From: a virus
Direction: 5' to 3' (one strand)
IMG/VR virus record: IMGVR_UViG_3300031772_000016
Coordinates: 10,805 to 74,804 of that record
Length of the DNA stretch: 64,000 nucleotides
Shown: positions 1 through 64,000 of the stretch, in pieces
How positions within the stretch are numbered: the stretch's first letter is position 1
Layout: every line of letters starts with the position of its first letter
Made by a program: the position numbers and the translations under genes
Notes under the pieces: model-generated
What the model was told of the DNA's origin: nothing
Database searches by the model: none
The model's input: only the letters and a program-made list of their open reading frames with translations

Positions 1-864
1 CCTAAGATCGGTGAGTATGCGATTAACTCGACATTTGGTGAAGATGTGAATACGGCCAATCCGGCAGCCGACGATCACAAGCGTGAAAGTACTGGTCACG
101 CTCCTCTCATCGACAAGCACGCTGCTGCTGAAGCTGTGGCGTCCGCCAGAGTGCTCGAAGCGAAGGCAGTAAAGTGTATCATCGCTGCTCAGCGTATCCT
201 CCCGGGTGCTGCTGAGGAGATGATTGAGAAGCAGGCTGCGATTTTCATGCATCTGCCTGAGGAAGGTCTGAACGCTACTCTGTCGAACCAGGAATCCCTC
301 GCAAAGATGATCTCCAAGCAGGCTTCTGAGACTTCTGAAGAGGCTAAAGCTGAGGGTGAAACTGTGAAGCAGGAAGAAGCTGAGAAGAAGTGCAATAAGG
401 AAGATGAGCAGAAGAAGGAAGCCGCTAAGAAGGTTATGGATGATAAGAAGAAGAAGCTTGAGGATCTGAAAAAGGAAGCAGCTGACCTCGAGACTGAGCT
501 TACCGCTGGTAAGAAAGATGAGAAGGTAGTAGAAGAAGAGGACAAGACTGCTGCTGTAAAGAAAGATGAGAAGGTAGTAGAAGAAGAGGACAAGACTGCT
601 GCCGTTAAGAAAGATGAGAAGGTAGTAGAAGAAGAGGATAAGACAGCTGCCGTTAAGAAAGATGAGAAGGTAGAAGAAGAGAAGGAAGAGGTTGAGGCTT
701 CTGACGGTACGCTCCTCGACCAGATCTTTGGTGAAGTGACTGCTTCCGAAAACAAGAAGGGCGCTGCAAAGCTCTCTGGTATGGTGAAGAAGCAGGCTTC
801 TGAGCAGGTCAGTGATCTGCAGGGTCTGTGGGCGACAGATCCTGACGTGAGCAACATGTTCTAA
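1..864 (+). CDS. Putative capsid scaffolding protein (5' truncated by window edge)
   Basis: Frame is open from base 1 (PKIGEYAINSTFGEDV...). K/E/A-rich coiled-coil composition; lies just upstream of the decoration and capsid genes. Confidence 0.6.
   Translation, partial: PKIGEYAINSTFGEDVNTANPAADDHKRESTGHAPLIDKHAAAEAVASARVLEAKAVKCIIAAQRILPGAAEEMIEKQAAIFMHLPEEGLNATLSNQESLAKMISKQASETSEEAKAEGETVKQEEAEKKCNKEDEQKKEAAKKVMDDKKKKLEDLKKEAADLETELTAGKKDEKVVEEEDKTAAVKKDEKVVEEEDKTAAVKKDEKVVEEEDKTAAVKKDEKVEEEKEEVEASDGTLLDQIFGEVTASENKKGAAKLSGMVKKQASEQVSDLQGLWATDPDVSNMF
511..681 (+). repeat. 48-bp in-frame tandem repeat, ~3.5 copies (KKDEKVVEEEDKTAAV)
   Basis: Near-identical units start at 511, 559, 607 and 655. 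Confidence 0.95.
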
Positions 865-870
865 TTGGCT

Positions 871-899
871 GGTGGAGAGAAATCTCCACCGTCTTTTTC
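871..899 (+). terminator. Intrinsic terminator-like hairpin
   Basis: GGTGGAGA-GAAA-TCTCCACC followed by GTCTTTTTC. Confidence 0.75.
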
Positions 900-971
900 T
901 AAATTGTTTTTTGGTCCAGTAACCCGCTCCATGGTGGAGATTGGGTAAGAAACATTCAAGGGAGGTTTAAC

Positions 972-1517
972 ATGATCGGTGAAGCAAGTGGTCTCGCTCC
1001 TGACAGAGGCCTAAACATCCTCTACCGCGTCTCGATGAACTCGTTGATGAATCTGACCGACACAGATCTGACCCAGAACAACTATTCGTCCGCTCAGCAG
1101 ACGGCCAATACCCGTTTGAGCGCGAATACTCCGAAGGGTCTCCTGGCTGGTTCGATCGTCAAGGCAGGTTCGGTTGCAGGTACCGTGGTCGCCTGCGATG
1201 CTACCAGCAACCCGCTCGGCGTCGTGATCAACAATGCAGTGGGATATCCGTTCGAGAGTTCGTCTGGCGTAGCCAGCGGAAAGTGCCCGTACCTCCATGG
1301 TTCTGGTACCGTGTTCTCGACAGATCTGTACGAGACGGCAGAAGTCGGCGGCGCAGCGCTTACCATCGCTTACGCAGCTGGTCTTCCTCTGTACAGCTCG
1401 GTCAACGGTCTGCTTACGACTGTTGCTGCTGGAACCGCTGTCTCAATTATCGTTGGTATCGTCCTAATCGCTCCGTCTGCTTCGGATCCGTTCATGGTAG
1501 TTCAGATGAGGATCTAA
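972..1517 (+). CDS. Putative head decoration/cement protein
   Basis: GGAGG RBS; small G/A/S/V-rich protein directly upstream of the major capsid gene. Confidence 0.6.
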   Translation: MIGEASGLAPDRGLNILYRVSMNSLMNLTDTDLTQNNYSSAQQTANTRLSANTPKGLLAGSIVKAGSVAGTVVACDATSNPLGVVINNAVGYPFESSSGVASGKCPYLHGSGTVFSTDLYETAEVGGAALTIAYAAGLPLYSSVNGLLTTVAAGTAVSIIVGIVLIAPSASDPFMVVQMRI

Positions 1518-1590
1518 ATAATGCTTGTGGGCGCTCAGATTGGAAATTCATCCGCTGAGTGCTCTTAGCAAAACCAATAGGAGGTTCTGT

Positions 1591-1682
1591 ATGGAAGGTC
1601 AGATTAGCAATGAACTGAAACAGCAGATCATTGGTGAGTACATCAAGACTGCTGCTGGCAGGCAGAAGCTTGCCGCGTCCAT
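1591..1682 (+). CDS. Major capsid protein, exon 1 (not in ORF track)
   Basis: AGGAGG RBS, then MEGQISNELKQQIIGEYIKTAAGRQKLAAS + AT. Joins in frame to exon 2 (AT|G = Met), giving a 293-aa product. Confidence 0.88.
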
Positions 1683-2727
1683 TAACTAAGCTGGATGGTG
1701 GACGTAAAATCCGGTAAATTGCTGGAAAATGCACTATAGGAGTTGATTGGCAATGAGTAGCTGGGCATCTAAATACATACAATGCGTTAAGTGCGGAACG
1801 GTGGACGTCCCGCATGAGGCTAAGGGTATGTGTACAAGGTGCTATGATAATTTACGGTATTGTAATGAAGTCAAAGCTGAAAGAAACTACACCTGTACTA
1901 ACTGTGGTAAGGTATTTTCTATTTCTCGTAGAGGAAAAAGGGCATATACTTTTTGTTCTCGATCTTGTAAGACCATTTTTCAAAGAGATGGTTTTAAAAG
2001 TAAAGAGGAAATTAGTGATGCTGTCCTTAACGTAATAAAATCAGAAAAAAGGTATCTTACCACAGAAGACGTTAGAAAGAAAGTAGGGGTTACTTCTCGA
2101 ACATTGGGTAGATTTGGTATATCTATTGTTGCTCTTAATGAGCAACTTGGATACAAATCTAAAAAAGTTTTCGAGGATCGTGTAGCTGTAATACTTTCTA
2201 AGGTGTATCCTGATTTGGTACGGGAGAAAAAATTTCCTGGATGTTTATCTCCTCGTGGTTTTTCTCTACGCTTTGATTTTTACAGTGAGGCTCAAAAAAT
2301 TCTGATTGAAGCTGATGGAATCCATCATTATTGTGGCCCCTATCATTCTGAAGAGATAGTTGTCAGAGATGGGATAAAAAATATGTGGGCTTCTGATAAT
2401 GGATTTCCTCTAATTAGAATACCGTATAAGAGATCTTTTTCAGATGATTATGTTTTAAGTTATCTCAACAAATGCCAATCTGATTCTATAGTGGACAATC
2501 AGCAGCCTAGCCTTGAGGGAAACCTCTCGGAAGGTTCAACGACTGAGGAAAGTCTAAACTCTTCTGTAGAAGAGCATGACGGTAACTCCTACTGCAGTCT
2601 GGCGACGGACTGCGGCATGCCGGAAACCAACGAACTTGTTGGTTGTGATACAGTCTGAACTCGTGGGTAACTACGAGAGGTAAGTTGAAAGACTTATCCG
2701 CTTCTGATAAGAAGTAGTAACAAATTG
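1683..2727 (+). mobile_element. Group I intron in the major capsid gene
   Basis: 5' exon ends in U. P1: exon GTCCAT pairs with IGS GTGGAC (1698-1703), U.G at the splice site. P10: GCTGGAT (1690-1696) pairs with 3' exon ATCCAGC. P AATTGCTGGA (1717), Q AATCAGCAG (2497), R GTTCAACGACT (2534), S GATACAGTCT (2647). P3: TCCGGT/GCCGGA. Terminal G at 2727. Confidence 0.93.
1747..2658 (+). CDS. Intron-encoded homing endonuclease (Zn-finger + PD-(D/E)XK Vsr/DUF559-like); start may be ATG 1753
   Basis: CxxC pairs at the N-terminus; LRFDFY...IEADGIHH...LIRIPY; AT-rich; located inside the intron. Confidence 0.8.
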   Translation: MAMSSWASKYIQCVKCGTVDVPHEAKGMCTRCYDNLRYCNEVKAERNYTCTNCGKVFSISRRGKRAYTFCSRSCKTIFQRDGFKSKEEISDAVLNVIKSEKRYLTTEDVRKKVGVTSRTLGRFGISIVALNEQLGYKSKKVFEDRVAVILSKVYPDLVREKKFPGCLSPRGFSLRFDFYSEAQKILIEADGIHHYCGPYHSEEIVVRDGIKNMWASDNGFPLIRIPYKRSFSDDYVLSYLNKCQSDSIVDNQQPSLEGNLSEGSTTEESLNSSVEEHDGNSYCSLATDCGMPETNELVGCDTV

Positions 2728-3517
2728 GATCCAGCCTCTACGCTCGCGTAGAGATTACACGTCCGTCGCACGTAAGGCGTTCCTCGTAGAGCAGCTGCCC
2801 GATGGCGCACTGCCCATCTACGATAAGGACCCCAACGTGACTGCGTTCGTGGTTGGCGAAGAGGGTGAGAACATCCTCGCGATCACCAAGCCCCGCCGTG
2901 TGATTTTCCCCCTGTTCGAGATCGCCTCGAACCCGGAGATCCCTCTCACACAGGTCAAAGAGCGTCGGTTCGACTTGATCGAGCGTGCTCAGGACCTTGC
3001 GAAGGCTCAGATCCAGGCTGCTGAGGATGCCCGTGCATTTGACGTCATGGACGCAGTTTCCCAGAATGGTTTCGACAACCTGGGTTCTGCTTACGTGAAC
3101 GCTCAGGTGAACGCGATTGCTCCTCTCACTCCTCCGAACCTGATCGATGCGTTTGCTCGTATCGAGACACACGATCTGAGAGTGGCTAGAGTGTTCATGA
3201 ATGCCCTTGATTTTGCTGACCTCAGAAAATGGGGACGGGACGTTTTTGACATCGAGAGCCAGGCTCAGATTCTCAAGACTGGTTTGATGGGCTCCGTGTG
3301 GGGCGCTCAGATCATCGTCTCGAGAAAGGTCACTCCGGGCTATGCGTACGTTTGCGCAGAGCCTGAGTTCTTCGGCAGGATTCCGGTGAGGACCGAACTA
3401 ACAGTACTCTCAGCAGACGATCCCAAGGCAAGAAGGATCGGATTTAGCGTCTTTGAAAATCTCGGGATCGGTTGCCACAATCCGTTGGCGATCACCAGAG
3501 TTAAGATTGCTCGCTAA
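2728..3517 (+). CDS. Major capsid protein, exon 2 (HK97-like fold likely)
   Basis: In frame with track ORF 2837..3517 and extends it upstream (IQPLRSRRDYTSVARKAFLVEQLPDGALPIYDKD...). Follows scaffold and decoration genes; strong terminator after it. Confidence 0.85.
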
Positions 3518-3540
3518 GTTTTAGCTAAGTCGTTGGTCTA

Positions 3541-3570
3541 AAGGCCGCCTATGAATAGGCGGCCTTTTTT
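3541..3570 (+). terminator. Intrinsic terminator
   Basis: AAGGCCGCCTAT-GA-ATAGGCGGCCTTTTTT. Confidence 0.9.
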
Positions 3571-3681
3571 ATGCTTGCACTGCGTATAAGTACCTATCTA
3601 TTTCTTGTTGATAGATTCCCATAAAATAGCCTGCCAACATGGGTAGCGATCTCTCATCAGCAAGGTTTTTTGCATTTTTAC

Positions 3682-3710
3682 TGGACTCTTGGAGGAAAGT
3701 ATAGTATATT
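3682..3710 (+). promoter_or_regulatory. Putative sigma70-type promoter
   Basis: TGGACT-17 bp-TATATT, 7 nt before ATG 3718. Confidence 0.5.
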
Positions 3711-3717
3711 ACGAGGT

Positions 3718-6330
3718 ATGAAAGAAACAATCGTGTCTTTAGATGAAGACAGCTTGAAAAAGTTGTACTGTGTATTTGGGCTAACTGCTAGGGAGATAGG
3801 CAATCTTGTGGGTCTTACAGAGAGTGCTATCTTACTTAGGCTAAAAAAGGTTAACCTAACACCAGGCTGTCGAGCTGTAAGAGATACAGTAGTCGAGATA
3901 GAGTACACTGGACAAAGATTTGATGCTAAAAATCTTTTGACCAAAGAAGCTTTAAATGATCTCGTAAAAAAAGGCATGTCCGACAAAGAAATAGGCTCTT
4001 TGTTTAACATGACTGGAGAGGGTGTCGCTTATAGAAGGAAACAATGGAGTTTATCTTCTGCCAAAGACAACTATAATTCTAGACGTTTGTTGGAGGCTGC
4101 TAGTAAAGAGTCGATAGAGGCAGACTACTATAGCATGACCGTTGACGAGTTTTCCGAAAAATATGCTGTTAGTAAAATAGTTTGGATACCTTATATAGAC
4201 AGCCTAGGGATTGCCAGAAAAAAGGATAAGAGAATAAGTGAGTATCCTGTTCTGACTCCTGAGCAGACTCGTCTAATAATTGGTGGGATGCTGGGTGATG
4301 GAGGTATAACAAACGACGGCAGGTACTATGAGTTTCATGCTAAAAAACAAGAGAATTATCTGAGAAAAAAACACAGAATCCTGGCACCATATAGCACGTC
4401 TATAACGCCACAGGATGATGGGTCTGGGTTCAGGTTTGACACTATATCTCACCCGGTATTTCATGAGTTTAGAAAACTTTTCTATAAAGAAGGGGTAAAA
4501 GGCAAGTTTATTCCAGTAGATTTTATTGTGAAAAATTGGAGTGATGATATTTTAGCCTATTGGTTTTTTGATGATGGCTATATCGATGATGTAACAGGCG
4601 ATATCTGCATCTCCAATTTTTGTCCTGATTTTGATAATTTACGATCTTTGGCCTCTTTTTTAGATGGGAAATATCAGTGGGGGTTTCATTGCGGTACGGC
4701 AGGGGATAGCATATACCGTGTCTCTGTTTCTAAAGGATATGCCCGTAATTTCGGTAATTTGTTGATAAAGTACGCTACACCCGACGTATACTATAAAGTG
4801 CCTGAAATTTCTTTAACTGTAGATCATGTGAGCGAGCTTACCCTTGAAGAATTCTCTGACATAAAGCCTAAATTTTACAGGCTGACAGATGATGTCCAAA
4901 AGATCTCTATAGAGAACATAGTGTTTGATTACTATAGAAAGAGAGGGTTTCCTTTTTCGACTCTATCTGTTGAACGACAAAATTACATTTTAAAATCATT
5001 TATGGAGGGGTCAGTATCTTGTTGCAACAACACGATATCATACAGCACGTCAGGGATGCCTCTTTGTGAGAAGTTTTTTCCAAATATATACAAAGCAAGC
5101 AGAAAAGGATATAAGGCACCTTTGGATTTGTGGGATGATGATAATTTCCTTAAATCTTTGATTCGTAATAGGCTCAGATACGCAGACAGACTGACAACCG
5201 CGGCTATGAGGACTGGCATAAAGCTGACAAAGGCATGTGTCTCCAATTTTAAGCCTACTATAGCTAAGTATGTGTACTCTAATTACTGTTCGAACGGTAG
5301 GGTTCTTGACTACGCTTGCGGTTTCGGGTCAAGGATGCTGGCAGCAATGTCATTAGGCTTGGAGTATGTTGGCTACGAACCTTCTGTGGACACCTATGAC
5401 AACCTTATGAAGTTTGGAGATTTTCTTAGCAGCAGAACCTCTGGTACTTTTAAGATCTTAAACGAGGGTAGTGAAACAGGAATATACAGGGAAGGTTATT
5501 TTAGTTTGGCGTTCTCATCCCCGCCTTATTTTGATTTTGAGTGCTATTCTAATGATCCAGGTCAAAGTGTGGTCAGATTCAGTACATTTGAAGCCTGGTT
5601 AGAGGGTTATTGGAAACAGACTATGATCAATTGCTATAGAGCATTGACACCTGATGGCTTTTTTGGTATGTGTTTCAGTACAAAGGTAGCTAAGGAGCAG
5701 ATTGCTTATACTTTGTCTCAGGCTACCGACATTGGCTACTATTATTGTGGAGGGTATAAGGTACCTTTTAAGCAAGTTTTCTCGGGAAGCGACTCTTATG
5801 AGGTTATTTTGATTTTTTCGAAAGTTCCGCCAAAAGAAACCCCTATAGATATAAACAGATTTATTCAAGAGGTACCCTACAAAAAAGAAAGCCTGTTTAG
5901 TGAGGTAAAACGTAATAAAAGAGAATCTAATACCGAGGCTATAAACGAGGCTGTAGTAAAATTCAAGGAGTTGTCCGCTGTTGTGGGTACATCACGGGAC
6001 ACCTACGATGACCCGAAGCTACTAGGTGTCCCAGCACATGTTTTAGAGCACCATTATGGTGGCTGGAACAGTTTCGTAATAGCTTGTGGAGTAGAGCCGG
6101 GGTACGTCGCAAAGAACCCCGTGGAGCATGTTAAAGAGTATCTGTTGGAGTGTTTGTCGTGTGGGGAGACTCTGTCTTTTTATGAGTATGAGAAGAGGAC
6201 GAAGATACCTGCTACGAGGCTCAAGAGAATTTTCAATGCGGGTAGACCGTACGCACATTTGAAAGAGCGACTTTTTTATGTAGCTCTTGACGTGTCTCTG
6301 CATGAAGAGTTTTTGAAGAATTTCGAATAG
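3718..6330 (+). CDS. HTH-LAGLIDADG endonuclease-DNA amino-methyltransferase fusion (copy 1)
   Basis: Repeated N-terminal HTH segments. LAGLIDADG motifs IIGGMLGDG and LAYWFFDDG. MTase motif I VLDYACGFGSR and motif IV SSPPY. C-terminal GGWNSFVIACG resembles an endonuclease-associated repeat. ATG 3718 preferred to the track TTG at 3670. Confidence 0.85.
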   Translation: MKETIVSLDEDSLKKLYCVFGLTAREIGNLVGLTESAILLRLKKVNLTPGCRAVRDTVVEIEYTGQRFDAKNLLTKEALNDLVKKGMSDKEIGSLFNMTGEGVAYRRKQWSLSSAKDNYNSRRLLEAASKESIEADYYSMTVDEFSEKYAVSKIVWIPYIDSLGIARKKDKRISEYPVLTPEQTRLIIGGMLGDGGITNDGRYYEFHAKKQENYLRKKHRILAPYSTSITPQDDGSGFRFDTISHPVFHEFRKLFYKEGVKGKFIPVDFIVKNWSDDILAYWFFDDGYIDDVTGDICISNFCPDFDNLRSLASFLDGKYQWGFHCGTAGDSIYRVSVSKGYARNFGNLLIKYATPDVYYKVPEISLTVDHVSELTLEEFSDIKPKFYRLTDDVQKISIENIVFDYYRKRGFPFSTLSVERQNYILKSFMEGSVSCCNNTISYSTSGMPLCEKFFPNIYKASRKGYKAPLDLWDDDNFLKSLIRNRLRYADRLTTAAMRTGIKLTKACVSNFKPTIAKYVYSNYCSNGRVLDYACGFGSRMLAAMSLGLEYVGYEPSVDTYDNLMKFGDFLSSRTSGTFKILNEGSETGIYREGYFSLAFSSPPYFDFECYSNDPGQSVVRFSTFEAWLEGYWKQTMINCYRALTPDGFFGMCFSTKVAKEQIAYTLSQATDIGYYYCGGYKVPFKQVFSGSDSYEVILIFSKVPPKETPIDINRFIQEVPYKKESLFSEVKRNKRESNTEAINEAVVKFKELSAVVGTSRDTYDDPKLLGVPAHVLEHHYGGWNSFVIACGVEPGYVAKNPVEHVKEYLLECLSCGETLSFYEYEKRTKIPATRLKRIFNAGRPYAHLKERLFYVALDVSLHEEFLKNFE

Positions 6331-6340
6331 GGTTTCTCAC

Positions 6341-6466
6341 ATGAACTATGAAAATATTGTTTTACAAAAGCAGAATGTAAAAGCTCTTGAGTTCTACAAA
6401 AGACAAGGCTATGTTGAGCAGGGTGAGAAAAACGACTGCGTAATTTTCAGTAAAAGGATTGTCTGA
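6341..6466 (+). pseudogene. 41-aa C-terminal fragment of a GNAT acetyltransferase
   Basis: MNYENIVLQKQNVKALEFYKRQGYVEQG... contains the GNAT N-x-x-A-x-x-F-Y-x-x-x-G-Y motif but no acetyl-CoA motif A. Confidence 0.5.
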
Positions 6467-7185
6467 TGATTTCTTTATCTACCTGGAATATGGACTATTG
6501 GAAGCACAGGACAAAGTTTCGAGAGTCCTGCGCATATTATTTAGAGGATATCGACTCTGACATCAAAATATTTCAAGAGGCACTACCTGATACCACTGTT
6601 TTCAAGAAGGAGAGTTTAGTGTGGCACGCTATAGGAGATAAAAGAACATGGGGATCTGGGATATACTGTGAAAAGTATCCTATACGAGAGTACCCTTTCA
6701 AAACGGATCTTTACGGCTCTGTCACTGCTGCAGAGATCAGTATAAAGCCTGATTTTAGTTTGGTTGTTGTGTCCCTCTATGGGATTTTAGAGTGTATAAA
6801 TGGGTCGTTTTACTCGATCTCTAATCTACATAGAATTTTTTCAGATTTGACAGGGACTATAGAAGGCGGCAAAACAAAAAAGAGAGTTGTTATCGCTGGA
6901 GATTTTAATGCCAGCCTGCAGTTTGATGAGAGGCAGCCTGTGAAGTCACACCAGGTGTTCTTCGATCGGTTGAGAGCTTGGGGACTGCACAACTGTTTTG
7001 ATGGGCACTACTCTAATTTCATTCAAACCTATAGAAACAAAAGGAGTAGCGTGCCGTGGCAGAGTGATTACATTTTTGTAAGTGGCTTTTTGGTACCTTT
7101 TTTGAAATCTTGTGTCGTGATAGAAAACGAGAAAGTTATGCGTATGTCTGATCACAACATAGTCCACATTGAAATAGACATCTAA
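6466..7185 (+). CDS. Endonuclease/exonuclease/phosphatase (ExoIII-like) family protein
   Basis: STWN, FQE, GDFN, DYIF and SDH motifs. Confidence 0.9.
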   Translation: MISLSTWNMDYWKHRTKFRESCAYYLEDIDSDIKIFQEALPDTTVFKKESLVWHAIGDKRTWGSGIYCEKYPIREYPFKTDLYGSVTAAEISIKPDFSLVVVSLYGILECINGSFYSISNLHRIFSDLTGTIEGGKTKKRVVIAGDFNASLQFDERQPVKSHQVFFDRLRAWGLHNCFDGHYSNFIQTYRNKRSSVPWQSDYIFVSGFLVPFLKSCVVIENEKVMRMSDHNIVHIEIDI

Positions 7186-7198
7186 AAGGAGACTCATT

Positions 7199-7492
7199 AT
7201 GACTCGCCCCAAGAAAGCCTGCGTAGAGATTCATCTCGGGTATTTTAAGCAAGGAGATGACCTTGCACACTGCCTTAAAGAAACTAAAACACCTAAGGCT
7301 GCTTTTAAGATGCACGCAGAAATTATGCGATCTGTAGCTGAGCATCTCGACAAAGTGGCTGCTTTGGTAGCAAAACATAAGGTAGAGGTGCAGGCAGACA
7401 CGCATATGATTCAAATTTGTTGTGACAAGAAAATGGCCAGCACTCTTATTAAGGCAGAGCTGGCTGATAAAGATCCTATGGAAGACGAGTAG
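7199..7492 (+). CDS. Hypothetical protein
   Basis: AGGAG RBS, 97 aa. Confidence 0.75.
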   Translation: MTRPKKACVEIHLGYFKQGDDLAHCLKETKTPKAAFKMHAEIMRSVAEHLDKVAALVAKHKVEVQADTHMIQICCDKKMASTLIKAELADKDPMEDE

Positions 7493-7503
7493 CCCGCCCC
7501 CGC

Positions 7504-7519
7504 TAATACTCTCCTAATA
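7504..7519 (+). promoter_or_regulatory. Putative late-promoter motif TAATAnTCTnnTAATA
   Basis: TAATACTCTCCTAATA; one of 11 copies upstream of + strand genes. Confidence 0.6.
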
Positions 7520-7563
7520 AAATCTCCGATAGATATAACTATATATCTACTGGAGATCCTCTC

Positions 7564-7749
7564 TTGAAGAAGTCCCTCGTCAGTCTCACTACTCGCCAGG
7601 ACACGATTCTTCGGTCATTATCTAAGGATCTGGAGATCTCATTGTCTGAATTGGTCCGTAGGGCTGTGGACAGGTATATAGATGACCTTGTGAAAAGCGG
7701 GGCTATAGAGAAGCGGCCTTCTGGTAGTGTTGGTTTGTTGAAGCTATAA
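7564..7749 (+). CDS. Ribbon-helix-helix (CopG-like) protein
   Basis: SLVSLT...ISLSELVRRAVDRY pattern; GGAG RBS; TTG start. Confidence 0.75.
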   Translation: MKKSLVSLTTRQDTILRSLSKDLEISLSELVRRAVDRYIDDLVKSGAIEKRPSGSVGLLKL

Positions 7750-7762
7750 TAGTCTTCTAATA
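7747..7762 (+). promoter_or_regulatory. Putative late-promoter motif
   Basis: TAATAGTCTTCTAATA. Confidence 0.6.
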
Positions 7763-7804
7763 ACAAAATGTAATTGTCTGTGCTATATCCATATAGAGTT
7801 TTTC

Positions 7805-8497
7805 ATGCTGACAACAACTAAGCTGCGGAAAATAGCTGCAGATGTCCGAGTCTACAGTGAGAAAGTAGACGTCATAGGTCATTTGAAGGACTCCTATGAT
7901 ATAGAGGTTGACCCTGATACGGACGATGAGTTTGTTAGTGTGTTGAGCGACAGCCTGGATAGATTGCCTGCTGATTTGGTGCGTGATTGTGGGATAAAGA
8001 CATTAGGTTTTGAGGATCTTGGTCCCTCCAAGGAGTACTACCCCAATCACGGTAAATACAAGGACAACACTCTTTACATCAATCATCAGATCATAGAAGA
8101 TCCTACGCTGATTGTAGACCCGGATAGCGGGTCATCTGTGAATAAGTTTGATCAGACACTGTACCATGAGTTGGGTCACGGGTGGGATGAGGTCAACGGC
8201 AGTAATGGTACAGAGCTGTCTCTGCAAAAAGATTGGTTGAGTTTGTCTAAGTGGTCGGAGAAACCTGTACCTGGGTACAAGCGTGTGATCATACAAGAGC
8301 CTGGATCCCCAGTTATGAAGGGGGAGTATTACTACTCTCCAGACGCGGGGTTTACACGGTTTTATGCACGCAGAAATCCATGGGATGATTTTGGGGACTC
8401 TTTCTCTTATTACGTGGCTGGCCTCAAGAGTTTTCTTCCTGCGAACAAAGTAGCCTATTTCGATAGCAAACTCGGAAAATATTTCAAAGGACGGTGA
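7805..8497 (+). CDS. Zincin-like metallopeptidase-domain protein
   Basis: TLYHELGH (HExxH) and a downstream NPWDDFGDSF motif. Confidence 0.65.
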   Translation: MLTTTKLRKIAADVRVYSEKVDVIGHLKDSYDIEVDPDTDDEFVSVLSDSLDRLPADLVRDCGIKTLGFEDLGPSKEYYPNHGKYKDNTLYINHQIIEDPTLIVDPDSGSSVNKFDQTLYHELGHGWDEVNGSNGTELSLQKDWLSLSKWSEKPVPGYKRVIIQEPGSPVMKGEYYYSPDAGFTRFYARRNPWDDFGDSFSYYVAGLKSFLPANKVAYFDSKLGKYFKGR

Positions 8498-8500
8498 CCG

Positions 8501-9091
8501 ATGGATAAAGATATCTCGTTGGCTTTGGAGAGTGTGTCCTCCGTTTTGAAGGACAGGGGTTTTGCTAAAGAGGCTGCTGTGGTGGAGGCTGTGAAGGCTG
8601 TGGAGTCTGTGGAGTCTGCGGACGCCCGCTTTACTCGGGACAGAGCGTATTTCCCTCCTCGGCCTAACATTTATCCGCAGGGCGTATCAGATTCTGCACC
8701 TAAAAACATAGGTGAGAGTTTAGAGCTTTACCCTTCCGGTAAGCATAAGAGTATCAAGTCTCTAGAGGAGATAAAAAGGAGCGTAAGAACTATGTCTCCT
8801 AAGGCGATTGAAGAAGAGTATAGATTGAACGATGATCCAGAAGTAAAGAAATTTCTTTTAAAGGTTTTAGGTGCTGATAAGTCTTTGTCGGACATAGGAG
8901 TCGTGACCCCAGAAAATATGAATCAGCAAATTAGATACAACACTAATCCAGGAGTTAGAGATCATTTTTTAGTTAGAAGACAGGTGATGCAGGATAAACT
9001 ATCGTCCCTCGGACAGTCTCTCACAGATCGTGGGTATGAGGCTCTCGGCAGACGTCTGTTCGAGGCCGCGGGTAGGCTGTATATAGCATAA
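8501..9091 (+). CDS. Hypothetical, possible internal head protein
   Basis: Similar helical motif at both ends (VSSVLKDRGF / LGQSLTDRGY) flanking an AT-richer core. Confidence 0.6.
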   Translation: MDKDISLALESVSSVLKDRGFAKEAAVVEAVKAVESVESADARFTRDRAYFPPRPNIYPQGVSDSAPKNIGESLELYPSGKHKSIKSLEEIKRSVRTMSPKAIEEEYRLNDDPEVKKFLLKVLGADKSLSDIGVVTPENMNQQIRYNTNPGVRDHFLVRRQVMQDKLSSLGQSLTDRGYEALGRRLFEAAGRLYIA

Positions 9092-9116
9092 CATCTCAAA
9101 CGAAGGGGGCCTTTGT

Positions 9117-9173
9117 ATGTGGAGCGCGTTTTGTGGGGGAGATGGGAAAGTGAGTGTGATGAGATTGACATAA
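9117..9173 (+). pseudogene. Orphaned 5' end of the holin-like gene
   Basis: MWSAFCGGDGKVSVMRLT* aligns without gaps to MLDFLRGDGDKISSMRLY (from GTG 10199). Both are preceded by AAGGGGGnnTTT. Confidence 0.7.
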
Positions 9174-9202
9174 CATTTGTTAGATAGTGTGTTGTAATAA
9201 AA

Positions 9203-9288
9203 AGGCTGGATAGGGTTCGCGACCCGAAAAGTGCTTTCCGAGCACCTTCCAGCTTATATATTCGGAAAATTAACTACGGAGGTTAATC
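9203..9288 (+). ncRNA. Structured cis-regulatory RNA leader of the HNH gene
   Basis: P1 AGGCTGGA/TCCAGCTT encloses hairpins GGGT-TCGCG-ACCC and GTGCT-TTCCG-AGCAC. TTCCGA can pair with TCGGAA (9262). Hairpin ATTAAC...GTTAAT covers the GGAGG RBS. Confidence 0.6.
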
Positions 9289-10215
9289 ATGTCAAGTAAT
9301 GAGGATTTGTCAGGAAAAGTTTTTGGTGATATGACTGTTATTGGGTATGTTGGAAAAGATAAGAACCAAGCTAGGGTGTGGAAGTGTAAATGCTCTTGTG
9401 GTAAATTTTTTGAAGCTATAACGAGCAAAATAAAGAGAGGGATTGTAAAAGGGTGTGGGTGTCATACAGGGAGCCCCGCTGATCTTGTTGGAAAAAGATT
9501 TGGAAAACAGCTTGTTATAAGCTTGAGTCCTAGGAAAAATCATAAAGTTATATTGTGGGAGTGCTTGTGCGATTGTGGTAAAAAAACATACAGAACAACA
9601 GGTAAACTTCTTTCCGGTGCTACTATTTCTTGTGGGTGTTCAAGAGAAGGCCCTAGGCAGGATCTTACAGGAAGAGTTTTTGGTAGATTAACAGTGGTTT
9701 CTTTAAAAGGCAAAAACAAGCAAGGTAATTATGTGTGGCAGTGCGTATGCTCTTGCGGAAATACTCATGTGGTAAGCGCTTGCCAATTACTTGCAAAAAA
9801 CAGAGCAACAAAGTCGTGCGGGTGTTATTATAGAGATTCCAGAACTAGATTACGGCTCCCTCCTGGAGAGTCTTCTTTTAACTCTATATACATAATATAC
9901 AGATCTCACGCTTTTAAAAGTGGTAGGGTGTTTTCTTTGACTAAGGATTTTTTTAGGGATATCACAAAAAAATCTTGTTTTTACTGTGGCTCAGAGCCTG
10001 CTCAAAGCAGAAAGATGAAAAAGACTAGCATACCTTATGTTTATAACGGACTCGATAGAGTGGATAACACTAAAGGATACTCTATCGATAATGTAGTGCC
10101 TTGTTGTAAAACGTGCAATTTTATGAAAAAGAATTTGCCAAAAGCTGATTTTATAGAGCATGTTCACAAAATATCAAATCATTTAAAAGGGGGTGTTTGT
10201 GCTAGATTTTCTTAG
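9289..10215 (+). CDS. Free-standing HNH homing endonuclease
   Basis: Three DLxGxxFG...WxCxCxCG...CGC repeats; C-terminal CFYCG...GLDRVDNTKGY...NVVPCCKTCN. Confidence 0.88.
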   Translation: MSSNEDLSGKVFGDMTVIGYVGKDKNQARVWKCKCSCGKFFEAITSKIKRGIVKGCGCHTGSPADLVGKRFGKQLVISLSPRKNHKVILWECLCDCGKKTYRTTGKLLSGATISCGCSREGPRQDLTGRVFGRLTVVSLKGKNKQGNYVWQCVCSCGNTHVVSACQLLAKNRATKSCGCYYRDSRTRLRLPPGESSFNSIYIIYRSHAFKSGRVFSLTKDFFRDITKKSCFYCGSEPAQSRKMKKTSIPYVYNGLDRVDNTKGYSIDNVVPCCKTCNFMKKNLPKADFIEHVHKISNHLKGGVCARFS

Positions 10216-10471
10216 AGGTGACGGGGATAAGATAAGTTCTATGCGATTATATAGTTTTATCATAATTGTTTCTGTTATGTCAGTTTTTGTGGCGCATAAT
10301 GTGGTTGCTATGGTAAATGGTTCTGGTTTTGTGTCTATGGGTATGACAGAGACTGGGTTGATTATCACAGCCGTTTTAGGTAAAACGGTACAGTATTTTG
10401 GAGAAGTTAGGGCAAAAAATACAGAAGAACCCCTTACCACAGATGCCGTCCCCACAGACAAGAAAGAATAA
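10199..10471 (+). CDS. Small two-TM membrane protein, holin-like
   Basis: Two hydrophobic segments and a charged C-terminus; GTG start after AAGGGGG. Confidence 0.5.
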   Translation: MLDFLRGDGDKISSMRLYSFIIIVSVMSVFVAHNVVAMVNGSGFVSMGMTETGLIITAVLGKTVQYFGEVRAKNTEEPLTTDAVPTDKKE

Positions 10472-10476
10472 CCCAC

Positions 10477-10695
10477 ATGCCAGATCCAAAAGATTACAAG
10501 AAATCCGAAAAAGCAAAGTACATGGATGATTGTATGCACACGACCGTGAAGGTCGAGAAGAAGACTCGAGATCATGGTGTAGCACAGTGTTTGGCGGTTT
10601 GGCGGGAGCACCACGAAGATAAGCCCAAACGTAAGAAGTCCGGGACTCACATTATTCTGAAGATTTTAGCACAGAGGTTGGCACAGTATGCGTGA
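10477..10695 (+). CDS. Hypothetical protein
   Basis: 72 aa; overlaps the start of the next gene. Confidence 0.65.
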   Translation: MPDPKDYKKSEKAKYMDDCMHTTVKVEKKTRDHGVAQCLAVWREHHEDKPKRKKSGTHIILKILAQRLAQYA

Positions 10696-11917
10696 TACAG
10701 TGTCCTCGAAAATAGAGAAAATAGTCCAGGAAGCCAGAGACTCTGACAAGGTCAAAGTCTTTTTGGGAGGGTCTTGTAAGGATAACTCCTGGCGTGAGAG
10801 TGTTCAGAAGGAGTTTGGGGACTATTTCTTTTTCATCGACCCTTTCGATGAGGATTGGGATCCTGAGGACAATATCTATGACGAGCTCGCGGGTATGGTG
10901 AACGCTGACTATATCGTGTTCTACAGGGGTGGGGATTTATCAGAGCGTGAGAAGGATTTCCTGGATAATATAGGGCGTAGGGGTGAGTTGGTGAAGGAGT
11001 TTGAGGATATGGGTAAACTCAAGGCATTCCTGAAGGATATCAAGAGTAAGAAGGTGCGGCTGGCGAGTGTGTCCTCTGTACTCCGTAGGTGTGCTGGGGA
11101 TTTGTGTAAGGACGCATTCCCGTACACGCATAATCAGGGTGATTTGTTTTTGGAGAAGTTAGATCCTGCCGATAAAGCGAACGTAGTAAAAGACCTAGAG
11201 CGTGGTGTGAGTATAATTATCCCAGAGGGATTACCGGTAAAGCCAGGGAAAAAGACTGTGGGAGAGGTCGTAAATAAGTATGATTTTGATAAGGAGGAGT
11301 ATGAGTCTTTTGTACGGCCCGCTCTATATAAGACTTTTCCTGTACTCGAACCTACTCTCGGGTATGACCAAATAAAACACACCTATATGCAAAAGAATGC
11401 CAAAGTAGGTGTCATCCACAGCAAAGCGTCTACCCAGGTAGATCTCCCAGAGCAGCTCGCCCTGGAGGTCATGGCATGGGGTAAGACGAATATACCCGAT
11501 AAGGATCTATACACAAAGGACGACAAAGGTCGTGAGGACGAGATTCACGTTACTTTGTTCTATGGTATCACAGAGGATGCCGAGGATAAACTACGTGAGC
11601 TGCTATCTGGGGTGAAACCGTTTGAGTGTCGTCTGGGGCTTGTCACTACGTTCAAGGATAAGAAAGAGTGTGACGTCATCAAGATAGACGTAGAGTCTTC
11701 GGAGATGGTGAAACTCCATTATTTGATCCGTGAGAGTGTAAAGAACAAGAATGAATATCCTACATACGCCTCCCATATCACGGTGGCGTACGTGAAAAAA
11801 GGTAAAGCAGATAGAGTACTGGGTGATGATAGGTTCCGGGGAGCGACATTCAAGGTCACTGAGATAGTTTACTCGACGAAAGATCACAATAAAATAAAGA
11901 TCCCACTCGGGTCATAA
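10688..11917 (+). CDS. Nucleoside 2-deoxyribosyltransferase-like domain fused to a 2H phosphoesterase (Acb1/T4 gp57B-like)
   Basis: N-terminal KVFLGGS...WRE...FIDPF...ADYIVFY; C-terminal paired HxT motifs HVTLFYG and HITVAY. Confidence 0.7.
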   Translation: MRDTVSSKIEKIVQEARDSDKVKVFLGGSCKDNSWRESVQKEFGDYFFFIDPFDEDWDPEDNIYDELAGMVNADYIVFYRGGDLSEREKDFLDNIGRRGELVKEFEDMGKLKAFLKDIKSKKVRLASVSSVLRRCAGDLCKDAFPYTHNQGDLFLEKLDPADKANVVKDLERGVSIIIPEGLPVKPGKKTVGEVVNKYDFDKEEYESFVRPALYKTFPVLEPTLGYDQIKHTYMQKNAKVGVIHSKASTQVDLPEQLALEVMAWGKTNIPDKDLYTKDDKGREDEIHVTLFYGITEDAEDKLRELLSGVKPFECRLGLVTTFKDKKECDVIKIDVESSEMVKLHYLIRESVKNKNEYPTYASHITVAYVKKGKADRVLGDDRFRGATFKVTEIVYSTKDHNKIKIPLGS

Positions 11918-11953
11918 AATTTCAGATAACAACCACATTCAAAGGAGTCGGGT

Positions 11954-13120
11954 ATGGCAGACAGTCAGAAGTACGTAGCGGTCGCTAATTTCAGTTTGAA
12001 TCTGGACAATGGCACGAAGCAGATTGATGTGAAAAAGGGCGATGAGATGATGTTTGACGGTCTCTATGTCGAGTGTCGAGGTGAGAAGGGTGCTGCCCGG
12101 TCCTTGGCTAAAGTCGTGGGAGATTGGATCAAGCCGACCAACGGTACAGTACCTGCAGTCGCGCCCGTGCCTGCTATGACTCCATCAAAGACACGTAATG
12201 CTACAGGAGGTAGGATCCTGGAGTCCAGTGAGGTCAGTCAGGATTTGGATACGCTGCAGCAGCAGAAATATGAGACCAGTGAGCAGATGCAACAGAGCTC
12301 TAACGCTGAGCTGAGGAAACTCGTGGATCAATATGAAAATACTCCGCCTCCTACGCATATCACGAGCCGTACGACGGATGATATGGCTGACATGCGTAAA
12401 GAGGCCCGGGTACAGGTAGACAATTACGATGAGCAGGAAGTGGCGAAGGTATCTGCGGCTGCTAAGAACGGGTCAGAGAAGGCTAACTCTGAGGTCACGG
12501 TAGATAAGCAGGAAAAGAAAAAGGCTACTGTGGTATCGCATGAGGAGAAAGTGGTAAAGAAGACTAATTACTCTAAGAGAGCTGAAGAGACACCCCAGCG
12601 TAAGCCTCTCAAGGTAGACAAGGACGGGTCGGGTGTAGAGGTGCGTAAAGTGAAGTCTGCTGCTACACACAATAACGATGTGAAGTCATCTACCGCGGAA
12701 TCTCGTAGGGAAGTGGTGTCTGAGCAGGATGCTGTGATAGAGACAAACTACGGTGCTGGAAAGAGGACTGTAGTGAGTTCTTCTACGCAGACTCAGTTGG
12801 AGTCTGACATCATTATGAAGACGGCAGTAGATAAGCCTCGGCGTGAGGTCATCGCTGAAGCTTCTCAAGAGGGTGTAGTAGTACGAAAAGTTTCCAAGAT
12901 CCCCGAGGAGGATCTCAGGACTCAGGATGGTATCACGTCACGGGTGACAGTGAGCAGTGGTGGAGAAGAGAGTGACGGTGAGGTGACTTTCTCCTCGAAT
13001 TCGGATATAGTGGAAGGTGAGGCTACGTTCTCGAGCTCTGAGGATACTGTAGCAGATCTCGGGGGCGGTGCTTACGACGATGGTGATATCGATGTGAATG
13101 ACATTTTAGACGGGAAATAA
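11954..13120 (+). CDS. Hypothetical low-complexity protein
   Basis: AGGAG RBS; 388 aa; acidic C-terminus. Confidence 0.75.
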   Translation: MADSQKYVAVANFSLNLDNGTKQIDVKKGDEMMFDGLYVECRGEKGAARSLAKVVGDWIKPTNGTVPAVAPVPAMTPSKTRNATGGRILESSEVSQDLDTLQQQKYETSEQMQQSSNAELRKLVDQYENTPPPTHITSRTTDDMADMRKEARVQVDNYDEQEVAKVSAAAKNGSEKANSEVTVDKQEKKKATVVSHEEKVVKKTNYSKRAEETPQRKPLKVDKDGSGVEVRKVKSAATHNNDVKSSTAESRREVVSEQDAVIETNYGAGKRTVVSSSTQTQLESDIIMKTAVDKPRREVIAEASQEGVVVRKVSKIPEEDLRTQDGITSRVTVSSGGEESDGEVTFSSNSDIVEGEATFSSSEDTVADLGGGAYDDGDIDVNDILDGK

Positions 13121-13124
13121 AGTC

Positions 13125-14858
13125 GTGGATTGTTTGATACGAAAGATACTGGCTCGATACAGGGCTGATAAAGACGAGCACTCGCCTGAAGAGACTCAGT
13201 CCTGGATGGATTATATGCAGTCTCAGAGTGACGGTCTGCCGCTACCTGAGACTGCTAAAGATCTCATAGAGCACAGTGAGGGTACTGGTCAGGAGCAGGT
13301 GTCCTACAATCCGTATGACTACACAGATCCGTCTGATAAGCCTAAAGAGACCAATGGTCCGCCTTTCGTCAGTGAGATACCCCCAGAGACAGATATAGCG
13401 GTATTCCAGCACCCGGTACTGTTTAAAGAGGATGGGGATTTAGAGGAGTGGAACAAGGATCAGCAGGACTACACGGAGGATGAGCAGGAGCAGTTCCCGG
13501 CACTGAGTGTTACACGGAAATACGCTACGGTACAGGGAGTCATAGCTCAGTATCTGATGGACAGTATGCCGATAGTGGTGTCTGAGGATGAGTTCGACAG
13601 TTTGTTCAGGACTACTAAGCTCGCGGCGTCTTTGGATGATGTAGTCGACAAAGACTATCATTATCTCAACAGCAAGAAGATGACTCGGTCTGATTCAGTG
13701 AGTGCTGTGTGGATCAACAAGGGTAACGCCAAACACAGGGAAAAAGGTTTTTTCCAGTTTAGGGTGAGCAGTCCTGGGTCAAAGACGGGTCCTCATACTG
13801 TGTACCTGCAGTTTCTGCGTGGTGAGGAAGAGAAGCAGTATCCCTCATACGCGGAGTATCCTGTGCAGTTAGCGTGTACGTGCGCCTCGTTTTTGTTTCA
13901 TGGGGCACAGTATTATGCGGTGCATGATGGGTATATGTACATGCCTGCGTTTAGGACTGACCTGGTAGCTCCTAAACCTCAGAACATGTATGTATTGAAC
14001 AAGAGTGAGGCTTATCCGAATGGTAGGCGTACTCCTGGTCGTGGCCTGAATTTCAGGGTGTGCAAACATCTTCTGAAGGTGTATGAGTTATTGGGTAGGA
14101 TGAAGATAGAAGCTGTATACAGGAAGTATCCGGTCACCGCTCCCCCCTCTAAGCTAATGAATAAAGATGTGTGGAAAGAGATGATGAAGTTTGAGTTCAC
14201 TGAGGCTAACATAAAGCAGAAGCTCAAAGCCAGGGAAATACCCATACCAACGTACTACACTCGGGAGAGGTTTACCCCGAGTGTACAGGACTGGTTTTAT
14301 CAGGTGTGGATGCCGCGTAATGATGATCAGAAGATAAAAGCATTGCATGACCTGGTAGAGTATCCTGAGCGTATATATTTCCTCTTGCTTAAAGAGGCGA
14401 AGATGAAGAGAGAGCGTGGTGAGACTATATCGGATAGGCTCATACACGAGGGGTATGCGTTGATGAATCAGCGTGTGCAGGAGGAGAACGATTTACCGCC
14501 TGAGCAGATAGTGGCACCAGATGTCCCTGCAGAGCAGTTACAGCCTGGTCATATCAGTCCCCCTGGTGAGCAGTCTACAAAGACTGTGGAAGAGTTTATC
14601 AAGGAGCCGGAGCCTGTGGAGGACTCCACAAAGCCTGTCCCATCTGAGCTGGCACCATCTATGATCAAAGAACGTCCTACGCCTGAAGATAAGAGAAAGC
14701 AGCGTGAGGAGAAGCGTAAGGAAGAGCAGAAGGCTTTGCGTGAGAGAGGGCTTTCTGAGCAGGCTAGAAGGGCTCTAAAGAGATTCCAGGATGAGACTCA
14801 GGAGCCTCGTAAGGAGAAACTGCGTCAGCTCGGTAAACGTCCATTTTATGAGGAGTGA
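13125..14858 (+). CDS. SWIM zinc-finger-containing protein
   Basis: ACTCASF...VCKHL (CxC...CxH). Confidence 0.6.
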   Translation: MDCLIRKILARYRADKDEHSPEETQSWMDYMQSQSDGLPLPETAKDLIEHSEGTGQEQVSYNPYDYTDPSDKPKETNGPPFVSEIPPETDIAVFQHPVLFKEDGDLEEWNKDQQDYTEDEQEQFPALSVTRKYATVQGVIAQYLMDSMPIVVSEDEFDSLFRTTKLAASLDDVVDKDYHYLNSKKMTRSDSVSAVWINKGNAKHREKGFFQFRVSSPGSKTGPHTVYLQFLRGEEEKQYPSYAEYPVQLACTCASFLFHGAQYYAVHDGYMYMPAFRTDLVAPKPQNMYVLNKSEAYPNGRRTPGRGLNFRVCKHLLKVYELLGRMKIEAVYRKYPVTAPPSKLMNKDVWKEMMKFEFTEANIKQKLKAREIPIPTYYTRERFTPSVQDWFYQVWMPRNDDQKIKALHDLVEYPERIYFLLLKEAKMKRERGETISDRLIHEGYALMNQRVQEENDLPPEQIVAPDVPAEQLQPGHISPPGEQSTKTVEEFIKEPEPVEDSTKPVPSELAPSMIKERPTPEDKRKQREEKRKEEQKALRERGLSEQARRALKRFQDETQEPRKEKLRQLGKRPFYEE

Positions 14859-14862
14859 TGGG

Positions 14863-15153
14863 ATGACATCATATCAGATTGAATATCCTATATCAGATCT
14901 TAAAAAAGCTGTGCAGGCAGGGTTTGCGTACATGGAGTCCATGGACAACATCGTGGGCACTATCTACGCCTCCCCGGCTGTGGTAAAACAGCTTGTGTTG
15001 AGTATGCCGGACGACATCCATTTTGACTATATCCCAGAGGGTATAGGCATGCTGCGCACAGCATACCTGAAGTTCATGCCTTCTGTGAAAGAGAATGAGA
15101 TCCGGTTTTTCAATCAGGATAAAACAGTAGAGCTACGATTATATCTTAAATAA
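14863..15153 (+). CDS. Hypothetical protein
   Basis: GAGGAG RBS before ATG 14863, in frame with track ORF 14791. Confidence 0.65.
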   Translation: MTSYQIEYPISDLKKAVQAGFAYMESMDNIVGTIYASPAVVKQLVLSMPDDIHFDYIPEGIGMLRTAYLKFMPSVKENEIRFFNQDKTVELRLYLK

Positions 15154-15176
15154 CATTTTGTCAAGGAGAGTGTCCT

Positions 15177-15629
15177 TTGCCCACTTACGAGTACGCCTGT
15201 AGCGAGTGCGAGACTGTAGTAGAGATTGTCCATTCTATCAAAGAGGATCCTGTAATGGTGTGCGAGATATGTAAGCGTGAGGGTAAGCTCCACCCTATGG
15301 AGCGTCAGATCTCCAACAACATAGGAGGGTTCATCATTAAAGGGTGGACTGAGGCTATGGCATGGAAGACGAAACGAGATAAGATGAAGACGGGTGCTGA
15401 GCTCGGGGTTAAGCAGATAGAGCGGTACTCCAACAGTGCTCGATTGCAGCCTAATGTGGCTGGTATGGAGGTGGAGTCCTGGAGTGATGCTCAGAAGGTA
15501 GCGAAAGAGGCTGGGTTGAGGCCTGAGACGTACGAGCCTATCATAGAGAAAGAAAAAAAGATCAGCAAGATCTCTGGAGTAGACGATACCAAGTGGAAAG
15601 CCGCTAAGGCGGAGGCTGGTAAGATCTAA
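15177..15629 (+). CDS. FmdB-like zinc-ribbon protein
   Basis: MPTYEYACSEC...CEIC; AAGGAG RBS; TTG start. Confidence 0.75.
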   Translation: MPTYEYACSECETVVEIVHSIKEDPVMVCEICKREGKLHPMERQISNNIGGFIIKGWTEAMAWKTKRDKMKTGAELGVKQIERYSNSARLQPNVAGMEVESWSDAQKVAKEAGLRPETYEPIIEKEKKISKISGVDDTKWKAAKAEAGKI

Positions 15630-15656
15630 AAAAGTATATAGTCTGGTGTGCGAGAG

Positions 15657-15687
15657 AGCCTCGGATTTAACGATCCGGGGCTTTTTT
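15657..15687 (+). terminator. Intrinsic terminator
   Basis: AGCCTCGGAT...ATCCGGGGCT followed by a T-tract. Confidence 0.8.
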
Positions 15688-15689
15688 AG

Positions 15690-15705
15690 TAATAGTCTAT
15701 TAATA
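15690..15705 (+). promoter_or_regulatory. Putative late-promoter motif
   Basis: TAATAGTCTATTAATA directly after a terminator. Confidence 0.65.
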
Positions 15706-15761
15706 TTTCATCTGTATGTGATACACACGGTTGTTTCAAAGCCTACAACGAGGAGTGCCGT

Positions 15762-16091
15762 ATGCGTAAGAAGATCAGCAAACGTGCTAAAGAGAGCCCT
15801 GTAATCAATCTTGTGTGGGCGGAAGAGCTTAATGATGCTGAGTTGAAAGCCCTCCGAAAGATGGTGGAAAAAGCTATAAAAGATCCTGATAGTCCTATTG
15901 TATCTAATTATGAAATACATTGGGATAGGATCCGTATAGATAAAAAAGCAGTAGCCAGGGTAGTGTGGTCGAATGTGCTCAGTGATAAAGATGTCGATAG
16001 TCTATCGAATGAAGTAGAGAAAGCGTTGAAAGACCCCAACTATGTCATCGTAGTAAATTACCCGGTGTATTGGATTGAAATCTCCAAATAG
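15762..16091 (+). CDS. Small protein of two tandem ~48-aa repeats
   Basis: LVWAEELND...VEKAIKDPD.PIVSNYEIHW versus VVWSNVLSD...VEKALKDPN.VIVVNYPVYW. Confidence 0.75.
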   Translation: MRKKISKRAKESPVINLVWAEELNDAELKALRKMVEKAIKDPDSPIVSNYEIHWDRIRIDKKAVARVVWSNVLSDKDVDSLSNEVEKALKDPNYVIVVNYPVYWIEISK

Positions 16092-16106
16092 ATAGGAAAT
16101 GATAAT

Positions 16107-16283
16107 ATGGAACGAGTAAATTTCCACCTCACAGACGGAGAGCGTAAAGGTCTGGAGATGCTCTCAGAGATCACTGGGGTGAAGAAAGCGGAGCTGATCC
16201 GTAGGGCTATCGATGAGTATATCAAGAGGAAGAAGTGGGAAGGTGTCACGGGACTCTCAGAACTGAAGGAGATATTCGCATGA
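16107..16283 (+). CDS. Ribbon-helix-helix (CopG-like) protein, 58 aa (not in ORF track)
   Basis: MERVNFHLTDGERKGLEMLSEITGVKKAELIRRAIDEYIKRKK...; stop overlaps the next ATG (ATGA). Confidence 0.75.
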   Translation: MERVNFHLTDGERKGLEMLSEITGVKKAELIRRAIDEYIKRKKWEGVTGLSELKEIFA

Positions 16284-19200
16284 GCAAGAAGTTTTTGGGC
16301 CTGAATATCATCGTAGGTAAGGGTGAGGAGAAAGAGCTGGAACGCTGTTTAAAGAGCTGTACTCAGGGAGAGCTCTTCGATGAGATGGTAGTGACCCAGA
16401 CATTTGAGGATGAAAACGTACGTGCAGTCATAGAGAAGTACGGGGCTCGACGGGAGTTCTTTGCTTGGGTGAAGGATTTCAGCCTTGCCCGTAACAAATC
16501 TTTCAGCCATAGTACCTCTGAGATGATAATTTGGCTGGACAGTGATGACGTGATCAAACCAGACGATTTCAAGAAGCTCCAGGAGCTGAAACCGAAGATC
16601 AAAGATTTTGACATCGTACTCATCGACTATGTATACAATCACGATGAGAGAGATAATGCTACTTTGGTGCTCCCCAGAGAGCGTATCGTAAGAAACTGTG
16701 ATTACATCAAGTGGCATGATCCCATCCATGAGTATCTGAACATGGATGTCCCTCCGAACAAGATCCTCAAGACAAAAATTAAAATCGATCATTACCGGGT
16801 AAAAAATTATGATCCTAGTAGAAACCTGGACGCTCTGAGACTGGCGTATGGAGAGGGAAAATGCTCCCCTCGCCTGAAATTCTATTTCGGAAAAGAGCTC
16901 TCGGACTGTGGGTACTGGGAAGAGGCTATCAAAGTCCTCGAACCCTACATAGAGGAGGGTGTGGATTTCCGGGATAACATGACTGTAGCGTGTATCCGAT
17001 TGAGCAAGTACTACTACGAAAACAAGAACTACGCAGCGGCAAAAACATATGCTATGAAGGGCATCCGGTTCAATAGCATATACGCTGAAAACTACGTGAC
17101 TGTAGCTACCATATTCGAGATAGAGAATGACCTCGACTCTGCTGCGAGCTATTACAAGGAAGCTCTCACGAAGAAACTCGACGCGGGTATGTCACAGATC
17201 GTGGATTTTTATGGGTTCATACCAGCAGCGAAGTTGGCTATCCTGTATTTCGCTAAGAAGGAGTATGAGGAGTGCCTGAAGTATTGCGACATAGCTCTGC
17301 AGCATAAGTCAGATAACGTCCAGATAGCAGAGCTGAAGAAGACTGTGAGTATCGAAACAGAGCGCATGAAGAAGGGTAGTACGATACGTGAGGAAGATGA
17401 GGCCAGATTGCGTAAGATGCTCGAGGAGCTCGATTTCAAGATAGACATACAGAAGAATAACCATGAGTATGCTGAGATCAGACTGTCTCGTATCAGAAAG
17501 CTCGAGGTAGTGTGGTTGGTGCCTACACTGGACCTCGACAACCCATCTATCCGTATCCGTAGGTATAACGTATCGAAGAAGATGGAGGAGCTCAAGGTAC
17601 CCAGCAGGATCATCACAAATTACTATGGTAGGAACGTATTTGACCTCAGAAATGAGATAGGTCCTGCTACTGTGGTAGTGTTCACGCAGTACAGCAGTTT
17701 TGACCTGGAACTCATGCGTCACCTCAAGCCTCTGGGTATCAAGACGGTGTTTGATCACTGTGAGGCTATATTCGGGTACCCGTTTGAGCATGAGTGTATG
17801 ATAGAGGCAGACCTGGTGGCGTGTTGCTCTACAAAGCTGGAGGAGCTGACCAATAAAAATGGTGTAGCTCGTACCGCGGTGTTGAAAGATGCGGTGGAAG
17901 AGCGTGTACCGTCTACAGAGAGAGTGTATACGGATAGGTATCTTAAACCTAAAGCTGGTTATTTTGGCATGGGAGGCAATAGCTTCCTTATTTCTGAGTG
18001 GTTGAAAGATACCATAGAATCTGCTGGGTATGATGTTGTTTTGAGCACTGAATGGAGTAGTGCCACCCATAAATGGTCCATAGATACGTGGCCTGACGTG
18101 ATGAATGAGTGTGATGTCATACTATGCCCTCAGCGAGTAGACGTGCAGCCTGCTAAGAGTAGCGTGAAAGCGACCACAGCGATGGCGTTAGGGATGCCTG
18201 TCCTCGCATCTCCCCTACAGGCCTACAAAGAGGTTATACAGCCTGGTGTGAATGGGTACATCTGTGACACCAAGGATGATTGGTATTCGGCTCTGGTGCA
18301 ATTGAAAGACTCCAATCTGAGGAAATCGGTAGGTACCGCGGCTAAAAAGGCTGTGGATGGATACTCACTGGAGAATATCACTAAAGGGTGGATAGAGACT
18401 CTGGGTCATCTCATCAATGAGAGATTGAAATTCCCGGAGCCAGAGGTAGTGGAAAAGGTGGCTGAGCGTAACATCGTAGATATCATCATCGCCAACTACG
18501 GTAATGTAGAGTATCTGAAGATGTGCATGAGCTCTATTTTCATGAATACGCTGTATCCGTATCACGTCATCATATCTGACGCGGGTAGTGATGAGAAGAC
18601 GTGGGAGTATCTGAAAACACTCAAAGGGGTGACGATACTCGGTGAGCCTGGTAAGAGAGTGTCTTTTTCGGAAGCGTGTAATGCAGGTATACAGGCGTCC
18701 AGGACAAAGTTCTTTGTTATCCTGAACTCTGACGTGATAGTATCCAAGTGCTGGCTCACGAGTCTCGTGGACAAGATGGAGCATACGGATAGGCTCGCAG
18801 CGTGTGGAGTGCTGAGTAATTGTGATCGCGGCTGGCTTTTTAGTGCACCTGGTAAACCAGAGTACCCTATGCGTTTAGAGAAGTCTGGGGTAGATCTCGT
18901 ACCTGGTATGAAGATAGGTACTATACAGCCTCATGTGGAAGAGCTGTATGATTTCATGAAGAAATCTAATGAGACCTACAAAGGTAAGTACATCAAGCAG
19001 GATTGGGTGGCGGCGTATGCTACTATATTCGCTCGATGCGCGATCGATGAAGTGGGGTTATTCGATACCCAGTACAAAAATGGGTGTGAGGACTGGGATC
19101 TCTGCCAGCGTATCTCTCGATATGGGTACGCGATAGGACAGGCTATAGATTCGTTTGTGTATCATTTTGGCGGGGTGACTAGAGGTAGCTATGAGGAAGA

Positions 19201-21580
19201 GAACAAAGAATCCTATAAAAAAGAGGATATGGAGAATCACATCAAGATGCGCCGTAAGTGGGATAAAGAGCGCGTAGTGATTTATACGGGTCCTGCTTGG
19301 GAAAGTTGGAACAAGCAGAAAGTAGACGAGGGCATGGCGGGGTCGGAGACGTGGGCGGCATATCTGGCACGGGAGTTTGTGAAGAAAGGGTATCGTACCA
19401 CGATCTACAATGATCTACTGGTAGAGGACAAGAGTCAGGCAGTGTTGGACCCGGTACAGGATGACTCAGGTAAATCGGTAGGTGATGTGTTTTATCGTCA
19501 CTACACGAATTTGAATGAGGATGTGAAATACGATGTGGTGGATTATTTCATATCGTCACGTACACTGGATCCTTTTCAGGGTAATGTACACAGTCTGAAG
19601 AATTATGCGATGATCCATGATGTGTTTTTAAATCCTAACCCTGATTTTGATATCATGCCATGGAGGATACACGGGTATGCGTATCTATCGGAGTGGCACA
19701 AGGATTTTCTTAAGAGCCACCACAGGATGCCTGAGGATAAAATGTTCCTCACGGCAAATGGCGTAGACCACACTCTGTATGCTGACGTGGATACCTACGA
19801 GAAGAAAAACCAGACTGTGTATAGTTCGAGTTTGGATAGAGGGTTGTATCAGCTGCTGTTGATGCTACCAGAGATCAGGAAATCTGTGCCTGATTTCAAG
19901 GTGATAGTGTGTTATGGTCTGCTCAACTGGGAAAAAAGTATAAAGGCTCACAATGATGTCCAGTCCATGGAGTTACTCAATAAGATAAAGAGTCTGATGG
20001 AACAACCGGGGGTAGAGTATCGTGGTCGTGTAGACAAGAAGACGTTGTCTATTTTACAGAAGGAATCCAAGGTGTTCTTGTTTTCGAGCTGGTTCGCGGA
20101 AACTTTTTGCTGTCATCCAGATAATGAAATATTCACTGAAAAAGGACCTAAGAGGATTGTGTCTTTGAACATAGTTGATAGGGTACTTACTCATAACAAT
20201 AGGTTTAGGAACATAACTAAGATACTATCAAGACCGTATTCCGGGGATCTTGTTAAGTTTAATGTTCAGAACCATAAAGCAGGCACGGGTATGTACACTC
20301 CAGAGCATCCAGTGCTAGTCTTGAGAGGCGGCAATGTTTCAAAACTGAGAAGTAATAGGAGCTTTATTAAGTTAGGTAAAAAACCAGACTATTCTCCTAA
20401 AAGCATAGCAAAATACGATATAGATCCAGAGTGGGTTGAAGCAGGGGATGTTTTAGCGGGAGATTACGTATGCATGCCGTACTGTGATGACCGCAGCCCA
20501 GATGACTGGTTTTATCCGTTGGAGGATATGAAACGCGTTAATAGGAATTACAAAATAGTAGGAGAGCATATAATAAGTAGGGAGTCAAAAATTTTCAAGA
20601 GATTGCCAGCTAAAATAAAGATGGACTTCGATTTTGCGAGATTTCTTGGTTTCTATTTCTCTGAGGGATGTTTTAGTGGAGGGTGCGTAAAATTTTCGTT
20701 TAACACCAAAGAGACAGAATACATTAATTTTGTTTCTTCCTATGCTGATAGAGTTTTTGGAGTTAAACCTAAAATAAAAAATAGAGGAAATTGGGTTGAG
20801 ATATGGTGCTACATGAATTCTATGGGTATACTTCTTAAAGAGCTGTGTGGTCATGAGGCTTCTCAAAAGAAGGTTCCCTATTTCATGTATCGGCAGGATA
20901 AGAGTTTTGTCAGAGAGTTTGTACGCGCTGTATTTGAGGGGGATGGCCATGAGAACAAGAATGAGTTTACAATGGTGCTAGCAACAAAGAAGGGAATGGT
21001 AGGCCTTAAGATACTGGCAGCCAGCATAGGCCTTCACCCTAGCTACAGGAATTCTCCTCGTTTCGGAAGAGATTACTATACTATGGGTATCAGCAAGAAG
21101 TTATGGAGTGATCTTTTTGTGGGAAAAAAAGACTACGGCCCGAAAGGTACTTATAGGGTCTATTTTGAGAGGAATTCGAAAATTTTCTACAAGATCAAAA
21201 GTATCGATAAAGTTCCTTATGTTGGACCCGTGTATAATTTAGAGGTGGAAGAAGATCAGTCGTATACATCGGACTTTATCGCTGTCCATAATTGCTGTAC
21301 TGCGGTTGAGAACGGGTTGTCAAAAAACCCTATACTCTCTACAGACTTCGCAGGGCTGAAAACCACTGTAGGATCTGCGGGGATACTGTTGCCGTATGAG
21401 GGCCTGTCTCGGGACGCGGACTATCCTGATACGTATAAATTTCGTTTCGTAGAGGAGTCCATACGCCTACTCAAGGATGACACCTATCGTGCTGAGTGGG
21501 CGGATAAAGCCTACCAGAAGATGCAGGCCTATAGGTGGGATAAGGTCGCAGACGGGTGGATAGAGAAGTTCAAGAAGTAG
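16280..21580 (+). CDS. Multi-domain glycosyltransferase (GT2-TPR-GT-B-GT2-GT4) containing an intein
   Basis: GT-A motifs DFSLARN/WLDSDD and ILNSD; TPR helices; two GT-B-like segments; spliced ETFCCTAVE is an E-x7-E motif. Start ATG 16280 after AAGGAG. Confidence 0.88.
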   Translation: MSKKFLGLNIIVGKGEEKELERCLKSCTQGELFDEMVVTQTFEDENVRAVIEKYGARREFFAWVKDFSLARNKSFSHSTSEMIIWLDSDDVIKPDDFKKLQELKPKIKDFDIVLIDYVYNHDERDNATLVLPRERIVRNCDYIKWHDPIHEYLNMDVPPNKILKTKIKIDHYRVKNYDPSRNLDALRLAYGEGKCSPRLKFYFGKELSDCGYWEEAIKVLEPYIEEGVDFRDNMTVACIRLSKYYYENKNYAAAKTYAMKGIRFNSIYAENYVTVATIFEIENDLDSAASYYKEALTKKLDAGMSQIVDFYGFIPAAKLAILYFAKKEYEECLKYCDIALQHKSDNVQIAELKKTVSIETERMKKGSTIREEDEARLRKMLEELDFKIDIQKNNHEYAEIRLSRIRKLEVVWLVPTLDLDNPSIRIRRYNVSKKMEELKVPSRIITNYYGRNVFDLRNEIGPATVVVFTQYSSFDLELMRHLKPLGIKTVFDHCEAIFGYPFEHECMIEADLVACCSTKLEELTNKNGVARTAVLKDAVEERVPSTERVYTDRYLKPKAGYFGMGGNSFLISEWLKDTIESAGYDVVLSTEWSSATHKWSIDTWPDVMNECDVILCPQRVDVQPAKSSVKATTAMALGMPVLASPLQAYKEVIQPGVNGYICDTKDDWYSALVQLKDSNLRKSVGTAAKKAVDGYSLENITKGWIETLGHLINERLKFPEPEVVEKVAERNIVDIIIANYGNVEYLKMCMSSIFMNTLYPYHVIISDAGSDEKTWEYLKTLKGVTILGEPGKRVSFSEACNAGIQASRTKFFVILNSDVIVSKCWLTSLVDKMEHTDRLAACGVLSNCDRGWLFSAPGKPEYPMRLEKSGVDLVPGMKIGTIQPHVEELYDFMKKSNETYKGKYIKQDWVAAYATIFARCAIDEVGLFDTQYKNGCEDWDLCQRISRYGYAIGQAIDSFVYHFGGVTRGSYEEENKESYKKEDMENHIKMRRKWDKERVVIYTGPAWESWNKQKVDEGMAGSETWAAYLAREFVKKGYRTTIYNDLLVEDKSQAVLDPVQDDSGKSVGDVFYRHYTNLNEDVKYDVVDYFISSRTLDPFQGNVHSLKNYAMIHDVFLNPNPDFDIMPWRIHGYAYLSEWHKDFLKSHHRMPEDKMFLTANGVDHTLYADVDTYEKKNQTVYSSSLDRGLYQLLLMLPEIRKSVPDFKVIVCYGLLNWEKSIKAHNDVQSMELLNKIKSLMEQPGVEYRGRVDKKTLSILQKESKVFLFSSWFAETFCCHPDNEIFTEKGPKRIVSLNIVDRVLTHNNRFRNITKILSRPYSGDLVKFNVQNHKAGTGMYTPEHPVLVLRGGNVSKLRSNRSFIKLGKKPDYSPKSIAKYDIDPEWVEAGDVLAGDYVCMPYCDDRSPDDWFYPLEDMKRVNRNYKIVGEHIISRESKIFKRLPAKIKMDFDFARFLGFYFSEGCFSGGCVKFSFNTKETEYINFVSSYADRVFGVKPKIKNRGNWVEIWCYMNSMGILLKELCGHEASQKKVPYFMYRQDKSFVREFVRAVFEGDGHENKNEFTMVLATKKGMVGLKILAASIGLHPSYRNSPRFGRDYYTMGISKKLWSDLFVGKKDYGPKGTYRVYFERNSKIFYKIKSIDKVPYVGPVYNLEVEEDQSYTSDFIAVHNCCTAVENGLSKNPILSTDFAGLKTTVGSAGILLPYEGLSRDADYPDTYKFRFVEESIRLLKDDTYRAEWADKAYQKMQAYRWDKVADGWIEKFKK
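20108..21292 (+). mobile_element. Intein with LAGLIDADG endonuclease (395 aa)
   Basis: Begins CCHPDNEIFT; block B TPEHP; FLGFYFSEG and VFEGDG; ends VYNLEVE...AVHN before Cys. Confidence 0.93.
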
Positions 21581-21605
21581 TATTCACAATAGCCGGAGTA
21601 ATAGC

Positions 21606-21640
21606 AAAAGGCCTGGGAGATCATCATCTCTCAGGCCTTT
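21606..21640 (+). terminator. Intrinsic terminator
   Basis: AAAGGCCTGGGAGAT...ATCTCTCAGGCCTTT. Confidence 0.75.
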
Positions 21641-21655
21641 AATATTCTGTTCATA
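21640..21655 (+). promoter_or_regulatory. Putative late-promoter motif
   Basis: TAATATTCTGTTCATA directly after a terminator. Confidence 0.5.
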
Positions 21656-21702
21656 ATATTTATAGGGTGTCTGTGAGTAACCCTATAACCAGGAGAGACA
21701 TC

Positions 21703-21921
21703 ATGTCCACACAGTTTGATACGGCAGGTATGCAGAGTCTCGCGCAGAATACAGCTGTCAGCGGAGGCCTCCAGGATACCAACAGAGGTAACCCTCTCGG
21801 AGATCGAGTAGATAATACCGCTGGTGACAACAACACGACACCGCAGGCGCAGGGTCTGAGTTCGAATCAGGGTGCGTATTTAGATATGCAGTCGAAGCCG
21901 AGCTGGCTGTATCCGACGTAA
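21703..21921 (+). CDS. Small hypothetical protein
   Basis: AGGAG RBS before ATG 21703. Confidence 0.65.
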   Translation: MSTQFDTAGMQSLAQNTAVSGGLQDTNRGNPLGDRVDNTAGDNNTTPQAQGLSSNQGAYLDMQSKPSWLYPT

Positions 21922-21934
21922 TAGTCTACTAATA
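21919..21934 (+). promoter_or_regulatory. Putative late-promoter motif
   Basis: TAATAGTCTACTAATA. Confidence 0.65.
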
Positions 21935-22004
21935 TCTTGTTAGAGGTATAAGCCCTTTACGGGGTATAACTATATAACTCACTTGTTCTTTAGGAGGATG
22001 TGTT

Positions 22005-22469
22005 ATGGCAGTAGCGACTTTGACAGTAAAATATTTCGGCACCAACGTCGGCAAGATCTATCTCTCCGATATCGATCGTCGTCGTCAGCTGGGTGGAGCT
22101 CCAGAGAGCGGAAACTACAAGTCGGGTCAGGACGAGTACATGACTTGGGGCGAGGTGAAGGTCCTGCAGGTCACCGATGACGTGCTGTACAGCAGGCTCA
22201 ACGGCGTACTCAAGTATTTCTCGACCGTAGCCAGCTCGGTGATTTTCGGCAGCCACGGTGCTCCTTTGACACTCGTAGACGGTACCGACACTGCTACGAG
22301 CGAAGTGCCTCGTGGTGATTTTGCTAATACCGGTCTGTTTGATGATCGCTTCATCAATAATGTGCTGGCTGGAAACTACAGCACAGGCGTACAGGGTACT
22401 CTGGGTACCGGCGCTACCGGGTACTACATCAATGGTACGACTGGTTACAACTACGGTAACGTGCTTTAA
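22005..22469 (+). CDS. Putative virion protein with TG-rich C-terminus
   Basis: AGGAGG RBS; codon usage like the capsid gene; own terminator. Confidence 0.6.
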   Translation: MAVATLTVKYFGTNVGKIYLSDIDRRRQLGGAPESGNYKSGQDEYMTWGEVKVLQVTDDVLYSRLNGVLKYFSTVASSVIFGSHGAPLTLVDGTDTATSEVPRGDFANTGLFDDRFINNVLAGNYSTGVQGTLGTGATGYYINGTTGYNYGNVL

Positions 22470-22497
22470 TCAGTACATCGCTGGTCTGTGACTAACG

Positions 22498-22535
22498 GGG
22501 TTGCCGGGGTGGTACGAATCCCGGCAACCTTTTTT
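22498..22535 (+). terminator. Intrinsic terminator
   Basis: GGTTGCCGGG...CCCGGCAACC followed by TTTTTT. Confidence 0.85.
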
Positions 22536-22570
22536 ATATGTAGATAGTACATCCAACATGGAGCATAATA

Positions 22571-22858
22571 ATGGCAGACAATCTGCATGGTGACCTGATC
22601 TGCACCAAAGACGGGTACAAGACCTGTGACCTTTATCTGGCAGCTTTCTTTGCGACTAGCGGATGCCCGATAAAGAGTACCACACGAGACTCAAAAAAAG
22701 TGTATTTTTTCTTTGAAAACACAGAGATTATAGAACGCTTGAAAGGCTCGTATTTTCTTAGGCAGGGTAAAGTAGACGCTCTGTCCTACGCGGACAACGT
22801 GAAATCCCTGAAAAGCCTGTGTGCCAGTATCCTCAGTAACGAAATAAAGCGCATCTAA
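22571..22858 (+). CDS. DUF5659-like small protein
   Basis: TCDLYLAAFF...KVYFFF pattern. Confidence 0.55.
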   Translation: MADNLHGDLICTKDGYKTCDLYLAAFFATSGCPIKSTTRDSKKVYFFFENTEIIERLKGSYFLRQGKVDALSYADNVKSLKSLCASILSNEIKRI

Positions 22859-22874
22859 GAAGGGGCTAATCGCC

Positions 22875-23102
22875 ATGGATGTTTATCAGGGTAGCATAGG
22901 GACAGTGTCCCCAGCTTTTGGTAATTACACGCTACAGACCTATGTCAATATAGACAAGCCTGCATCAGGCGTGACAGGTCCTATGGGCTCCCTGGCAGGT
23001 ATGGGTGTCACAGGGTCTGGGTCTCTGACGGCTGTGTCCTGGGACATGGGAGTCACAGGTATCGTCGGTACACAGTCCACAAACGCTAAACACGGGTTTT
23101 AA
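22875..23102 (+). CDS. Small GVTG-repeat protein
   Basis: Three GVTG motifs in 75 aa. Confidence 0.65.
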   Translation: MDVYQGSIGTVSPAFGNYTLQTYVNIDKPASGVTGPMGSLAGMGVTGSGSLTAVSWDMGVTGIVGTQSTNAKHGF

Positions 23103-23105
23103 TAT

Positions 23106-23573
23106 ATGAAGACATCAGTCGTAGCAGCAATGAAAGAGAATGCAGCTAAGAATCTCAAGCTGAAAGACGTCTCTTTCGTAGATTTTGACTCTATCGACCT
23201 GGAGGAATACGACGCCTCCATATCAGAGGCAGATCTGCAGGAGTTCTCGGCTAGTGCTGAGGTCTCCACCAACCTCAAGATCACCTACGAGGGCGAACTC
23301 CCTGATAGCTACCGGGTCCTCAACAGCATGCTCCAGGACTGGGTAGACGATCATGATGAGGACCTCAAGAAGGTCATCAACCCTAAGCTCATACCGTTCC
23401 TCAAAGAGCATTACAAGGATGCAGACGTCAGTGACCTCAAAGAGGATTTTGACGACTACATCTGGGAGGACCAGGTAGATTACATGCCCGAGATTGATGA
23501 AGACAAAAAAGAGATCAAGTTCGTGGTGGATTTGGTTTTGGAGGTCGAGGAAAAAGAAACAGACGAGGATTGA
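23106..23573 (+). CDS. Highly acidic hypothetical protein
   Basis: About 45 of 155 residues are D/E. Confidence 0.75.
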   Translation: MKTSVVAAMKENAAKNLKLKDVSFVDFDSIDLEEYDASISEADLQEFSASAEVSTNLKITYEGELPDSYRVLNSMLQDWVDDHDEDLKKVINPKLIPFLKEHYKDADVSDLKEDFDDYIWEDQVDYMPEIDEDKKEIKFVVDLVLEVEEKETDED

Positions 23574-23595
23574 GGGATAGAGTAGTCTACCGCAC

Positions 23596-23636
23596 AGGCA
23601 GAGGCCGGTCATAGCGATCGGCCTCTGCCTTTTTTA
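23596..23636 (+). terminator. Intrinsic terminator
   Basis: AGGCAGAGGCCG...CGGCCTCTGCCTTTTTT. Confidence 0.85.
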
Positions 23637-23736
23637 TTCCCCGAAATTCCATGTCGATTTACCTTTCCCGCCGCGGGACAGCAGGTAGCATGCCGCCCGA
23701 TATTTCTTGCTCTTTATAGCCGCGTCCACGGTGTTG

Positions 23737-24087
23737 TCATAGGTTGGATGTGAGAAGGTCAAAACATTCAAAAGGCTGCTCCATCCGCCATTTTGCCACA
23801 GGCTCTAAAGCGTCATTAATATGAAGCGGTGCCGTAGATATATCACCGAAAACAAGGTTGTATGCTAGCACGAAGTCTGTGTCTGAGTTAGGGTCTAAAG
23901 GTAGACCCAGGGCCTGAGTAGCATCATTCCTCATCTGTATGAAGATGTCTTTCGGTTCGTTATAAATAGCGATAATATCATATACATATGACGCTGTCTT
24001 TGAAACGCTACCACCTTGGTAGGGCTGGTTTTTCCGGCTCTCAAAAATATTGTCCCTAAGCTGCCTAAGACTGCTTTTTGTGTGCAT
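23737..24087 (-). CDS. Hypothetical protein, the only credible minus-strand gene
   Basis: Fills a gap in + strand coding; GAGGAGGG RBS before ATG 24087; own promoter. Confidence 0.65.
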   Translation of the reverse strand: MHTKSSLRQLRDNIFESRKNQPYQGGSVSKTASYVYDIIAIYNEPKDIFIQMRNDATQALGLPLDPNSDTDFVLAYNLVFGDISTAPLHINDALEPVAKWRMEQPFECFDLLTSNL

Positions 24088-24105
24088 GGTGCCCTCCTCT
24101 GTTAC

Positions 24106-24134
24106 AATATACTTTTTTATAAGCATAAAATCAA
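24106..24134 (-). promoter_or_regulatory. Putative sigma70-type promoter
   Basis: Minus strand TTGATT-17 bp-TATATT. Confidence 0.55.
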
Positions 24135-24150
24135 TGATACTCTTCTAATA
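24135..24150 (+). promoter_or_regulatory. Putative late-promoter motif
   Basis: TGATACTCTTCTAATA. Confidence 0.6.
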
Positions 24151-24184
24151 AAAAAACTATGATAGATTCTATACTGGAGGCCTC

Positions 24185-24856
24185 ATGGGCATAAGAAAAG
24201 ATGCTTTTTTAAGGGACTGTGTCCGAGTTTTGGTAGCGGGTCAGAGAGAAGATCTAATAAATCTGTATCGAGAATTAAATCCTTTGTATGAGCAGTTTCA
24301 CGGCAACCCTGACCAGGGGGTTGCTGTTATGCTTCGTAGTCCTGATAGGTATCCCACTATCCTGAGTGGGTTGTTGAGTACTACAGGACTTAGCACTAGT
24401 GATGTTAAAAGCATGATTACTCGATATATTAGTAACATACAGCCTAGAACTCAGGAAAGATATGAAGACATACTAAACAAAGCTAGAACTAAGCTGTCTA
24501 TGTTAGACACCCCAAAACAGGTGGCTGTACGTGCACCTCAGCACACCCCTTTTTATAAATGGTTGAATTCGGAGCGGCAAGAAATTTACAAGTTACTAAG
24601 CACAAGAGATATCACTGATATTAGTGCGCTTTTTAGTAGATATGACTTAATGACCCTTAATCCTACAGAACTAGATGCTTTATCTAAAAGTATTCGGGAA
24701 ATTTTTGTGAGAGCCTATCTGCGATCGTACATTACAGGTGCCCAAGAAATGTTGACTAGAATACGGAGTTTGGTGGGTAACATCCCTGAGTTACAGATTG
24801 GTCGGGTAGCAGGTGCTTATAAGGTTGTTTTGTCCTATCTTAACTCCATCGAATAA
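24185..24856 (+). CDS. Hypothetical, possible internal head protein
   Basis: GGAGG RBS; helical; ends RVAGAYKVVLSYL. Confidence 0.7.
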   Translation: MGIRKDAFLRDCVRVLVAGQREDLINLYRELNPLYEQFHGNPDQGVAVMLRSPDRYPTILSGLLSTTGLSTSDVKSMITRYISNIQPRTQERYEDILNKARTKLSMLDTPKQVAVRAPQHTPFYKWLNSERQEIYKLLSTRDITDISALFSRYDLMTLNPTELDALSKSIREIFVRAYLRSYITGAQEMLTRIRSLVGNIPELQIGRVAGAYKVVLSYLNSIE

Positions 24857-24871
24857 CATAGGATTCTAAAC

Positions 24872-25768
24872 ATGGCAGTAGTTTTTTATCCTGGACAGAC
24901 CCTAGGACAGGATGACCTCAAGATATCCATCCGTGATAGCGGCGGGCAGTACGTGGACCCGTTCTACATTCGGTACTCCCTGTTCGATAACACCACAGGC
25001 GTCGAGGTGCTCATCGGAGCCCCTGACAGAATCCCCGCTACCACAGGCACTGGGATGTTCTATGTGAACGCCACTCTACCTCTGGACGCAAATATCGGTG
25101 ACTGGGTGGTCCGGTGGAATTTCAGGGAGACCGCTATCTCCCCCCTGGTACAGGTAGCACAGGAGTTCGGGCTGGTGAAGATAGAGGTGATCAAGAGCAT
25201 CACGGGCAACGACACGGGTGATTTACTTTTGAGAAGATTGAGGATATTGTTAAGAGATTTTCATCCAGATCGCAATTATAGATTTCGCCCCCCGTCAAGT
25301 GAGAAATTTCTGCAGGCTCAGGCACAAGTATTCGGGTACCTGTGGGAGGATGAAGAGCTCTACGAGTTCGTATTGATGGCCATAGATGATTTTAATACAG
25401 CGCCTCCTGTCACTGGTATAGACATAAACAACATGCCTGACAGATGGAGAACCACGCTGCTTATGAGGGCTGCGGGCATGGCGTGCGGTGCTATGACCGT
25501 TAACCAAATTGCCGATGAATTCAACTACTCAATCTCTGGAGTCTCTCTCAGCATTGAGCGCTCGTCCAAGTATGAGTCTATGAAAAGGAACTTCTACGAA
25601 GAAGCAGATAAGTCCCGGGATCTCGCTAAGCGCTCGATAAAGATTATAAAAGGGCTGAAACAAGCTCGTTATGGTGTGGGCATCAGTTCGGCATTAGGAC
25701 CTTATTCTAAACCTGGCACTCAGTCAAGAAGAAATTTCGCTGGTGGTGGAGGTGGTGGTTGGTCATAA
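24872..25768 (+). CDS. Putative head-tail adaptor/neck protein
   Basis: Beta-rich N-domain, then RLRILLRD...WEDEEL...FNYSISGVSLSI resembling head-completion adaptors; position fits. Confidence 0.5.
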   Translation: MAVVFYPGQTLGQDDLKISIRDSGGQYVDPFYIRYSLFDNTTGVEVLIGAPDRIPATTGTGMFYVNATLPLDANIGDWVVRWNFRETAISPLVQVAQEFGLVKIEVIKSITGNDTGDLLLRRLRILLRDFHPDRNYRFRPPSSEKFLQAQAQVFGYLWEDEELYEFVLMAIDDFNTAPPVTGIDINNMPDRWRTTLLMRAAGMACGAMTVNQIADEFNYSISGVSLSIERSSKYESMKRNFYEEADKSRDLAKRSIKIIKGLKQARYGVGISSALGPYSKPGTQSRRNFAGGGGGGWS

Positions 25769-25776
25769 GGACCCAG

Positions 25777-25805
25777 TTGACTTTAGTCCGGTATTGTGGT
25801 ATATT
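25777..25805 (+). promoter_or_regulatory. Sigma70-type promoter with extended -10
   Basis: TTGACT-17 bp-TATATT, with TGn before the -10. Confidence 0.7.
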
Positions 25806-25825
25806 CAGTAGTACTGGAGGCCACA

Positions 25826-28102
25826 ATGACCGGACCAAAAAGTGGAATTACTGCGGACAGAAAAGACACCGTCAAGTTGGGTTTCATTGTAGAGCACTAC
25901 AGCTCTATGTCTCGTGATGAGCTTGCCTCTCACTTGAAAGAGACTCCCCGTTGGATAAAGCGACAAATAAGGCTTCTTAAAGACTCCGGAAGAATCCAGC
26001 CTAAGCGATTAGTCCCCGAGCGTATACTTTCGGAATCAGATTGGACAGATGAAATAAAGCATAAGGCGATCTCTCTCAGGAGAGATCGCCTTATGTCGAC
26101 TGGTGCTATTTGTGAGGTGCTTGAAAAAGAGTTTTCTTTTGCCGTACCAGACTATACGTTAGAGTTCTGGTTCAGGAAATTTGGGTGTGAGTCCAGAAGT
26201 AAGCTGGATTGGCTGGAAGAGTTTTTTCCTCCTAATAAAATGATAGAGTTCATAGACAGCGACTACAGAGTAAAGGATATCAGTGATATCATTCTAAAGA
26301 CTCATGGAGTATATATATCTGATGATATCGTACAAGAATATCTGCAATCGAAAGGAATAGAGAGTCAGCGAAACAGGCAGGTCAGGTTAGTGCGTGACAA
26401 AGCTAGTGAATTTTCTAAAGAGTGGTTGAGTGATCAGGTACAGGGTCATGCAGGGTTGTCCGGGTTGACCGAAAAAATGGGTGTGTCTAAAACAGTGGTG
26501 ATGAATAGACTGAGAGAAGAGGGACTCAGTCTGATTAAGCATAGAAAAATATGGTCTGATAATTTGGAGACTCTCAGCGATCTTATGGCGGCACGACCCC
26601 CTATTACAAAAAAGATATCTGAAGAAGATAGACACCAGATGCTTTTGGGATGGTTGCTTGGAGACGGCCATTTAGATTTTAACGGTAGATTAGTTGTTAA
26701 TCACTCGCTTGCACAGATAAGCTATTTGTTTGTCAAACATCAGGTGCTGAGGGGCAGCGTGTCTAATATAGTTACTGTACCGTCATCACATTTTTCGGGA
26801 GAGGGAACTCATTTTGGAGGTAAAGAGCAGATAGGGATATCGTGCCCTGGGTTTGAGTCGTATGTTCAATACCTGAACGAGGACGGGTCAAAAAATTTTG
26901 ATAAAATAGTGCGTGAACTTAACGACCTTGGGTGGGCATGCTATTTTATGGATGATGGAAGCTATTTTTTTGATAAGCAAATAATGGCTATAAATGGTAG
27001 ATTAGCTGCTGAGTTTGAAAATAGATACCAATTTGGCAGCATAGTGCATGAGCATAATTTGGAGGTGTTCGGTATAAAGCCAGAGTATCTAATACCTTGT
27101 ATGTTGTATAAAACACCCGTGGAAAGCAGAAATCTCGGCAATTATTGGGAAACAATATTTCCCGAACTGTTCAACGTGTCTATAAAAGATGATCTGGATC
27201 TTAGCTTCGTGAACAGGCATGTAGCAGAAAATGTGCCTGGCATAATGACCCAGGTTGTGGAGTACTATCACGGTAGAGGGTTTCCTGTGTACCACATCGC
27301 GGATGTGTATCTTACAAAGGAGTGGGAAAAGCTACAAAAGTTCAAAGCTGATCTGTTGTGGAAAAACGACAATACAATGCGCTATCTGGCTGTGGGTAAT
27401 GCTCTATACAAGCATTTCATGCCGCACATGTCTGAGGCGAAGTACAGAAACGTATCCCCAAAGCAAACATTCGATAGCTTTTCTACATTCTTGACCGTTC
27501 TGGAGTATACCCTTAAAACCAAGAAATCCATACTGCCTGATTTTGTGCACGACAACCTCGTGCATTTTAATGGGGGTGTGGTCGGTTTCCCTTGTTCGGT
27601 AGCCAAGGCTGTTACAGATCGGTATTGTCCTGTAGGAGGGTCTGTTGTAGACCCTTGCGCTGGGTGGGGTGGTCGTCTGCTGGGTGTGTCGTCTGCAGGT
27701 AGGTTTTACTACGGATTCGAGCCGTGGGACAAGACCTACGATGGTTTGACTCGTATCATAGCACACTTTGGTCTGAACTCTTCTGTGCAGAAGTCTGAGT
27801 TTGATAGTACCAAAGCACCCCTTCTGTGTGATTTTATCCTCACGTCCCCGCCTTATGTGGATCTGGAGATATACGGTAGACCCTTTAGCAAAAGTGACTG
27901 GCTGTCACTAATTAAACGCATATTCAGTTATGCAGAGAAGAGCCTTACTCCTGGCGGGTACTTAATACTTAACCTGCCCGGGTATCTTAAAACATTGTTG
28001 CCTCAAACTCTCCTCAAGGAAGCAGCGCCTGTATATTGGAATACATCCTCCAAAGTAAGAACCCTCGATAAAGCGGAATGCCTGTACATCTGGCACAGGT
28101 AA
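25826..28102 (+). CDS. HTH-LAGLIDADG endonuclease-DNA amino-methyltransferase fusion (copy 2)
   Basis: HTH segments; LLGWLLGDG and WACYFMDDG; motif I VVDPCAGWGGR and motif IV TSPPY; GGAGG RBS before ATG 25826. Confidence 0.85.
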   Translation: MTGPKSGITADRKDTVKLGFIVEHYSSMSRDELASHLKETPRWIKRQIRLLKDSGRIQPKRLVPERILSESDWTDEIKHKAISLRRDRLMSTGAICEVLEKEFSFAVPDYTLEFWFRKFGCESRSKLDWLEEFFPPNKMIEFIDSDYRVKDISDIILKTHGVYISDDIVQEYLQSKGIESQRNRQVRLVRDKASEFSKEWLSDQVQGHAGLSGLTEKMGVSKTVVMNRLREEGLSLIKHRKIWSDNLETLSDLMAARPPITKKISEEDRHQMLLGWLLGDGHLDFNGRLVVNHSLAQISYLFVKHQVLRGSVSNIVTVPSSHFSGEGTHFGGKEQIGISCPGFESYVQYLNEDGSKNFDKIVRELNDLGWACYFMDDGSYFFDKQIMAINGRLAAEFENRYQFGSIVHEHNLEVFGIKPEYLIPCMLYKTPVESRNLGNYWETIFPELFNVSIKDDLDLSFVNRHVAENVPGIMTQVVEYYHGRGFPVYHIADVYLTKEWEKLQKFKADLLWKNDNTMRYLAVGNALYKHFMPHMSEAKYRNVSPKQTFDSFSTFLTVLEYTLKTKKSILPDFVHDNLVHFNGGVVGFPCSVAKAVTDRYCPVGGSVVDPCAGWGGRLLGVSSAGRFYYGFEPWDKTYDGLTRIIAHFGLNSSVQKSEFDSTKAPLLCDFILTSPPYVDLEIYGRPFSKSDWLSLIKRIFSYAEKSLTPGGYLILNLPGYLKTLLPQTLLKEAAPVYWNTSSKVRTLDKAECLYIWHR

Positions 28103-28111
28103 CTCTCCCGC

Positions 28112-28127
28112 TAATTTTCTATTAATA
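28112..28127 (+). promoter_or_regulatory. Putative late-promoter motif
   Basis: TAATTTTCTATTAATA. Confidence 0.6.
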
Positions 28128-28155
28128 AAGTCTCACAAACAGATTGTGAGGCTAT

Positions 28156-28449
28156 ATGTCCATAGAAATCCAGTATTTCGGTATCACCGGCATGATAGGT
28201 CCTGGTAGTAATGATTTTCTACCTCTCCTCACCGGCCCTTCCACTGGCGTGGCTGGCGGGTATGACGTGGCTGTGGACCCCATAGACGGCCCTGCTCAGC
28301 GCTACGGTATAGATTTTGGTGTGACCTCATACGGGGGCGCTGCTGCGGTGGCACTAAATATAACGGGGTCCGACCTCAAGGACGTCCAGAATAACTACGG
28401 TCACGGGGTCACAGGGGTTTTGAATCTGCGTGTAGTCTACAACTACTGA
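28156..28449 (+). CDS. Small Gly/Thr-rich putative virion protein
   Basis: GITG, LTG, STG, ITG and GVTG motifs. Confidence 0.65.
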   Translation: MSIEIQYFGITGMIGPGSNDFLPLLTGPSTGVAGGYDVAVDPIDGPAQRYGIDFGVTSYGGAAAVALNITGSDLKDVQNNYGHGVTGVLNLRVVYNY

Positions 28450-28462
28450 TCGTGAGACAATA

Positions 28463-29041
28463 ATGGACGTCAATGTCTCTACAACTAAACTCGCGTACAT
28501 AGATGTGTACCAGTATAGCGTAAAGAAATCCAGTCAGTGTACGTGTCTGGGGTGGGTCAACAGCCCAATAATACCTGATACGAGCCCTCTGGTGCTCCTG
28601 GCGGTAGCTGACCTGTCTGAAGATGTACAAGGTACGGACGCTGCAATCAGGTACGAGATTGTGAAGGACGGCACAGATTACAGGCTCCAATTCTCGAACT
28701 CACTGTCTAAGAAGATCACCAAGACTATAGGCATCAATCTGACTGACGGTAAGTGGCATTTTCTGGGGTACGTGTGTACGGGTAATGGAGTGATGATGTA
28801 CTACGTGGACGGGGTATCACTACCGGTGGAGGATGGGGTCAGTGACGGCGGGGTACTCTACGCGACGGCCTGGTCGCGTAGTGGTCGACAGGGCGGTGGA
28901 GCTGTGTGGTGTCCTTATTTGTATAAAGCTGGTCAGTCTGTGGCTGTATACAACTGGAGATTTGCGTCGAATCTGCAGATACATCAGGGGTGGATACAGG
29001 AGCTCATGGCGAAAGAAAAGCCTGCATTGGAAACGGTTTAA
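28463..29041 (+). CDS. LamG/concanavalin-like domain protein
   Basis: LTDGKWHFLGYV...YYVDG. Confidence 0.6.
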   Translation: MDVNVSTTKLAYIDVYQYSVKKSSQCTCLGWVNSPIIPDTSPLVLLAVADLSEDVQGTDAAIRYEIVKDGTDYRLQFSNSLSKKITKTIGINLTDGKWHFLGYVCTGNGVMMYYVDGVSLPVEDGVSDGGVLYATAWSRSGRQGGGAVWCPYLYKAGQSVAVYNWRFASNLQIHQGWIQELMAKEKPALETV

Positions 29042-31480
29042 ATGAAACAGATAGTATATGTCGATTCGAGATATGGAAACGACTCTTTCGCGGGTGACCT
29101 CGACTCTCCGGTCCAGACACTCGCACAGGGTATCGCGCTCGCGTATGAGGGTGGTACTGTCGTTTTGCAGACTGGTACAGGTACCCACCTCCCTGCTACA
29201 CTCACCAAGAATCTCACGATAAAAGCAGCCTACGGTGCTACTCCTCTCGTAGACACTATCACGTACACCAACGCTCAGGGTTTATTGGAAGGGCTCTTTT
29301 TTAATTCTAATACGCTCTCCAAAGGCATAGTAGTAAACAACCAGAGTATCGGATCGGTGATAGTACGTGAGTGTCAGTTTAGGGATGTAGATACTGCCAT
29401 AGAGATCAATAACGCACAGTACATTAGCATCCATAGAAACTATTTCAAGAATCATAAAAGTGGCGTGAAGATAAACTCAGCACAAGAGGTGTGTCTAAGC
29501 TCGAATGTTTTTGACGGATACCCTATACAGAACAGGTCTGTCGAGGTAGTGTCTTCGGTACGGGTGGATATGTGGGGGAACACTATTTACGGGGCCTCTG
29601 GGGTAGCGTCCGGGGCATCTCCGGATCAGAATCTGCGTATAGTGTACGTGACCCTGACCTCCTTTGATATCCAGTATAAGAGAGTCGCGCTGCCTGGGTT
29701 CGCGTGTGCAGCTCTTAATGGGCAGTATGATGTAGCTGTGAACTCTATAAACGGGTCCTCGTTTTTATATGGCACAGATTATACAGTGAATGCTTTAGGG
29801 TCAATCGTGAGCTGGGATGGAATGGCGCTACAGCAGACTCTGGCAGCTGGGGACGTGCTCAGGGTCATGTATTCTGAGAATCAGGACCCGGGTAGTGGTG
29901 ACGCGGTACGGCTATCGAACATAGGAGACCCCAACAGTCGTGTAGATTCTAATAGCATCACCGGCAACACGTATGCGGACACAGCGATCGGCGTATTTTT
30001 TACTACCCCTGTGAAGATCAGGCACAATAATTTTTATCGGGCTACAAAAGGGTGGGACGGTGGAGTACCCTCAGGGGATACGGGTCTGCAGTGTATCACC
30101 TCGGATCCTTTGTATAGGGACCCGGCAGCGAGTGACTTCCGTTTATCCTACCAGGGTGTATCAGGTACGTCTCCGAACATAGATGCGGCGGACCCTGGTC
30201 GGTGGGGTAATGTGTACGCTGAGATGGGCGTAGTGAATGTGGGTGGGAAATATACAGGGTCTGTGACAGGTATCCGTAGTAATGTAGCCCCGTTTGACAG
30301 GAGTCTCGACTATGATTCCTATAACCGTAGCGTGACAGGTATGGTGGGTACTACGGGGGACATCGGGGCGTATGAGTTTAATCAGCATGAGACTGCGATG
30401 GGTAATTACGTAGCAGAGCGTGGGTATGACATAGCTCATGCTGGTACCGCTACCGGTCCGTATGCTACACTCGATAGAGGGTATGCACGAGCGGGGTCTT
30501 TAGATCTCTATGTGGATACTCATTTGGTAGACTGTCAGGTAGGGGTCACGGGTGGGTATACGGGTATCTCTCACGGGACGGGGTATGGTAGGTATCACAG
30601 TAAAAACATCGTACTGAGTGATAGTGAAATCAAGGTGGGTAGATCTACTGGGGATGATATAGCCTACGTGTACTCATCTTATCCGGCGTATGAGACTGGT
30701 GCTGTGTATGTGGGTCCGGATAGCGGTACAGGAGTCACTGGGACGTCTGATAATCCATATCGTACGATCGGGGATGCTCTGGGGGCTGGTGGGTCCGCGG
30801 TGCTGGTACGACCGGGTTTCTATCCATCTTTCAGGGGTGTGTCTGGGGTGAGTCTGGCTGGGCTGGCTGAGACTCGGAGTGATAGCATAGGACATGAGTT
30901 CTACAGCACTATGAGTGCGGGGTGGACTGGTACTGGGGCGTATACGACCACACAGCGGGCTATCACATTTACTGGTGAGACGGGTGCTGTGTTGAGTCTG
31001 TTCACGCTGGGGGAGACGGGTCCGGTAGTGGATATCGATCTGCGGTATACTGTGGCTACTCAGGGCTTCGTGTGTGGTGGTATCTCGAATCGGATTGGTA
31101 TCACCGATTCGTATGACTCTGTATATGCTACCGTGGATAGGTTAGGTCAGCGTACGATACTGGGGTACTCGTTAGATGGTGTCGTGTACGAGTCGGCTGC
31201 GTCCTATACGGGTGCTTTTTACAATATCAAAACTCGTGTGCGGGTGGTGGGTGGTCAGTACAGGGTCTCGGTGGTCGGGGATGATTTGGATAGGTCCTAC
31301 GGCGGTGATTTTGGGGTGACGGGACTGTGGAGGGCGTCGTTTAGGTCGCAGGGTACGGGGATGGTATCCGACCTGTATTTGTACACTGATGTTTTTAGGG
31401 GTGCTACGGGGTCTGTGAGTAGTTTCGGTACGCGTAGGAAAGTGTTTGGGATACTCGGGTCTACGGGCATGCAGCCATAG
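29042..31480 (+). CDS. Right-handed beta-helix (pectin-lyase-like) putative virion surface protein
   Basis: YVD...GND...P..TL..., parallel beta-helix repeats, DF.L...SP.IDA and DIGAYE motifs; about 25 TG dipeptides. Confidence 0.65.
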   Translation: MKQIVYVDSRYGNDSFAGDLDSPVQTLAQGIALAYEGGTVVLQTGTGTHLPATLTKNLTIKAAYGATPLVDTITYTNAQGLLEGLFFNSNTLSKGIVVNNQSIGSVIVRECQFRDVDTAIEINNAQYISIHRNYFKNHKSGVKINSAQEVCLSSNVFDGYPIQNRSVEVVSSVRVDMWGNTIYGASGVASGASPDQNLRIVYVTLTSFDIQYKRVALPGFACAALNGQYDVAVNSINGSSFLYGTDYTVNALGSIVSWDGMALQQTLAAGDVLRVMYSENQDPGSGDAVRLSNIGDPNSRVDSNSITGNTYADTAIGVFFTTPVKIRHNNFYRATKGWDGGVPSGDTGLQCITSDPLYRDPAASDFRLSYQGVSGTSPNIDAADPGRWGNVYAEMGVVNVGGKYTGSVTGIRSNVAPFDRSLDYDSYNRSVTGMVGTTGDIGAYEFNQHETAMGNYVAERGYDIAHAGTATGPYATLDRGYARAGSLDLYVDTHLVDCQVGVTGGYTGISHGTGYGRYHSKNIVLSDSEIKVGRSTGDDIAYVYSSYPAYETGAVYVGPDSGTGVTGTSDNPYRTIGDALGAGGSAVLVRPGFYPSFRGVSGVSLAGLAETRSDSIGHEFYSTMSAGWTGTGAYTTTQRAITFTGETGAVLSLFTLGETGPVVDIDLRYTVATQGFVCGGISNRIGITDSYDSVYATVDRLGQRTILGYSLDGVVYESAASYTGAFYNIKTRVRVVGGQYRVSVVGDDLDRSYGGDFGVTGLWRASFRSQGTGMVSDLYLYTDVFRGATGSVSSFGTRRKVFGILGSTGMQP

Positions 31481-31490
31481 GATGTGACAC

Positions 31491-34268
31491 ATGGCACGAC
31501 CACATAATTTCATGGACAACTATGGGCGTCCAGATTTCAAGCTCCCCTATCGGTGGAACGATGATACGCCCATGTCTCTACCGCTGGCTCCGAAGAGCGT
31601 GCATGCTACCTCGCCCTACATGATAGGTGTGATAGATATCCGGTGGGACAATCCTACTATCTACGCAGAGAATAACGGTCTGCAGGTCCTCGGTGTGAAC
31701 ATCTATCGTGCGTATGATAGTCCGGAGGCTGCGTATACTCTCTTGAATCCTTCCCCAGTGGGGGCTTTGTACTATAGGGATCAGACTAAAGAGGTGTTGG
31801 TACCGGCAGAGGATCCTATAGCGGGTGGGAGATTCATAGCGGGCACGAATGCTACTGGGGATTGGATCATACACACATACAACAAGCCTATTATCATCCC
31901 AGGTACCAACGGTGAGATAGCGCAGCACTCAAAGCATGTGGTGGTACAGATAAAGCCTACGGCTATTGATTCTTTCCAGACGGTGCCCGCGTGGCGGGTG
32001 GTCGGGGAGACGGGTGAGGTGTTTCTGATAAACAAGAAAGTCTACAACCACACTACGAATCGGATAGATGATCCGGTGCTCCCGATACTGTCCCAGGGTG
32101 GAGAGGTACGGATAGCGTATACATATATCAGCGGGTGGATACAGACAGACATCAACCGAAAGATTTACTATAAGGTCACCACGGTGGCTTTAGATCCGGA
32201 GACCTCGCAGATTATAGAGACTCCGATGAATCAGGTAGAGGCGGTGAGTCTGTATGATATGGAGCGTATAGATTATATCTGGGCTGAAGCGATACGTAGG
32301 AATCGGTGGATACTGGAGCAGGGTGGGGAGCGCGTGAAAGTGTTTATTCGTAAATGGGCTGGGGAGAGGTGTACGTGTTGGGATGAGCAGTACAGGCAGG
32401 GGAAGAATGACCATCATTTGTGCTTTGCTCCGGGTACTCTAATCAATACTGAGACAGGGTGGCGTGCTATTGAGAGCATAGATGCCGGAGATAAGGTATT
32501 AAGTTCAGACGGATATTATCATAGAGTTAAAGGCACTATATGTAGACCTTATAAAGGAGATATGCTATCTATATTGTCCTCTATCAATACGAATCCTATA
32601 ATAGTTACACCAGAGCATCCTTTTCTTGTACTTAGGAGTACTCATACGCTTTATAGCGGTCATAATAGAAAAGCTCTGTGTGGGCCTAAATGTAACTCGT
32701 TTATCGAGCGTGGTGATGGTAATGCACGGCCCCCGTGTGTTCGAAAACTACCTAGTGGAAGATGGTTGGCTAGGGCACAAATAGGTGGATCTCGTAATGA
32801 GGGTAGAGTATCTTTGGGGACATATAGTACACGTGAAGAAGCTGTCGAAGCGGTTAATAGATATAAACAAGAGCATTGGAAGCCTGCCCATCGTTTAGAG
32901 TGGGATCAAGCTAAAAATATAGTCAAACGTGATTGGTTAACCCCTCAATGGAATTCTGAGACTAGGGATGTGGATACTATTAAGGTTCCAGAAGAATTTT
33001 TGAAGAAAGGCGGGTCTGGTCCTGATAGGAAGGGTGCTACTGAATTTGTTGTTGATTCTGAGTTTTTGTGGGTTGTTGGGATGTATATAGCCGAAGGTAG
33101 CAGTAGTAAAAGTCGTAGGGGCAAAAAATATAAAGGTGGGGGAGGATCCATACATTTTTCTCTTCATAAAAATGAAAAAGATTATCAAGAAAGATTAATT
33201 TCCTTTTTTAGACGTTATGGCTATAATCCATCACTAACTATTAGTAAAAAAGTGCAGTCAGCTATTGTCAGTGTTCATAGTGTGACATTACAGGAATGGT
33301 TTCCAAAATGGCTCGGTTATCTCTGTTACAATAAGCATATACCACAAGAACTGATGTATCTGCCAAAGGACAAGACATGGGAATTAATTAGGGGAGTATA
33401 TGATGGAGACGGATTAAAGAGTGATCATGAGATAACTCAAACATCTGAAATTTTGGCTTTACAGTTAGTTGAGCTATTACATAGGGTGGGTGAGCAGCCC
33501 CTAGTAAGAAGACAGATAAGCAATGTATTGACTCCTATAGGTAATAGGAGAAGACCCGCTTATTGTGTTAGCTGGGCTGAAGATAACTTTACTCATGGTA
33601 GTAGGAAAAGACGTTGGGTTTTTCATGATCGTATTTTAGCGCGTGTTACGGACGTTAAAAAAATTGACTATAAGGGTCCTGTATATAATCTTGAAGTAGA
33701 AGGAGACCCCACTTATATTGTTAATGGGATCACTTCGCACAACTGCTATGGTACGGGCATAATATCTGGGTTCGAGGGCCCTTACGATATTATCATCGCT
33801 CCTCCCGAGACAGAGAAAACAGTACAGCTAATGGACATGGGTTTACATGTGAATTTCGACTGGAACTCGTGGACTGGTCCGTACCCTCTTCTCAACGACC
33901 GCGATTTTGTTGTACGTCAGAATAACGATAGATATAGTGTAGCGCACGTGAATCCTCAGGGGGCCCGAGGGGCCATTTTCCAGCAGCATTTCATGTTGGC
34001 TCCGCTGGACCAGCATGACATACGGTACCAGGTGCCCATCAACGGCGGACTCACAGTGCCTGCGTCCTGGAATGCGTACAGAGAGGGTAAGCCATCTGAT
34101 GCGAGTCCGACGATACCTAACAAGCCTGGGGTCCCGGATCAGTATGAATTACGTGGCAGGACAGTTACATTTGAAAACATAGTGAGCGTTTTATTATTTT
34201 CTACAGGAGCTGGAATTTTAACTGAGTTTTTTATGTCTGTTTATCAAGGAATAGGTAGATTCGCATGA
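31491..34268 (+). CDS. Putative neck/head-closure protein containing an intein
   Basis: Spliced extein reads RCTCW...DHHLCYGTG...GF, a Zn-knuckle-like motif; position fits. Confidence 0.55.
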   Translation: MARPHNFMDNYGRPDFKLPYRWNDDTPMSLPLAPKSVHATSPYMIGVIDIRWDNPTIYAENNGLQVLGVNIYRAYDSPEAAYTLLNPSPVGALYYRDQTKEVLVPAEDPIAGGRFIAGTNATGDWIIHTYNKPIIIPGTNGEIAQHSKHVVVQIKPTAIDSFQTVPAWRVVGETGEVFLINKKVYNHTTNRIDDPVLPILSQGGEVRIAYTYISGWIQTDINRKIYYKVTTVALDPETSQIIETPMNQVEAVSLYDMERIDYIWAEAIRRNRWILEQGGERVKVFIRKWAGERCTCWDEQYRQGKNDHHLCFAPGTLINTETGWRAIESIDAGDKVLSSDGYYHRVKGTICRPYKGDMLSILSSINTNPIIVTPEHPFLVLRSTHTLYSGHNRKALCGPKCNSFIERGDGNARPPCVRKLPSGRWLARAQIGGSRNEGRVSLGTYSTREEAVEAVNRYKQEHWKPAHRLEWDQAKNIVKRDWLTPQWNSETRDVDTIKVPEEFLKKGGSGPDRKGATEFVVDSEFLWVVGMYIAEGSSSKSRRGKKYKGGGGSIHFSLHKNEKDYQERLISFFRRYGYNPSLTISKKVQSAIVSVHSVTLQEWFPKWLGYLCYNKHIPQELMYLPKDKTWELIRGVYDGDGLKSDHEITQTSEILALQLVELLHRVGEQPLVRRQISNVLTPIGNRRRPAYCVSWAEDNFTHGSRKRRWVFHDRILARVTDVKKIDYKGPVYNLEVEGDPTYIVNGITSHNCYGTGIISGFEGPYDIIIAPPETEKTVQLMDMGLHVNFDWNSWTGPYPLLNDRDFVVRQNNDRYSVAHVNPQGARGAIFQQHFMLAPLDQHDIRYQVPINGGLTVPASWNAYREGKPSDASPTIPNKPGVPDQYELRGRTVTFENIVSVLLFSTGAGILTEFFMSVYQGIGRFA
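32421..33743 (+). mobile_element. Intein with LAGLIDADG endonuclease and an AP2-like insert (441 aa)
   Basis: Begins CFAPGT; TPEHPF; VVGMYIAEG and GVYDGDG; ends VYNLEVEG...SHN before Cys. Confidence 0.93.
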
Positions 34269-35548
34269 TTGAAACAATGGGAGATAGATTAAAGCAATAC
34301 AATCATTTGAAAATAACGAAAAGCTGTGACGTCGTTTGTCCTGTGTGTAACAAGCTTTTTGTTAATAGGTACAGTCTTTCAAATCATTTTCTTGTCCGGG
34401 GGTATGCTGAAGGGGCTCAATATATAGACGATGCCCACAAGGACTATTATTTAAAGCAAAAAAATGAAAAGTATACTAAGCATAAAGAAGAGGTACAGAA
34501 TCGTTTGTATGTTAAAAAGTGTATAAGATGTGGAAAAGAGCACGAAGTAGAATATGGTCATAGGTTTCAGAAAAGGTGCCCAGAGTGTGAAATAAAATAT
34601 CCTGTTAGGAAAAAAACACCTACTAACTTGACAAAAACAGGCTATTGCACTAGATGCCAGTTAGAGATGCTGGTTAAAGTAGGCTCAAATAACCAAGTCT
34701 GCGAAGTTTGTCGCACTAAAGAGCAGGAAGTAGAAGCACAGAGAATATTGGCCACTCCTATGCAGGTTTCTTGCTTACACTGTGGTGAGAGTTTTTATTA
34801 CTATCGTAAGCATCTGATGGATAGGACCGCCAGATGCCTGTGTAACAAATGCAGGTCAGACCCTCACCCTTTTAAAAAAGACCCAAAATACGAGAAAGTT
34901 ATCTATTTGTTGGAGAGTACTGATTTAACTCGTAGAGAGATAAAAGAGCTGTTAGGACTTGAAGATGATTTCGTTCGGGAAGCTGCTGTGGAAAAGTTTG
35001 GTTGTGAGTGGTATGCTAAAAGAGTTAGCTCTTTTCGTAATAGGGCAGGTCTATCTACTAGCGATAGAATGAGAAAATTTTTTGCTGAGTTAAAAAAAGA
35101 TAGTGACAAGTTAGAAGCATTTTTCAAAAACAGGTTTCCTTCTCCTTCTAAACTTGAGATAGGTTTTCGAGATAGTTTGTCTAAGTTAAATATGCCTTTT
35201 GACTCAAATAGCTGGATGACGATAAAGGTTGCTGGGTCTTATGAGAGGCGTGAGGTTGATGTAAAAGTACCTCTTAATAACACGAGCAGGAAATTTGCGG
35301 TGTTTATTGACGGGGAAGCTTTTCACGGTCCAAATGCCTATTTTAAATCAAACTCTGTAGATAAAGAACGAGCGATAACTATAGCTTTCTCTTCTTTGGG
35401 GTATTTCGCTGTTCGTTATTCGGAATCTGAGGTTAAGAGTGGGGCTGCCATAAACCATTTTTTGCTGAAATATAGAGAGTTTGAAAAAAACTTGCCAGAG
35501 TACTATTATCGTAATTGGATGACAGAAGAAGAGGTGGTCAAGTTTTAG
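34265..35548 (+). CDS. Zn-finger-rich Vsr/PD-(D/E)XK-like endonuclease, probably a free-standing homing endonuclease
   Basis: Multiple CxxC pairs; EVDVKV...VFIDGEAFHG; AT-rich. Confidence 0.7.
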   Translation: MIETMGDRLKQYNHLKITKSCDVVCPVCNKLFVNRYSLSNHFLVRGYAEGAQYIDDAHKDYYLKQKNEKYTKHKEEVQNRLYVKKCIRCGKEHEVEYGHRFQKRCPECEIKYPVRKKTPTNLTKTGYCTRCQLEMLVKVGSNNQVCEVCRTKEQEVEAQRILATPMQVSCLHCGESFYYYRKHLMDRTARCLCNKCRSDPHPFKKDPKYEKVIYLLESTDLTRREIKELLGLEDDFVREAAVEKFGCEWYAKRVSSFRNRAGLSTSDRMRKFFAELKKDSDKLEAFFKNRFPSPSKLEIGFRDSLSKLNMPFDSNSWMTIKVAGSYERREVDVKVPLNNTSRKFAVFIDGEAFHGPNAYFKSNSVDKERAITIAFSSLGYFAVRYSESEVKSGAAINHFLLKYREFEKNLPEYYYRNWMTEEEVVKF

Positions 35549-35589
35549 GGTTTAGCTGTAGGAAGTCAACCCTATAAAAGGAGAATTGT

Positions 35590-35949
35590 ATGCTGGAATT
35601 CAATATGGATGACGGATCAGTGTGGCTCGTAGGTAATCTAATTAGTCTGGCAATAACCGCAGCAGCTTTGTACTGTTTATACTACCTGATAAACAAGCAG
35701 AAAGACAAGGCACTGCATATGGCTGTGTCTGCTGTGGGTACTTTTCTGTTCCTGAATGTAGTGTGTCTGGCAGGTTATGGACAGCGATGGTGGTGGGTAG
35801 CTCCTGCTCTGGCTATGATCTTGGGTTTCGGTAAAGAGATATGGGACAAGCTGAATCTTAAAAAGAAGAAGTTCGATTGGATGGATATCCTGGCTGATGC
35901 GGTAGGTGTCGTGTGGGTGTCGGCTGTGTACTTCATATCTGTCCGGTGA
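35590..35949 (+). CDS. Small multi-TM membrane protein (YfiM/VanZ-like)
   Basis: DKALH...GKEIWD...DILADAVG with hydrophobic helices. Confidence 0.55.
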   Translation: MLEFNMDDGSVWLVGNLISLAITAAALYCLYYLINKQKDKALHMAVSAVGTFLFLNVVCLAGYGQRWWWVAPALAMILGFGKEIWDKLNLKKKKFDWMDILADAVGVVWVSAVYFISVR

Positions 35950-35956
35950 TATGCAC

Positions 35957-35972
35957 TAATAATCTTTCAATA
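35957..35972 (+). promoter_or_regulatory. Putative late-promoter motif
   Basis: TAATAATCTTTCAATA. Confidence 0.55.
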
Positions 35973-36021
35973 TTTATCCAGTAAGTACTAGGCCTACTAT
36001 ATCTGAAAAAGGAGTTCGATC

Positions 36022-36993
36022 ATGCCCTTCAGCCCTAAAGAAGCTGCTGAGAGTCTCATGAAACTGGCAGATACACTTGAGAATGAGGCAATGAATGCCA
36101 GCTACATGGTATGTGGTAAATGCCGCCATACGGCTAATCTTTCTACCATTAACGGTAGACGGCTGAAGGCAGCTAGTGAGATGAGCGTGAAAAACGTGAA
36201 CACGGTCACTGTGAACGATAAAGTAGCGTGCCCTGCGTGTAGCGGTACGATGAGCTACGTCGCCACGGAGAAGAGCTCGCGTTATTATGTTGAGGCTGCT
36301 GAGGGTGGACCATTGGATATGGTCACGCCTCCAGATAGTATGGCACCGGCTGAGCCGCCTCCTCCAGAAGAGGACGAGAAAGACAAGAAGATAGTACCAC
36401 CTGAGGGTGAGTCTGAGCCTCAGTCAGAGACTGAGCCTGCTTCTATGGATCATGGTGACATTTTTGATCCGGTGGATGAGCGTGATAAGAATAAGGGTGA
36501 GGGGTTGGATCTTGGGTTCGGAGATGAGGATGTAGACAGTAAAAAGCCTGAGGACGCTCCGCCTACAGAGGATATGCCTCCTACGGACGGTGCTCCTGAG
36601 GACATGCCGCCTGCTGAGACCGATAACCCCGATATGCCTCCGGTGGATGGAAAGCCTGCAGACATGCCTCCTACGGATGAGGGTCAGTCTGAGGATATGC
36701 CGCCTGCTGAGGACAAGTCAGAGGATATGCCTCCTACGGATGGTGAGCTACCTCCCGCGGGTGAGATGGGTCCTGATGGTGAGCAGCCTCCTGTGGTAGA
36801 GGAGACGGTACCTGGTGATCTTGGGTCTGGTTCTCCTGAGTCAGATCTCCCGGAGCTTGAAGCTCCCAAGAAGCCCAAGAAGAAAAAGGATGATGTAGAC
36901 TTCCCTAAGAAGGCTGTACCGAAATTTGAGAAAATGCCAAAAGAGGCTAGTGATAGACTTTACGAAGCATCGTTGAAAAAGTACATGTTCTAA
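36022..36993 (+). CDS. Zinc-ribbon protein with acidic Pro-rich repeats
   Basis: CGKC...CPAC, then D/E/P-rich repeats. Confidence 0.75.
   Translation: MPFSPKEAAESLMKLADTLENEAMNASYMVCGKCRHTANLSTINGRRLKAASEMSVKNVNTVTVNDKVACPACSGTMSYVATEKSSRYYVEAAEGGPLDMVTPPDSMAPAEPPPPEEDEKDKKIVPPEGESEPQSETEPASMDHGDIFDPVDERDKNKGEGLDLGFGDEDVDSKKPEDAPPTEDMPPTDGAPEDMPPAETDNPDMPPVDGKPADMPPTDEGQSEDMPPAEDKSEDMPPTDGELPPAGEMGPDGEQPPVVEETVPGDLGSGSPESDLPELEAPKKPKKKKDDVDFPKKAVPKFEKMPKEASDRLYEASLKKYMF
36550..36792 (+). repeat. Imperfect in-frame DMPP repeats
   Basis: Six DMPP copies plus degenerate DAPP/ELPP/EQPP. Confidence 0.85.
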
Positions 36994-37032
36994 GCTGTGC
37001 AGTCGTCATGAGAAACCAAATAATATCTACAT

Positions 37033-37734
37033 ATGTTCCATGTAATCGGCAATACTCCTCAGCGAGTAGAACTTAAGGATCTTGGCGACTACGTATACTA
37101 CAAGCAGCAAAAAGTTTTTACGGATGCTCAGTATAACCGGTCGCAGGATCTGCAGAGAGAGATCCAAAAAGGGTCTCTGACGATACTCAAAAGGACCGAA
37201 GAGAAAAACGGTTCTTTTGAGCTACCCTCTGTGATACCTACCGCGGTACCTGCCGCTCCTGCTCCGAGTAAACCTGGCGGTATAGACTCCTCTTCTAAGC
37301 TGGATGTGCTCCTGGAGCGCATCCAGGGTTTGGAGTCTGCTATACATTCTAAATCCACTGCTCAGTTACCTGCAGACCTACAATCGGACATCATTAGAGA
37401 GCTCACAGAAAAGATAACTCGGTTGGAGTCCGGTGATCGTGGTTTTTCAGATCTGTTGGACTCTGTACGCAGACTAGAAGAGCGTATAGATAAAGGATCT
37501 GCCGGGGATGAGATCCTACAAAAGCTCGAGGGTATCCTCAGTAGGGCACCTACGGTAGTGTCTTCTCAGGAGAGGCCTCGGGAGGAGACGCGCCCTGAGG
37601 ATGTGTATGTGCCTTCGATCACGGTAGAGGATGGGAATACACATATCAAGTTGAATGTGAGGTCTATAGAGTCTGGGGATAGTGTGTCGGACTCTCTCAG
37701 GAAGCTGAAGGAATTGAAGTCGAAATCCAAATAG
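37033..37734 (+). CDS. Hypothetical coiled-coil protein
   Basis: 233 aa; heptad-like segments. Confidence 0.7.
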   Translation: MFHVIGNTPQRVELKDLGDYVYYKQQKVFTDAQYNRSQDLQREIQKGSLTILKRTEEKNGSFELPSVIPTAVPAAPAPSKPGGIDSSSKLDVLLERIQGLESAIHSKSTAQLPADLQSDIIRELTEKITRLESGDRGFSDLLDSVRRLEERIDKGSAGDEILQKLEGILSRAPTVVSSQERPREETRPEDVYVPSITVEDGNTHIKLNVRSIESGDSVSDSLRKLKELKSKSK

Positions 37735-37743
37735 GGGAGGTTT

Positions 37744-38574
37744 ATGACTAAAAAGCGATGGACTGAGTCAGAAGAGTCTGAAGCTATTGCTTTACTGAAA
37801 ATAGGGAAAACGTATAAAGAGATTAGTGATAGTACAGGCCGTTCTATGAGTAGCCTACAAAAGAAAAATATGAGAGAATGGAAAATAGATATAAGTCAGT
37901 TTAATAGTAGTAAGCTATCTGTGAGCGTTAGAAAATCTGCATACAAAATAAGTGAGTGGCAGAAAGCTCATGGCAGGTGGGCAGGAGAAAAGAATCCCAA
38001 CTATGGAGCAAAAATAGTAAAAACAGGAGTAGATAATCCAATATATGTTTGGAGGAAAGAGAACCCAGGGTATCAAGATGGAGAAAAGAACCCGTCTTTT
38101 GGTAGGGTGCCCTCTCCGGAAGAGATCGAGCTAAAAACAAGAAAAATAAAAGAGTTTTCAGCTAGTAGGATTGGAAAGACGCTGGAAGAGTCTTATGGGA
38201 AAGAAATAGCGATAAAGATTAAACGAGCAGTAAGCCTGAGTTGCATTAAAAGAATATCTGAACAAAAATCTAGTGGTACGTGGCCAGAGCTGGAAATGAT
38301 AAAATTTTTAGATTCTATGGGAATAACATATGTGTTTCAGCACCCTATGGAGTACTATTGCGTAGATTTTTATGTCCCAGATAAAAATCTAGTTATACAG
38401 GTAGATGGGTGCTATTGGCACGGGTGCCCTAAACATTCTACTGAGTTAGACGATAGACAGAAAAACAGGATAAGGCTAGACCATTCTTGTGACTCCTATT
38501 TGAAAAATAGAGGCTATAGAGTCGCTCGTATATGGGAGTGTGATATTAAAAAAACAACTATGAATCTGTTGTGA
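37744..38574 (+). CDS. Free-standing Vsr/DUF559-like homing endonuclease with NUMOD3-like repeats
   Basis: GEKNPNYG and GEKNPSFG; VDFY...VIQVDGCYWHG...RIWE. Confidence 0.8.
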   Translation: MTKKRWTESEESEAIALLKIGKTYKEISDSTGRSMSSLQKKNMREWKIDISQFNSSKLSVSVRKSAYKISEWQKAHGRWAGEKNPNYGAKIVKTGVDNPIYVWRKENPGYQDGEKNPSFGRVPSPEEIELKTRKIKEFSASRIGKTLEESYGKEIAIKIKRAVSLSCIKRISEQKSSGTWPELEMIKFLDSMGITYVFQHPMEYYCVDFYVPDKNLVIQVDGCYWHGCPKHSTELDDRQKNRIRLDHSCDSYLKNRGYRVARIWECDIKKTTMNLL

Positions 38575-38598
38575 AGTTATTAACAGAGGAGAAAATTT

Positions 38599-39606
38599 AT
38601 GCCGATCGGACTTGATCTAGGCACCGCGTTTTTGGTCTCAGCCACTCAAGACGAGAGTGGTCAGACACAAATAAAATCTATACGGGACGCGTTTATAGAC
38701 ATTGAAGGAGCAGACGCGTCTGTACTCAATATGCTTAAGATGTCTAACGTATCGTATGTACAGGATGGTAACAGTGTAATAGTAGTCGGAGAACAAAGTC
38801 TGTCCATTGCGAACCTTTTAAAGCGCGATATTCGTAGACCAATGCGCCAAGGCGTGATATCTCCTGGTGAACATGATGCAGAGCGTATGCTGGTTATCCT
38901 ACTCAAGAATATTTTGTCGGGCCCCAAGGTAGAGAACGAGAATGTGTTTTATTCGGTACCTGCTAAATCTGTAGATAGAGAGATGGACGTAATTTATCAT
39001 CAAGAGATGCTCAGAAAGATAATAGAATCAATGGGTTACAAAGCAACACCTATGAATGAAGCGGCGGCGATTGTGTATTCTAATAATAGCTCAGACGGGT
39101 TCACGGCACTAGCTACGAGCCTAGGTGCTGGAAGTGTAAACACCGCTTTAGTTTATCAGACTATGGTAGGTATGGCATTCAGCCTGGCACGCTCGGGTGA
39201 TTTCATCGATGAGTCTGCGGCACGCGCTGTAGGGTCTACGGCTACTCGTTTGATGGCTATCAAAGAGAAAGGCGTGAACCTACTTGATCCTACAGAGGGG
39301 GATCCTAAACAAGTTCGGGAGCGCGAAGCTATCATAATGTACTATCGTAACCTGATACGGTACGTAATTGAAAACATTTCCAAAGAGTTTAAAAAGAATA
39401 CTAGTAAAATAGAGCTGCCGGAATCTTTGCCATGGATATTGTCTGGTGGCACCACAAAACCAAAGAATTTCCTGGAGTTCTTCTCAAAAGTTTTTAAAGA
39501 GGAGTATGAGTCTACTTTTCCCATTTCTGTAAAAAGTATACGGCTAGCGTCCGATGTTTTGAATTCGGTTGCACAGGGACTCCTGATAGCGGCTATGAAC
39601 TCGTAG
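38599..39606 (+). CDS. Actin-like (MreB/FtsA/ParM superfamily) ATPase
   Basis: GLDLGT (phosphate 1), NEAAA, SLGAGSVN (phosphate 2), LSGGT (adenosine). Confidence 0.8.
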   Translation: MPIGLDLGTAFLVSATQDESGQTQIKSIRDAFIDIEGADASVLNMLKMSNVSYVQDGNSVIVVGEQSLSIANLLKRDIRRPMRQGVISPGEHDAERMLVILLKNILSGPKVENENVFYSVPAKSVDREMDVIYHQEMLRKIIESMGYKATPMNEAAAIVYSNNSSDGFTALATSLGAGSVNTALVYQTMVGMAFSLARSGDFIDESAARAVGSTATRLMAIKEKGVNLLDPTEGDPKQVREREAIIMYYRNLIRYVIENISKEFKKNTSKIELPESLPWILSGGTTKPKNFLEFFSKVFKEEYESTFPISVKSIRLASDVLNSVAQGLLIAAMNS

Positions 39607-39638
39607 ACAGCACACAGAGACTGAGGTCGTCGTATGGT

Positions 39639-39666
39639 AGGGCCTGTAGAGATACAGGCCCTTTTT
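39639..39666 (+). terminator. Intrinsic terminator
   Basis: AGGGCCTGTA-GAGA-TACAGGCCCTTTTT. Confidence 0.88.
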
Positions 39667-39678
39667 GTTGCCCACCTC

Positions 39679-39694
39679 CCATAATCTATTAATC
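39679..39694 (+). promoter_or_regulatory. Putative late-promoter motif (degenerate)
   Basis: CCATAATCTATTAATC after a terminator. Confidence 0.45.
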
Positions 39695-39734
39695 TATCCG
39701 CTATATCAGGTACCATACCACAAAGAGTGAACTA

Positions 39735-41195
39735 ATGTCTCAGAACTCGTTGCTCACCGTAGTGAAGCGCAGACTACTTGAAGAACTCAGGTATGTCGTA
39801 CAAAATAACCAGGTGTACCGTGATAAGGTGCAAGTCCTACACAAGATGGCTTATACGGAACGCCCCTCCATGGCGGTCATACTCCGCAATGCCTCTGCCT
39901 CAAGGATAAAGCTCTCCGCAGACGACTCCGCGGGAACTCTCAAGAGCCACCTGGCTCTCGCCAAGGCTGGGGATAAGCCGACTGGGTGCCTGGAGTGGGT
40001 GTGGGAAGATACTGCCCATATGACTGAGTACATGGTAGGAGAGGATTTATCCAGCCAAATCCAAGGTACGAGCACGTATGGTCAGAACAGGGTTTTTTAT
40101 ACTGCTATCAAGCCGGTGATCTCGGGACACAACAACACGGTGCCTGCGGATAATTTCAGGCAGGTGTCGGTGAAGAAGAATGGGCTCCCGGTATTCCCGG
40201 AGTATGTCAATGGCAACAAAGGGATGATCATACTCCCTACAGCCCCTGTAGTAGGTGACACGCTTACTATAGACTATTACTACAACAATCTCACGCCGCC
40301 GGGTAGGTACTACATAGAGGTCATATCAGGTCGCAGGTTCGTGATAGACCCACTGTACCAGGTGAGGGATGAAGAAGTCATCACGAGTACCACGGGTCTG
40401 GAGACTACAGTATCTCTGGCTCATGGAGGACTCTACGGTGATTTTGATGTACTCTACACCATGAAGTACAAGACCAGTAACAAGATTTATCTTCAGAAAT
40501 CTACTACAGTCACTCCTACTATAGACGACGACTACACGATTACCGCGGCTGGGGTGATTACATTCCTCAGACCACTCCCTGTTGATACTACATTGTTCGC
40601 GAATTACAGGTGGACTCCTGGTACTACTATGGGGCCGTATGATATCCCAGAGGATTTTCACTACAACAACACAGTTCTGCCTGGGGTGATCCTGGCTTTT
40701 AGTAATCAGTTGGATGAGGGTACAAAGATGATACTGATAGTGTACCCTCAGAGAGAGCCTGCAGCGATGGTGTACAGTGGGCATTACCGGATGAGTTTTG
40801 ATATAGAGGTATTTGCGAAGGATCCTATACAGTTGCCGGATTTGACTGACCACATCATCAATGAGATATGGTCGAATCGTAGGTTGAAGTTGATGGAAGA
40901 GGGGCTGACTATAGAGGAGATGGATCCTACGGGGGAATCTGAGGAGGCTTTTGACAACAATACTGGGGATTTGTACTACAAGAACAGCATCAGTCTACAG
41001 ATGATGACTGAGTGGAAGAAGTTTGTACCGTTCAATACTGAAATCATGGATTTTGACACGAAGCTTTATCAGTACATGAATTTGAAGGATTACATAGTGA
41101 CGAACCAGGATAAGGTGCTCGAGCTCCGGTTACAGCCGGGGGCGGTGCCTTTTGAGGTGGTGTACCCGAAGACTGGGTATGCCAGGTACATGTGA
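39735..41195 (+). CDS. Putative tail completion/terminator protein
   Basis: Upstream of sheath; ERPSMAVI...MSFDIEVFAKD pattern. Assignment largely positional. Confidence 0.45.
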   Translation: MSQNSLLTVVKRRLLEELRYVVQNNQVYRDKVQVLHKMAYTERPSMAVILRNASASRIKLSADDSAGTLKSHLALAKAGDKPTGCLEWVWEDTAHMTEYMVGEDLSSQIQGTSTYGQNRVFYTAIKPVISGHNNTVPADNFRQVSVKKNGLPVFPEYVNGNKGMIILPTAPVVGDTLTIDYYYNNLTPPGRYYIEVISGRRFVIDPLYQVRDEEVITSTTGLETTVSLAHGGLYGDFDVLYTMKYKTSNKIYLQKSTTVTPTIDDDYTITAAGVITFLRPLPVDTTLFANYRWTPGTTMGPYDIPEDFHYNNTVLPGVILAFSNQLDEGTKMILIVYPQREPAAMVYSGHYRMSFDIEVFAKDPIQLPDLTDHIINEIWSNRRLKLMEEGLTIEEMDPTGESEEAFDNNTGDLYYKNSISLQMMTEWKKFVPFNTEIMDFDTKLYQYMNLKDYIVTNQDKVLELRLQPGAVPFEVVYPKTGYARYM

Positions 41196-41206
41196 GTGTA
41201 TAGGTC

Positions 41207-41222
41207 AAATAATCTTCTAATA
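41207..41222 (+). promoter_or_regulatory. Putative late-promoter motif
   Basis: AAATAATCTTCTAATA. Confidence 0.55.
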
Positions 41223-41268
41223 TATTCTGCACGTTAGATCTACATACTAAATAAAAAGGAGTCTTTCT

Positions 41269-41745
41269 ATGCCGATGTACACGTACCAGTGTGATCAGTG
41301 TGGTTTTGTTTTTGAGGATCTCGTATCGTTCGATGAGAAGGATACGGATATAACCTGCAGCCTGTGTGCTGGTAAAGCTGTGCGGAATGCGGTAGAGACT
41401 TTTGGGATACACACGACTCTGAACTCTCGCACAGACACTATCTACAGTCCGAAAGAGATTGATAAGGTAGTGGGGGCGGAGTCGGAGCGTAAGTGGGCGG
41501 GATATGACGAGAGATGGAGGAAGAAGTATGAAGCTCAGCAGCAAGCTCGTTGGAAAGGCCAGCAGCCTACTCCAGTTAATATACCGAAGGATGCGGATGG
41601 TAAGTATTCTCCCCTCATGCATTTGGGGGACCCTAAAGAGCGTGATGTCAGGAAAGGTTTTTCGAAAGTCCTGCAAGAGCACAGAGCCGATCGAAAAAGC
41701 AAAGGACTAGATCAATTTGATGGTCCAGGGGCCATCACAGAGTAA
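41269..41745 (+). CDS. FmdB-like zinc-ribbon protein
   Basis: MPMYTYQCDQCG...CSLC. Confidence 0.75.
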   Translation: MPMYTYQCDQCGFVFEDLVSFDEKDTDITCSLCAGKAVRNAVETFGIHTTLNSRTDTIYSPKEIDKVVGAESERKWAGYDERWRKKYEAQQQARWKGQQPTPVNIPKDADGKYSPLMHLGDPKERDVRKGFSKVLQEHRADRKSKGLDQFDGPGAITE

Positions 41746-41753
41746 TAGTAGGC

Positions 41754-41769
41754 CTATAACCTATTAATA
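41754..41769 (+). promoter_or_regulatory. Putative late-promoter motif (degenerate)
   Basis: CTATAACCTATTAATA upstream of the sheath gene. Confidence 0.45.
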
Positions 41770-41866
41770 TCTAAATATAAATAACACGCCTATAGCACAT
41801 ACGTAACAAACTATAAAATAATATAAATCTAAAAAATAGAGTAACTACGATAAAAGGAGCGAAAAA

Positions 41867-44836
41867 ATGGCTATAGGACCTCTGGAAAGTTTTGTTTTCC
41901 CTGGTGTACTGGTTAAGACTATCAATGAGGCTGCCGGTGCTTCTACTGCGGGTGATATACGTTTCCCAGCTTTTGTGGGCGTATCTGCTGAAGAGGTCCG
42001 CGTGGGTGACTTTGAGATGGTTCGTGGCTCTTCTGCGATCGCTGACAACATCATTCTCGACGAGCAGGTTACTGGGACATCTGTTGCTACTCCTTCCGGA
42101 TATACTCCTTCCGGATATACTCCGGGATGGATAGGTGGCGCACAGGGTGCTGTAAAAGATTTCCGCGTAGAAAATTTCCCCATCGTCCTTGGCGACGGCA
42201 CAGGTAGAGTGGCGACCCTGCCCTCGAGCGTCATCGTCACGGTCAATGGAGAGAACGTGGCGGTCAATGCGGTGAACGGGCTCACGGGTCAGGTCACTCT
42301 GGTCGTGGTTCCTAAGGACACTGATGATGTCCGTTGCAACTACTATTTCAAGCGTCGTGACACGTACATCGAGAACGAGATTGACTCCAACCAGGCTGAC
42401 AGTTCAAACCGCATATTCAAGGTCCATAGCGCACGTATCGTGAAGGGTGACAACAGTGGTAGCTCTGCTACTGATGCAGACATCAACGCTACCGTGACGA
42501 TCCTTTACAACCCGACTCCTCTTTCGAATCCGGGAGATGAGTTTGAGCGTACGGTGAAAGTCATTGAGGCGAAGGTTAATGGTGCTATTGTTACGATATC
42601 TGCTCTGGATGGTGCGAATGGTCGTGTGACTTTGGCTGTCGCTCCTACGAGTGGTGATGTTGTTACGTTCACCTACTTCGCGAACCTGTGGCAGGACACG
42701 TATGACATTCTTCCTGCACCGACGGTGAATCGTGTGGTCAAGGTCGGTCTCAGCCAGGACACTTCTGATTTCTCGGTCGGTAACGACTGCGTACTCTCTG
42801 GTGATAACAGACTGCACTGGGGCAACTCTTACCAGGTCACCAACGGTGTGTATACACTGGCGACCACGCCGATCGTGGACAACATTGTGGCATCGGTGAC
42901 GGATACCAGGGTCTACGGTAGAGTAGCTGCACCGGCGGTGGTTGGTTCTTTGGACCCTGTCGAGGGTAACTTGCCGTTCAATGACGGTACTAACAAAGTG
43001 TTTACGTTACCGACCATGCCGGTGGATGGTAGCGGTAATGGAGATGCGACAGAAGATACATCTCTTATTACTGCCTATTTTGGAGCTACGTGGGCCGCTG
43101 CTTATGCTGCTAGTGCTAAGCAGGTCCTTTCGATAGACGGTAATCAGATCACGCTGGCATTGGCCCCGGCTAATACAGAGCATGTGTATATCACGTACTA
43201 CGAGTGTGATATCGTAGATGATAGTTGGCTTTTGACTGTGCGTGTGCCTGGTATCTCTGGTGTAGGAAAGTACACACTGGCATCTCTGCTCCATGGTAAC
43301 GCCCTTGGAGTGGTGCAATCTGGAGGCACTGCTACTTTTGCTTACGCTGGTTCCGGTACTCCCAACGCAGAGGTTAATCCTCTGATTGCTTCTACAGAGC
43401 GTGTACGTTGCACATTTGGTGCTCTTGGTGGGTTCACGGTTAGCTCTATGGTGGGTACGACACTTACTCCTTGGGTACATAATGGTCGTACGGGTTCGGT
43501 GATGACCTACAACCAGAACAAGGGTACGATCGGTCAGACCTACGTTGATCCTACCACTGGTTTCAGAGTGGCTTTTGCTTCTAGCCCTGTACCTAGCAAC
43601 GGCACTTATGTTGAGTTCGATATCGGTGATCCTACTGTGTCTGGTATCACAAATAGAGCTTACATCACTGCAGACACAAACATCGTTCGAGTCATCCCGG
43701 GTATTAACCTGACGATCTCTACGACAGTGGGTAGTGATCCAGGTAACACGGCGACTATCGCTACGTACAACAAGAGTGGTAATGAGCCCAATATAGGTGA
43801 CATGTACTATGTCACGTTCGATAAGGCTAAGACAGACTACACGACTCGGTTCCTCACGAGCATGCGTGATGTGGTCAAGTACTTTGGTCCGATCGATATC
43901 AACAACAAGCTCACTATCGCCGCCAACCTGGCGTTCATCAACGGAGCCAGGGCAGTGGCCATGAAGCAGATCCAGAGAGTGTCTGGTGGTACGGATGCGA
44001 GTGTACAGGATTACATTGATGGTATCGATGCGTTCAACGAGCCTATGCCGAACGGTCTTCGTCCTTCAATGATACAGCCGCTCTCGACAGACCCTCAGGT
44101 ACTGAGTTACCTGAAGACTTCGAATGCGATTCAGTCGAGTATCCGTTACAGGAACGAGCGTACCAGTGCAGTAGGCTTCCCAGTGGGTACCACGTCTGAT
44201 GCGGTTATCCAGCAGTGCAAAAATCTGTCTTCTGAGAAGATTACTGCTGTGTATCCTGACGGTGCTGTTATAGGCATCGTGGATGCGTACGGTAATGAGG
44301 TTGAGTATATCGTAGATGGTTCTTTGATTGCAGCTGCGGTAGCTGGTCGTGATATATCGCCGGTGAATGACATTGCTACACCTCTTACGAACGCTACGGT
44401 TTCTGGTTTCAAGCGTTTGTACCGGAGATTGGACAATGTTACGGCTTCGTTGGTGGCGAATTCTGGTTGTACGGTTCTTGAGGAGCAGACTCCAGTCATC
44501 AGGATTCTTATGTATCTGACCACAGATATGTCCACGTCTCTCACTCGTGACCCTCGTATTGTTGAGGTGAAGCATTCGATCCAGCAGGGGATCCGGACTG
44601 CTCTCCAGCAGTATATCGGTGTAAAGAATCTGCCGAAGATGCAGACACAGATCAGGGATACCGTAGGTTCGTACTTCAAGCAGTTGAAGCAGAATGAGAT
44701 CATTGTGGACTTTACGGGTATCCGTGTGTCTCAGAATACGAGTGATCCGAGCACGGTGGATGTGGAAGCATACTATAGCCCAGTGTTCCCTTTGAACTGG
44801 ATTATGGTTACCCTTAACCTGAGACAGAGTCTGTAA
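41867..44836 (+). CDS. Contractile tail sheath protein
   Basis: N-terminal FPGV...FVG; C-terminal AAAVAG...YIG...YSPVFPLNWI sheath signature; 989 aa. Confidence 0.88.
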   Translation: MAIGPLESFVFPGVLVKTINEAAGASTAGDIRFPAFVGVSAEEVRVGDFEMVRGSSAIADNIILDEQVTGTSVATPSGYTPSGYTPGWIGGAQGAVKDFRVENFPIVLGDGTGRVATLPSSVIVTVNGENVAVNAVNGLTGQVTLVVVPKDTDDVRCNYYFKRRDTYIENEIDSNQADSSNRIFKVHSARIVKGDNSGSSATDADINATVTILYNPTPLSNPGDEFERTVKVIEAKVNGAIVTISALDGANGRVTLAVAPTSGDVVTFTYFANLWQDTYDILPAPTVNRVVKVGLSQDTSDFSVGNDCVLSGDNRLHWGNSYQVTNGVYTLATTPIVDNIVASVTDTRVYGRVAAPAVVGSLDPVEGNLPFNDGTNKVFTLPTMPVDGSGNGDATEDTSLITAYFGATWAAAYAASAKQVLSIDGNQITLALAPANTEHVYITYYECDIVDDSWLLTVRVPGISGVGKYTLASLLHGNALGVVQSGGTATFAYAGSGTPNAEVNPLIASTERVRCTFGALGGFTVSSMVGTTLTPWVHNGRTGSVMTYNQNKGTIGQTYVDPTTGFRVAFASSPVPSNGTYVEFDIGDPTVSGITNRAYITADTNIVRVIPGINLTISTTVGSDPGNTATIATYNKSGNEPNIGDMYYVTFDKAKTDYTTRFLTSMRDVVKYFGPIDINNKLTIAANLAFINGARAVAMKQIQRVSGGTDASVQDYIDGIDAFNEPMPNGLRPSMIQPLSTDPQVLSYLKTSNAIQSSIRYRNERTSAVGFPVGTTSDAVIQQCKNLSSEKITAVYPDGAVIGIVDAYGNEVEYIVDGSLIAAAVAGRDISPVNDIATPLTNATVSGFKRLYRRLDNVTASLVANSGCTVLEEQTPVIRILMYLTTDMSTSLTRDPRIVEVKHSIQQGIRTALQQYIGVKNLPKMQTQIRDTVGSYFKQLKQNEIIVDFTGIRVSQNTSDPSTVDVEAYYSPVFPLNWIMVTLNLRQSL

Positions 44837-44877
44837 CAAACCGGAACTAAACCACTACTTTTTAAGGAGATCGCATT

Positions 44878-45882
44878 ATGGATCGCATAGCATTAGCAAA
44901 GAGGTTGGAGGGTCTGTCGAAGGTGTTTGCGAGTACTACGCCGTACCACAGAGACCTGAAGGCGATGGCAGAGGTATTGACCAAGGTCGAGGATGAGAAG
45001 TTCGCGACTATCCTGAGTCCGGATTTCACAGCCGAGGCTGCTGCGGAGATAGATGCTGCATATCAGCGTGGTCAGAATCTACCTGGTATGAGTCAAAGTA
45101 TGAGGACTACACCTAGCACAGGTACGACACCTTTGGCTGATCCTCAGATAGCTTTGAAAACGATCAAGAGTAATCCAAATGCTACTATTGAGGATGCTCT
45201 TGCTCTTGTTCGTAAATATCCTGAGTTCAAGCTAACTCCTATTAGTGAGCTTATGGGTGTAACGAGTCCTGCGCATATCCCAGCCCCTGCTCCTGCGGTA
45301 GCTCCTGTCAAAATGGCATCAGAAGAGAACACTGGTATGTTTTGGAGCAAGGAAGCATCTGAGGCTGTACAGAACAATCTGGTCCGTGACGTGGTAGGTA
45401 TGGACAAGTCGATCTGCTGTGACACTAAGCGTCACCTGGACAAGGGTCAGGTTCCTGATGGCTCACATGACGGTGAAAAAGCTCCTACGCTGAAGAAAGA
45501 ACAGACACCGGATCAGAGCAAGTCACTTGATTCTGGTATCGTCGAGAAGTCTCATGGTAAGGTGAACAAGGAAGCTTCGGAAGAGCCCGTGGCTTGTGAT
45601 GATAAGGCTAAGAAAGAAGAAGAGAGCAAAGAAGCAGCCGCGGCAGCAGAGTCTGCAGCAGCTAAGGCTAAGAAGGAAAAGGAAGAGGCTGCTGCTAAGA
45701 AGAAAGCAGAAGAGACCGCAGAAGCTGTTAAAGATATGAAGAAGGCTAAGGACGCAACAGTAGCTCCTGTTACAGAAGAGAAAGACGCTACTCTCGAAGA
45801 CAGTTTTGAGCTCGGTGATGCTATGGATGAGATCACATTGGACGCTGCTGAGCAGGATAAATTGAGCCAGCTTTTTGCATAA
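44878..45882 (+). CDS. Hypothetical K/E/A-rich protein, possible internal head protein
   Basis: AAGGAG RBS; several K-x-A-S motifs. Confidence 0.7.
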   Translation: MDRIALAKRLEGLSKVFASTTPYHRDLKAMAEVLTKVEDEKFATILSPDFTAEAAAEIDAAYQRGQNLPGMSQSMRTTPSTGTTPLADPQIALKTIKSNPNATIEDALALVRKYPEFKLTPISELMGVTSPAHIPAPAPAVAPVKMASEENTGMFWSKEASEAVQNNLVRDVVGMDKSICCDTKRHLDKGQVPDGSHDGEKAPTLKKEQTPDQSKSLDSGIVEKSHGKVNKEASEEPVACDDKAKKEEESKEAAAAAESAAAKAKKEKEEAAAKKKAEETAEAVKDMKKAKDATVAPVTEEKDATLEDSFELGDAMDEITLDAAEQDKLSQLFA

Positions 45883-45910
45883 GAATTCTGTAATCAGAAG
45901 GAGTTGATTT

Positions 45911-46630
45911 ATGGCAGGAAGAGATAGAGATACATACGTACATCGTATGGGTATCACTCCAGAGACGGCGTCTGTAATAAGTTCTAAGAACAGAATTTAT
46001 GCTACGCCTGCTGATGGTGGTAGCCAACTTTTTCAGATTGGTGTTGTCGCTACTTTTGACCCCAGTGAGACACGGACTATCGAGCCTGTGCGTGGCATTG
46101 GTTTTGGTGACCATGTCGCTGAGCTGGTACCTGGCGTTACTGAGCCTATGACGCTGGCAGTTACGCGTACGGCACAGTATCTGTCCATGATTTACCAGGT
46201 GTTTGGGTACAAGGGTGGCGTTGATGGGTTGGTGAGATCTCTTCGTCATCACAAGTGGCCTTTTGATATTGTGCAGGAGCTTATTCTGAGCAATCTGGAT
46301 GATGTTACTGCACAGGCGAATGAAGTCAGTGGTAATCTCAGTACTCTGGCAGGAGCTCAGGCTATCCTGACCTATTTCCAGGGATGCTGGATATCTGACT
46401 ATAGCGTGTCATACGCTGCTGATGCTGCTCTGGTACAGGAGTCGGTGACAGTGAATGTTACAGATATCATTGGTGACACTCAGACATCTTACTCAGACAC
46501 CCTTGGGTTCAGTAATGATAAGCTGTTCAATGTTGGCGCTCGGTCTAAGATGGTGAACTCTGGTTTCAATCCTAACGTACAAGGACGTCAGGGAGAGACA
46601 CCGGCGGGCGCTGGTCTTACGTTACAGTAG
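45911..46630 (+). CDS. Tail tube protein
   Basis: Follows sheath; IG...RTIEPVRGIG...ELVPG...PFDI...GCWISDYS...ESVTV. Confidence 0.78.
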   Translation: MAGRDRDTYVHRMGITPETASVISSKNRIYATPADGGSQLFQIGVVATFDPSETRTIEPVRGIGFGDHVAELVPGVTEPMTLAVTRTAQYLSMIYQVFGYKGGVDGLVRSLRHHKWPFDIVQELILSNLDDVTAQANEVSGNLSTLAGAQAILTYFQGCWISDYSVSYAADAALVQESVTVNVTDIIGDTQTSYSDTLGFSNDKLFNVGARSKMVNSGFNPNVQGRQGETPAGAGLTLQ

Positions 46631-46827
46631 TAGGTAGAGTTTGACGGGGGATATCCCCGGGATTTTCAGATATAAATAACATATTATATTCTATATTTCT
46701 ATACATGACATAAAATAAGATGGTTATACTATATAGCCTCTTCAAATCCCCTTTGTATCTCCCCGCGATAGTATTGTTTTCTCGGTATTTTTTTTATATC
46801 TCAAACCATATTCGTTAGGAGTCCCTC

Positions 46828-47388
46828 ATGGGTCTGACTGATGTTTTTCAGGCTATCCAGAAAAAGTTCAGTTTCAGCAAGGTCGTGGAAATTTCGGGTA
46901 TCAAGTTCGAGTTAAGCATACTCTCTTTTGACCAGGAGTTAAAGTCAGAGTCTTTCCCACAAGGAGATGCAGATCCTCTGGCGTACTACAACGAGACCCG
47001 TAGGTATACGCTATCTCATGCTATCCGGAGTATAGATGGAGAGGTAGTTCCTGAGGTGGTTGAGATTAAAAACGGTAGTAAGATAGAAAAAATTCAGGGA
47101 TCTCTCTACGTTAAAGGGGTCCTATCCAAGCTACCTGTTAAGATAGTTGAGCAGCTGTTTGATGCTTATATAGATATCAAAGAAGAGTATGAAGGTATGC
47201 TAGACAAAGAGTTGAAGTATGACTGGTTTAAGACACCGGAGCAGAGAGACGCAGAGAGAAAAAGCAAGACAGAGGAGAAGAGCGATTCAGAAGAGCCTAA
47301 GTCTGAGGATAGTGCGCAAGCTACAGAAGAAGCACCTATTAATTTTGTAGAAATTCCTAAACCAGTAGATGACGCAGAGAAAGTTTAA
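46828..47388 (+). CDS. Putative tail assembly chaperone
   Basis: Between tube and tape-measure genes. Confidence 0.5.
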   Translation: MGLTDVFQAIQKKFSFSKVVEISGIKFELSILSFDQELKSESFPQGDADPLAYYNETRRYTLSHAIRSIDGEVVPEVVEIKNGSKIEKIQGSLYVKGVLSKLPVKIVEQLFDAYIDIKEEYEGMLDKELKYDWFKTPEQRDAERKSKTEEKSDSEEPKSEDSAQATEEAPINFVEIPKPVDDAEKV

Positions 47389-48443
47389 TGGGCCTCAATG
47401 TTCAACAGGCATATGACAGCATAGAGAAGATATTGCTGTACGGGTTCGTAACAGTGGGGGTTTCCTATGGAGACAACCACTTTTTGTTTAAAAACATAAC
47501 AGATAAAGAGTATTTAAATTTAGGTTTATATCGTAGTACAGATAATCTTAGCTCTGAGGTTTTGTATCACCTGGCTTTTTGCACGGTTTTTATTAATAGT
47601 AGAAATTTTCTTGAGGATAGGTTCCGGAGCATACATGATTTGGTCTGTATCTTTAGGAGCATGCCAGTACCGTTCATAGTTAGAGTGCGGGATGCTATAA
47701 AAAAGCTAAATGAAGAATATTTGGCAGCAATAAAGTTTCTGGAGGGATTTTGCTACACAGATCGATCTCGATATCTTTGGAGAGTATTTGATGTGAATAA
47801 TCGCAGCGGTTTTCTTGGTATACCTGGGTTGGATAGTGTGGGTATGAATTCGGCTCAGGAGAACTGGACGATAATAAACAAGAGATTAGATGATGAGGAG
47901 GCGTATGGTAGGGATTTTAATTTTGCGTTGTTAGTAGCCTCCTCAATGAATCCTAAAGGCACTAAGGTCCTATCAAGGAACTACGATTTTCACAAAAAAG
48001 AGTTAGAGGAACTTAGGGAGGATATCGCTAAATACGGGTATGATAGAAAGAGAGTGGAAGAGCAGAAGAAGGAAGCGGTGTGGACGGCACCTATAAAGAG
48101 TCGTGAGGATTTGGTACGAGAGTTATACCGTCAGATGTCAGGCAAGAAGGACAAGCATGATCTATTCATAGAAGCATGGATAAAGCAGCAGAGAGATTTG
48201 GCTGAGAGGGCTAAAAATCAGGCAGAGGCTCGACAGCAAGAGTTCAGGGCCAAGGTCCAGGATATGGATCTCAGTAAGGTAGAAGGTTCAAGACCTATAT
48301 CCACATCAGAACTCAATAAGATAATGGCTCAGAGGAAGTCTTCGGTGTCTGTGAGCACACCTATGGTGGTTCCGGATGAGCAAGGAGAAAAAGAACGGTA
48401 TATCAGGAAGATAAGCTCTACGATTATACGCTCTGAGGAGTAA
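47388..48443 (+). CDS. Putative second tail assembly chaperone
   Basis: TAATG overlap with the previous gene; directly before tape measure. Confidence 0.45.
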   Translation: MGLNVQQAYDSIEKILLYGFVTVGVSYGDNHFLFKNITDKEYLNLGLYRSTDNLSSEVLYHLAFCTVFINSRNFLEDRFRSIHDLVCIFRSMPVPFIVRVRDAIKKLNEEYLAAIKFLEGFCYTDRSRYLWRVFDVNNRSGFLGIPGLDSVGMNSAQENWTIINKRLDDEEAYGRDFNFALLVASSMNPKGTKVLSRNYDFHKKELEELREDIAKYGYDRKRVEEQKKEAVWTAPIKSREDLVRELYRQMSGKKDKHDLFIEAWIKQQRDLAERAKNQAEARQQEFRAKVQDMDLSKVEGSRPISTSELNKIMAQRKSSVSVSTPMVVPDEQGEKERYIRKISSTIIRSEE

Positions 48444-48447
48444 GTTT

Positions 48448-51400
48448 ATGGCTGCTGTGCAAGATCCTAACAAAGAATTAGAAGCCAAGAAGGCCCTGTT
48501 AACTTTACAGGGTATGATTCTTAAGGCTACTGATAACACTACTGATGCTATTCTGCGTGGTAATAGAGCACACGCCAAGAGTGCTGCTATTTTGAAAACT
48601 ATTGACAGTATAAATCGTAAGACAGAAAAGACGAGAGATAAAATAAGGAAATCTGTAGAGGATGAGCAACATAGAACCAGTAAGGTACTTACTGATTTAG
48701 AGAGTAAAATAAAAGTTCAAAAAGATGATCTCATATTACAGAAGACCACATTAAGGGTAATGCAGAGGGTTGGAGCTACAGATAAAAAGATAGCTGTAGC
48801 CAAGAGTAATATAAGGTCTTCTGAGCAAAAGATAGTTAAGTTAGAGGAAGCGCATAATAGAAGAAATGCAGCATTTAAGAAGTTCATTATTTTCCAAAAA
48901 GATCAGCTCAAGAAGGAAATTAAGGGTAACAGGATATTATCAGATGTTCAGCAAAAGTATGAGGCTACTGACGTTTATTTTATAAAGAATGCCGAGGAGT
49001 ATAACGATGCTTTGGAGCATAGGCTTAAGCTACAGGAGGAGTGCGTAGATGCCCTTCAGAAAGCTGGTAAGATAACAGAAGCTCAAGCTAAGAACAGAAA
49101 GAAGGAGATAAGAGGAGAGTCGAATGTAGCAGAGACAAGAGCCGGTCTACGTGGTAAAGCTACTCCTCGAGAGGATGCCCAAGAGAGGTATCGAGAGTAT
49201 GTCAAAGAAAACGCTCCTAGATTCAAGGTAGATAGCAGAGGTAAGCCAAGAATCAGTGGGAAGTTTATTTCTAAAGAAGAGGCTACGAGACAAAAAGGTG
49301 AGGCTCTTGAATTTGGTAAGAAAGAGAAGTTTGCTGTAGGTAAAGACCTAGCTGGTAGTGTTCAGTCTTTTGCCTCAGCTAAAGGTTTCAAAGGTAGGTT
49401 GGAGGCTGCCAAGGGTATTCAGGACTCTCTCGGTAAGCTCAAGACATTAAACTCTACCCTGGGTGAGACGGCTGGCTTGGCTAAAGGTGCCGCAGGCATG
49501 TTTCAGGGGTTGGGCTCTGCAATGGGTATGTTAGGTAAGATAGGGTGGATAGGGTTGATCTTGTCCGCAGTACAGATGATAGCCAGCGCGGTAAATGACC
49601 TGAACAAGTTTGTTAAACAGTACAACAAATCTTTTGTTAAGATGTACGGTCCTACGGTAGCGTTAAAAGACGTATCGGGCAGCATGAAGAATTTTTCAGA
49701 TGCCGTGTTTGACATGAATAGGAATCTCAAGTACGGTTTAAAGAGTGAAGACATCATGGGGTTGTTTGAGGCTATGTCAGCAGGTGGTCTATCTTTGCAG
49801 GGTGTGGGTAAAAGAATAGGCGGGGGCTATAATGAGGTCATTCTTGAGGCCACTAAACTTAGTAAGGATTTTGGTGTAGATTTGAGTGAGATGGGTGGCA
49901 TGATCTCTGACCAGATGATAGATCTCAGAGCCTCTTTGAATGATGTTAGTGACTCTATGGAAGCTATGGCTTATGACGCTTCTATCGCTGGTATAAAGTC
50001 TCAGAAATTCTATGAGGCAGTTTCTGCTGCTACGAGTGCTCTGGGGTATTACGGCAACTATCTCAACAGTACGTCAGCCATGCTGCGTACATTCGCTGAC
50101 AAAGGTGCCATGCCGTTTAAGGACGCTGCTAAAGAGGCACAGGATTTGATGAGTGTATTTAGCGGTATGGATACACAGAAGAAGATGGGCTTTATACAGA
50201 TGGTAGGTGATAAAAAAGTACGATCTGATATGAATGATAGAGCTGAGCAGATAGCAAAAGAAGAGGATGTACTCACAGAGCGTATAGCAGCGGCAAAAGA
50301 GTCTGCCAGGATAGCAGTAGATGCAGACACTAAGGAAAAGAAGCTTAAAGAGGCGAGCGCTTTGGAGGAGGAGAAAGCTGCTAAAAGGAGAGTTCGTATA
50401 AACCTGAAGGCGTATGCTAAAGGAGACACACAGGCTTTGGCTACAGGTTTGAATTATATGACGGATAAGACCGTAGACTATTTGATATCCAACCTAAAGA
50501 GTGCAGGAGTGTCAGATATTTTTGACACCGAGAATTTGTTAGCTAAAGCAAATATTCTTGCTACGACTGCTCAGATGCCAGCGGAAGCTCTTACGAAGCT
50601 TTTGGAGACGGGTAGGGTCGTATTAGCAGATGCAAAAAAGTCAGCAGAGTTTATTGGCGATAAGTTTGAGAAGATTCCGGAGGATAGCAGGGAAGCGTTG
50701 AAGGGTATTATGAGCGGAGTCATGGATAGTGTGGCTAAAGGAGAGGTCATAGACGAGGATGCGTTAAGGTCAAATCTCACTGATTTTGTTAAGTCTGGCA
50801 ATAAATTAGGTATGAGCGTTGAGGACTTCATAGGCCAGTTTAAGAGCAATGCATATCTTCTGGACAAAGCTATTTCTGGTCTTGATCTGAATAATGAGCA
50901 AAACAGAAAAGATGTCTCTGAATTGTTTATGAAGACCGGTGTTAGTATGAAAAGTGGAGCCCAAGACCAGGCAAACCGTCTCGATGAGATTGTTAAGAAC
51001 ACCACATCTTTTGAGGACTTTCTTGGTATAGGCAAAGAGAACATGAAATACATGGCTGCCATGGCCGGTGGCGGTAAGCTTCAGGATATGGCAAATTCGG
51101 CAGCTATGGTTACGGCTCAAAAAGTGGGCGGAATTTTAGGGCTTCTTCAGAAGTGGATGACAGGTAAAAAAGATTCGTATGTGCAGGATGATGATTTTAA
51201 AGCGAAGGGCGGATCTTTTGATCAGATTGCTGATGCTACTATCAAGACTGTTCTGTTGCAGAAAAAGCTCTTTGATTTAGAAACCAAGTATGAGAAAAAT
51301 CCAAGTCCTGTAATGAAGAGTCAAATGGAGCAAATAAAAGGTCAAATAAGCTCGTTGAATAGCATAAAGGATGGTTTATCTAAAGAGAGAACCGACTTAG

Positions 51401-51933
51401 CTATTGAAGCTGTTCTCGCAGGTGGAGAGGCAGCACAGGGCATGTTTTCCGAGCAGACTAAGTTGAGTAATAGAAAAAGTGAGCTGGAAACTAGCATATC
51501 CGAGGGATCTTTATCAGGGTCCGACCTTTTGAGTGCCAAGGAGGAGTTGTCGGAAACGGAGGACGCGCTTAAGCGTATAGCATACGCAATCAACAACCCT
51601 ACGGGGTCGTCTCAGCCTACGTACACCCCGAGTAGTAACATTCCTACAGCAAAAGATGCTCAAATTACTAAAAGTGGATTGTTGTATGGTACAGAGGGTG
51701 ACATACTAGCTAATAAGAGTGATGGCGCTAAGATGATAACTGCCGGTATGGGTCAGTTCGCTAATAGATTGCTGTCTGGAGGTGGTGGTCAGGCGGGTAC
51801 TGTAGTGTCTTTGAGTCTCAGTATAGGTAACATAAACGGTGTGGTAAATACGGAGAGCTTCTTGAAAGAGGCAGGACCGGCACTACAGCAGTTGGTTGCT
51901 CGTGAGTATAATGATCGACAGAAGAGGTCGTGA
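48448..51933 (+). CDS. Tape measure protein
   Basis: 1161 aa, helical A/K/E/G-rich with a hydrophobic Gly-rich segment; canonical position. Confidence 0.72.
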   Translation: MAAVQDPNKELEAKKALLTLQGMILKATDNTTDAILRGNRAHAKSAAILKTIDSINRKTEKTRDKIRKSVEDEQHRTSKVLTDLESKIKVQKDDLILQKTTLRVMQRVGATDKKIAVAKSNIRSSEQKIVKLEEAHNRRNAAFKKFIIFQKDQLKKEIKGNRILSDVQQKYEATDVYFIKNAEEYNDALEHRLKLQEECVDALQKAGKITEAQAKNRKKEIRGESNVAETRAGLRGKATPREDAQERYREYVKENAPRFKVDSRGKPRISGKFISKEEATRQKGEALEFGKKEKFAVGKDLAGSVQSFASAKGFKGRLEAAKGIQDSLGKLKTLNSTLGETAGLAKGAAGMFQGLGSAMGMLGKIGWIGLILSAVQMIASAVNDLNKFVKQYNKSFVKMYGPTVALKDVSGSMKNFSDAVFDMNRNLKYGLKSEDIMGLFEAMSAGGLSLQGVGKRIGGGYNEVILEATKLSKDFGVDLSEMGGMISDQMIDLRASLNDVSDSMEAMAYDASIAGIKSQKFYEAVSAATSALGYYGNYLNSTSAMLRTFADKGAMPFKDAAKEAQDLMSVFSGMDTQKKMGFIQMVGDKKVRSDMNDRAEQIAKEEDVLTERIAAAKESARIAVDADTKEKKLKEASALEEEKAAKRRVRINLKAYAKGDTQALATGLNYMTDKTVDYLISNLKSAGVSDIFDTENLLAKANILATTAQMPAEALTKLLETGRVVLADAKKSAEFIGDKFEKIPEDSREALKGIMSGVMDSVAKGEVIDEDALRSNLTDFVKSGNKLGMSVEDFIGQFKSNAYLLDKAISGLDLNNEQNRKDVSELFMKTGVSMKSGAQDQANRLDEIVKNTTSFEDFLGIGKENMKYMAAMAGGGKLQDMANSAAMVTAQKVGGILGLLQKWMTGKKDSYVQDDDFKAKGGSFDQIADATIKTVLLQKKLFDLETKYEKNPSPVMKSQMEQIKGQISSLNSIKDGLSKERTDLAIEAVLAGGEAAQGMFSEQTKLSNRKSELETSISEGSLSGSDLLSAKEELSETEDALKRIAYAINNPTGSSQPTYTPSSNIPTAKDAQITKSGLLYGTEGDILANKSDGAKMITAGMGQFANRLLSGGGGQAGTVVSLSLSIGNINGVVNTESFLKEAGPALQQLVAREYNDRQKRS

Positions 51934-53075
51934 TGGCTACGATAGGTAACGTAAGTGCTGAAGAGACGGCTACAGCTCAAGCTGCTAGTTACTTTCAGCC
52001 GACACCACTCAGTGATGCTCAACTAACAGGCCGAGTTGAGCCTGCTCCTGCTAGTACTACTTTTGTAGCTTTGTCTGTTATCCCAGCGTCCCCTGTCTAC
52101 ATACCTTATCAGGCATCCACGTCTACAGTGTCCGCTGTAGCGGCTACGCCTGCTCCTGTGCCGACTCCTGTAGCTCCCATAGCTTCGACCCCTGCGGCTC
52201 CTGCCTCTCAAATGACTGTGGTCGATATGCAGGATCGTCCTTCCTCTATATCCCCTGGGGTAAAAGTACCAAGAGGTGATCAGGATGTGATTGATAAAGT
52301 GTTGGATAATGCGGCGGACATGGGTAGGTTTTTGGAACTGAGACCACCAATACGTAGGCTGCCGGAAGAGAATCCTTTTTACATAGAGATGCTGGATGCT
52401 AATATGCAGCCATGTGGTATACAGCTACCGGATGGTACTGTCATACAGGCCCTGAAGATGGCACCGAATCCAGATAATCTAACAGTAAGCTCTGCTAAGA
52501 TAATAAACAAATACAATACTATGACCCGGTGGGTAGAAGAGCACTGGGGAGATGAAATGGATTCTGTGAGCTTCTCTGGTAGCACTTTTTCTTTTATGTC
52601 CTATGGGCCCGATTACAGCGGGCTGACCGTGGCTGGTAGAAGAGATACGGCGTCCTATCAGATGCTAAAGAATCTGGTAAAGTTTTATAGAATGAATGGG
52701 TGTATCTATCAGGATAGTAATACCTACCTACCCCAGAACGATGTGGCTTTCTCAAGTGATATTCAGGGCACTGAAGTGGAATCGAGTAGTGTAGCTCCTG
52801 GAGTACCTGTACCCCTGAGTGACTATGATGCTCGTGATAAAAACTTGGCGTTTTTGACGAAGTACCCTGATTTTAAAGGGGACCACCCTAGAGCTGGGCT
52901 GGTTCGAGAGAGATTGTACATACGTTTAACTTTTGACTACGTGTCGTTCGTAGGATATTTCGAAACTTTTGATATTATAGAAGACTCAGCAAATCCTTTT
53001 AGAATGACGTATAACGCTTTGTTTAAGTCAGAGCGTACCAAATACATCCTGGGTGATAAGACATGGCCAAGATAG
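51930..53075 (+). CDS. Putative baseplate/tube-initiator protein
   Basis: NP.NL...WVEEHWG.EMD...SFSG...GYFETF...NPFRMTY; similar to the N-domain of the next gene. Confidence 0.5.
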   Translation: MMATIGNVSAEETATAQAASYFQPTPLSDAQLTGRVEPAPASTTFVALSVIPASPVYIPYQASTSTVSAVAATPAPVPTPVAPIASTPAAPASQMTVVDMQDRPSSISPGVKVPRGDQDVIDKVLDNAADMGRFLELRPPIRRLPEENPFYIEMLDANMQPCGIQLPDGTVIQALKMAPNPDNLTVSSAKIINKYNTMTRWVEEHWGDEMDSVSFSGSTFSFMSYGPDYSGLTVAGRRDTASYQMLKNLVKFYRMNGCIYQDSNTYLPQNDVAFSSDIQGTEVESSSVAPGVPVPLSDYDARDKNLAFLTKYPDFKGDHPRAGLVRERLYIRLTFDYVSFVGYFETFDIIEDSANPFRMTYNALFKSERTKYILGDKTWPR

Positions 53076-54499
53076 ACAGCGGTAGCACTGTTGACACTCT
53101 GTCTGTTTTGATGGGCAGAGAGGGTGGAGATCTTCACTTTAGAAATAAAGCGGGATTGACTGCCTTCTCTAATTGGGTGTCCGCGGCCAATGTGCCTAAG
53201 GACTACAAGCCCTTTAGTATATCTATATACGATACAGTGCTGCATGAAGATGTGGTATCCCTGGTGATGATGATAAACCCCAGGGATCTTAACATAAGTC
53301 AGAATCAAGTGGTCAACAGCGCCAACACTCGTTTTGGATGGATAAACACTTTATGGGGTAATCAGCAGGCCACTATTTCTGCTTCTGGGCTGTCTGCTGG
53401 TTTCTATTTTGTATTCGGGGATCAGAGCGGAGGGATATCTAACTTCTACAGGAGAAACAGCGTAGCTTTTTTGAATTTGCTGTCTGTGGTGGCCTTGTTC
53501 AAGAACAACGCTAACTACTACATGGATGGTAAGCAAAACCCTACGTATTTCAATGACGGTACCAGTAGAGTCATTAATGTCATGGATATCATACGTATAT
53601 CCTATGACGGGTCTGAGTACCTGGGTAATTTCTTGTCGTTTACGCTGACTGATGCTGCTGCGAATCCGTATAGAATGGAGTACAATTTCGAGTTCTCTGT
53701 GTCTATGTTTGGTAGTGACCCTAACACTATTGATGGTCACATAAAACGTGGTGGTAACGAGAAGAGCGATAAGATAATCATAGGTAGGCAGGGTAAAAAT
53801 ACCGATTTTAGTAAATCGGTATTGATGGATGTGGACGAGTTGAATACGTACTTTATATTAGAGCCTATACCTGACGTGGTAGCGCACTCGTATAGTGAAA
53901 AAGAAGAACAGAACGAGCAATCTTTCTACGGAAAAAGAACTGCGCCCGGTTACTGGGATACTTTAGAAGGTAGAGAGAGCCTGGCTAAGGTGCCTGATAA
54001 CTCTATAAGAGTTACACGAGGGTGGAAAGATGGAGAGTCTCACGATGGTAAAGTGGATTATCGAACAGCTAGTGGGATGGTGCGATCTTTTACTGAGGGT
54101 ACGATAGTGAGTGTCGGAGGGCCGTCTCCAGGAGGTCCTAATTTTGTGGTGGTAGAGAGTAAGGATCAAAGTGGTCAGACTATCTATACCCGTTACTATC
54201 ATTTGGATCCAGATAGTATGGGTGATTTGAGTAGGGGTAAAACAGTACCTGTAGGTGCTGTGCTGGGGAAAGAGGGTACAGACGGTGGAAAGTATCCGCC
54301 ACATGTAGACCTGGCAGTTAGTACGTCATTAAACGGTAAAAACATTGATTTTAACAACATGATAGATGCTTCGCCAATGATGAACGAGGGTTTTAGAAAA
54401 TTAAATGAGCTTGCGAAAGCTGAGCTTGTTACCACGGAGTATTCCGACTATCTGAATGTCGATTACAAACATGGTAAAAAGACTAACGCGTCTGAATAA
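53063..54499 (+). CDS. Baseplate protein with C-terminal M23-like peptidase domain
   Basis: N-domain paralogous to the previous gene; C-terminal HDGKVD...TRYYHL...G..G...PHVD. Confidence 0.55.
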   Translation: MAKIDSGSTVDTLSVLMGREGGDLHFRNKAGLTAFSNWVSAANVPKDYKPFSISIYDTVLHEDVVSLVMMINPRDLNISQNQVVNSANTRFGWINTLWGNQQATISASGLSAGFYFVFGDQSGGISNFYRRNSVAFLNLLSVVALFKNNANYYMDGKQNPTYFNDGTSRVINVMDIIRISYDGSEYLGNFLSFTLTDAAANPYRMEYNFEFSVSMFGSDPNTIDGHIKRGGNEKSDKIIIGRQGKNTDFSKSVLMDVDELNTYFILEPIPDVVAHSYSEKEEQNEQSFYGKRTAPGYWDTLEGRESLAKVPDNSIRVTRGWKDGESHDGKVDYRTASGMVRSFTEGTIVSVGGPSPGGPNFVVVESKDQSGQTIYTRYYHLDPDSMGDLSRGKTVPVGAVLGKEGTDGGKYPPHVDLAVSTSLNGKNIDFNNMIDASPMMNEGFRKLNELAKAELVTTEYSDYLNVDYKHGKKTNASE

Positions 54500-54514
54500 A
54501 AAGGCAGTCTATAA

Positions 54515-56908
54515 ATGGCAGAGACACTTTCAGGAATATTCTCTGTAAGAGAATTTAACTATAGGCGTAATGTGCTGAAACTGGCACCTGACGCTTTTAT
54601 TACTATCAATGATGCCATAAGCACCAAAGTGGTGTCTCCTATGGAGACCTCCGGGTCTAAGATCACTGATGTACGTGGAGGTATAACAAGTATAAATGTG
54701 TCCTGTGCTATTATCCCTGCCGGAGCGTCTCGTGCTACCATAGAGGTCGTGGCTCCACAATATAAAGGTTTGCACACCGACTACTACATAACACACCCTA
54801 ATGGTACGCGTACTCCGATCTTTACTCCTATGATGGAGATAAAGATATACATGAAAGGACGGTACGTAGAGGATGGAAACCAGTGGGCCCCTATGTACTA
54901 CCCTGTGTTTTGGGGCATGATAATAGGGGTACAGGAGAACTACTCGTCAGGAGCTAGCACATTCTCAATCACCTGTGAGGATCTTTTGTGCTGGTGGAGG
55001 CACCAAAAGATTACTATGCAGTCCAGTGTGATTACGACTTTCTTTGGTGGCGCTACCATGAACAGGTTCCCTAGCGCATTTCAGAATATGTCGCCATGGG
55101 AGATAGTGCTGTCGATGTTCACGGACACCTTTTTTATGCAGGATGATAAGTATGAAGGTGGTATAAAAAGGCGTTTGGATATGGTATACCCTCAGTTTTC
55201 TAATATCTACCAACCGCCCAAGGACGTAGAGCTATTGAAAGAGACCTGGGGACCGTTTTCGCAGAAAGTTATAGACTATTGGAACACTCGCTTTGGTTTT
55301 AATACCAGGACACAAGGTACTCCAGAAGAGATCGCCGCGAGCATGAGAAACATACCTTTAGAGTTGTATGGTATGAGAGGTCCTATATCCTGGGATGTAG
55401 CAACAGATTTGGTAAGGGCTTTTCTTAGCAAGACCGGTATTGATATCAGCTCTCAGACGAGTAGACAGGCAAAATTAGATCTTGATTTTGGTATGCTGGC
55501 TAGGGTACAGCCATACGGTCTGTTCGACAACTATGGAGACGGCGCACAGCCTACTATTCTGTCCAAGCTGGAGATCGTTAATGCTATATGCGAAAAAACC
55601 AACATGGAGTTCTTTGTAGATACTAACGGCTCTTTTGTATTCAAACCACCCCTGTATAATTTAGACGTAGCCACAGGCGGCGTAGCCTATTACACAGTAG
55701 GCCCAGAGGACATCATAAATTTAAACGCAAATTTTGACTCTAACTCTATTGTGAACTACCTGGTGGTAACGGGTCCTTTGTGGCAGTCGTTGGGTATGGA
55801 AGCAGTAGGATTGCATGCAGATTTTGAATCCATAAAGAAATACGGTATCAGATCTGAGCAGATAAACGTATCCTTCGGGATGAATGCTAGCCAGCTTAAA
55901 ATGATAGCAGTAGCTGAGATGACCCGTAGAAATGGACAGGCGTATACAGGCAGTGTGAGTATCCCTTTGAGGCCTGAGATTAGAATGGGGTACCCTGTTT
56001 ATATGCCGCACATAGACACTTTCTACTATGTGACAGGGATATCACATTCGTATGCGTACGGTTCATCCGCTACCACTGATCTATCTCTCCAGTATAAAAG
56101 AGAGAGGATTTTTGAAGACGGGACGTCAGGGCTGTATGGATTTGGTACTGAAAAAGGAGACGTGCTGGATGCATGCGTGATGAGAGAGCGGAAAGATGAT
56201 ATAGCTCTATTCGTGGCGGACAACAAAGCCCTGACTGAGGAAAACATAAAGTCTACAGATGCTGCCAAGACTAATCCTAAATTAGACAAAAGCAGCCCGG
56301 ATTATCAGAAGAATTTAGAAGCGTATATCAAAGAGCAGAAAGAGCAAAATTTAAAGAGGAAGAATCGTCAGTATGCTGGTCCTGATATCTCTGGGTATTG
56401 GTCTATATCAAAGGCAGTTATTAAGCCGTACGATGAGTCAGTAAAAAATCCTGATAGTGCTGATGCGATAGTTTCCAATGAGCTGTTGATGATAACAGAT
56501 AGTACAGTGCCGTACACGGACAAGAATGGGTATAGGCATATAGGTGCTTTTCCTTTTGGGGCTAATTTAGTGCTGATGAAAAATGGCGGTACATCGTACG
56601 ATTCTACGAATAAAACACAGGTAGACTCGGCTACTACCAAGACTGTCCTGAACATAAAAGGTACCACAGAGGTGGTACAAACAGGTCAGAGCAACGAGGA
56701 GAGTAATAGTGTGCCAGGGAGTACCAGCACAGAAGGGGTCAATACCGACGGATCTCGTGCACCTCAAGACAGTGATAGAGAAATAGTACCAGTACCAGAT
56801 AACAGTGCGACAGTTGACCTAAATCTTGCTCTAAATCCTATTATGCCATCTGTTACCATGGCCCGCGGTAATGTGAACGGTACTACTATACAGCGGATAA
56901 CGCAGTAG
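54515..56908 (+). CDS. Baseplate hub protein (gp27/VgrG-like)
   Basis: VFWG.I, MEFFVD.NG.FVFKPPLY and LRPEIRMGYPV...YYVTGISH motifs. Confidence 0.65.
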   Translation: MAETLSGIFSVREFNYRRNVLKLAPDAFITINDAISTKVVSPMETSGSKITDVRGGITSINVSCAIIPAGASRATIEVVAPQYKGLHTDYYITHPNGTRTPIFTPMMEIKIYMKGRYVEDGNQWAPMYYPVFWGMIIGVQENYSSGASTFSITCEDLLCWWRHQKITMQSSVITTFFGGATMNRFPSAFQNMSPWEIVLSMFTDTFFMQDDKYEGGIKRRLDMVYPQFSNIYQPPKDVELLKETWGPFSQKVIDYWNTRFGFNTRTQGTPEEIAASMRNIPLELYGMRGPISWDVATDLVRAFLSKTGIDISSQTSRQAKLDLDFGMLARVQPYGLFDNYGDGAQPTILSKLEIVNAICEKTNMEFFVDTNGSFVFKPPLYNLDVATGGVAYYTVGPEDIINLNANFDSNSIVNYLVVTGPLWQSLGMEAVGLHADFESIKKYGIRSEQINVSFGMNASQLKMIAVAEMTRRNGQAYTGSVSIPLRPEIRMGYPVYMPHIDTFYYVTGISHSYAYGSSATTDLSLQYKRERIFEDGTSGLYGFGTEKGDVLDACVMRERKDDIALFVADNKALTEENIKSTDAAKTNPKLDKSSPDYQKNLEAYIKEQKEQNLKRKNRQYAGPDISGYWSISKAVIKPYDESVKNPDSADAIVSNELLMITDSTVPYTDKNGYRHIGAFPFGANLVLMKNGGTSYDSTNKTQVDSATTKTVLNIKGTTEVVQTGQSNEESNSVPGSTSTEGVNTDGSRAPQDSDREIVPVPDNSATVDLNLALNPIMPSVTMARGNVNGTTIQRITQ

Positions 56909-56918
56909 GAGCTATACA

Positions 56919-58934
56919 ATGGCGTGGGATAAAGGTGGAAAACGTGTGCTGCTGCCAGGTAGACAGATAGCTGCCGGGGAGCGTCCTACACAGAGTCAGC
57001 GGCCTCTCAGTACTACGTTTGTCGTGGGTGAGGTGAAGAACGTAGACGTTGAAAAATTGTGCATGACCGTGGATTTTAGAGGAGCTTTTGGATCCAGGCA
57101 GAACATCACTATAGCGCAGCCGTTTGCAGGCACTTCGAGTTTTATACTCGGTATGCCTGAGATAGGGTCTTTGATACTGTTTGGTCAGCAGGATGGTGAG
57201 TTTTACCCTCTCACGTATCTCCCGAACTATACGCATGGCCTGGAGAATAGAAACGTAAAACTACTCCCGGACAACATAAAATCTATAGAGCAAAATGAGT
57301 TTATGTTTAGGGTGAGAAAGTTGCTCAAAGGTGAGCTGGCTTTAGGGTCCGCTGGTGGCGTGGAGTTCTTCCTGGGAGAGAAAGCTCGCCTGGATGATAG
57401 TCATGGTAACATTTTTCAACTGCGCAGTGACAACAACTCTATCATCTCTACAGCGTGTAACAACAGCATATTCGGTAGCGGTATATGGCTTAATTCCGGT
57501 ATCATAAAGAGGAACTCCATAAACACGGCTTTCCTCGAAGACAACCCGAACATTTTTAAGGAGTCCCTACCCCGCGGGATGTTTGAGTATGTGCTGCGCC
57601 CAGGAGGTCCTAACCCGAACATAGACCCGTACTACACGGAGTACCTACTGGAAGTAGACGATAAAGGCTACTCTCAGCCTCCTGAGAATGACATGAATGG
57701 AGACGCGAACAGGACTGGCAGATCTCCTATAGGCATTTTCTCTATGGGTAACATGGTAGGCAACAACCCAAACCTACTGTCCTATGGAAAGATACTCCGT
57801 CCTATCCTGTTCAATGATCTGGACGATAAGATAGGTGAGTTCTTGCTCGAGTCTGTAGCAGAGAAAGACATAGATACTCTGGGTGTGGCTATATCCTGGT
57901 TCAAGCCAGACAGGGCTAACCCGGAGTCCGGTGCGTTTTTTGGGTTCGATAAAGAGGGTCACTGCTATCAATACATGCCCTCTGCTACAGGAGGCCTGGG
58001 TGGTGGGCGATCGATGTCTATCCTCGCCAGGGGCAGCAAGAAGGAAGTGTGGGGTCGTGAGTCCCGGTATGATACATCGTGGGATATGAAAGCTACGGGC
58101 GGAGTGGTATGGGAGATAGGGGCTCACAATGACAGAGAAGGTAATCCATACGCCAGTCGTAGCATGGACGTCCGTACGAGTAGTACTGTGTTCTACATGT
58201 ATGGGAACAGCGGTACTACCCCAGCTATCATGGACTACAAAGATCCTACGAAGGTGGTGGAGGATCCTAATAGCTATTTGAAGGTGGAGAAAGTAGGCGG
58301 TAAGGAACGACATGAGGTTTATGGTACCAGGGAGACTATAATCAGCGGCAATGACTACTTTACTATAAACGGGTCGCGCAAAGAGGTTGTAAAGCAGGAT
58401 AGCACCACACACTTCATGTCTACCAGGAATGTGTCTGTAGGGGATGCGTTCACGGAAAAAGTGACTAAAGAAAAGCAGGAGACGTTTGGTAACCGTAAAA
58501 CCACGGTAACTCAGGGTAGCTCTGAGCTGACAGTGACTGCTCTACAGGGGGATATAAAGGAAGAGGTCAAGAAGCTCGGTGGAAAATCACTCAAGATTAA
58601 CATGGGTAGTGTACAAGAAACCGTAAAGCTCGGTAGCAGGATTATAAAGATAAAGACAGGTAGCGTAGAGTCTAAGATATCTGGGGTAGGTAATTTCAAG
58701 TCGAGTACTAAATCGGGTCAGATAGCGCTACAGACCAAAACGGGAGCCATGGGGTTCAAGGCCTCTTTGAATATAGACATGAAAACAAAAAAAGCGGCTA
58801 ATGTAGTGGTCGCTGGGGGCGTGCTGAAGCTACAGGGCAAAAAAGGATCGCCCGGGAAAGTGATAACATCTAAAACGCATAAAGACTATACTACCGGGGC
58901 GTACCACGCGGGTACCTCGACAGCATTAGCGTGA
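56919..58934 (+). CDS. Baseplate central spike (gp5/gpV-like)
   Basis: N-terminal OB-fold (GEV..VD...MPEIGS); C-terminal beta-helix repeats ending in an H...TG.YH motif. Confidence 0.65.
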   Translation: MAWDKGGKRVLLPGRQIAAGERPTQSQRPLSTTFVVGEVKNVDVEKLCMTVDFRGAFGSRQNITIAQPFAGTSSFILGMPEIGSLILFGQQDGEFYPLTYLPNYTHGLENRNVKLLPDNIKSIEQNEFMFRVRKLLKGELALGSAGGVEFFLGEKARLDDSHGNIFQLRSDNNSIISTACNNSIFGSGIWLNSGIIKRNSINTAFLEDNPNIFKESLPRGMFEYVLRPGGPNPNIDPYYTEYLLEVDDKGYSQPPENDMNGDANRTGRSPIGIFSMGNMVGNNPNLLSYGKILRPILFNDLDDKIGEFLLESVAEKDIDTLGVAISWFKPDRANPESGAFFGFDKEGHCYQYMPSATGGLGGGRSMSILARGSKKEVWGRESRYDTSWDMKATGGVVWEIGAHNDREGNPYASRSMDVRTSSTVFYMYGNSGTTPAIMDYKDPTKVVEDPNSYLKVEKVGGKERHEVYGTRETIISGNDYFTINGSRKEVVKQDSTTHFMSTRNVSVGDAFTEKVTKEKQETFGNRKTTVTQGSSELTVTALQGDIKEEVKKLGGKSLKINMGSVQETVKLGSRIIKIKTGSVESKISGVGNFKSSTKSGQIALQTKTGAMGFKASLNIDMKTKKAANVVVAGGVLKLQGKKGSPGKVITSKTHKDYTTGAYHAGTSTALA

Positions 58935-58944
58935 GAGTGTAAGT

Positions 58945-59562
58945 ATGCCACTATCCTCTGGTATGATCTCGAACAATATACTGGCTCAGTTCAACGCCAA
59001 GCGTTTGACTGGTAAAAACAATAGAGATATAGCCAACGGTCTTGGTATGGCTGTGTATATGTTTTTGACTACTCCTAATCTGGTATCTTGCTCTATGTCT
59101 GGTACGGTAGGTCCTGTGGGTAATCTGATGAGTATAGTGACCCTGGGAGTGGTGCCTAATGTTATGAGCTCTCTGATGAATGCTCAGGCTAAGAAGAATA
59201 AACTGACTGGTAGAAACATGCCGGACATATGTAGTGCTGCCGCTACGGGTATCGCAATATCTATGGCTAGCCTTATGTTATCAGGTACTACAGCAGGCCT
59301 GGCTGTAGGAGTTGGTACGGGTTCTTTCTCTAAAGCGTCAGATAAGATCATGGCCAACATACTGTATGGACAAGAGATGTCAAAGTTCATGAGAGGTAGA
59401 AACATTAGAGATATAGTGAATAGTTTAGCGAGCGGATTCGTGAGTCATATAAAGAACTCAGCGAAGATAACATTGACAGCTACTGGGGCCATCGCTCCGG
59501 TAGCTCCTGCGGGACCTGTGGCTACATCCAGCATACCGGCAGTTTTCTCGAAAATTAGCTAA
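58945..59562 (+). CDS. Small baseplate-associated protein
   Basis: G/A/S/M-rich with three (L/M)xG(K/R)N repeats; follows the spike gene. Confidence 0.5.
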   Translation: MPLSSGMISNNILAQFNAKRLTGKNNRDIANGLGMAVYMFLTTPNLVSCSMSGTVGPVGNLMSIVTLGVVPNVMSSLMNAQAKKNKLTGRNMPDICSAAATGIAISMASLMLSGTTAGLAVGVGTGSFSKASDKIMANILYGQEMSKFMRGRNIRDIVNSLASGFVSHIKNSAKITLTATGAIAPVAPAGPVATSSIPAVFSKIS

Positions 59563-59574
59563 GGAAGTGTGTAA

Positions 59575-62500
59575 ATGGGTTCTGAAGTTTTTAAGCTAAA
59601 ATCGTTGCCCATGGACGACACTGTCGTGCGTGGATCCCGTATCAACGCGAAGAATGCTAAAGAGACCCGTACGGTGCTGGTCAACCCCCCTTATGATGAC
59701 CCGGTGTTGAAGACTGGCGAGATCGGCATCAATGCCGAGTACATCGTACAGGCCTCTCTCATAGGGAATGACCTCAAAGGGTACGGGACTTTCGTAAACA
59801 ATAGTGATGTAGTCCAGGGATACATAGGACCGCAGGACATAAAGTACGGTGATATAGTACGCCTCGACACGGACATCACGTTCTATACCGTGACTGGTAT
59901 GCAGGGTACTGATCTGTACCTACAGGAGAAGTTCGTAAAGAAAGCTCCTACAGACCCGGATCAGCAGACTGGTGTCACTACCGTAAGAAAAGTGAAACTG
60001 GACAGTGCTACCTATGAGACTGTAAAAAGCCTAGAACCTGCTGGTATTATTTTCTACGACAATACCAATACCGTATGGGGTGCGACTGGGATGCAGTTAC
60101 CAGCACCCACGGTAGCTACTAGATCTCTCATACCTTTTGATACCGGGATGAGCATCCAGTTTCAAACTGGAGTGAAGCGTTCTAAACCTGACATACTCAC
60201 TGTAGGCAGTGTCTACAAAACGGTCGTAGATAATAACACTACACCGGTCAGTGATGTGAGCCTGAGTCCTCTACCCTACCCTCACGAGAGTTTGAAGGTC
60301 TACATAGCAAAGCCTGGGGAAGTGCTGGAGCAAAAGGTAGAGCTCGAAGACTACGCCGTAAACTACACTCAGAGTCCTGAGTACAGAACGCCCCGCCCTC
60401 CTTATGAGGAACGTGAAGGTGCTTATATAAAGTTCCTGGATAAACTGACAGACGAAGTCCAGGTACCTGCGATAGACGCTACTTTTGAGGGTAACGTATC
60501 CCTGGTCAAAAAGTCCGTACAAAACAATGCCAACCTACTGCGGCCCATAGGTAATATCATACCATCAGACTCTTTTGAGATGAAAGCAGGCGGTGAAAAG
60601 CGTAAGGTAAATGTAGAGTATGTACCGGATTATGACGCTGGTATCGTACGGTTCGTGAAGCATGAAAACTCAGAGCCTCTGATCGATTCTATCACATACG
60701 TGAAAAAACTCATATGGGATGGTATGAGTGTGATAAAGGGTGTAGGGTATACAGGTGTCCAGAACATGGACAGCCTGGTCATACCTCCTATATCAGGTAT
60801 CGCAGGTACTATTGGCATGGTGTACTATGAGGATACTGATCAGAACAACCTGATCAGGGATATCGACTACGTCATAGACCCGGAATCTGGAGCTTTCAGA
60901 CTCGAGTCCCCGCTAAAAGAAACAGAGTCAGTACTGGTGTCCTACTACGTGGAGGGTGAGGACGTAGAGGCTGAGCCTGTGGCTCTCAATGATATGAGAG
61001 TCAACAAGTATCCTGTAATCACAGGGTCTGTGACCATAACTGAAAAGTACAGGGTCACTGAGGATAGCAAAGAAGTTACCAAGACTAAAGTCCTGATAGA
61101 GAATCAGGATTTTTCGTTCTCTTATATCACAGGCCGTATCAGCTCTATAGATCTAATAGAAGGTCAGGAGATACTGTCGCTGGAAGCCAGCTATACTCCA
61201 ATGGCTCAGGTGAACGTCGTTCTCCAGACTGTCCCCGGTGACAGCCTGAAATACAGGATGACAATAATCAATGATGTCATAAAGGTAGTGACTCCAGGTG
61301 CTTTGACATTCCAGCTGAATAACCCTATGGTGTCTGTGCCTGCTAAAGTCACATTCAAAGAGGATGTCACAGACTCCAACTATACGTTTTCAGGGACTGT
61401 GCTCCCAGACAGCCTGTTGTGGGTCAAGAACGAGTCTGGTACGGTATCCTATGACGTAAGAGGATATGCCTACTATGACGTGAAAGAAGTACCCCGCCAG
61501 TTGGTGCTCGACCAGAGCTTGAGTGATAGTCGTCCCGATTTGGATGAGCTAATCGTAGCTACCTATAGTTTTGAGTCAGAGCGCCTACCGTACACACCGG
61601 CTATCATAATCAACTCGATATTCAACACGGGCGATGATTATTTCCTGATAGAGGGATTCGACAGGACAGATGTACTCAAATCTGGTATGATACTCCGTAT
61701 CGATAACTTTGATCCGGAGCATACGCTCTACTATAAGATACAGTCAGTCACCTACGAGCATGGTACTACTACTGTGAAACTCTGGGGTATTTTCCCGGAG
61801 ACTATCATCAATCCTACGTTCTATCTGTTCGATGACGGTATCGATTGGCTGGGGCTACCGTCTGGTACGGAGATAGATACAGCTACGCCCGTGATGTCAG
61901 AGACTATCGTACTGACAGGGAACCCCCTCCATATCAAGAATGACATAAAGAAAAACAGTCTACTGCTCATAAACGACGAGCAGGTGTACACGGTGATGGC
62001 AGTGGATAGGGTGGGTCTGCAGTCTACTCTGACTATCTTCCCTGCTCTACAGGAGATGATCTCAGGTAGTATACAGTACTCGAGTCTGCCTGTGCACAAT
62101 ACCGGAGACGAGAATCTATCTGCCAAATACTTTATCATGACGGACCCTACGCAGCCTGCGTTCACTCTAAGTTATCAGGCTCCGGCAGGGTTTGAGGGTA
62201 GTGCGAGTATCCTGGTAGATACTGAAAAAGTGCTCATCATAGAGGCTATCCGCGGTATAAAGAACCCGGAATCGTACATCTATCCTATCGCTGACTATGC
62301 TACTCTGTATGATCTCGCAAAAGCTATCCAGGGGACTGCATCTACATTCAACAAGAATTTACCCTGGGTGAAAGTACCCGACTACAATCCATTTACGATA
62401 TTCCCGGCAGGGTCCATAGAAGAAGAGTACTATCTGTCTCCAGGTCCGTGGAGTACAGACTTGATCATACCGTTTGAGGATGACACGCCACTCACGCTCC

Positions 62501-64000
62501 CGTACACGTTTAAAATTATACCGGAGCTATTCAAGTGGTCTCTCCTGCAGGCCTACGTGACAGAGAACTCGTTTCTGATTAAGAATACCGATCGTAGGCC
62601 ATTTTTTGTGAGAGGTAATCTGCTGGCGTTTCGGAATACGTTAGATGGCAAACTCTATTTCTTTGAAGTGTCTGGTGCGGAGCTGGTGGCAGATAAAGTC
62701 ACTCCAGGTACACAGAACACTAAAGTGAATCTGACGGATACATTCAGGCAGAATCTGCTCAACCCTACTGCCTACAAGTACGACTCAGTGTCCTGGGAGA
62801 TCATAGACGATACTCTAACGAGCGTGGACCTCACTCGATCTGAGCTGACGTTTAGAGGGCTACCTCAGGGTAATCTGAGGAAGAGTACTATGCTCAAGAT
62901 CGCTGATGCCTATATCTACCAGGTATCAGAGTTGACTGTAGGATCCAATAGCTACACAGTGAAGGTCATACCTGACCTGAATAATAGCGTGAAACTGGAG
63001 ACCTACAACAGATATGTGAGACAGAGCTCGATACCCATTTACCTGGATGACATAGGTCCTCAGCCGTACATGTCGATACAGTATACATCTCCTGTGGGCC
63101 ATGTGGGTACGGCAGAAATTCGAGTGCAGTCTGACAGGATACTCATACGGGAGACTATCGATAATTTCGACATAAAGTCCTTTAGGTATGAGTACAAAAA
63201 CTACAATAGCATCCCAGAGCTCGCGGCGGCTATACAGGACGCACCGTCTTATGTGGCTGATTTCAAGCCATTCACGGTCACGATCCCTGACAGGTATCTA
63301 CCAGAGCTCCAGGTAGACAATTTCGATAACTACAAGATAAAGACTACAGACGGTGAGTTCGTGTCCCTATCACGTGACCTACAGATAGCTGTGTCCTCAT
63401 TCTCGGTACAGTACACCACCCCCACAGGACACGTAGGTAGAGCCGAGGTATCGGTACTTCCTACCGAGATCATCCTGAAAGAGACCATAGAGGCCTATCA
63501 GGCAGGTAGAGATGTCTCTAAAGAGACTCGAATAGCCTACTTGAGTACTCAGAGTCTGTCCGATCTCGCTACTCGAGCTATACCCGCGGTATCGTCTTTG
63601 GTGTCGGCTACCCTACACCCGTTCTCCTGTACCCTTCTAAACACTGAACTATTCGACGCGGGGCTGTGGAGCAGTACTCATGTGGTATCTATGTCAGAGG
63701 ACGCTGTAGAGACTCCTACAAAGGTCATGGGTACAGTAGATGGACACCATTGGTATGCTCTGGGTCCTTTGAATGAGCGTCGCCTGGTACCAGAGACAGA
63801 TTATGAGATAGAGACGGGGTCGATTGTACTCACGGAGCCTATAGTGCCTCTGGACCGTTTCCGGATGAGTTATATGGGTCTGTGGAGTCTGGAGGAGTAC
63901 GAGGGGTCTGCTATCACGTGTTCGTGCCGGTATTTCACCGATTTGCCTATGGGGTCCAGGGTAGATGTCTACATGGATTACCTGAACATAGACCAGTTCT
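59575..64000 (+). CDS. Very large baseplate/tail structural protein (3' truncated; not in ORF track)
   Basis: ATG 59575 after AAGGAAG; MGSEVFKLKSLPMDD...; open frame in every stretch I read to the window end (>1470 codons); beta-rich with DY.ID.E.G motifs. Confidence 0.8.
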   Translation, partial: MGSEVFKLKSLPMDDTVVRGSRINAKNAKETRTVLVNPPYDDPVLKTGEIGINAEYIVQASLIGNDLKGYGTFVNNSDVVQGYIGPQDIKYGDIVRLDTDITFYTVTGMQGTDLYLQEKFVKKAPTDPDQQTGVTTVRKVKLDSATYETVKSLEPAGIIFYDNTNTVWGATGMQLPAPTVATRSLIPFDTGMSIQFQTGVKRSKPDILTVGSVYKTVVDNNTTPVSDVSLSPLPYPHESLKVYIAKPGEVLEQKVELEDYAVNYTQSPEYRTPRPPYEEREGAYIKFLDKLTDEVQVPAIDATFEGNVSLVKKSVQNNANLLRPIGNIIPSDSFEMKAGGEKRKVNVEYVPDYDAGIVRFVKHENSEPLIDSITYVKKLIWDGMSVIKGVGYTGVQNMDSLVIPPISGIAGTIGMVYYEDTDQNNLIRDIDYVIDPESGAFRLESPLKETESVLVSYYVEGEDVEAEPVALNDMRVNKYPVITGSVTITEKYRVTEDSKEVTKTKVLIENQDFSFSYITGRISSIDLIEGQEILSLEASYTPMAQVNVVLQTVPGDSLKYRMTIINDVIKVVTPGALTFQLNNPMVSVPAKVTFKEDVTDSNYTFSGTVLPDSLLWVKNESGTVSYDVRGYAYYDVKEVPRQLVLDQSLSDSRPDLDELIVATYSFESERLPYTPAIIINSIFNTGDDYFLIEGFDRTDVLKSGMILRIDNFDPEHTLYYKIQSVTYEHGTTTVKLWGIFPETIINPTFYLFDDGIDWLGLPSGTEIDTATPVMSETIVLTGNPLHIKNDIKKNSLLLINDEQVYTVMAVDRVGLQSTLTIFPALQEMISGSIQYSSLPVHNTGDENLSAKYFIMTDPTQPAFTLSYQAPAGFEGSASILVDTEKVLIIEAIRGIKNPESYIYPIADYATLYDLAKAIQGTASTFNKNLPWVKVPDYNPFTIFPAGSIEEEYYLSPGPWSTDLIIPFEDDTPLTLPYTFKIIPELFKWSLLQAYVTENSFLIKNTDRRPFFVRGNLLAFRNTLDGKLYFFEVSGAELVADKVTPGTQNTKVNLTDTFRQNLLNPTAYKYDSVSWEIIDDTLTSVDLTRSELTFRGLPQGNLRKSTMLKIADAYIYQVSELTVGSNSYTVKVIPDLNNSVKLETYNRYVRQSSIPIYLDDIGPQPYMSIQYTSPVGHVGTAEIRVQSDRILIRETIDNFDIKSFRYEYKNYNSIPELAAAIQDAPSYVADFKPFTVTIPDRYLPELQVDNFDNYKIKTTDGEFVSLSRDLQIAVSSFSVQYTTPTGHVGRAEVSVLPTEIILKETIEAYQAGRDVSKETRIAYLSTQSLSDLATRAIPAVSSLVSATLHPFSCTLLNTELFDAGLWSSTHVVSMSEDAVETPTKVMGTVDGHHWYALGPLNERRLVPETDYEIETGSIVLTEPIVPLDRFRMSYMGLWSLEEYEGSAITCSCRYFTDLPMGSRVDVYMDYLNIDQF

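Follow-up and report, generated by a model that had tools for sequence, protein, structure and literature searches.

Results

Two LAGLIDADG–methyltransferase genes in a huge phage

The window analysed here is a 64,000-nucleotide stretch of DNA from a huge (about 470 kb) sediment phage. It carries two genes, ORF A and ORF B, each of which joins a LAGLIDADG domain to a methyltransferase in one chain (Table 1). In ORF A, a helix-turn-helix (HTH) array is followed by the LAGLIDADG domain, the methyltransferase N-domain, the SPPY methyltransferase, and a helical C-terminal domain. ORF B has the same architecture, with the motifs LLGDG, MDDG, VVDPCAGWGGR, and TSPPY; its C-terminal domain is missing, as is the case in many orthologues of ORF A. 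The two proteins are 23% identical over 550 residues (E = 2e-23) and are distant paralogues. A preliminary description had reported two divergent paralogs sharing one architecture, and both reading frames and the named motifs were indeed present at these positions. In the AlphaFold model, the HTH array was resolved into three units of three helices each, while its Pfam and PHROG matches to HTH/DNA-binding families were weak. For the start codons, ATG 3718 (ORF A) and ATG 25826 (ORF B) were preferred over upstream TTG and GTG, because promoter-like sites and GAGG/GGAGG are located just 5' of them.

Table 1. Features of the two fusion genes and their surroundings (window coordinates).
Feature	Position	Strand	Description or basis
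Major capsid gene, exon 2	2728..3517	+	Conserved flank, left homology arm of cassette A; PHROG 2522
Variable cassette region A	3518..7804	+	Capsid stop codon to next conserved gene (7805-8497); homology break points, synteny
Intrinsic terminator	3540..3567	+	12-bp stem + T run; 3' of capsid gene, within cassette A
Promoter-like site A	3677..3710	+	Two overlapping sigma-70-like matches before ATG 3718; consensus match only
ORF A	3718..6330	+	870 aa
ORF A, HTH array (residues 1-175)	3718..4242	+	Three helix-turn-helix units (DNA-binding array); AlphaFold secondary structure
ORF A, LAGLIDADG domain (residues 176-360)	4243..4797	+	Monomeric two-motif nuclease domain (D194, D286); PF03161, Foldseek, PADLOC
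ORF A, methyltransferase N-domain (residues 361-500)	4798..5217	+	Helical; YYRKRGFP; PHROG 12517
ORF A, methyltransferase (residues 501-705)	5218..5832	+	Rossmann, SAM; NFKP, VLDYACGFGSR, E554, SSPPY
ORF A, C-terminal domain (residues 706-870)	5833..6330	+	Helical; weakly like homing-endonuclease-associated repeat PF18780
Cassette B	25765..28153	+	blastn break points vs L161
Promoter-like site B	25777..25805	+	10 of 12, extended -10; before ATG 25826
ORF B	25826..28102	+	758 aa; paralogue of ORF A

The fusion architecture is common to more than 60 independent homologues, and the family amounts to well over a hundred clusters. A 2320-nt contig from another sediment run spans positions 3401–5720 with zero differences, bridging the domain junction. 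Among 24 sediment runs, no RNA data set was listed as containing the sequence. The homologues and the independent contig ruled out an assembly artefact, which the preliminary description had still considered. We also rejected the possibility that ORF A is an intein or intron reading frame: there was no intein/Hint match in Pfam, and helices directly flank the LAGLIDADG domain. ORF A is located between a terminator and the next gene. An Rfam scan of positions 1400–7900 gave no intron match apart from 2418–2677, which is part of the capsid intron. The NCBIfam search yielded no useful match.

The nuclease and methyltransferase domains

Both proteins contain two LAGLIDADG helices with an acidic residue and a Gly at each end (LGDG and FDDG in ORF A, LLGDG and MDDG in ORF B). 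Pfam LAGLIDADG_2 (PF03161) exceeded its cut-off of 25 bits in ORF A (residues 186–333, E = 1.5e-14, 54.7 bits) and in ORF B (residues 271–383, E = 1.7e-6, 28.6 bits), and PADLOC matched the ORF A domain to HEase (E = 1.5e-10). The AlphaFold model of this domain (pLDDT 91.7) showed a pseudo-dimeric alpha-beta-beta-alpha-beta-beta-alpha fold. Foldseek matched it to I-WcaI (6x1j) and I-SceI (1r7m) with TM-scores of 0.68–0.70, E = 1e-8, and 20–22% identity. In LGDG (D194) and FDDG (D286), the two Asp residues and the Gly were invariant in 80/80 fused homologues. The catalytic aspartates were likewise unchanged in all 64 complete LAGLIDADG domains, fused or unfused. On sequence and model grounds, we infer an I-SceI-type homing nuclease with predicted site-specific cleavage.

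In the methyltransferase, motif I (D531-x3-G-x-G) was conserved at D531 in 80/80, at G535 in 79/80, and at G537 in 78/80 homologues. The acidic residue of motif II (E/D554) was found in all 80, and motif IV, S-P-P-[YF], was retained at S601 (76/80), P602 (79/80), P603 (79/80), and Y/F604 (80/80). The domains named in the preliminary description were recovered by HMM search and structure prediction, with LAGLIDADG_2 above its cut-off and an I-SceI-like fold in AlphaFold and Foldseek; N6_N4_Mtase (PF01555) stayed below its gathering score of 26.7 bits (ORF A 24.2, ORF B 21.0). Some family members pass this score (P0069 with 47.3 and P0086 with 39.7 bits). The YYxxRGFP and NF[KR]PxxAK segments, previously taken for a linker shared by the two genes, turned out to be the N-terminal domain and the pre-motif-I segment of the methyltransferase itself; their G-F-P is nearly invariant. 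They are also found in the stand-alone form of this methyltransferase family (about 330 aa, PHROG 12517), which is common in many phages.

Profile comparison related the enzyme to beta-class N4-cytosine/N6-adenine DNA methyltransferases (PF01555), including TTHA0409 (2zie, E = 9e-7) and N4CMT (8s9n, E = 8e-4). The similarity resides in the motif IV (SPPY) and motif I ('FP..A..L...G..VLDPF.G.G') regions. Compared with these enzymes, however, the order in ORF A and ORF B is permuted, with motif I before motif IV, and a helical N-domain is added. PADLOC gave weak matches to Type II MTase and MADS mad2. The model of the N-domain and the methyltransferase (pLDDT 93.8) matched only generic Rossmann and tRNA amino-methyltransferases in Foldseek and VIA-align, with no DNA methyltransferase top-ranked, and the helical N-domain had no structural match by either method. 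The nearest solved structures were three tRNA m2G enzymes with Z = 17–18.5, namely Trm11 (Z = 18.5), TrmN, and Trm14, and DNA is therefore not proven as the substrate. The motifs and profiles suggest an exocyclic-amine (SPPY) methyltransferase of the DNA type. P0075, a candidate for an independent fusion with another class (N6_Mtase), was discarded; its matches overlap the same motif IV region (25 bits).

The dN/dS values against the 87% identical orthologue L003 were 0.08 for the HTH array, 0.06 for the LAGLIDADG domain, 0.07 for the N-domain, 0.055 for the methyltransferase, and 0.13 for the C-terminal domain, indicating strong purifying selection on all five. The LAGLIDADG and methyltransferase trees shared at least six matching clades, which points to an old fusion whose domains co-diverge. 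The fused methyltransferases branched outside a compact clade of 57 stand-alone enzymes, and their branches were long. The methyltransferase has been lost at least seven times, while the same site continues to harbour LAGLIDADG-only ORFs whose aspartates are intact. These losses show that protection by methylation is not essential.

Insertion sites and exchange among relatives

The preliminary description had placed each fusion gene behind a conserved virion gene. For ORF A this was confirmed, as the gene 5' of it is the major capsid gene (PHROG 2522, E = 5.8e-39). For ORF B the proposed neck adaptor was not substantiated: the gene at 24872–25768 gave no significant family match, and ESM Atlas returned 'hypothetical protein' only. 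It is nevertheless a conserved structural-region gene. Cassette B exactly fills the gap between the stop codon of this gene and the ATG of the gene at 28156–28449. Cassette region A is common to L003 only up to 6348. The promoter-like site before ORF A is conserved in L003, and the hairpin in the cassette differs from relative to relative. The capsid gene of the window also holds an intron with its own endonuclease, with cassette A just behind it.

Of the related capsid loci, 51 had 3 kb or more of downstream sequence; a fusion was present in 17 of these, a LAGLIDADG-only ORF in 15, and neither in 19. Empty sites behind the capsid gene occurred in L097 and L098. Site B was occupied in L163, L165, and L166, was empty in L164 and L167, and held another gene in L161. 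Three relatives that are 98–100% complete (316–470 kb) contained zero members of the fusion family. The phages L083 and L084 have identical capsid proteins and fusion genes from different clades, and the homology of their DNA breaks at the capsid stop codon. The AU test rejected the fusion-tree clade on the capsid data (p = 1.8e-62) and the capsid clade on the fusion data (p = 3.3e-6). Frameshifted or truncated copies were found, as were up to four LAGLIDADG ORFs in tandem and several distinct fusions in tandem at one site (L093, L129).

Some relatives retain footprints of insertion. In L109, a 44-nt copy of the capsid 3' end (95% identical) is situated at the right edge of the cassette, and in L114, a second capsid tail is fused to the opening 42 codons of the fusion gene. 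A search of all loci with tblastn and blastn-short detected capsid-tail remnants right of the cassette in L109/L007 and L114; the window and the other loci had none. Comparison of the 3'-terminal 66 nt of the capsid gene between genomes with fusions, with LAGLIDADG-only ORFs, and with empty sites revealed no class-specific pattern marking a target or resistant allele; synonymous sites in this segment vary across all three classes.

Judged by genome comparison, the cassettes are dispensable, and at any one site they are gained, lost, and traded among related phages. This pattern is one of homing-like mobility. The homing element proposed in the preliminary description is thus well supported by presence or absence at fixed sites, by empty-site relatives, by tandem and decayed copies, and by the strong conflict between the fusion and capsid trees.

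Discussion

The sequence comparisons indicate that the fusion genes probably form a mobile, active nuclease–methyltransferase cassette. Whether ORF A and ORF B are free-standing homing-endonuclease genes with a single-chain methyltransferase, acting together as a homing restriction-modification unit, is to us an evenly balanced matter. Self-protection is the reading of the methyltransferase role that we favor, with carriage as cargo being its main rival, although we rate it as somewhat less than an even chance. More tentatively still, the protein may be an antidote-carrying homing endonuclease, in which a long target in an essential, unalterable capsid sequence is protected while cassette-free rivals are cut and converted.

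A free-standing homing endonuclease needs some means of sparing its own genome, and the known solution is an altered target sequence. T4 SegF, SegG, and MobE, for example, are intergenic homing endonucleases whose self-immunity relies on sequence differences at the target site. In the mechanism we propose, the nuclease would cleave, during co-infection, the allele that lacks the cassette, within or close to the 3' end of the adjoining conserved gene. Repair off the carrier genome would then copy the cassette in, as in the intron-less homing of the T4 seg and mob genes. In the carrier genome itself, the nuclease's target site would be modified by the fused methyltransferase, so that a strongly constrained coding sequence could be kept unchanged as a target without self-cutting. 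Each cassette is self-contained, with its own terminator and promoter-like site, and with HTH/repeat DNA-binding modules flanking the enzyme pair. Methylation of the carrier's allele combined with cutting of unmethylated rivals is plausible; it would fit the co-divergence of the two domains and the inhibition of I-CreI-derived LAGLIDADG enzymes by target methylation (PMC3827243). Weighing against the proposal are the capsid 3' ends, which look alike in all three site classes, the repeated loss of the methyltransferase, its structural likeness to tRNA m2G enzymes, and the PF01555 scores below the gathering threshold.

The components have parallels among known systems. The monomeric PF03161 enzymes I-SceI and I-WcaI possess the same fold, with two LAGLIDADG helices each ending in a catalytic Asp-Gly. 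However, they are intron-encoded, consist of about 230 aa, and carry no other enzyme, whereas ORF A and ORF B are free-standing and intergenic, with HTH arrays and a methyltransferase in the chain. The lifestyle of the cassettes is that of the T4-like free-standing seg and mob genes, which are sporadic, intergenic between conserved genes, and presumed to target the neighbour. Those genes encode other nuclease families (GIY-YIG in seg, HNH in mob) and, unlike ORF A and ORF B, have no fused methyltransferase.

The main rival to self-protection holds that a homing nuclease carries a passenger, an orphan methyltransferase with its own short motif that shields the phage DNA from host restriction. 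The methyltransferase would make the selfish cassette beneficial and be fused only for co-transfer and co-expression. We consider this possible but doubtful. The common occurrence of the same family (N-domain and core) as stand-alone enzymes would suit such a passenger, as would the retention of the methyltransferase's own N-domain in the fusions, a possible target-recognition part, and the loss of the methyltransferase without loss of the LAGLIDADG ORF. The fused methyltransferases, however, have evolved far more rapidly than the stand-alone clade, keeping pace with the LAGLIDADG domain to which they are joined, which is unexpected for a generic anti-restriction enzyme. Moreover, LAGLIDADG (PF03161 or PF14528) is present in eight of the ten long proteins ending in this methyltransferase, and other nuclease types are absent from all ten. 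The occupation of one site by several distinct fusions in tandem also argues against cargo.

In another scenario, the LAGLIDADG domain alone is the parasite, namely a selfish element inserted in frame, which would home into alleles of an HTH–methyltransferase gene that lack LAGLIDADG and would be tolerated in the mature protein. Published analogues are the actinophage methylase Taj_79 and the ShiLan HNH insertion, which is read in another frame (PMC9957025, PMC11855218). Cluster F actinophage DNA methylases such as Taj_79 contain an in-frame, non-intein LAGLIDADG domain (Gosselin et al. 2023, PMC9957025); it was present in nine methylases with no transfer shown, and its authors consider both a selfish element and a single-peptide restriction-modification enzyme as explanations. 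Taj_79 resembles ORF A and ORF B in that one predicted phage polypeptide contains both LAGLIDADG and a DNA methylase. The family described here differs in being an old, co-diverging fusion that is mobile as a cassette at fixed sites, and a tblastn search of 50,697 phage records with ORF A and ORF B as queries produced no actinophage match. The preliminary description had named no characterised single-chain combination; none is known, and the actinophage case provides an in-silico precedent in another methylase family (PMC9957025). One ORF in L134 has the HTH array, N-domain, and methyltransferase without LAGLIDADG, which would favor the scenario. We rejected it as a recent LAGLIDADG-empty allele, since it is only 31–43% identical to the fused forms. 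What varies between genomes is the cassette in its entirety, reaching from the stop codon of the capsid gene up to the following conserved gene, and LAGLIDADG-only ORFs occupy the same site; insertion at the domain level is thus improbable.

The remaining two readings dispense with homing or with cleavage. A single-chain restriction enzyme would degrade host or superinfecting DNA at many sites while its methyltransferase guards the phage DNA. Type IIC/IIG enzymes (MmeI, Eco57I, BcgI) follow this logic, having the nuclease and the SAM methyltransferase in one protein, as ORF A and ORF B do, so that the nuclease is never made without its antidote. The weak PADLOC matches to Type II methyltransferases and MADS mad2 point in the same direction. 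Type IIC/IIG systems, however, are bacterial defence genes with PD-(D/E)XK nucleases and short sites, whereas the cleavage domain here is LAGLIDADG, neither PD-(D/E)XK nor HNH, and lies in a phage structural module with homing-like behaviour. It forms an entire I-SceI-like monomer, DNA-binding saddle included, and such enzymes read long sites. The sporadic, exchanged cassettes at fixed sites bear the signature of homing, and no restriction enzyme of the LAGLIDADG type has been described (PMC9957025), which makes this reading quite improbable. Alternatively, the LAGLIDADG domain could be a non-catalytic, long-site DNA-binding module that steers the methyltransferase or regulates late genes. The position of both ORFs among late structural genes would accord with this, and nuclease-inactive LAGLIDADG proteins with HTH modules exist. 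WhiA, which combines a LAGLIDADG scaffold with HTH modules as ORF A and ORF B do, has lost its catalytic residues and is a conserved cellular regulator. In ORF A and ORF B, by contrast, the gene is accessory and mobile, being dispensable and exchanged between genomes, and both metal-binding aspartates are invariant in the fused and unfused sets. The steering of the methyltransferase by the LAGLIDADG domain, as suggested in the preliminary description, is less likely given these aspartates, and a non-catalytic domain is highly improbable.

If the self-protection reading is true, the covalently attached methyltransferase represents a second, epigenetic route to self-immunity. It would explain how elements can adjoin and target a capsid sequence that is unable to change. 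The fusion would be a natural bridge from homing endonucleases to restriction-modification, two classes of selfish nuclease systems, and, among restriction-modification-like enzymes, the first to be based on LAGLIDADG. The specificities of the long-site nuclease and the methyltransferase would then have diversified in pairs across well over a hundred lineages. In practical terms, the family could offer many natural, co-evolved pairs of long-site nuclease and methyltransferase on a well-predicted scaffold. Even if the methyltransferase is cargo, the family shows that the surroundings of the capsid gene in huge phages are heavily frequented by mobile nuclease genes.

Architecture of the fusion proteins

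The IMG/VR record, of which the window covers 64 kb, was rated 16% complete by CheckV at a length of 74.8 kb; therefore, the phage genome should comprise about 470 kb. The complete genomes of relatives are similar in size (466,729 and 469,617 bp), and the window DNA was also present in many sediment metagenomes. ORF A and ORF B are the only family members within the record. Both gave above-threshold matches to LAGLIDADG_2 in Pfam and scored slightly under the threshold for N6_N4_Mtase; they aligned with each other over 550 residues (23% identity, E 2e-23). The AlphaFold model of ORF A, calculated from an alignment of 80 homologues, had a pLDDT of 91.7 and a pTM of 0.67. Foldseek placed its nuclease part nearest to I-WcaI and I-SceI (TM 0.68-0.70) and grouped the remainder with SAM methyltransferases. 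These results confirmed the LAGLIDADG–methyltransferase fusion in two copies proposed in the preliminary description.

Coordinates of the features in the window, and of the domains in ORF A
Feature	Position	Details
ORF A	3718-6330	870 aa
HTH units	ORF A residues 1-175	three 3-helix units; AlphaFold model
LAGLIDADG domain	ORF A residues 176-360	two-fold alpha/beta; AlphaFold model
Helical domain	ORF A residues 361-500	AlphaFold model
Methyltransferase	ORF A residues 501-705	Rossmann; AlphaFold model
C-terminal domain	ORF A residues ~739-870	helical, beyond a disordered stretch; AlphaFold model
ORF B	25826-28102	758 aa
Capsid exon 1	1591-1682	MEGQISNELKQQIIGEYIKTAAGRQKLAAS
Capsid intron	1683-2727	1045 nt
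Capsid intron ORF	1747-2658	303 aa, zinc-ribbon and DUF559-like homing endonuclease; PHROG 559 and 9084
Capsid exon 2	2728-3517	
Major capsid gene stop codon	3515-3517	
Strong terminator	3540-3567	between capsid stop codon and ORF A
Promoter-like hexamers	3677-3710	ahead of ATG 3718

The segment first read as a linker turned out to be part of the methyltransferase. Residues 361-705 of ORF A also occur alone as a protein of about 330 aa, in Vibrio, Bacteroides and Staphylococcus phages and in hundreds of IMG/VR contigs, and these stand-alone enzymes keep the YY..GFP and NF[KR]P..AK motifs as well. A profile built from 58 sequences of this kind matched two DNA enzymes, the Thermus methylase TTHA0409 (E 9e-7) and an N4-cytosine methyltransferase (E 8e-4), with a permuted motif order in which motif I precedes motif IV. 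PADLOC gave weak matches to Type II MTase and MADS mad2. The nearest solved structures to the model were the tRNA N2-guanine amino-methyltransferases Trm11, TrmN and Trm14 (Z 17-18.5). The fused enzyme is therefore an exocyclic-amine methyltransferase, and its sequence links and DNA-binding partner domains point to DNA as the likely substrate.

Conservation and age of the fusion

Among 80 fused homologues (21-87% identical to ORF A), G193-D194, D286-G287 and D531 of motif I were in invariant columns. Motif II (E/D554) was present in all 80, and each position of motif IV, S-P-P-[Y/F], in 76-80. Both LAGLIDADG aspartates were found in 64 of 64 complete domains from the capsid site, fused and unfused alike. 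Comparison with the 87% identical orthologue of locus L003 yielded dN/dS values of 0.06 for the nuclease domain, 0.055 for the methyltransferase and 0.07-0.13 for the remaining three parts, at a dS of about 0.9. Mean pairwise identity in 62 orthologues was even over the domains (41-51%). Judged from sequence, selection acts on the whole fusion protein.

The nuclease-domain and methyltransferase-domain trees contained the same clades (at least six matching), with separate ORF A and ORF B lineages. Fused methyltransferases had long branches and fell outside a single clade, tight and well supported, that united 57 stand-alone enzymes. LAGLIDADG ORFs without a fused methyltransferase nested within the fused ones; the starred branches required at least seven changes, although contig ends truncate some of the rows counted as "unfused". 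The trees therefore show an old fusion whose domains co-diverge quickly and whose methyltransferase was repeatedly lost. A library of 1.84 billion proteins held 167 representatives related to ORF A at E <=1e-30 and 1951 at E <=1e-10. Ten long proteins ended in a fusion-type methyltransferase; eight carried a LAGLIDADG domain and none of the ten another nuclease type. The fusions form a large, co-evolving family, so far uncharacterised. The 751-aa ORF behind the capsid gene of L144 (6299-8551) ends in N-domain and methyltransferase as the fusions do; its first ~430 residues matched no Pfam family and no family-built LAGLIDADG or HTH model, and may be a different partner domain.

Mobility of the cassettes

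As described previously, ORF A lies directly behind the major capsid gene (PHROG 2522, E 6e-39). Family searches gave no significant match for the gene upstream of ORF B (24872-25768). DNA homology of the window with relatives L130 and L096 ended at 3517/3523, i.e., at the capsid stop, and homology with L003 spanned the fusion gene up to 6348. At cassette B, the closest relative, L161, is homologous up to 25764 and again from 28154, the gap running exactly from the upstream gene's stop to the downstream gene's ATG. L161 holds an unrelated gene there, an AT-rich ORF (6944-7646) that by eye resembles a family-4 uracil-DNA glycosylase.

We searched the surroundings of capsid homologues (70-99% identical), 80 loci in all, with family-built domain HMMs. 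Among the 51 with at least 3 kb downstream of the capsid gene, a fusion was present in 17 and a LAGLIDADG-only ORF in 15; the other 19 had neither. Site B showed a similar pattern: occupied in L163, L165 and L166 (45-49% identity), empty in L164 and L167, and reduced to a remnant in L162. Empty-site relatives were present at both sites, and three relatives 98-100% complete had no family member anywhere. Behind the capsid gene of L097 and L098 come a terminator, a small conserved ORF and the next conserved gene; L095 has a fusion gene after the terminator and ahead of the small ORF. Two different fusions stand in tandem in L093 and L129, as many as four LAGLIDADG ORFs occur in L116, and copies are frameshifted or truncated in L106/L109, L112, L115 and L118.

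The most telling sign of apparent mobility came from L083 and L084, whose capsid and minor-capsid proteins are identical and whose fusion genes belong to different deep clades; their DNA homology is lost right at the capsid stop codon. Capsid data rejected the fusion-tree clade of the window, L003, L103 and L129 (AU p 1.8e-62), and fusion data rejected the capsid bipartition (p 3.3e-6). Two loci hold a second copy of the capsid gene 3' end at the right cassette edge: L109 (=L007), at 4413-4504 (44 nt, 95% identity), and L114, a deletion derivative in which the first 42 fusion codons continue in frame with the last 16 codons of the capsid gene (5908-6081). These copies suggest at least one insertion within the last ~40 capsid codons, duplicating the capsid tail, and point to the same codons as the putative break site. 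Sporadic occupancy, empty sites, conflict between capsid and fusion trees and cassette exchange together support the reading as homing elements.

The variable stretch from ORF A to the next conserved gene holds a PF03372 endonuclease/exonuclease/phosphatase-family ORF (6466-7185; 35.5 bits, above cut-off), missing at the corresponding place in L003, L083, L092 and L095, and two small ORFs behind it (7199-7492 and 7564-7749). Contigs of other sediment runs (X10, X11, X13) depart from the window at 6345, directly behind ORF A, running on into sequence like the differing downstream gene of L003, and also diverge within the capsid intron at 1729/2494/2679. The population is therefore polymorphic at both places. 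A second hotspot is the short spacer from the minor-capsid gene (homologue of 972-1517) to the capsid gene, with an HTH-LAGLIDADG ORF in L084 (4897-5638), part of the endonuclease encoded in the window's intron in L145 (2084-2212) and a tandem duplication of the minor-capsid gene in L130 (2882-4061). In L166 (3069-5448), the homologue of the gene ahead of cassette B is split by ~1.5 kb (residues 1-223 and 218-298), which may be another insertion or intron.

Proposed role of the methyltransferase

We propose that ORF A and ORF B are free-standing homing endonuclease cassettes of the same kind as T4 seg/mob, built on an I-SceI-type nuclease, with the methyltransferase as an integral partner that would protect the nuclease target in the carrier's own genome. 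We favor this putative self-protection, which fits the covalent coupling and co-divergence of the two enzymes, the strong constraint on the neighbour gene and the block of LAGLIDADG enzymes by methylated targets (PMC3827243). Repeated loss of the methyltransferase speaks against it, as does our search for a target-linked sequence pattern, which found none. The main rival is that the methyltransferase is beneficial anti-restriction cargo. We consider it less likely that the LAGLIDADG domain is an in-frame parasite of a methyltransferase gene or a non-catalytic targeting domain, or that the protein is a short-site restriction enzyme.

Our literature search found no paper on this fusion family. 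The nearest precedent comes from Gosselin et al. 2023 (PMC9957025), who reported a non-intein LAGLIDADG domain in nine methylases of cluster F actinophages, considered both a selfish element and a single-peptide restriction-modification enzyme without experiments, and found no evidence of transfer; we detected no similarity between that family and ours. Arsenault et al. 2025 (PMC11855218) described a phage methylase gene that conceals an HNH gene in a different reading frame. The fusion brings together two known kinds of enzyme, a LAGLIDADG homing endonuclease of the free-standing type and an amino-methyltransferase of phages.

The split capsid gene

The major capsid gene (1591-3517) is split by an insert missing in relatives; in L096 and L130, the sequence runs on without interruption. 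When the exons are joined, they give ...LAAS-M-IQPLR..., matching the relatives. T is the last base of the 5' exon and G that of the insert, as for group I introns; the Rfam Intron_gpI match at 2418-2677 is weak (E 0.011, 23 bits vs a gathering score of 50). In the ORF at 1-864, ahead of the minor-capsid gene, a 16-residue acidic-lysine repeat (KKDEKVVEEEDKTAAV) occurs three times in tandem without differences; the product of this ORF may be a scaffold-like protein.
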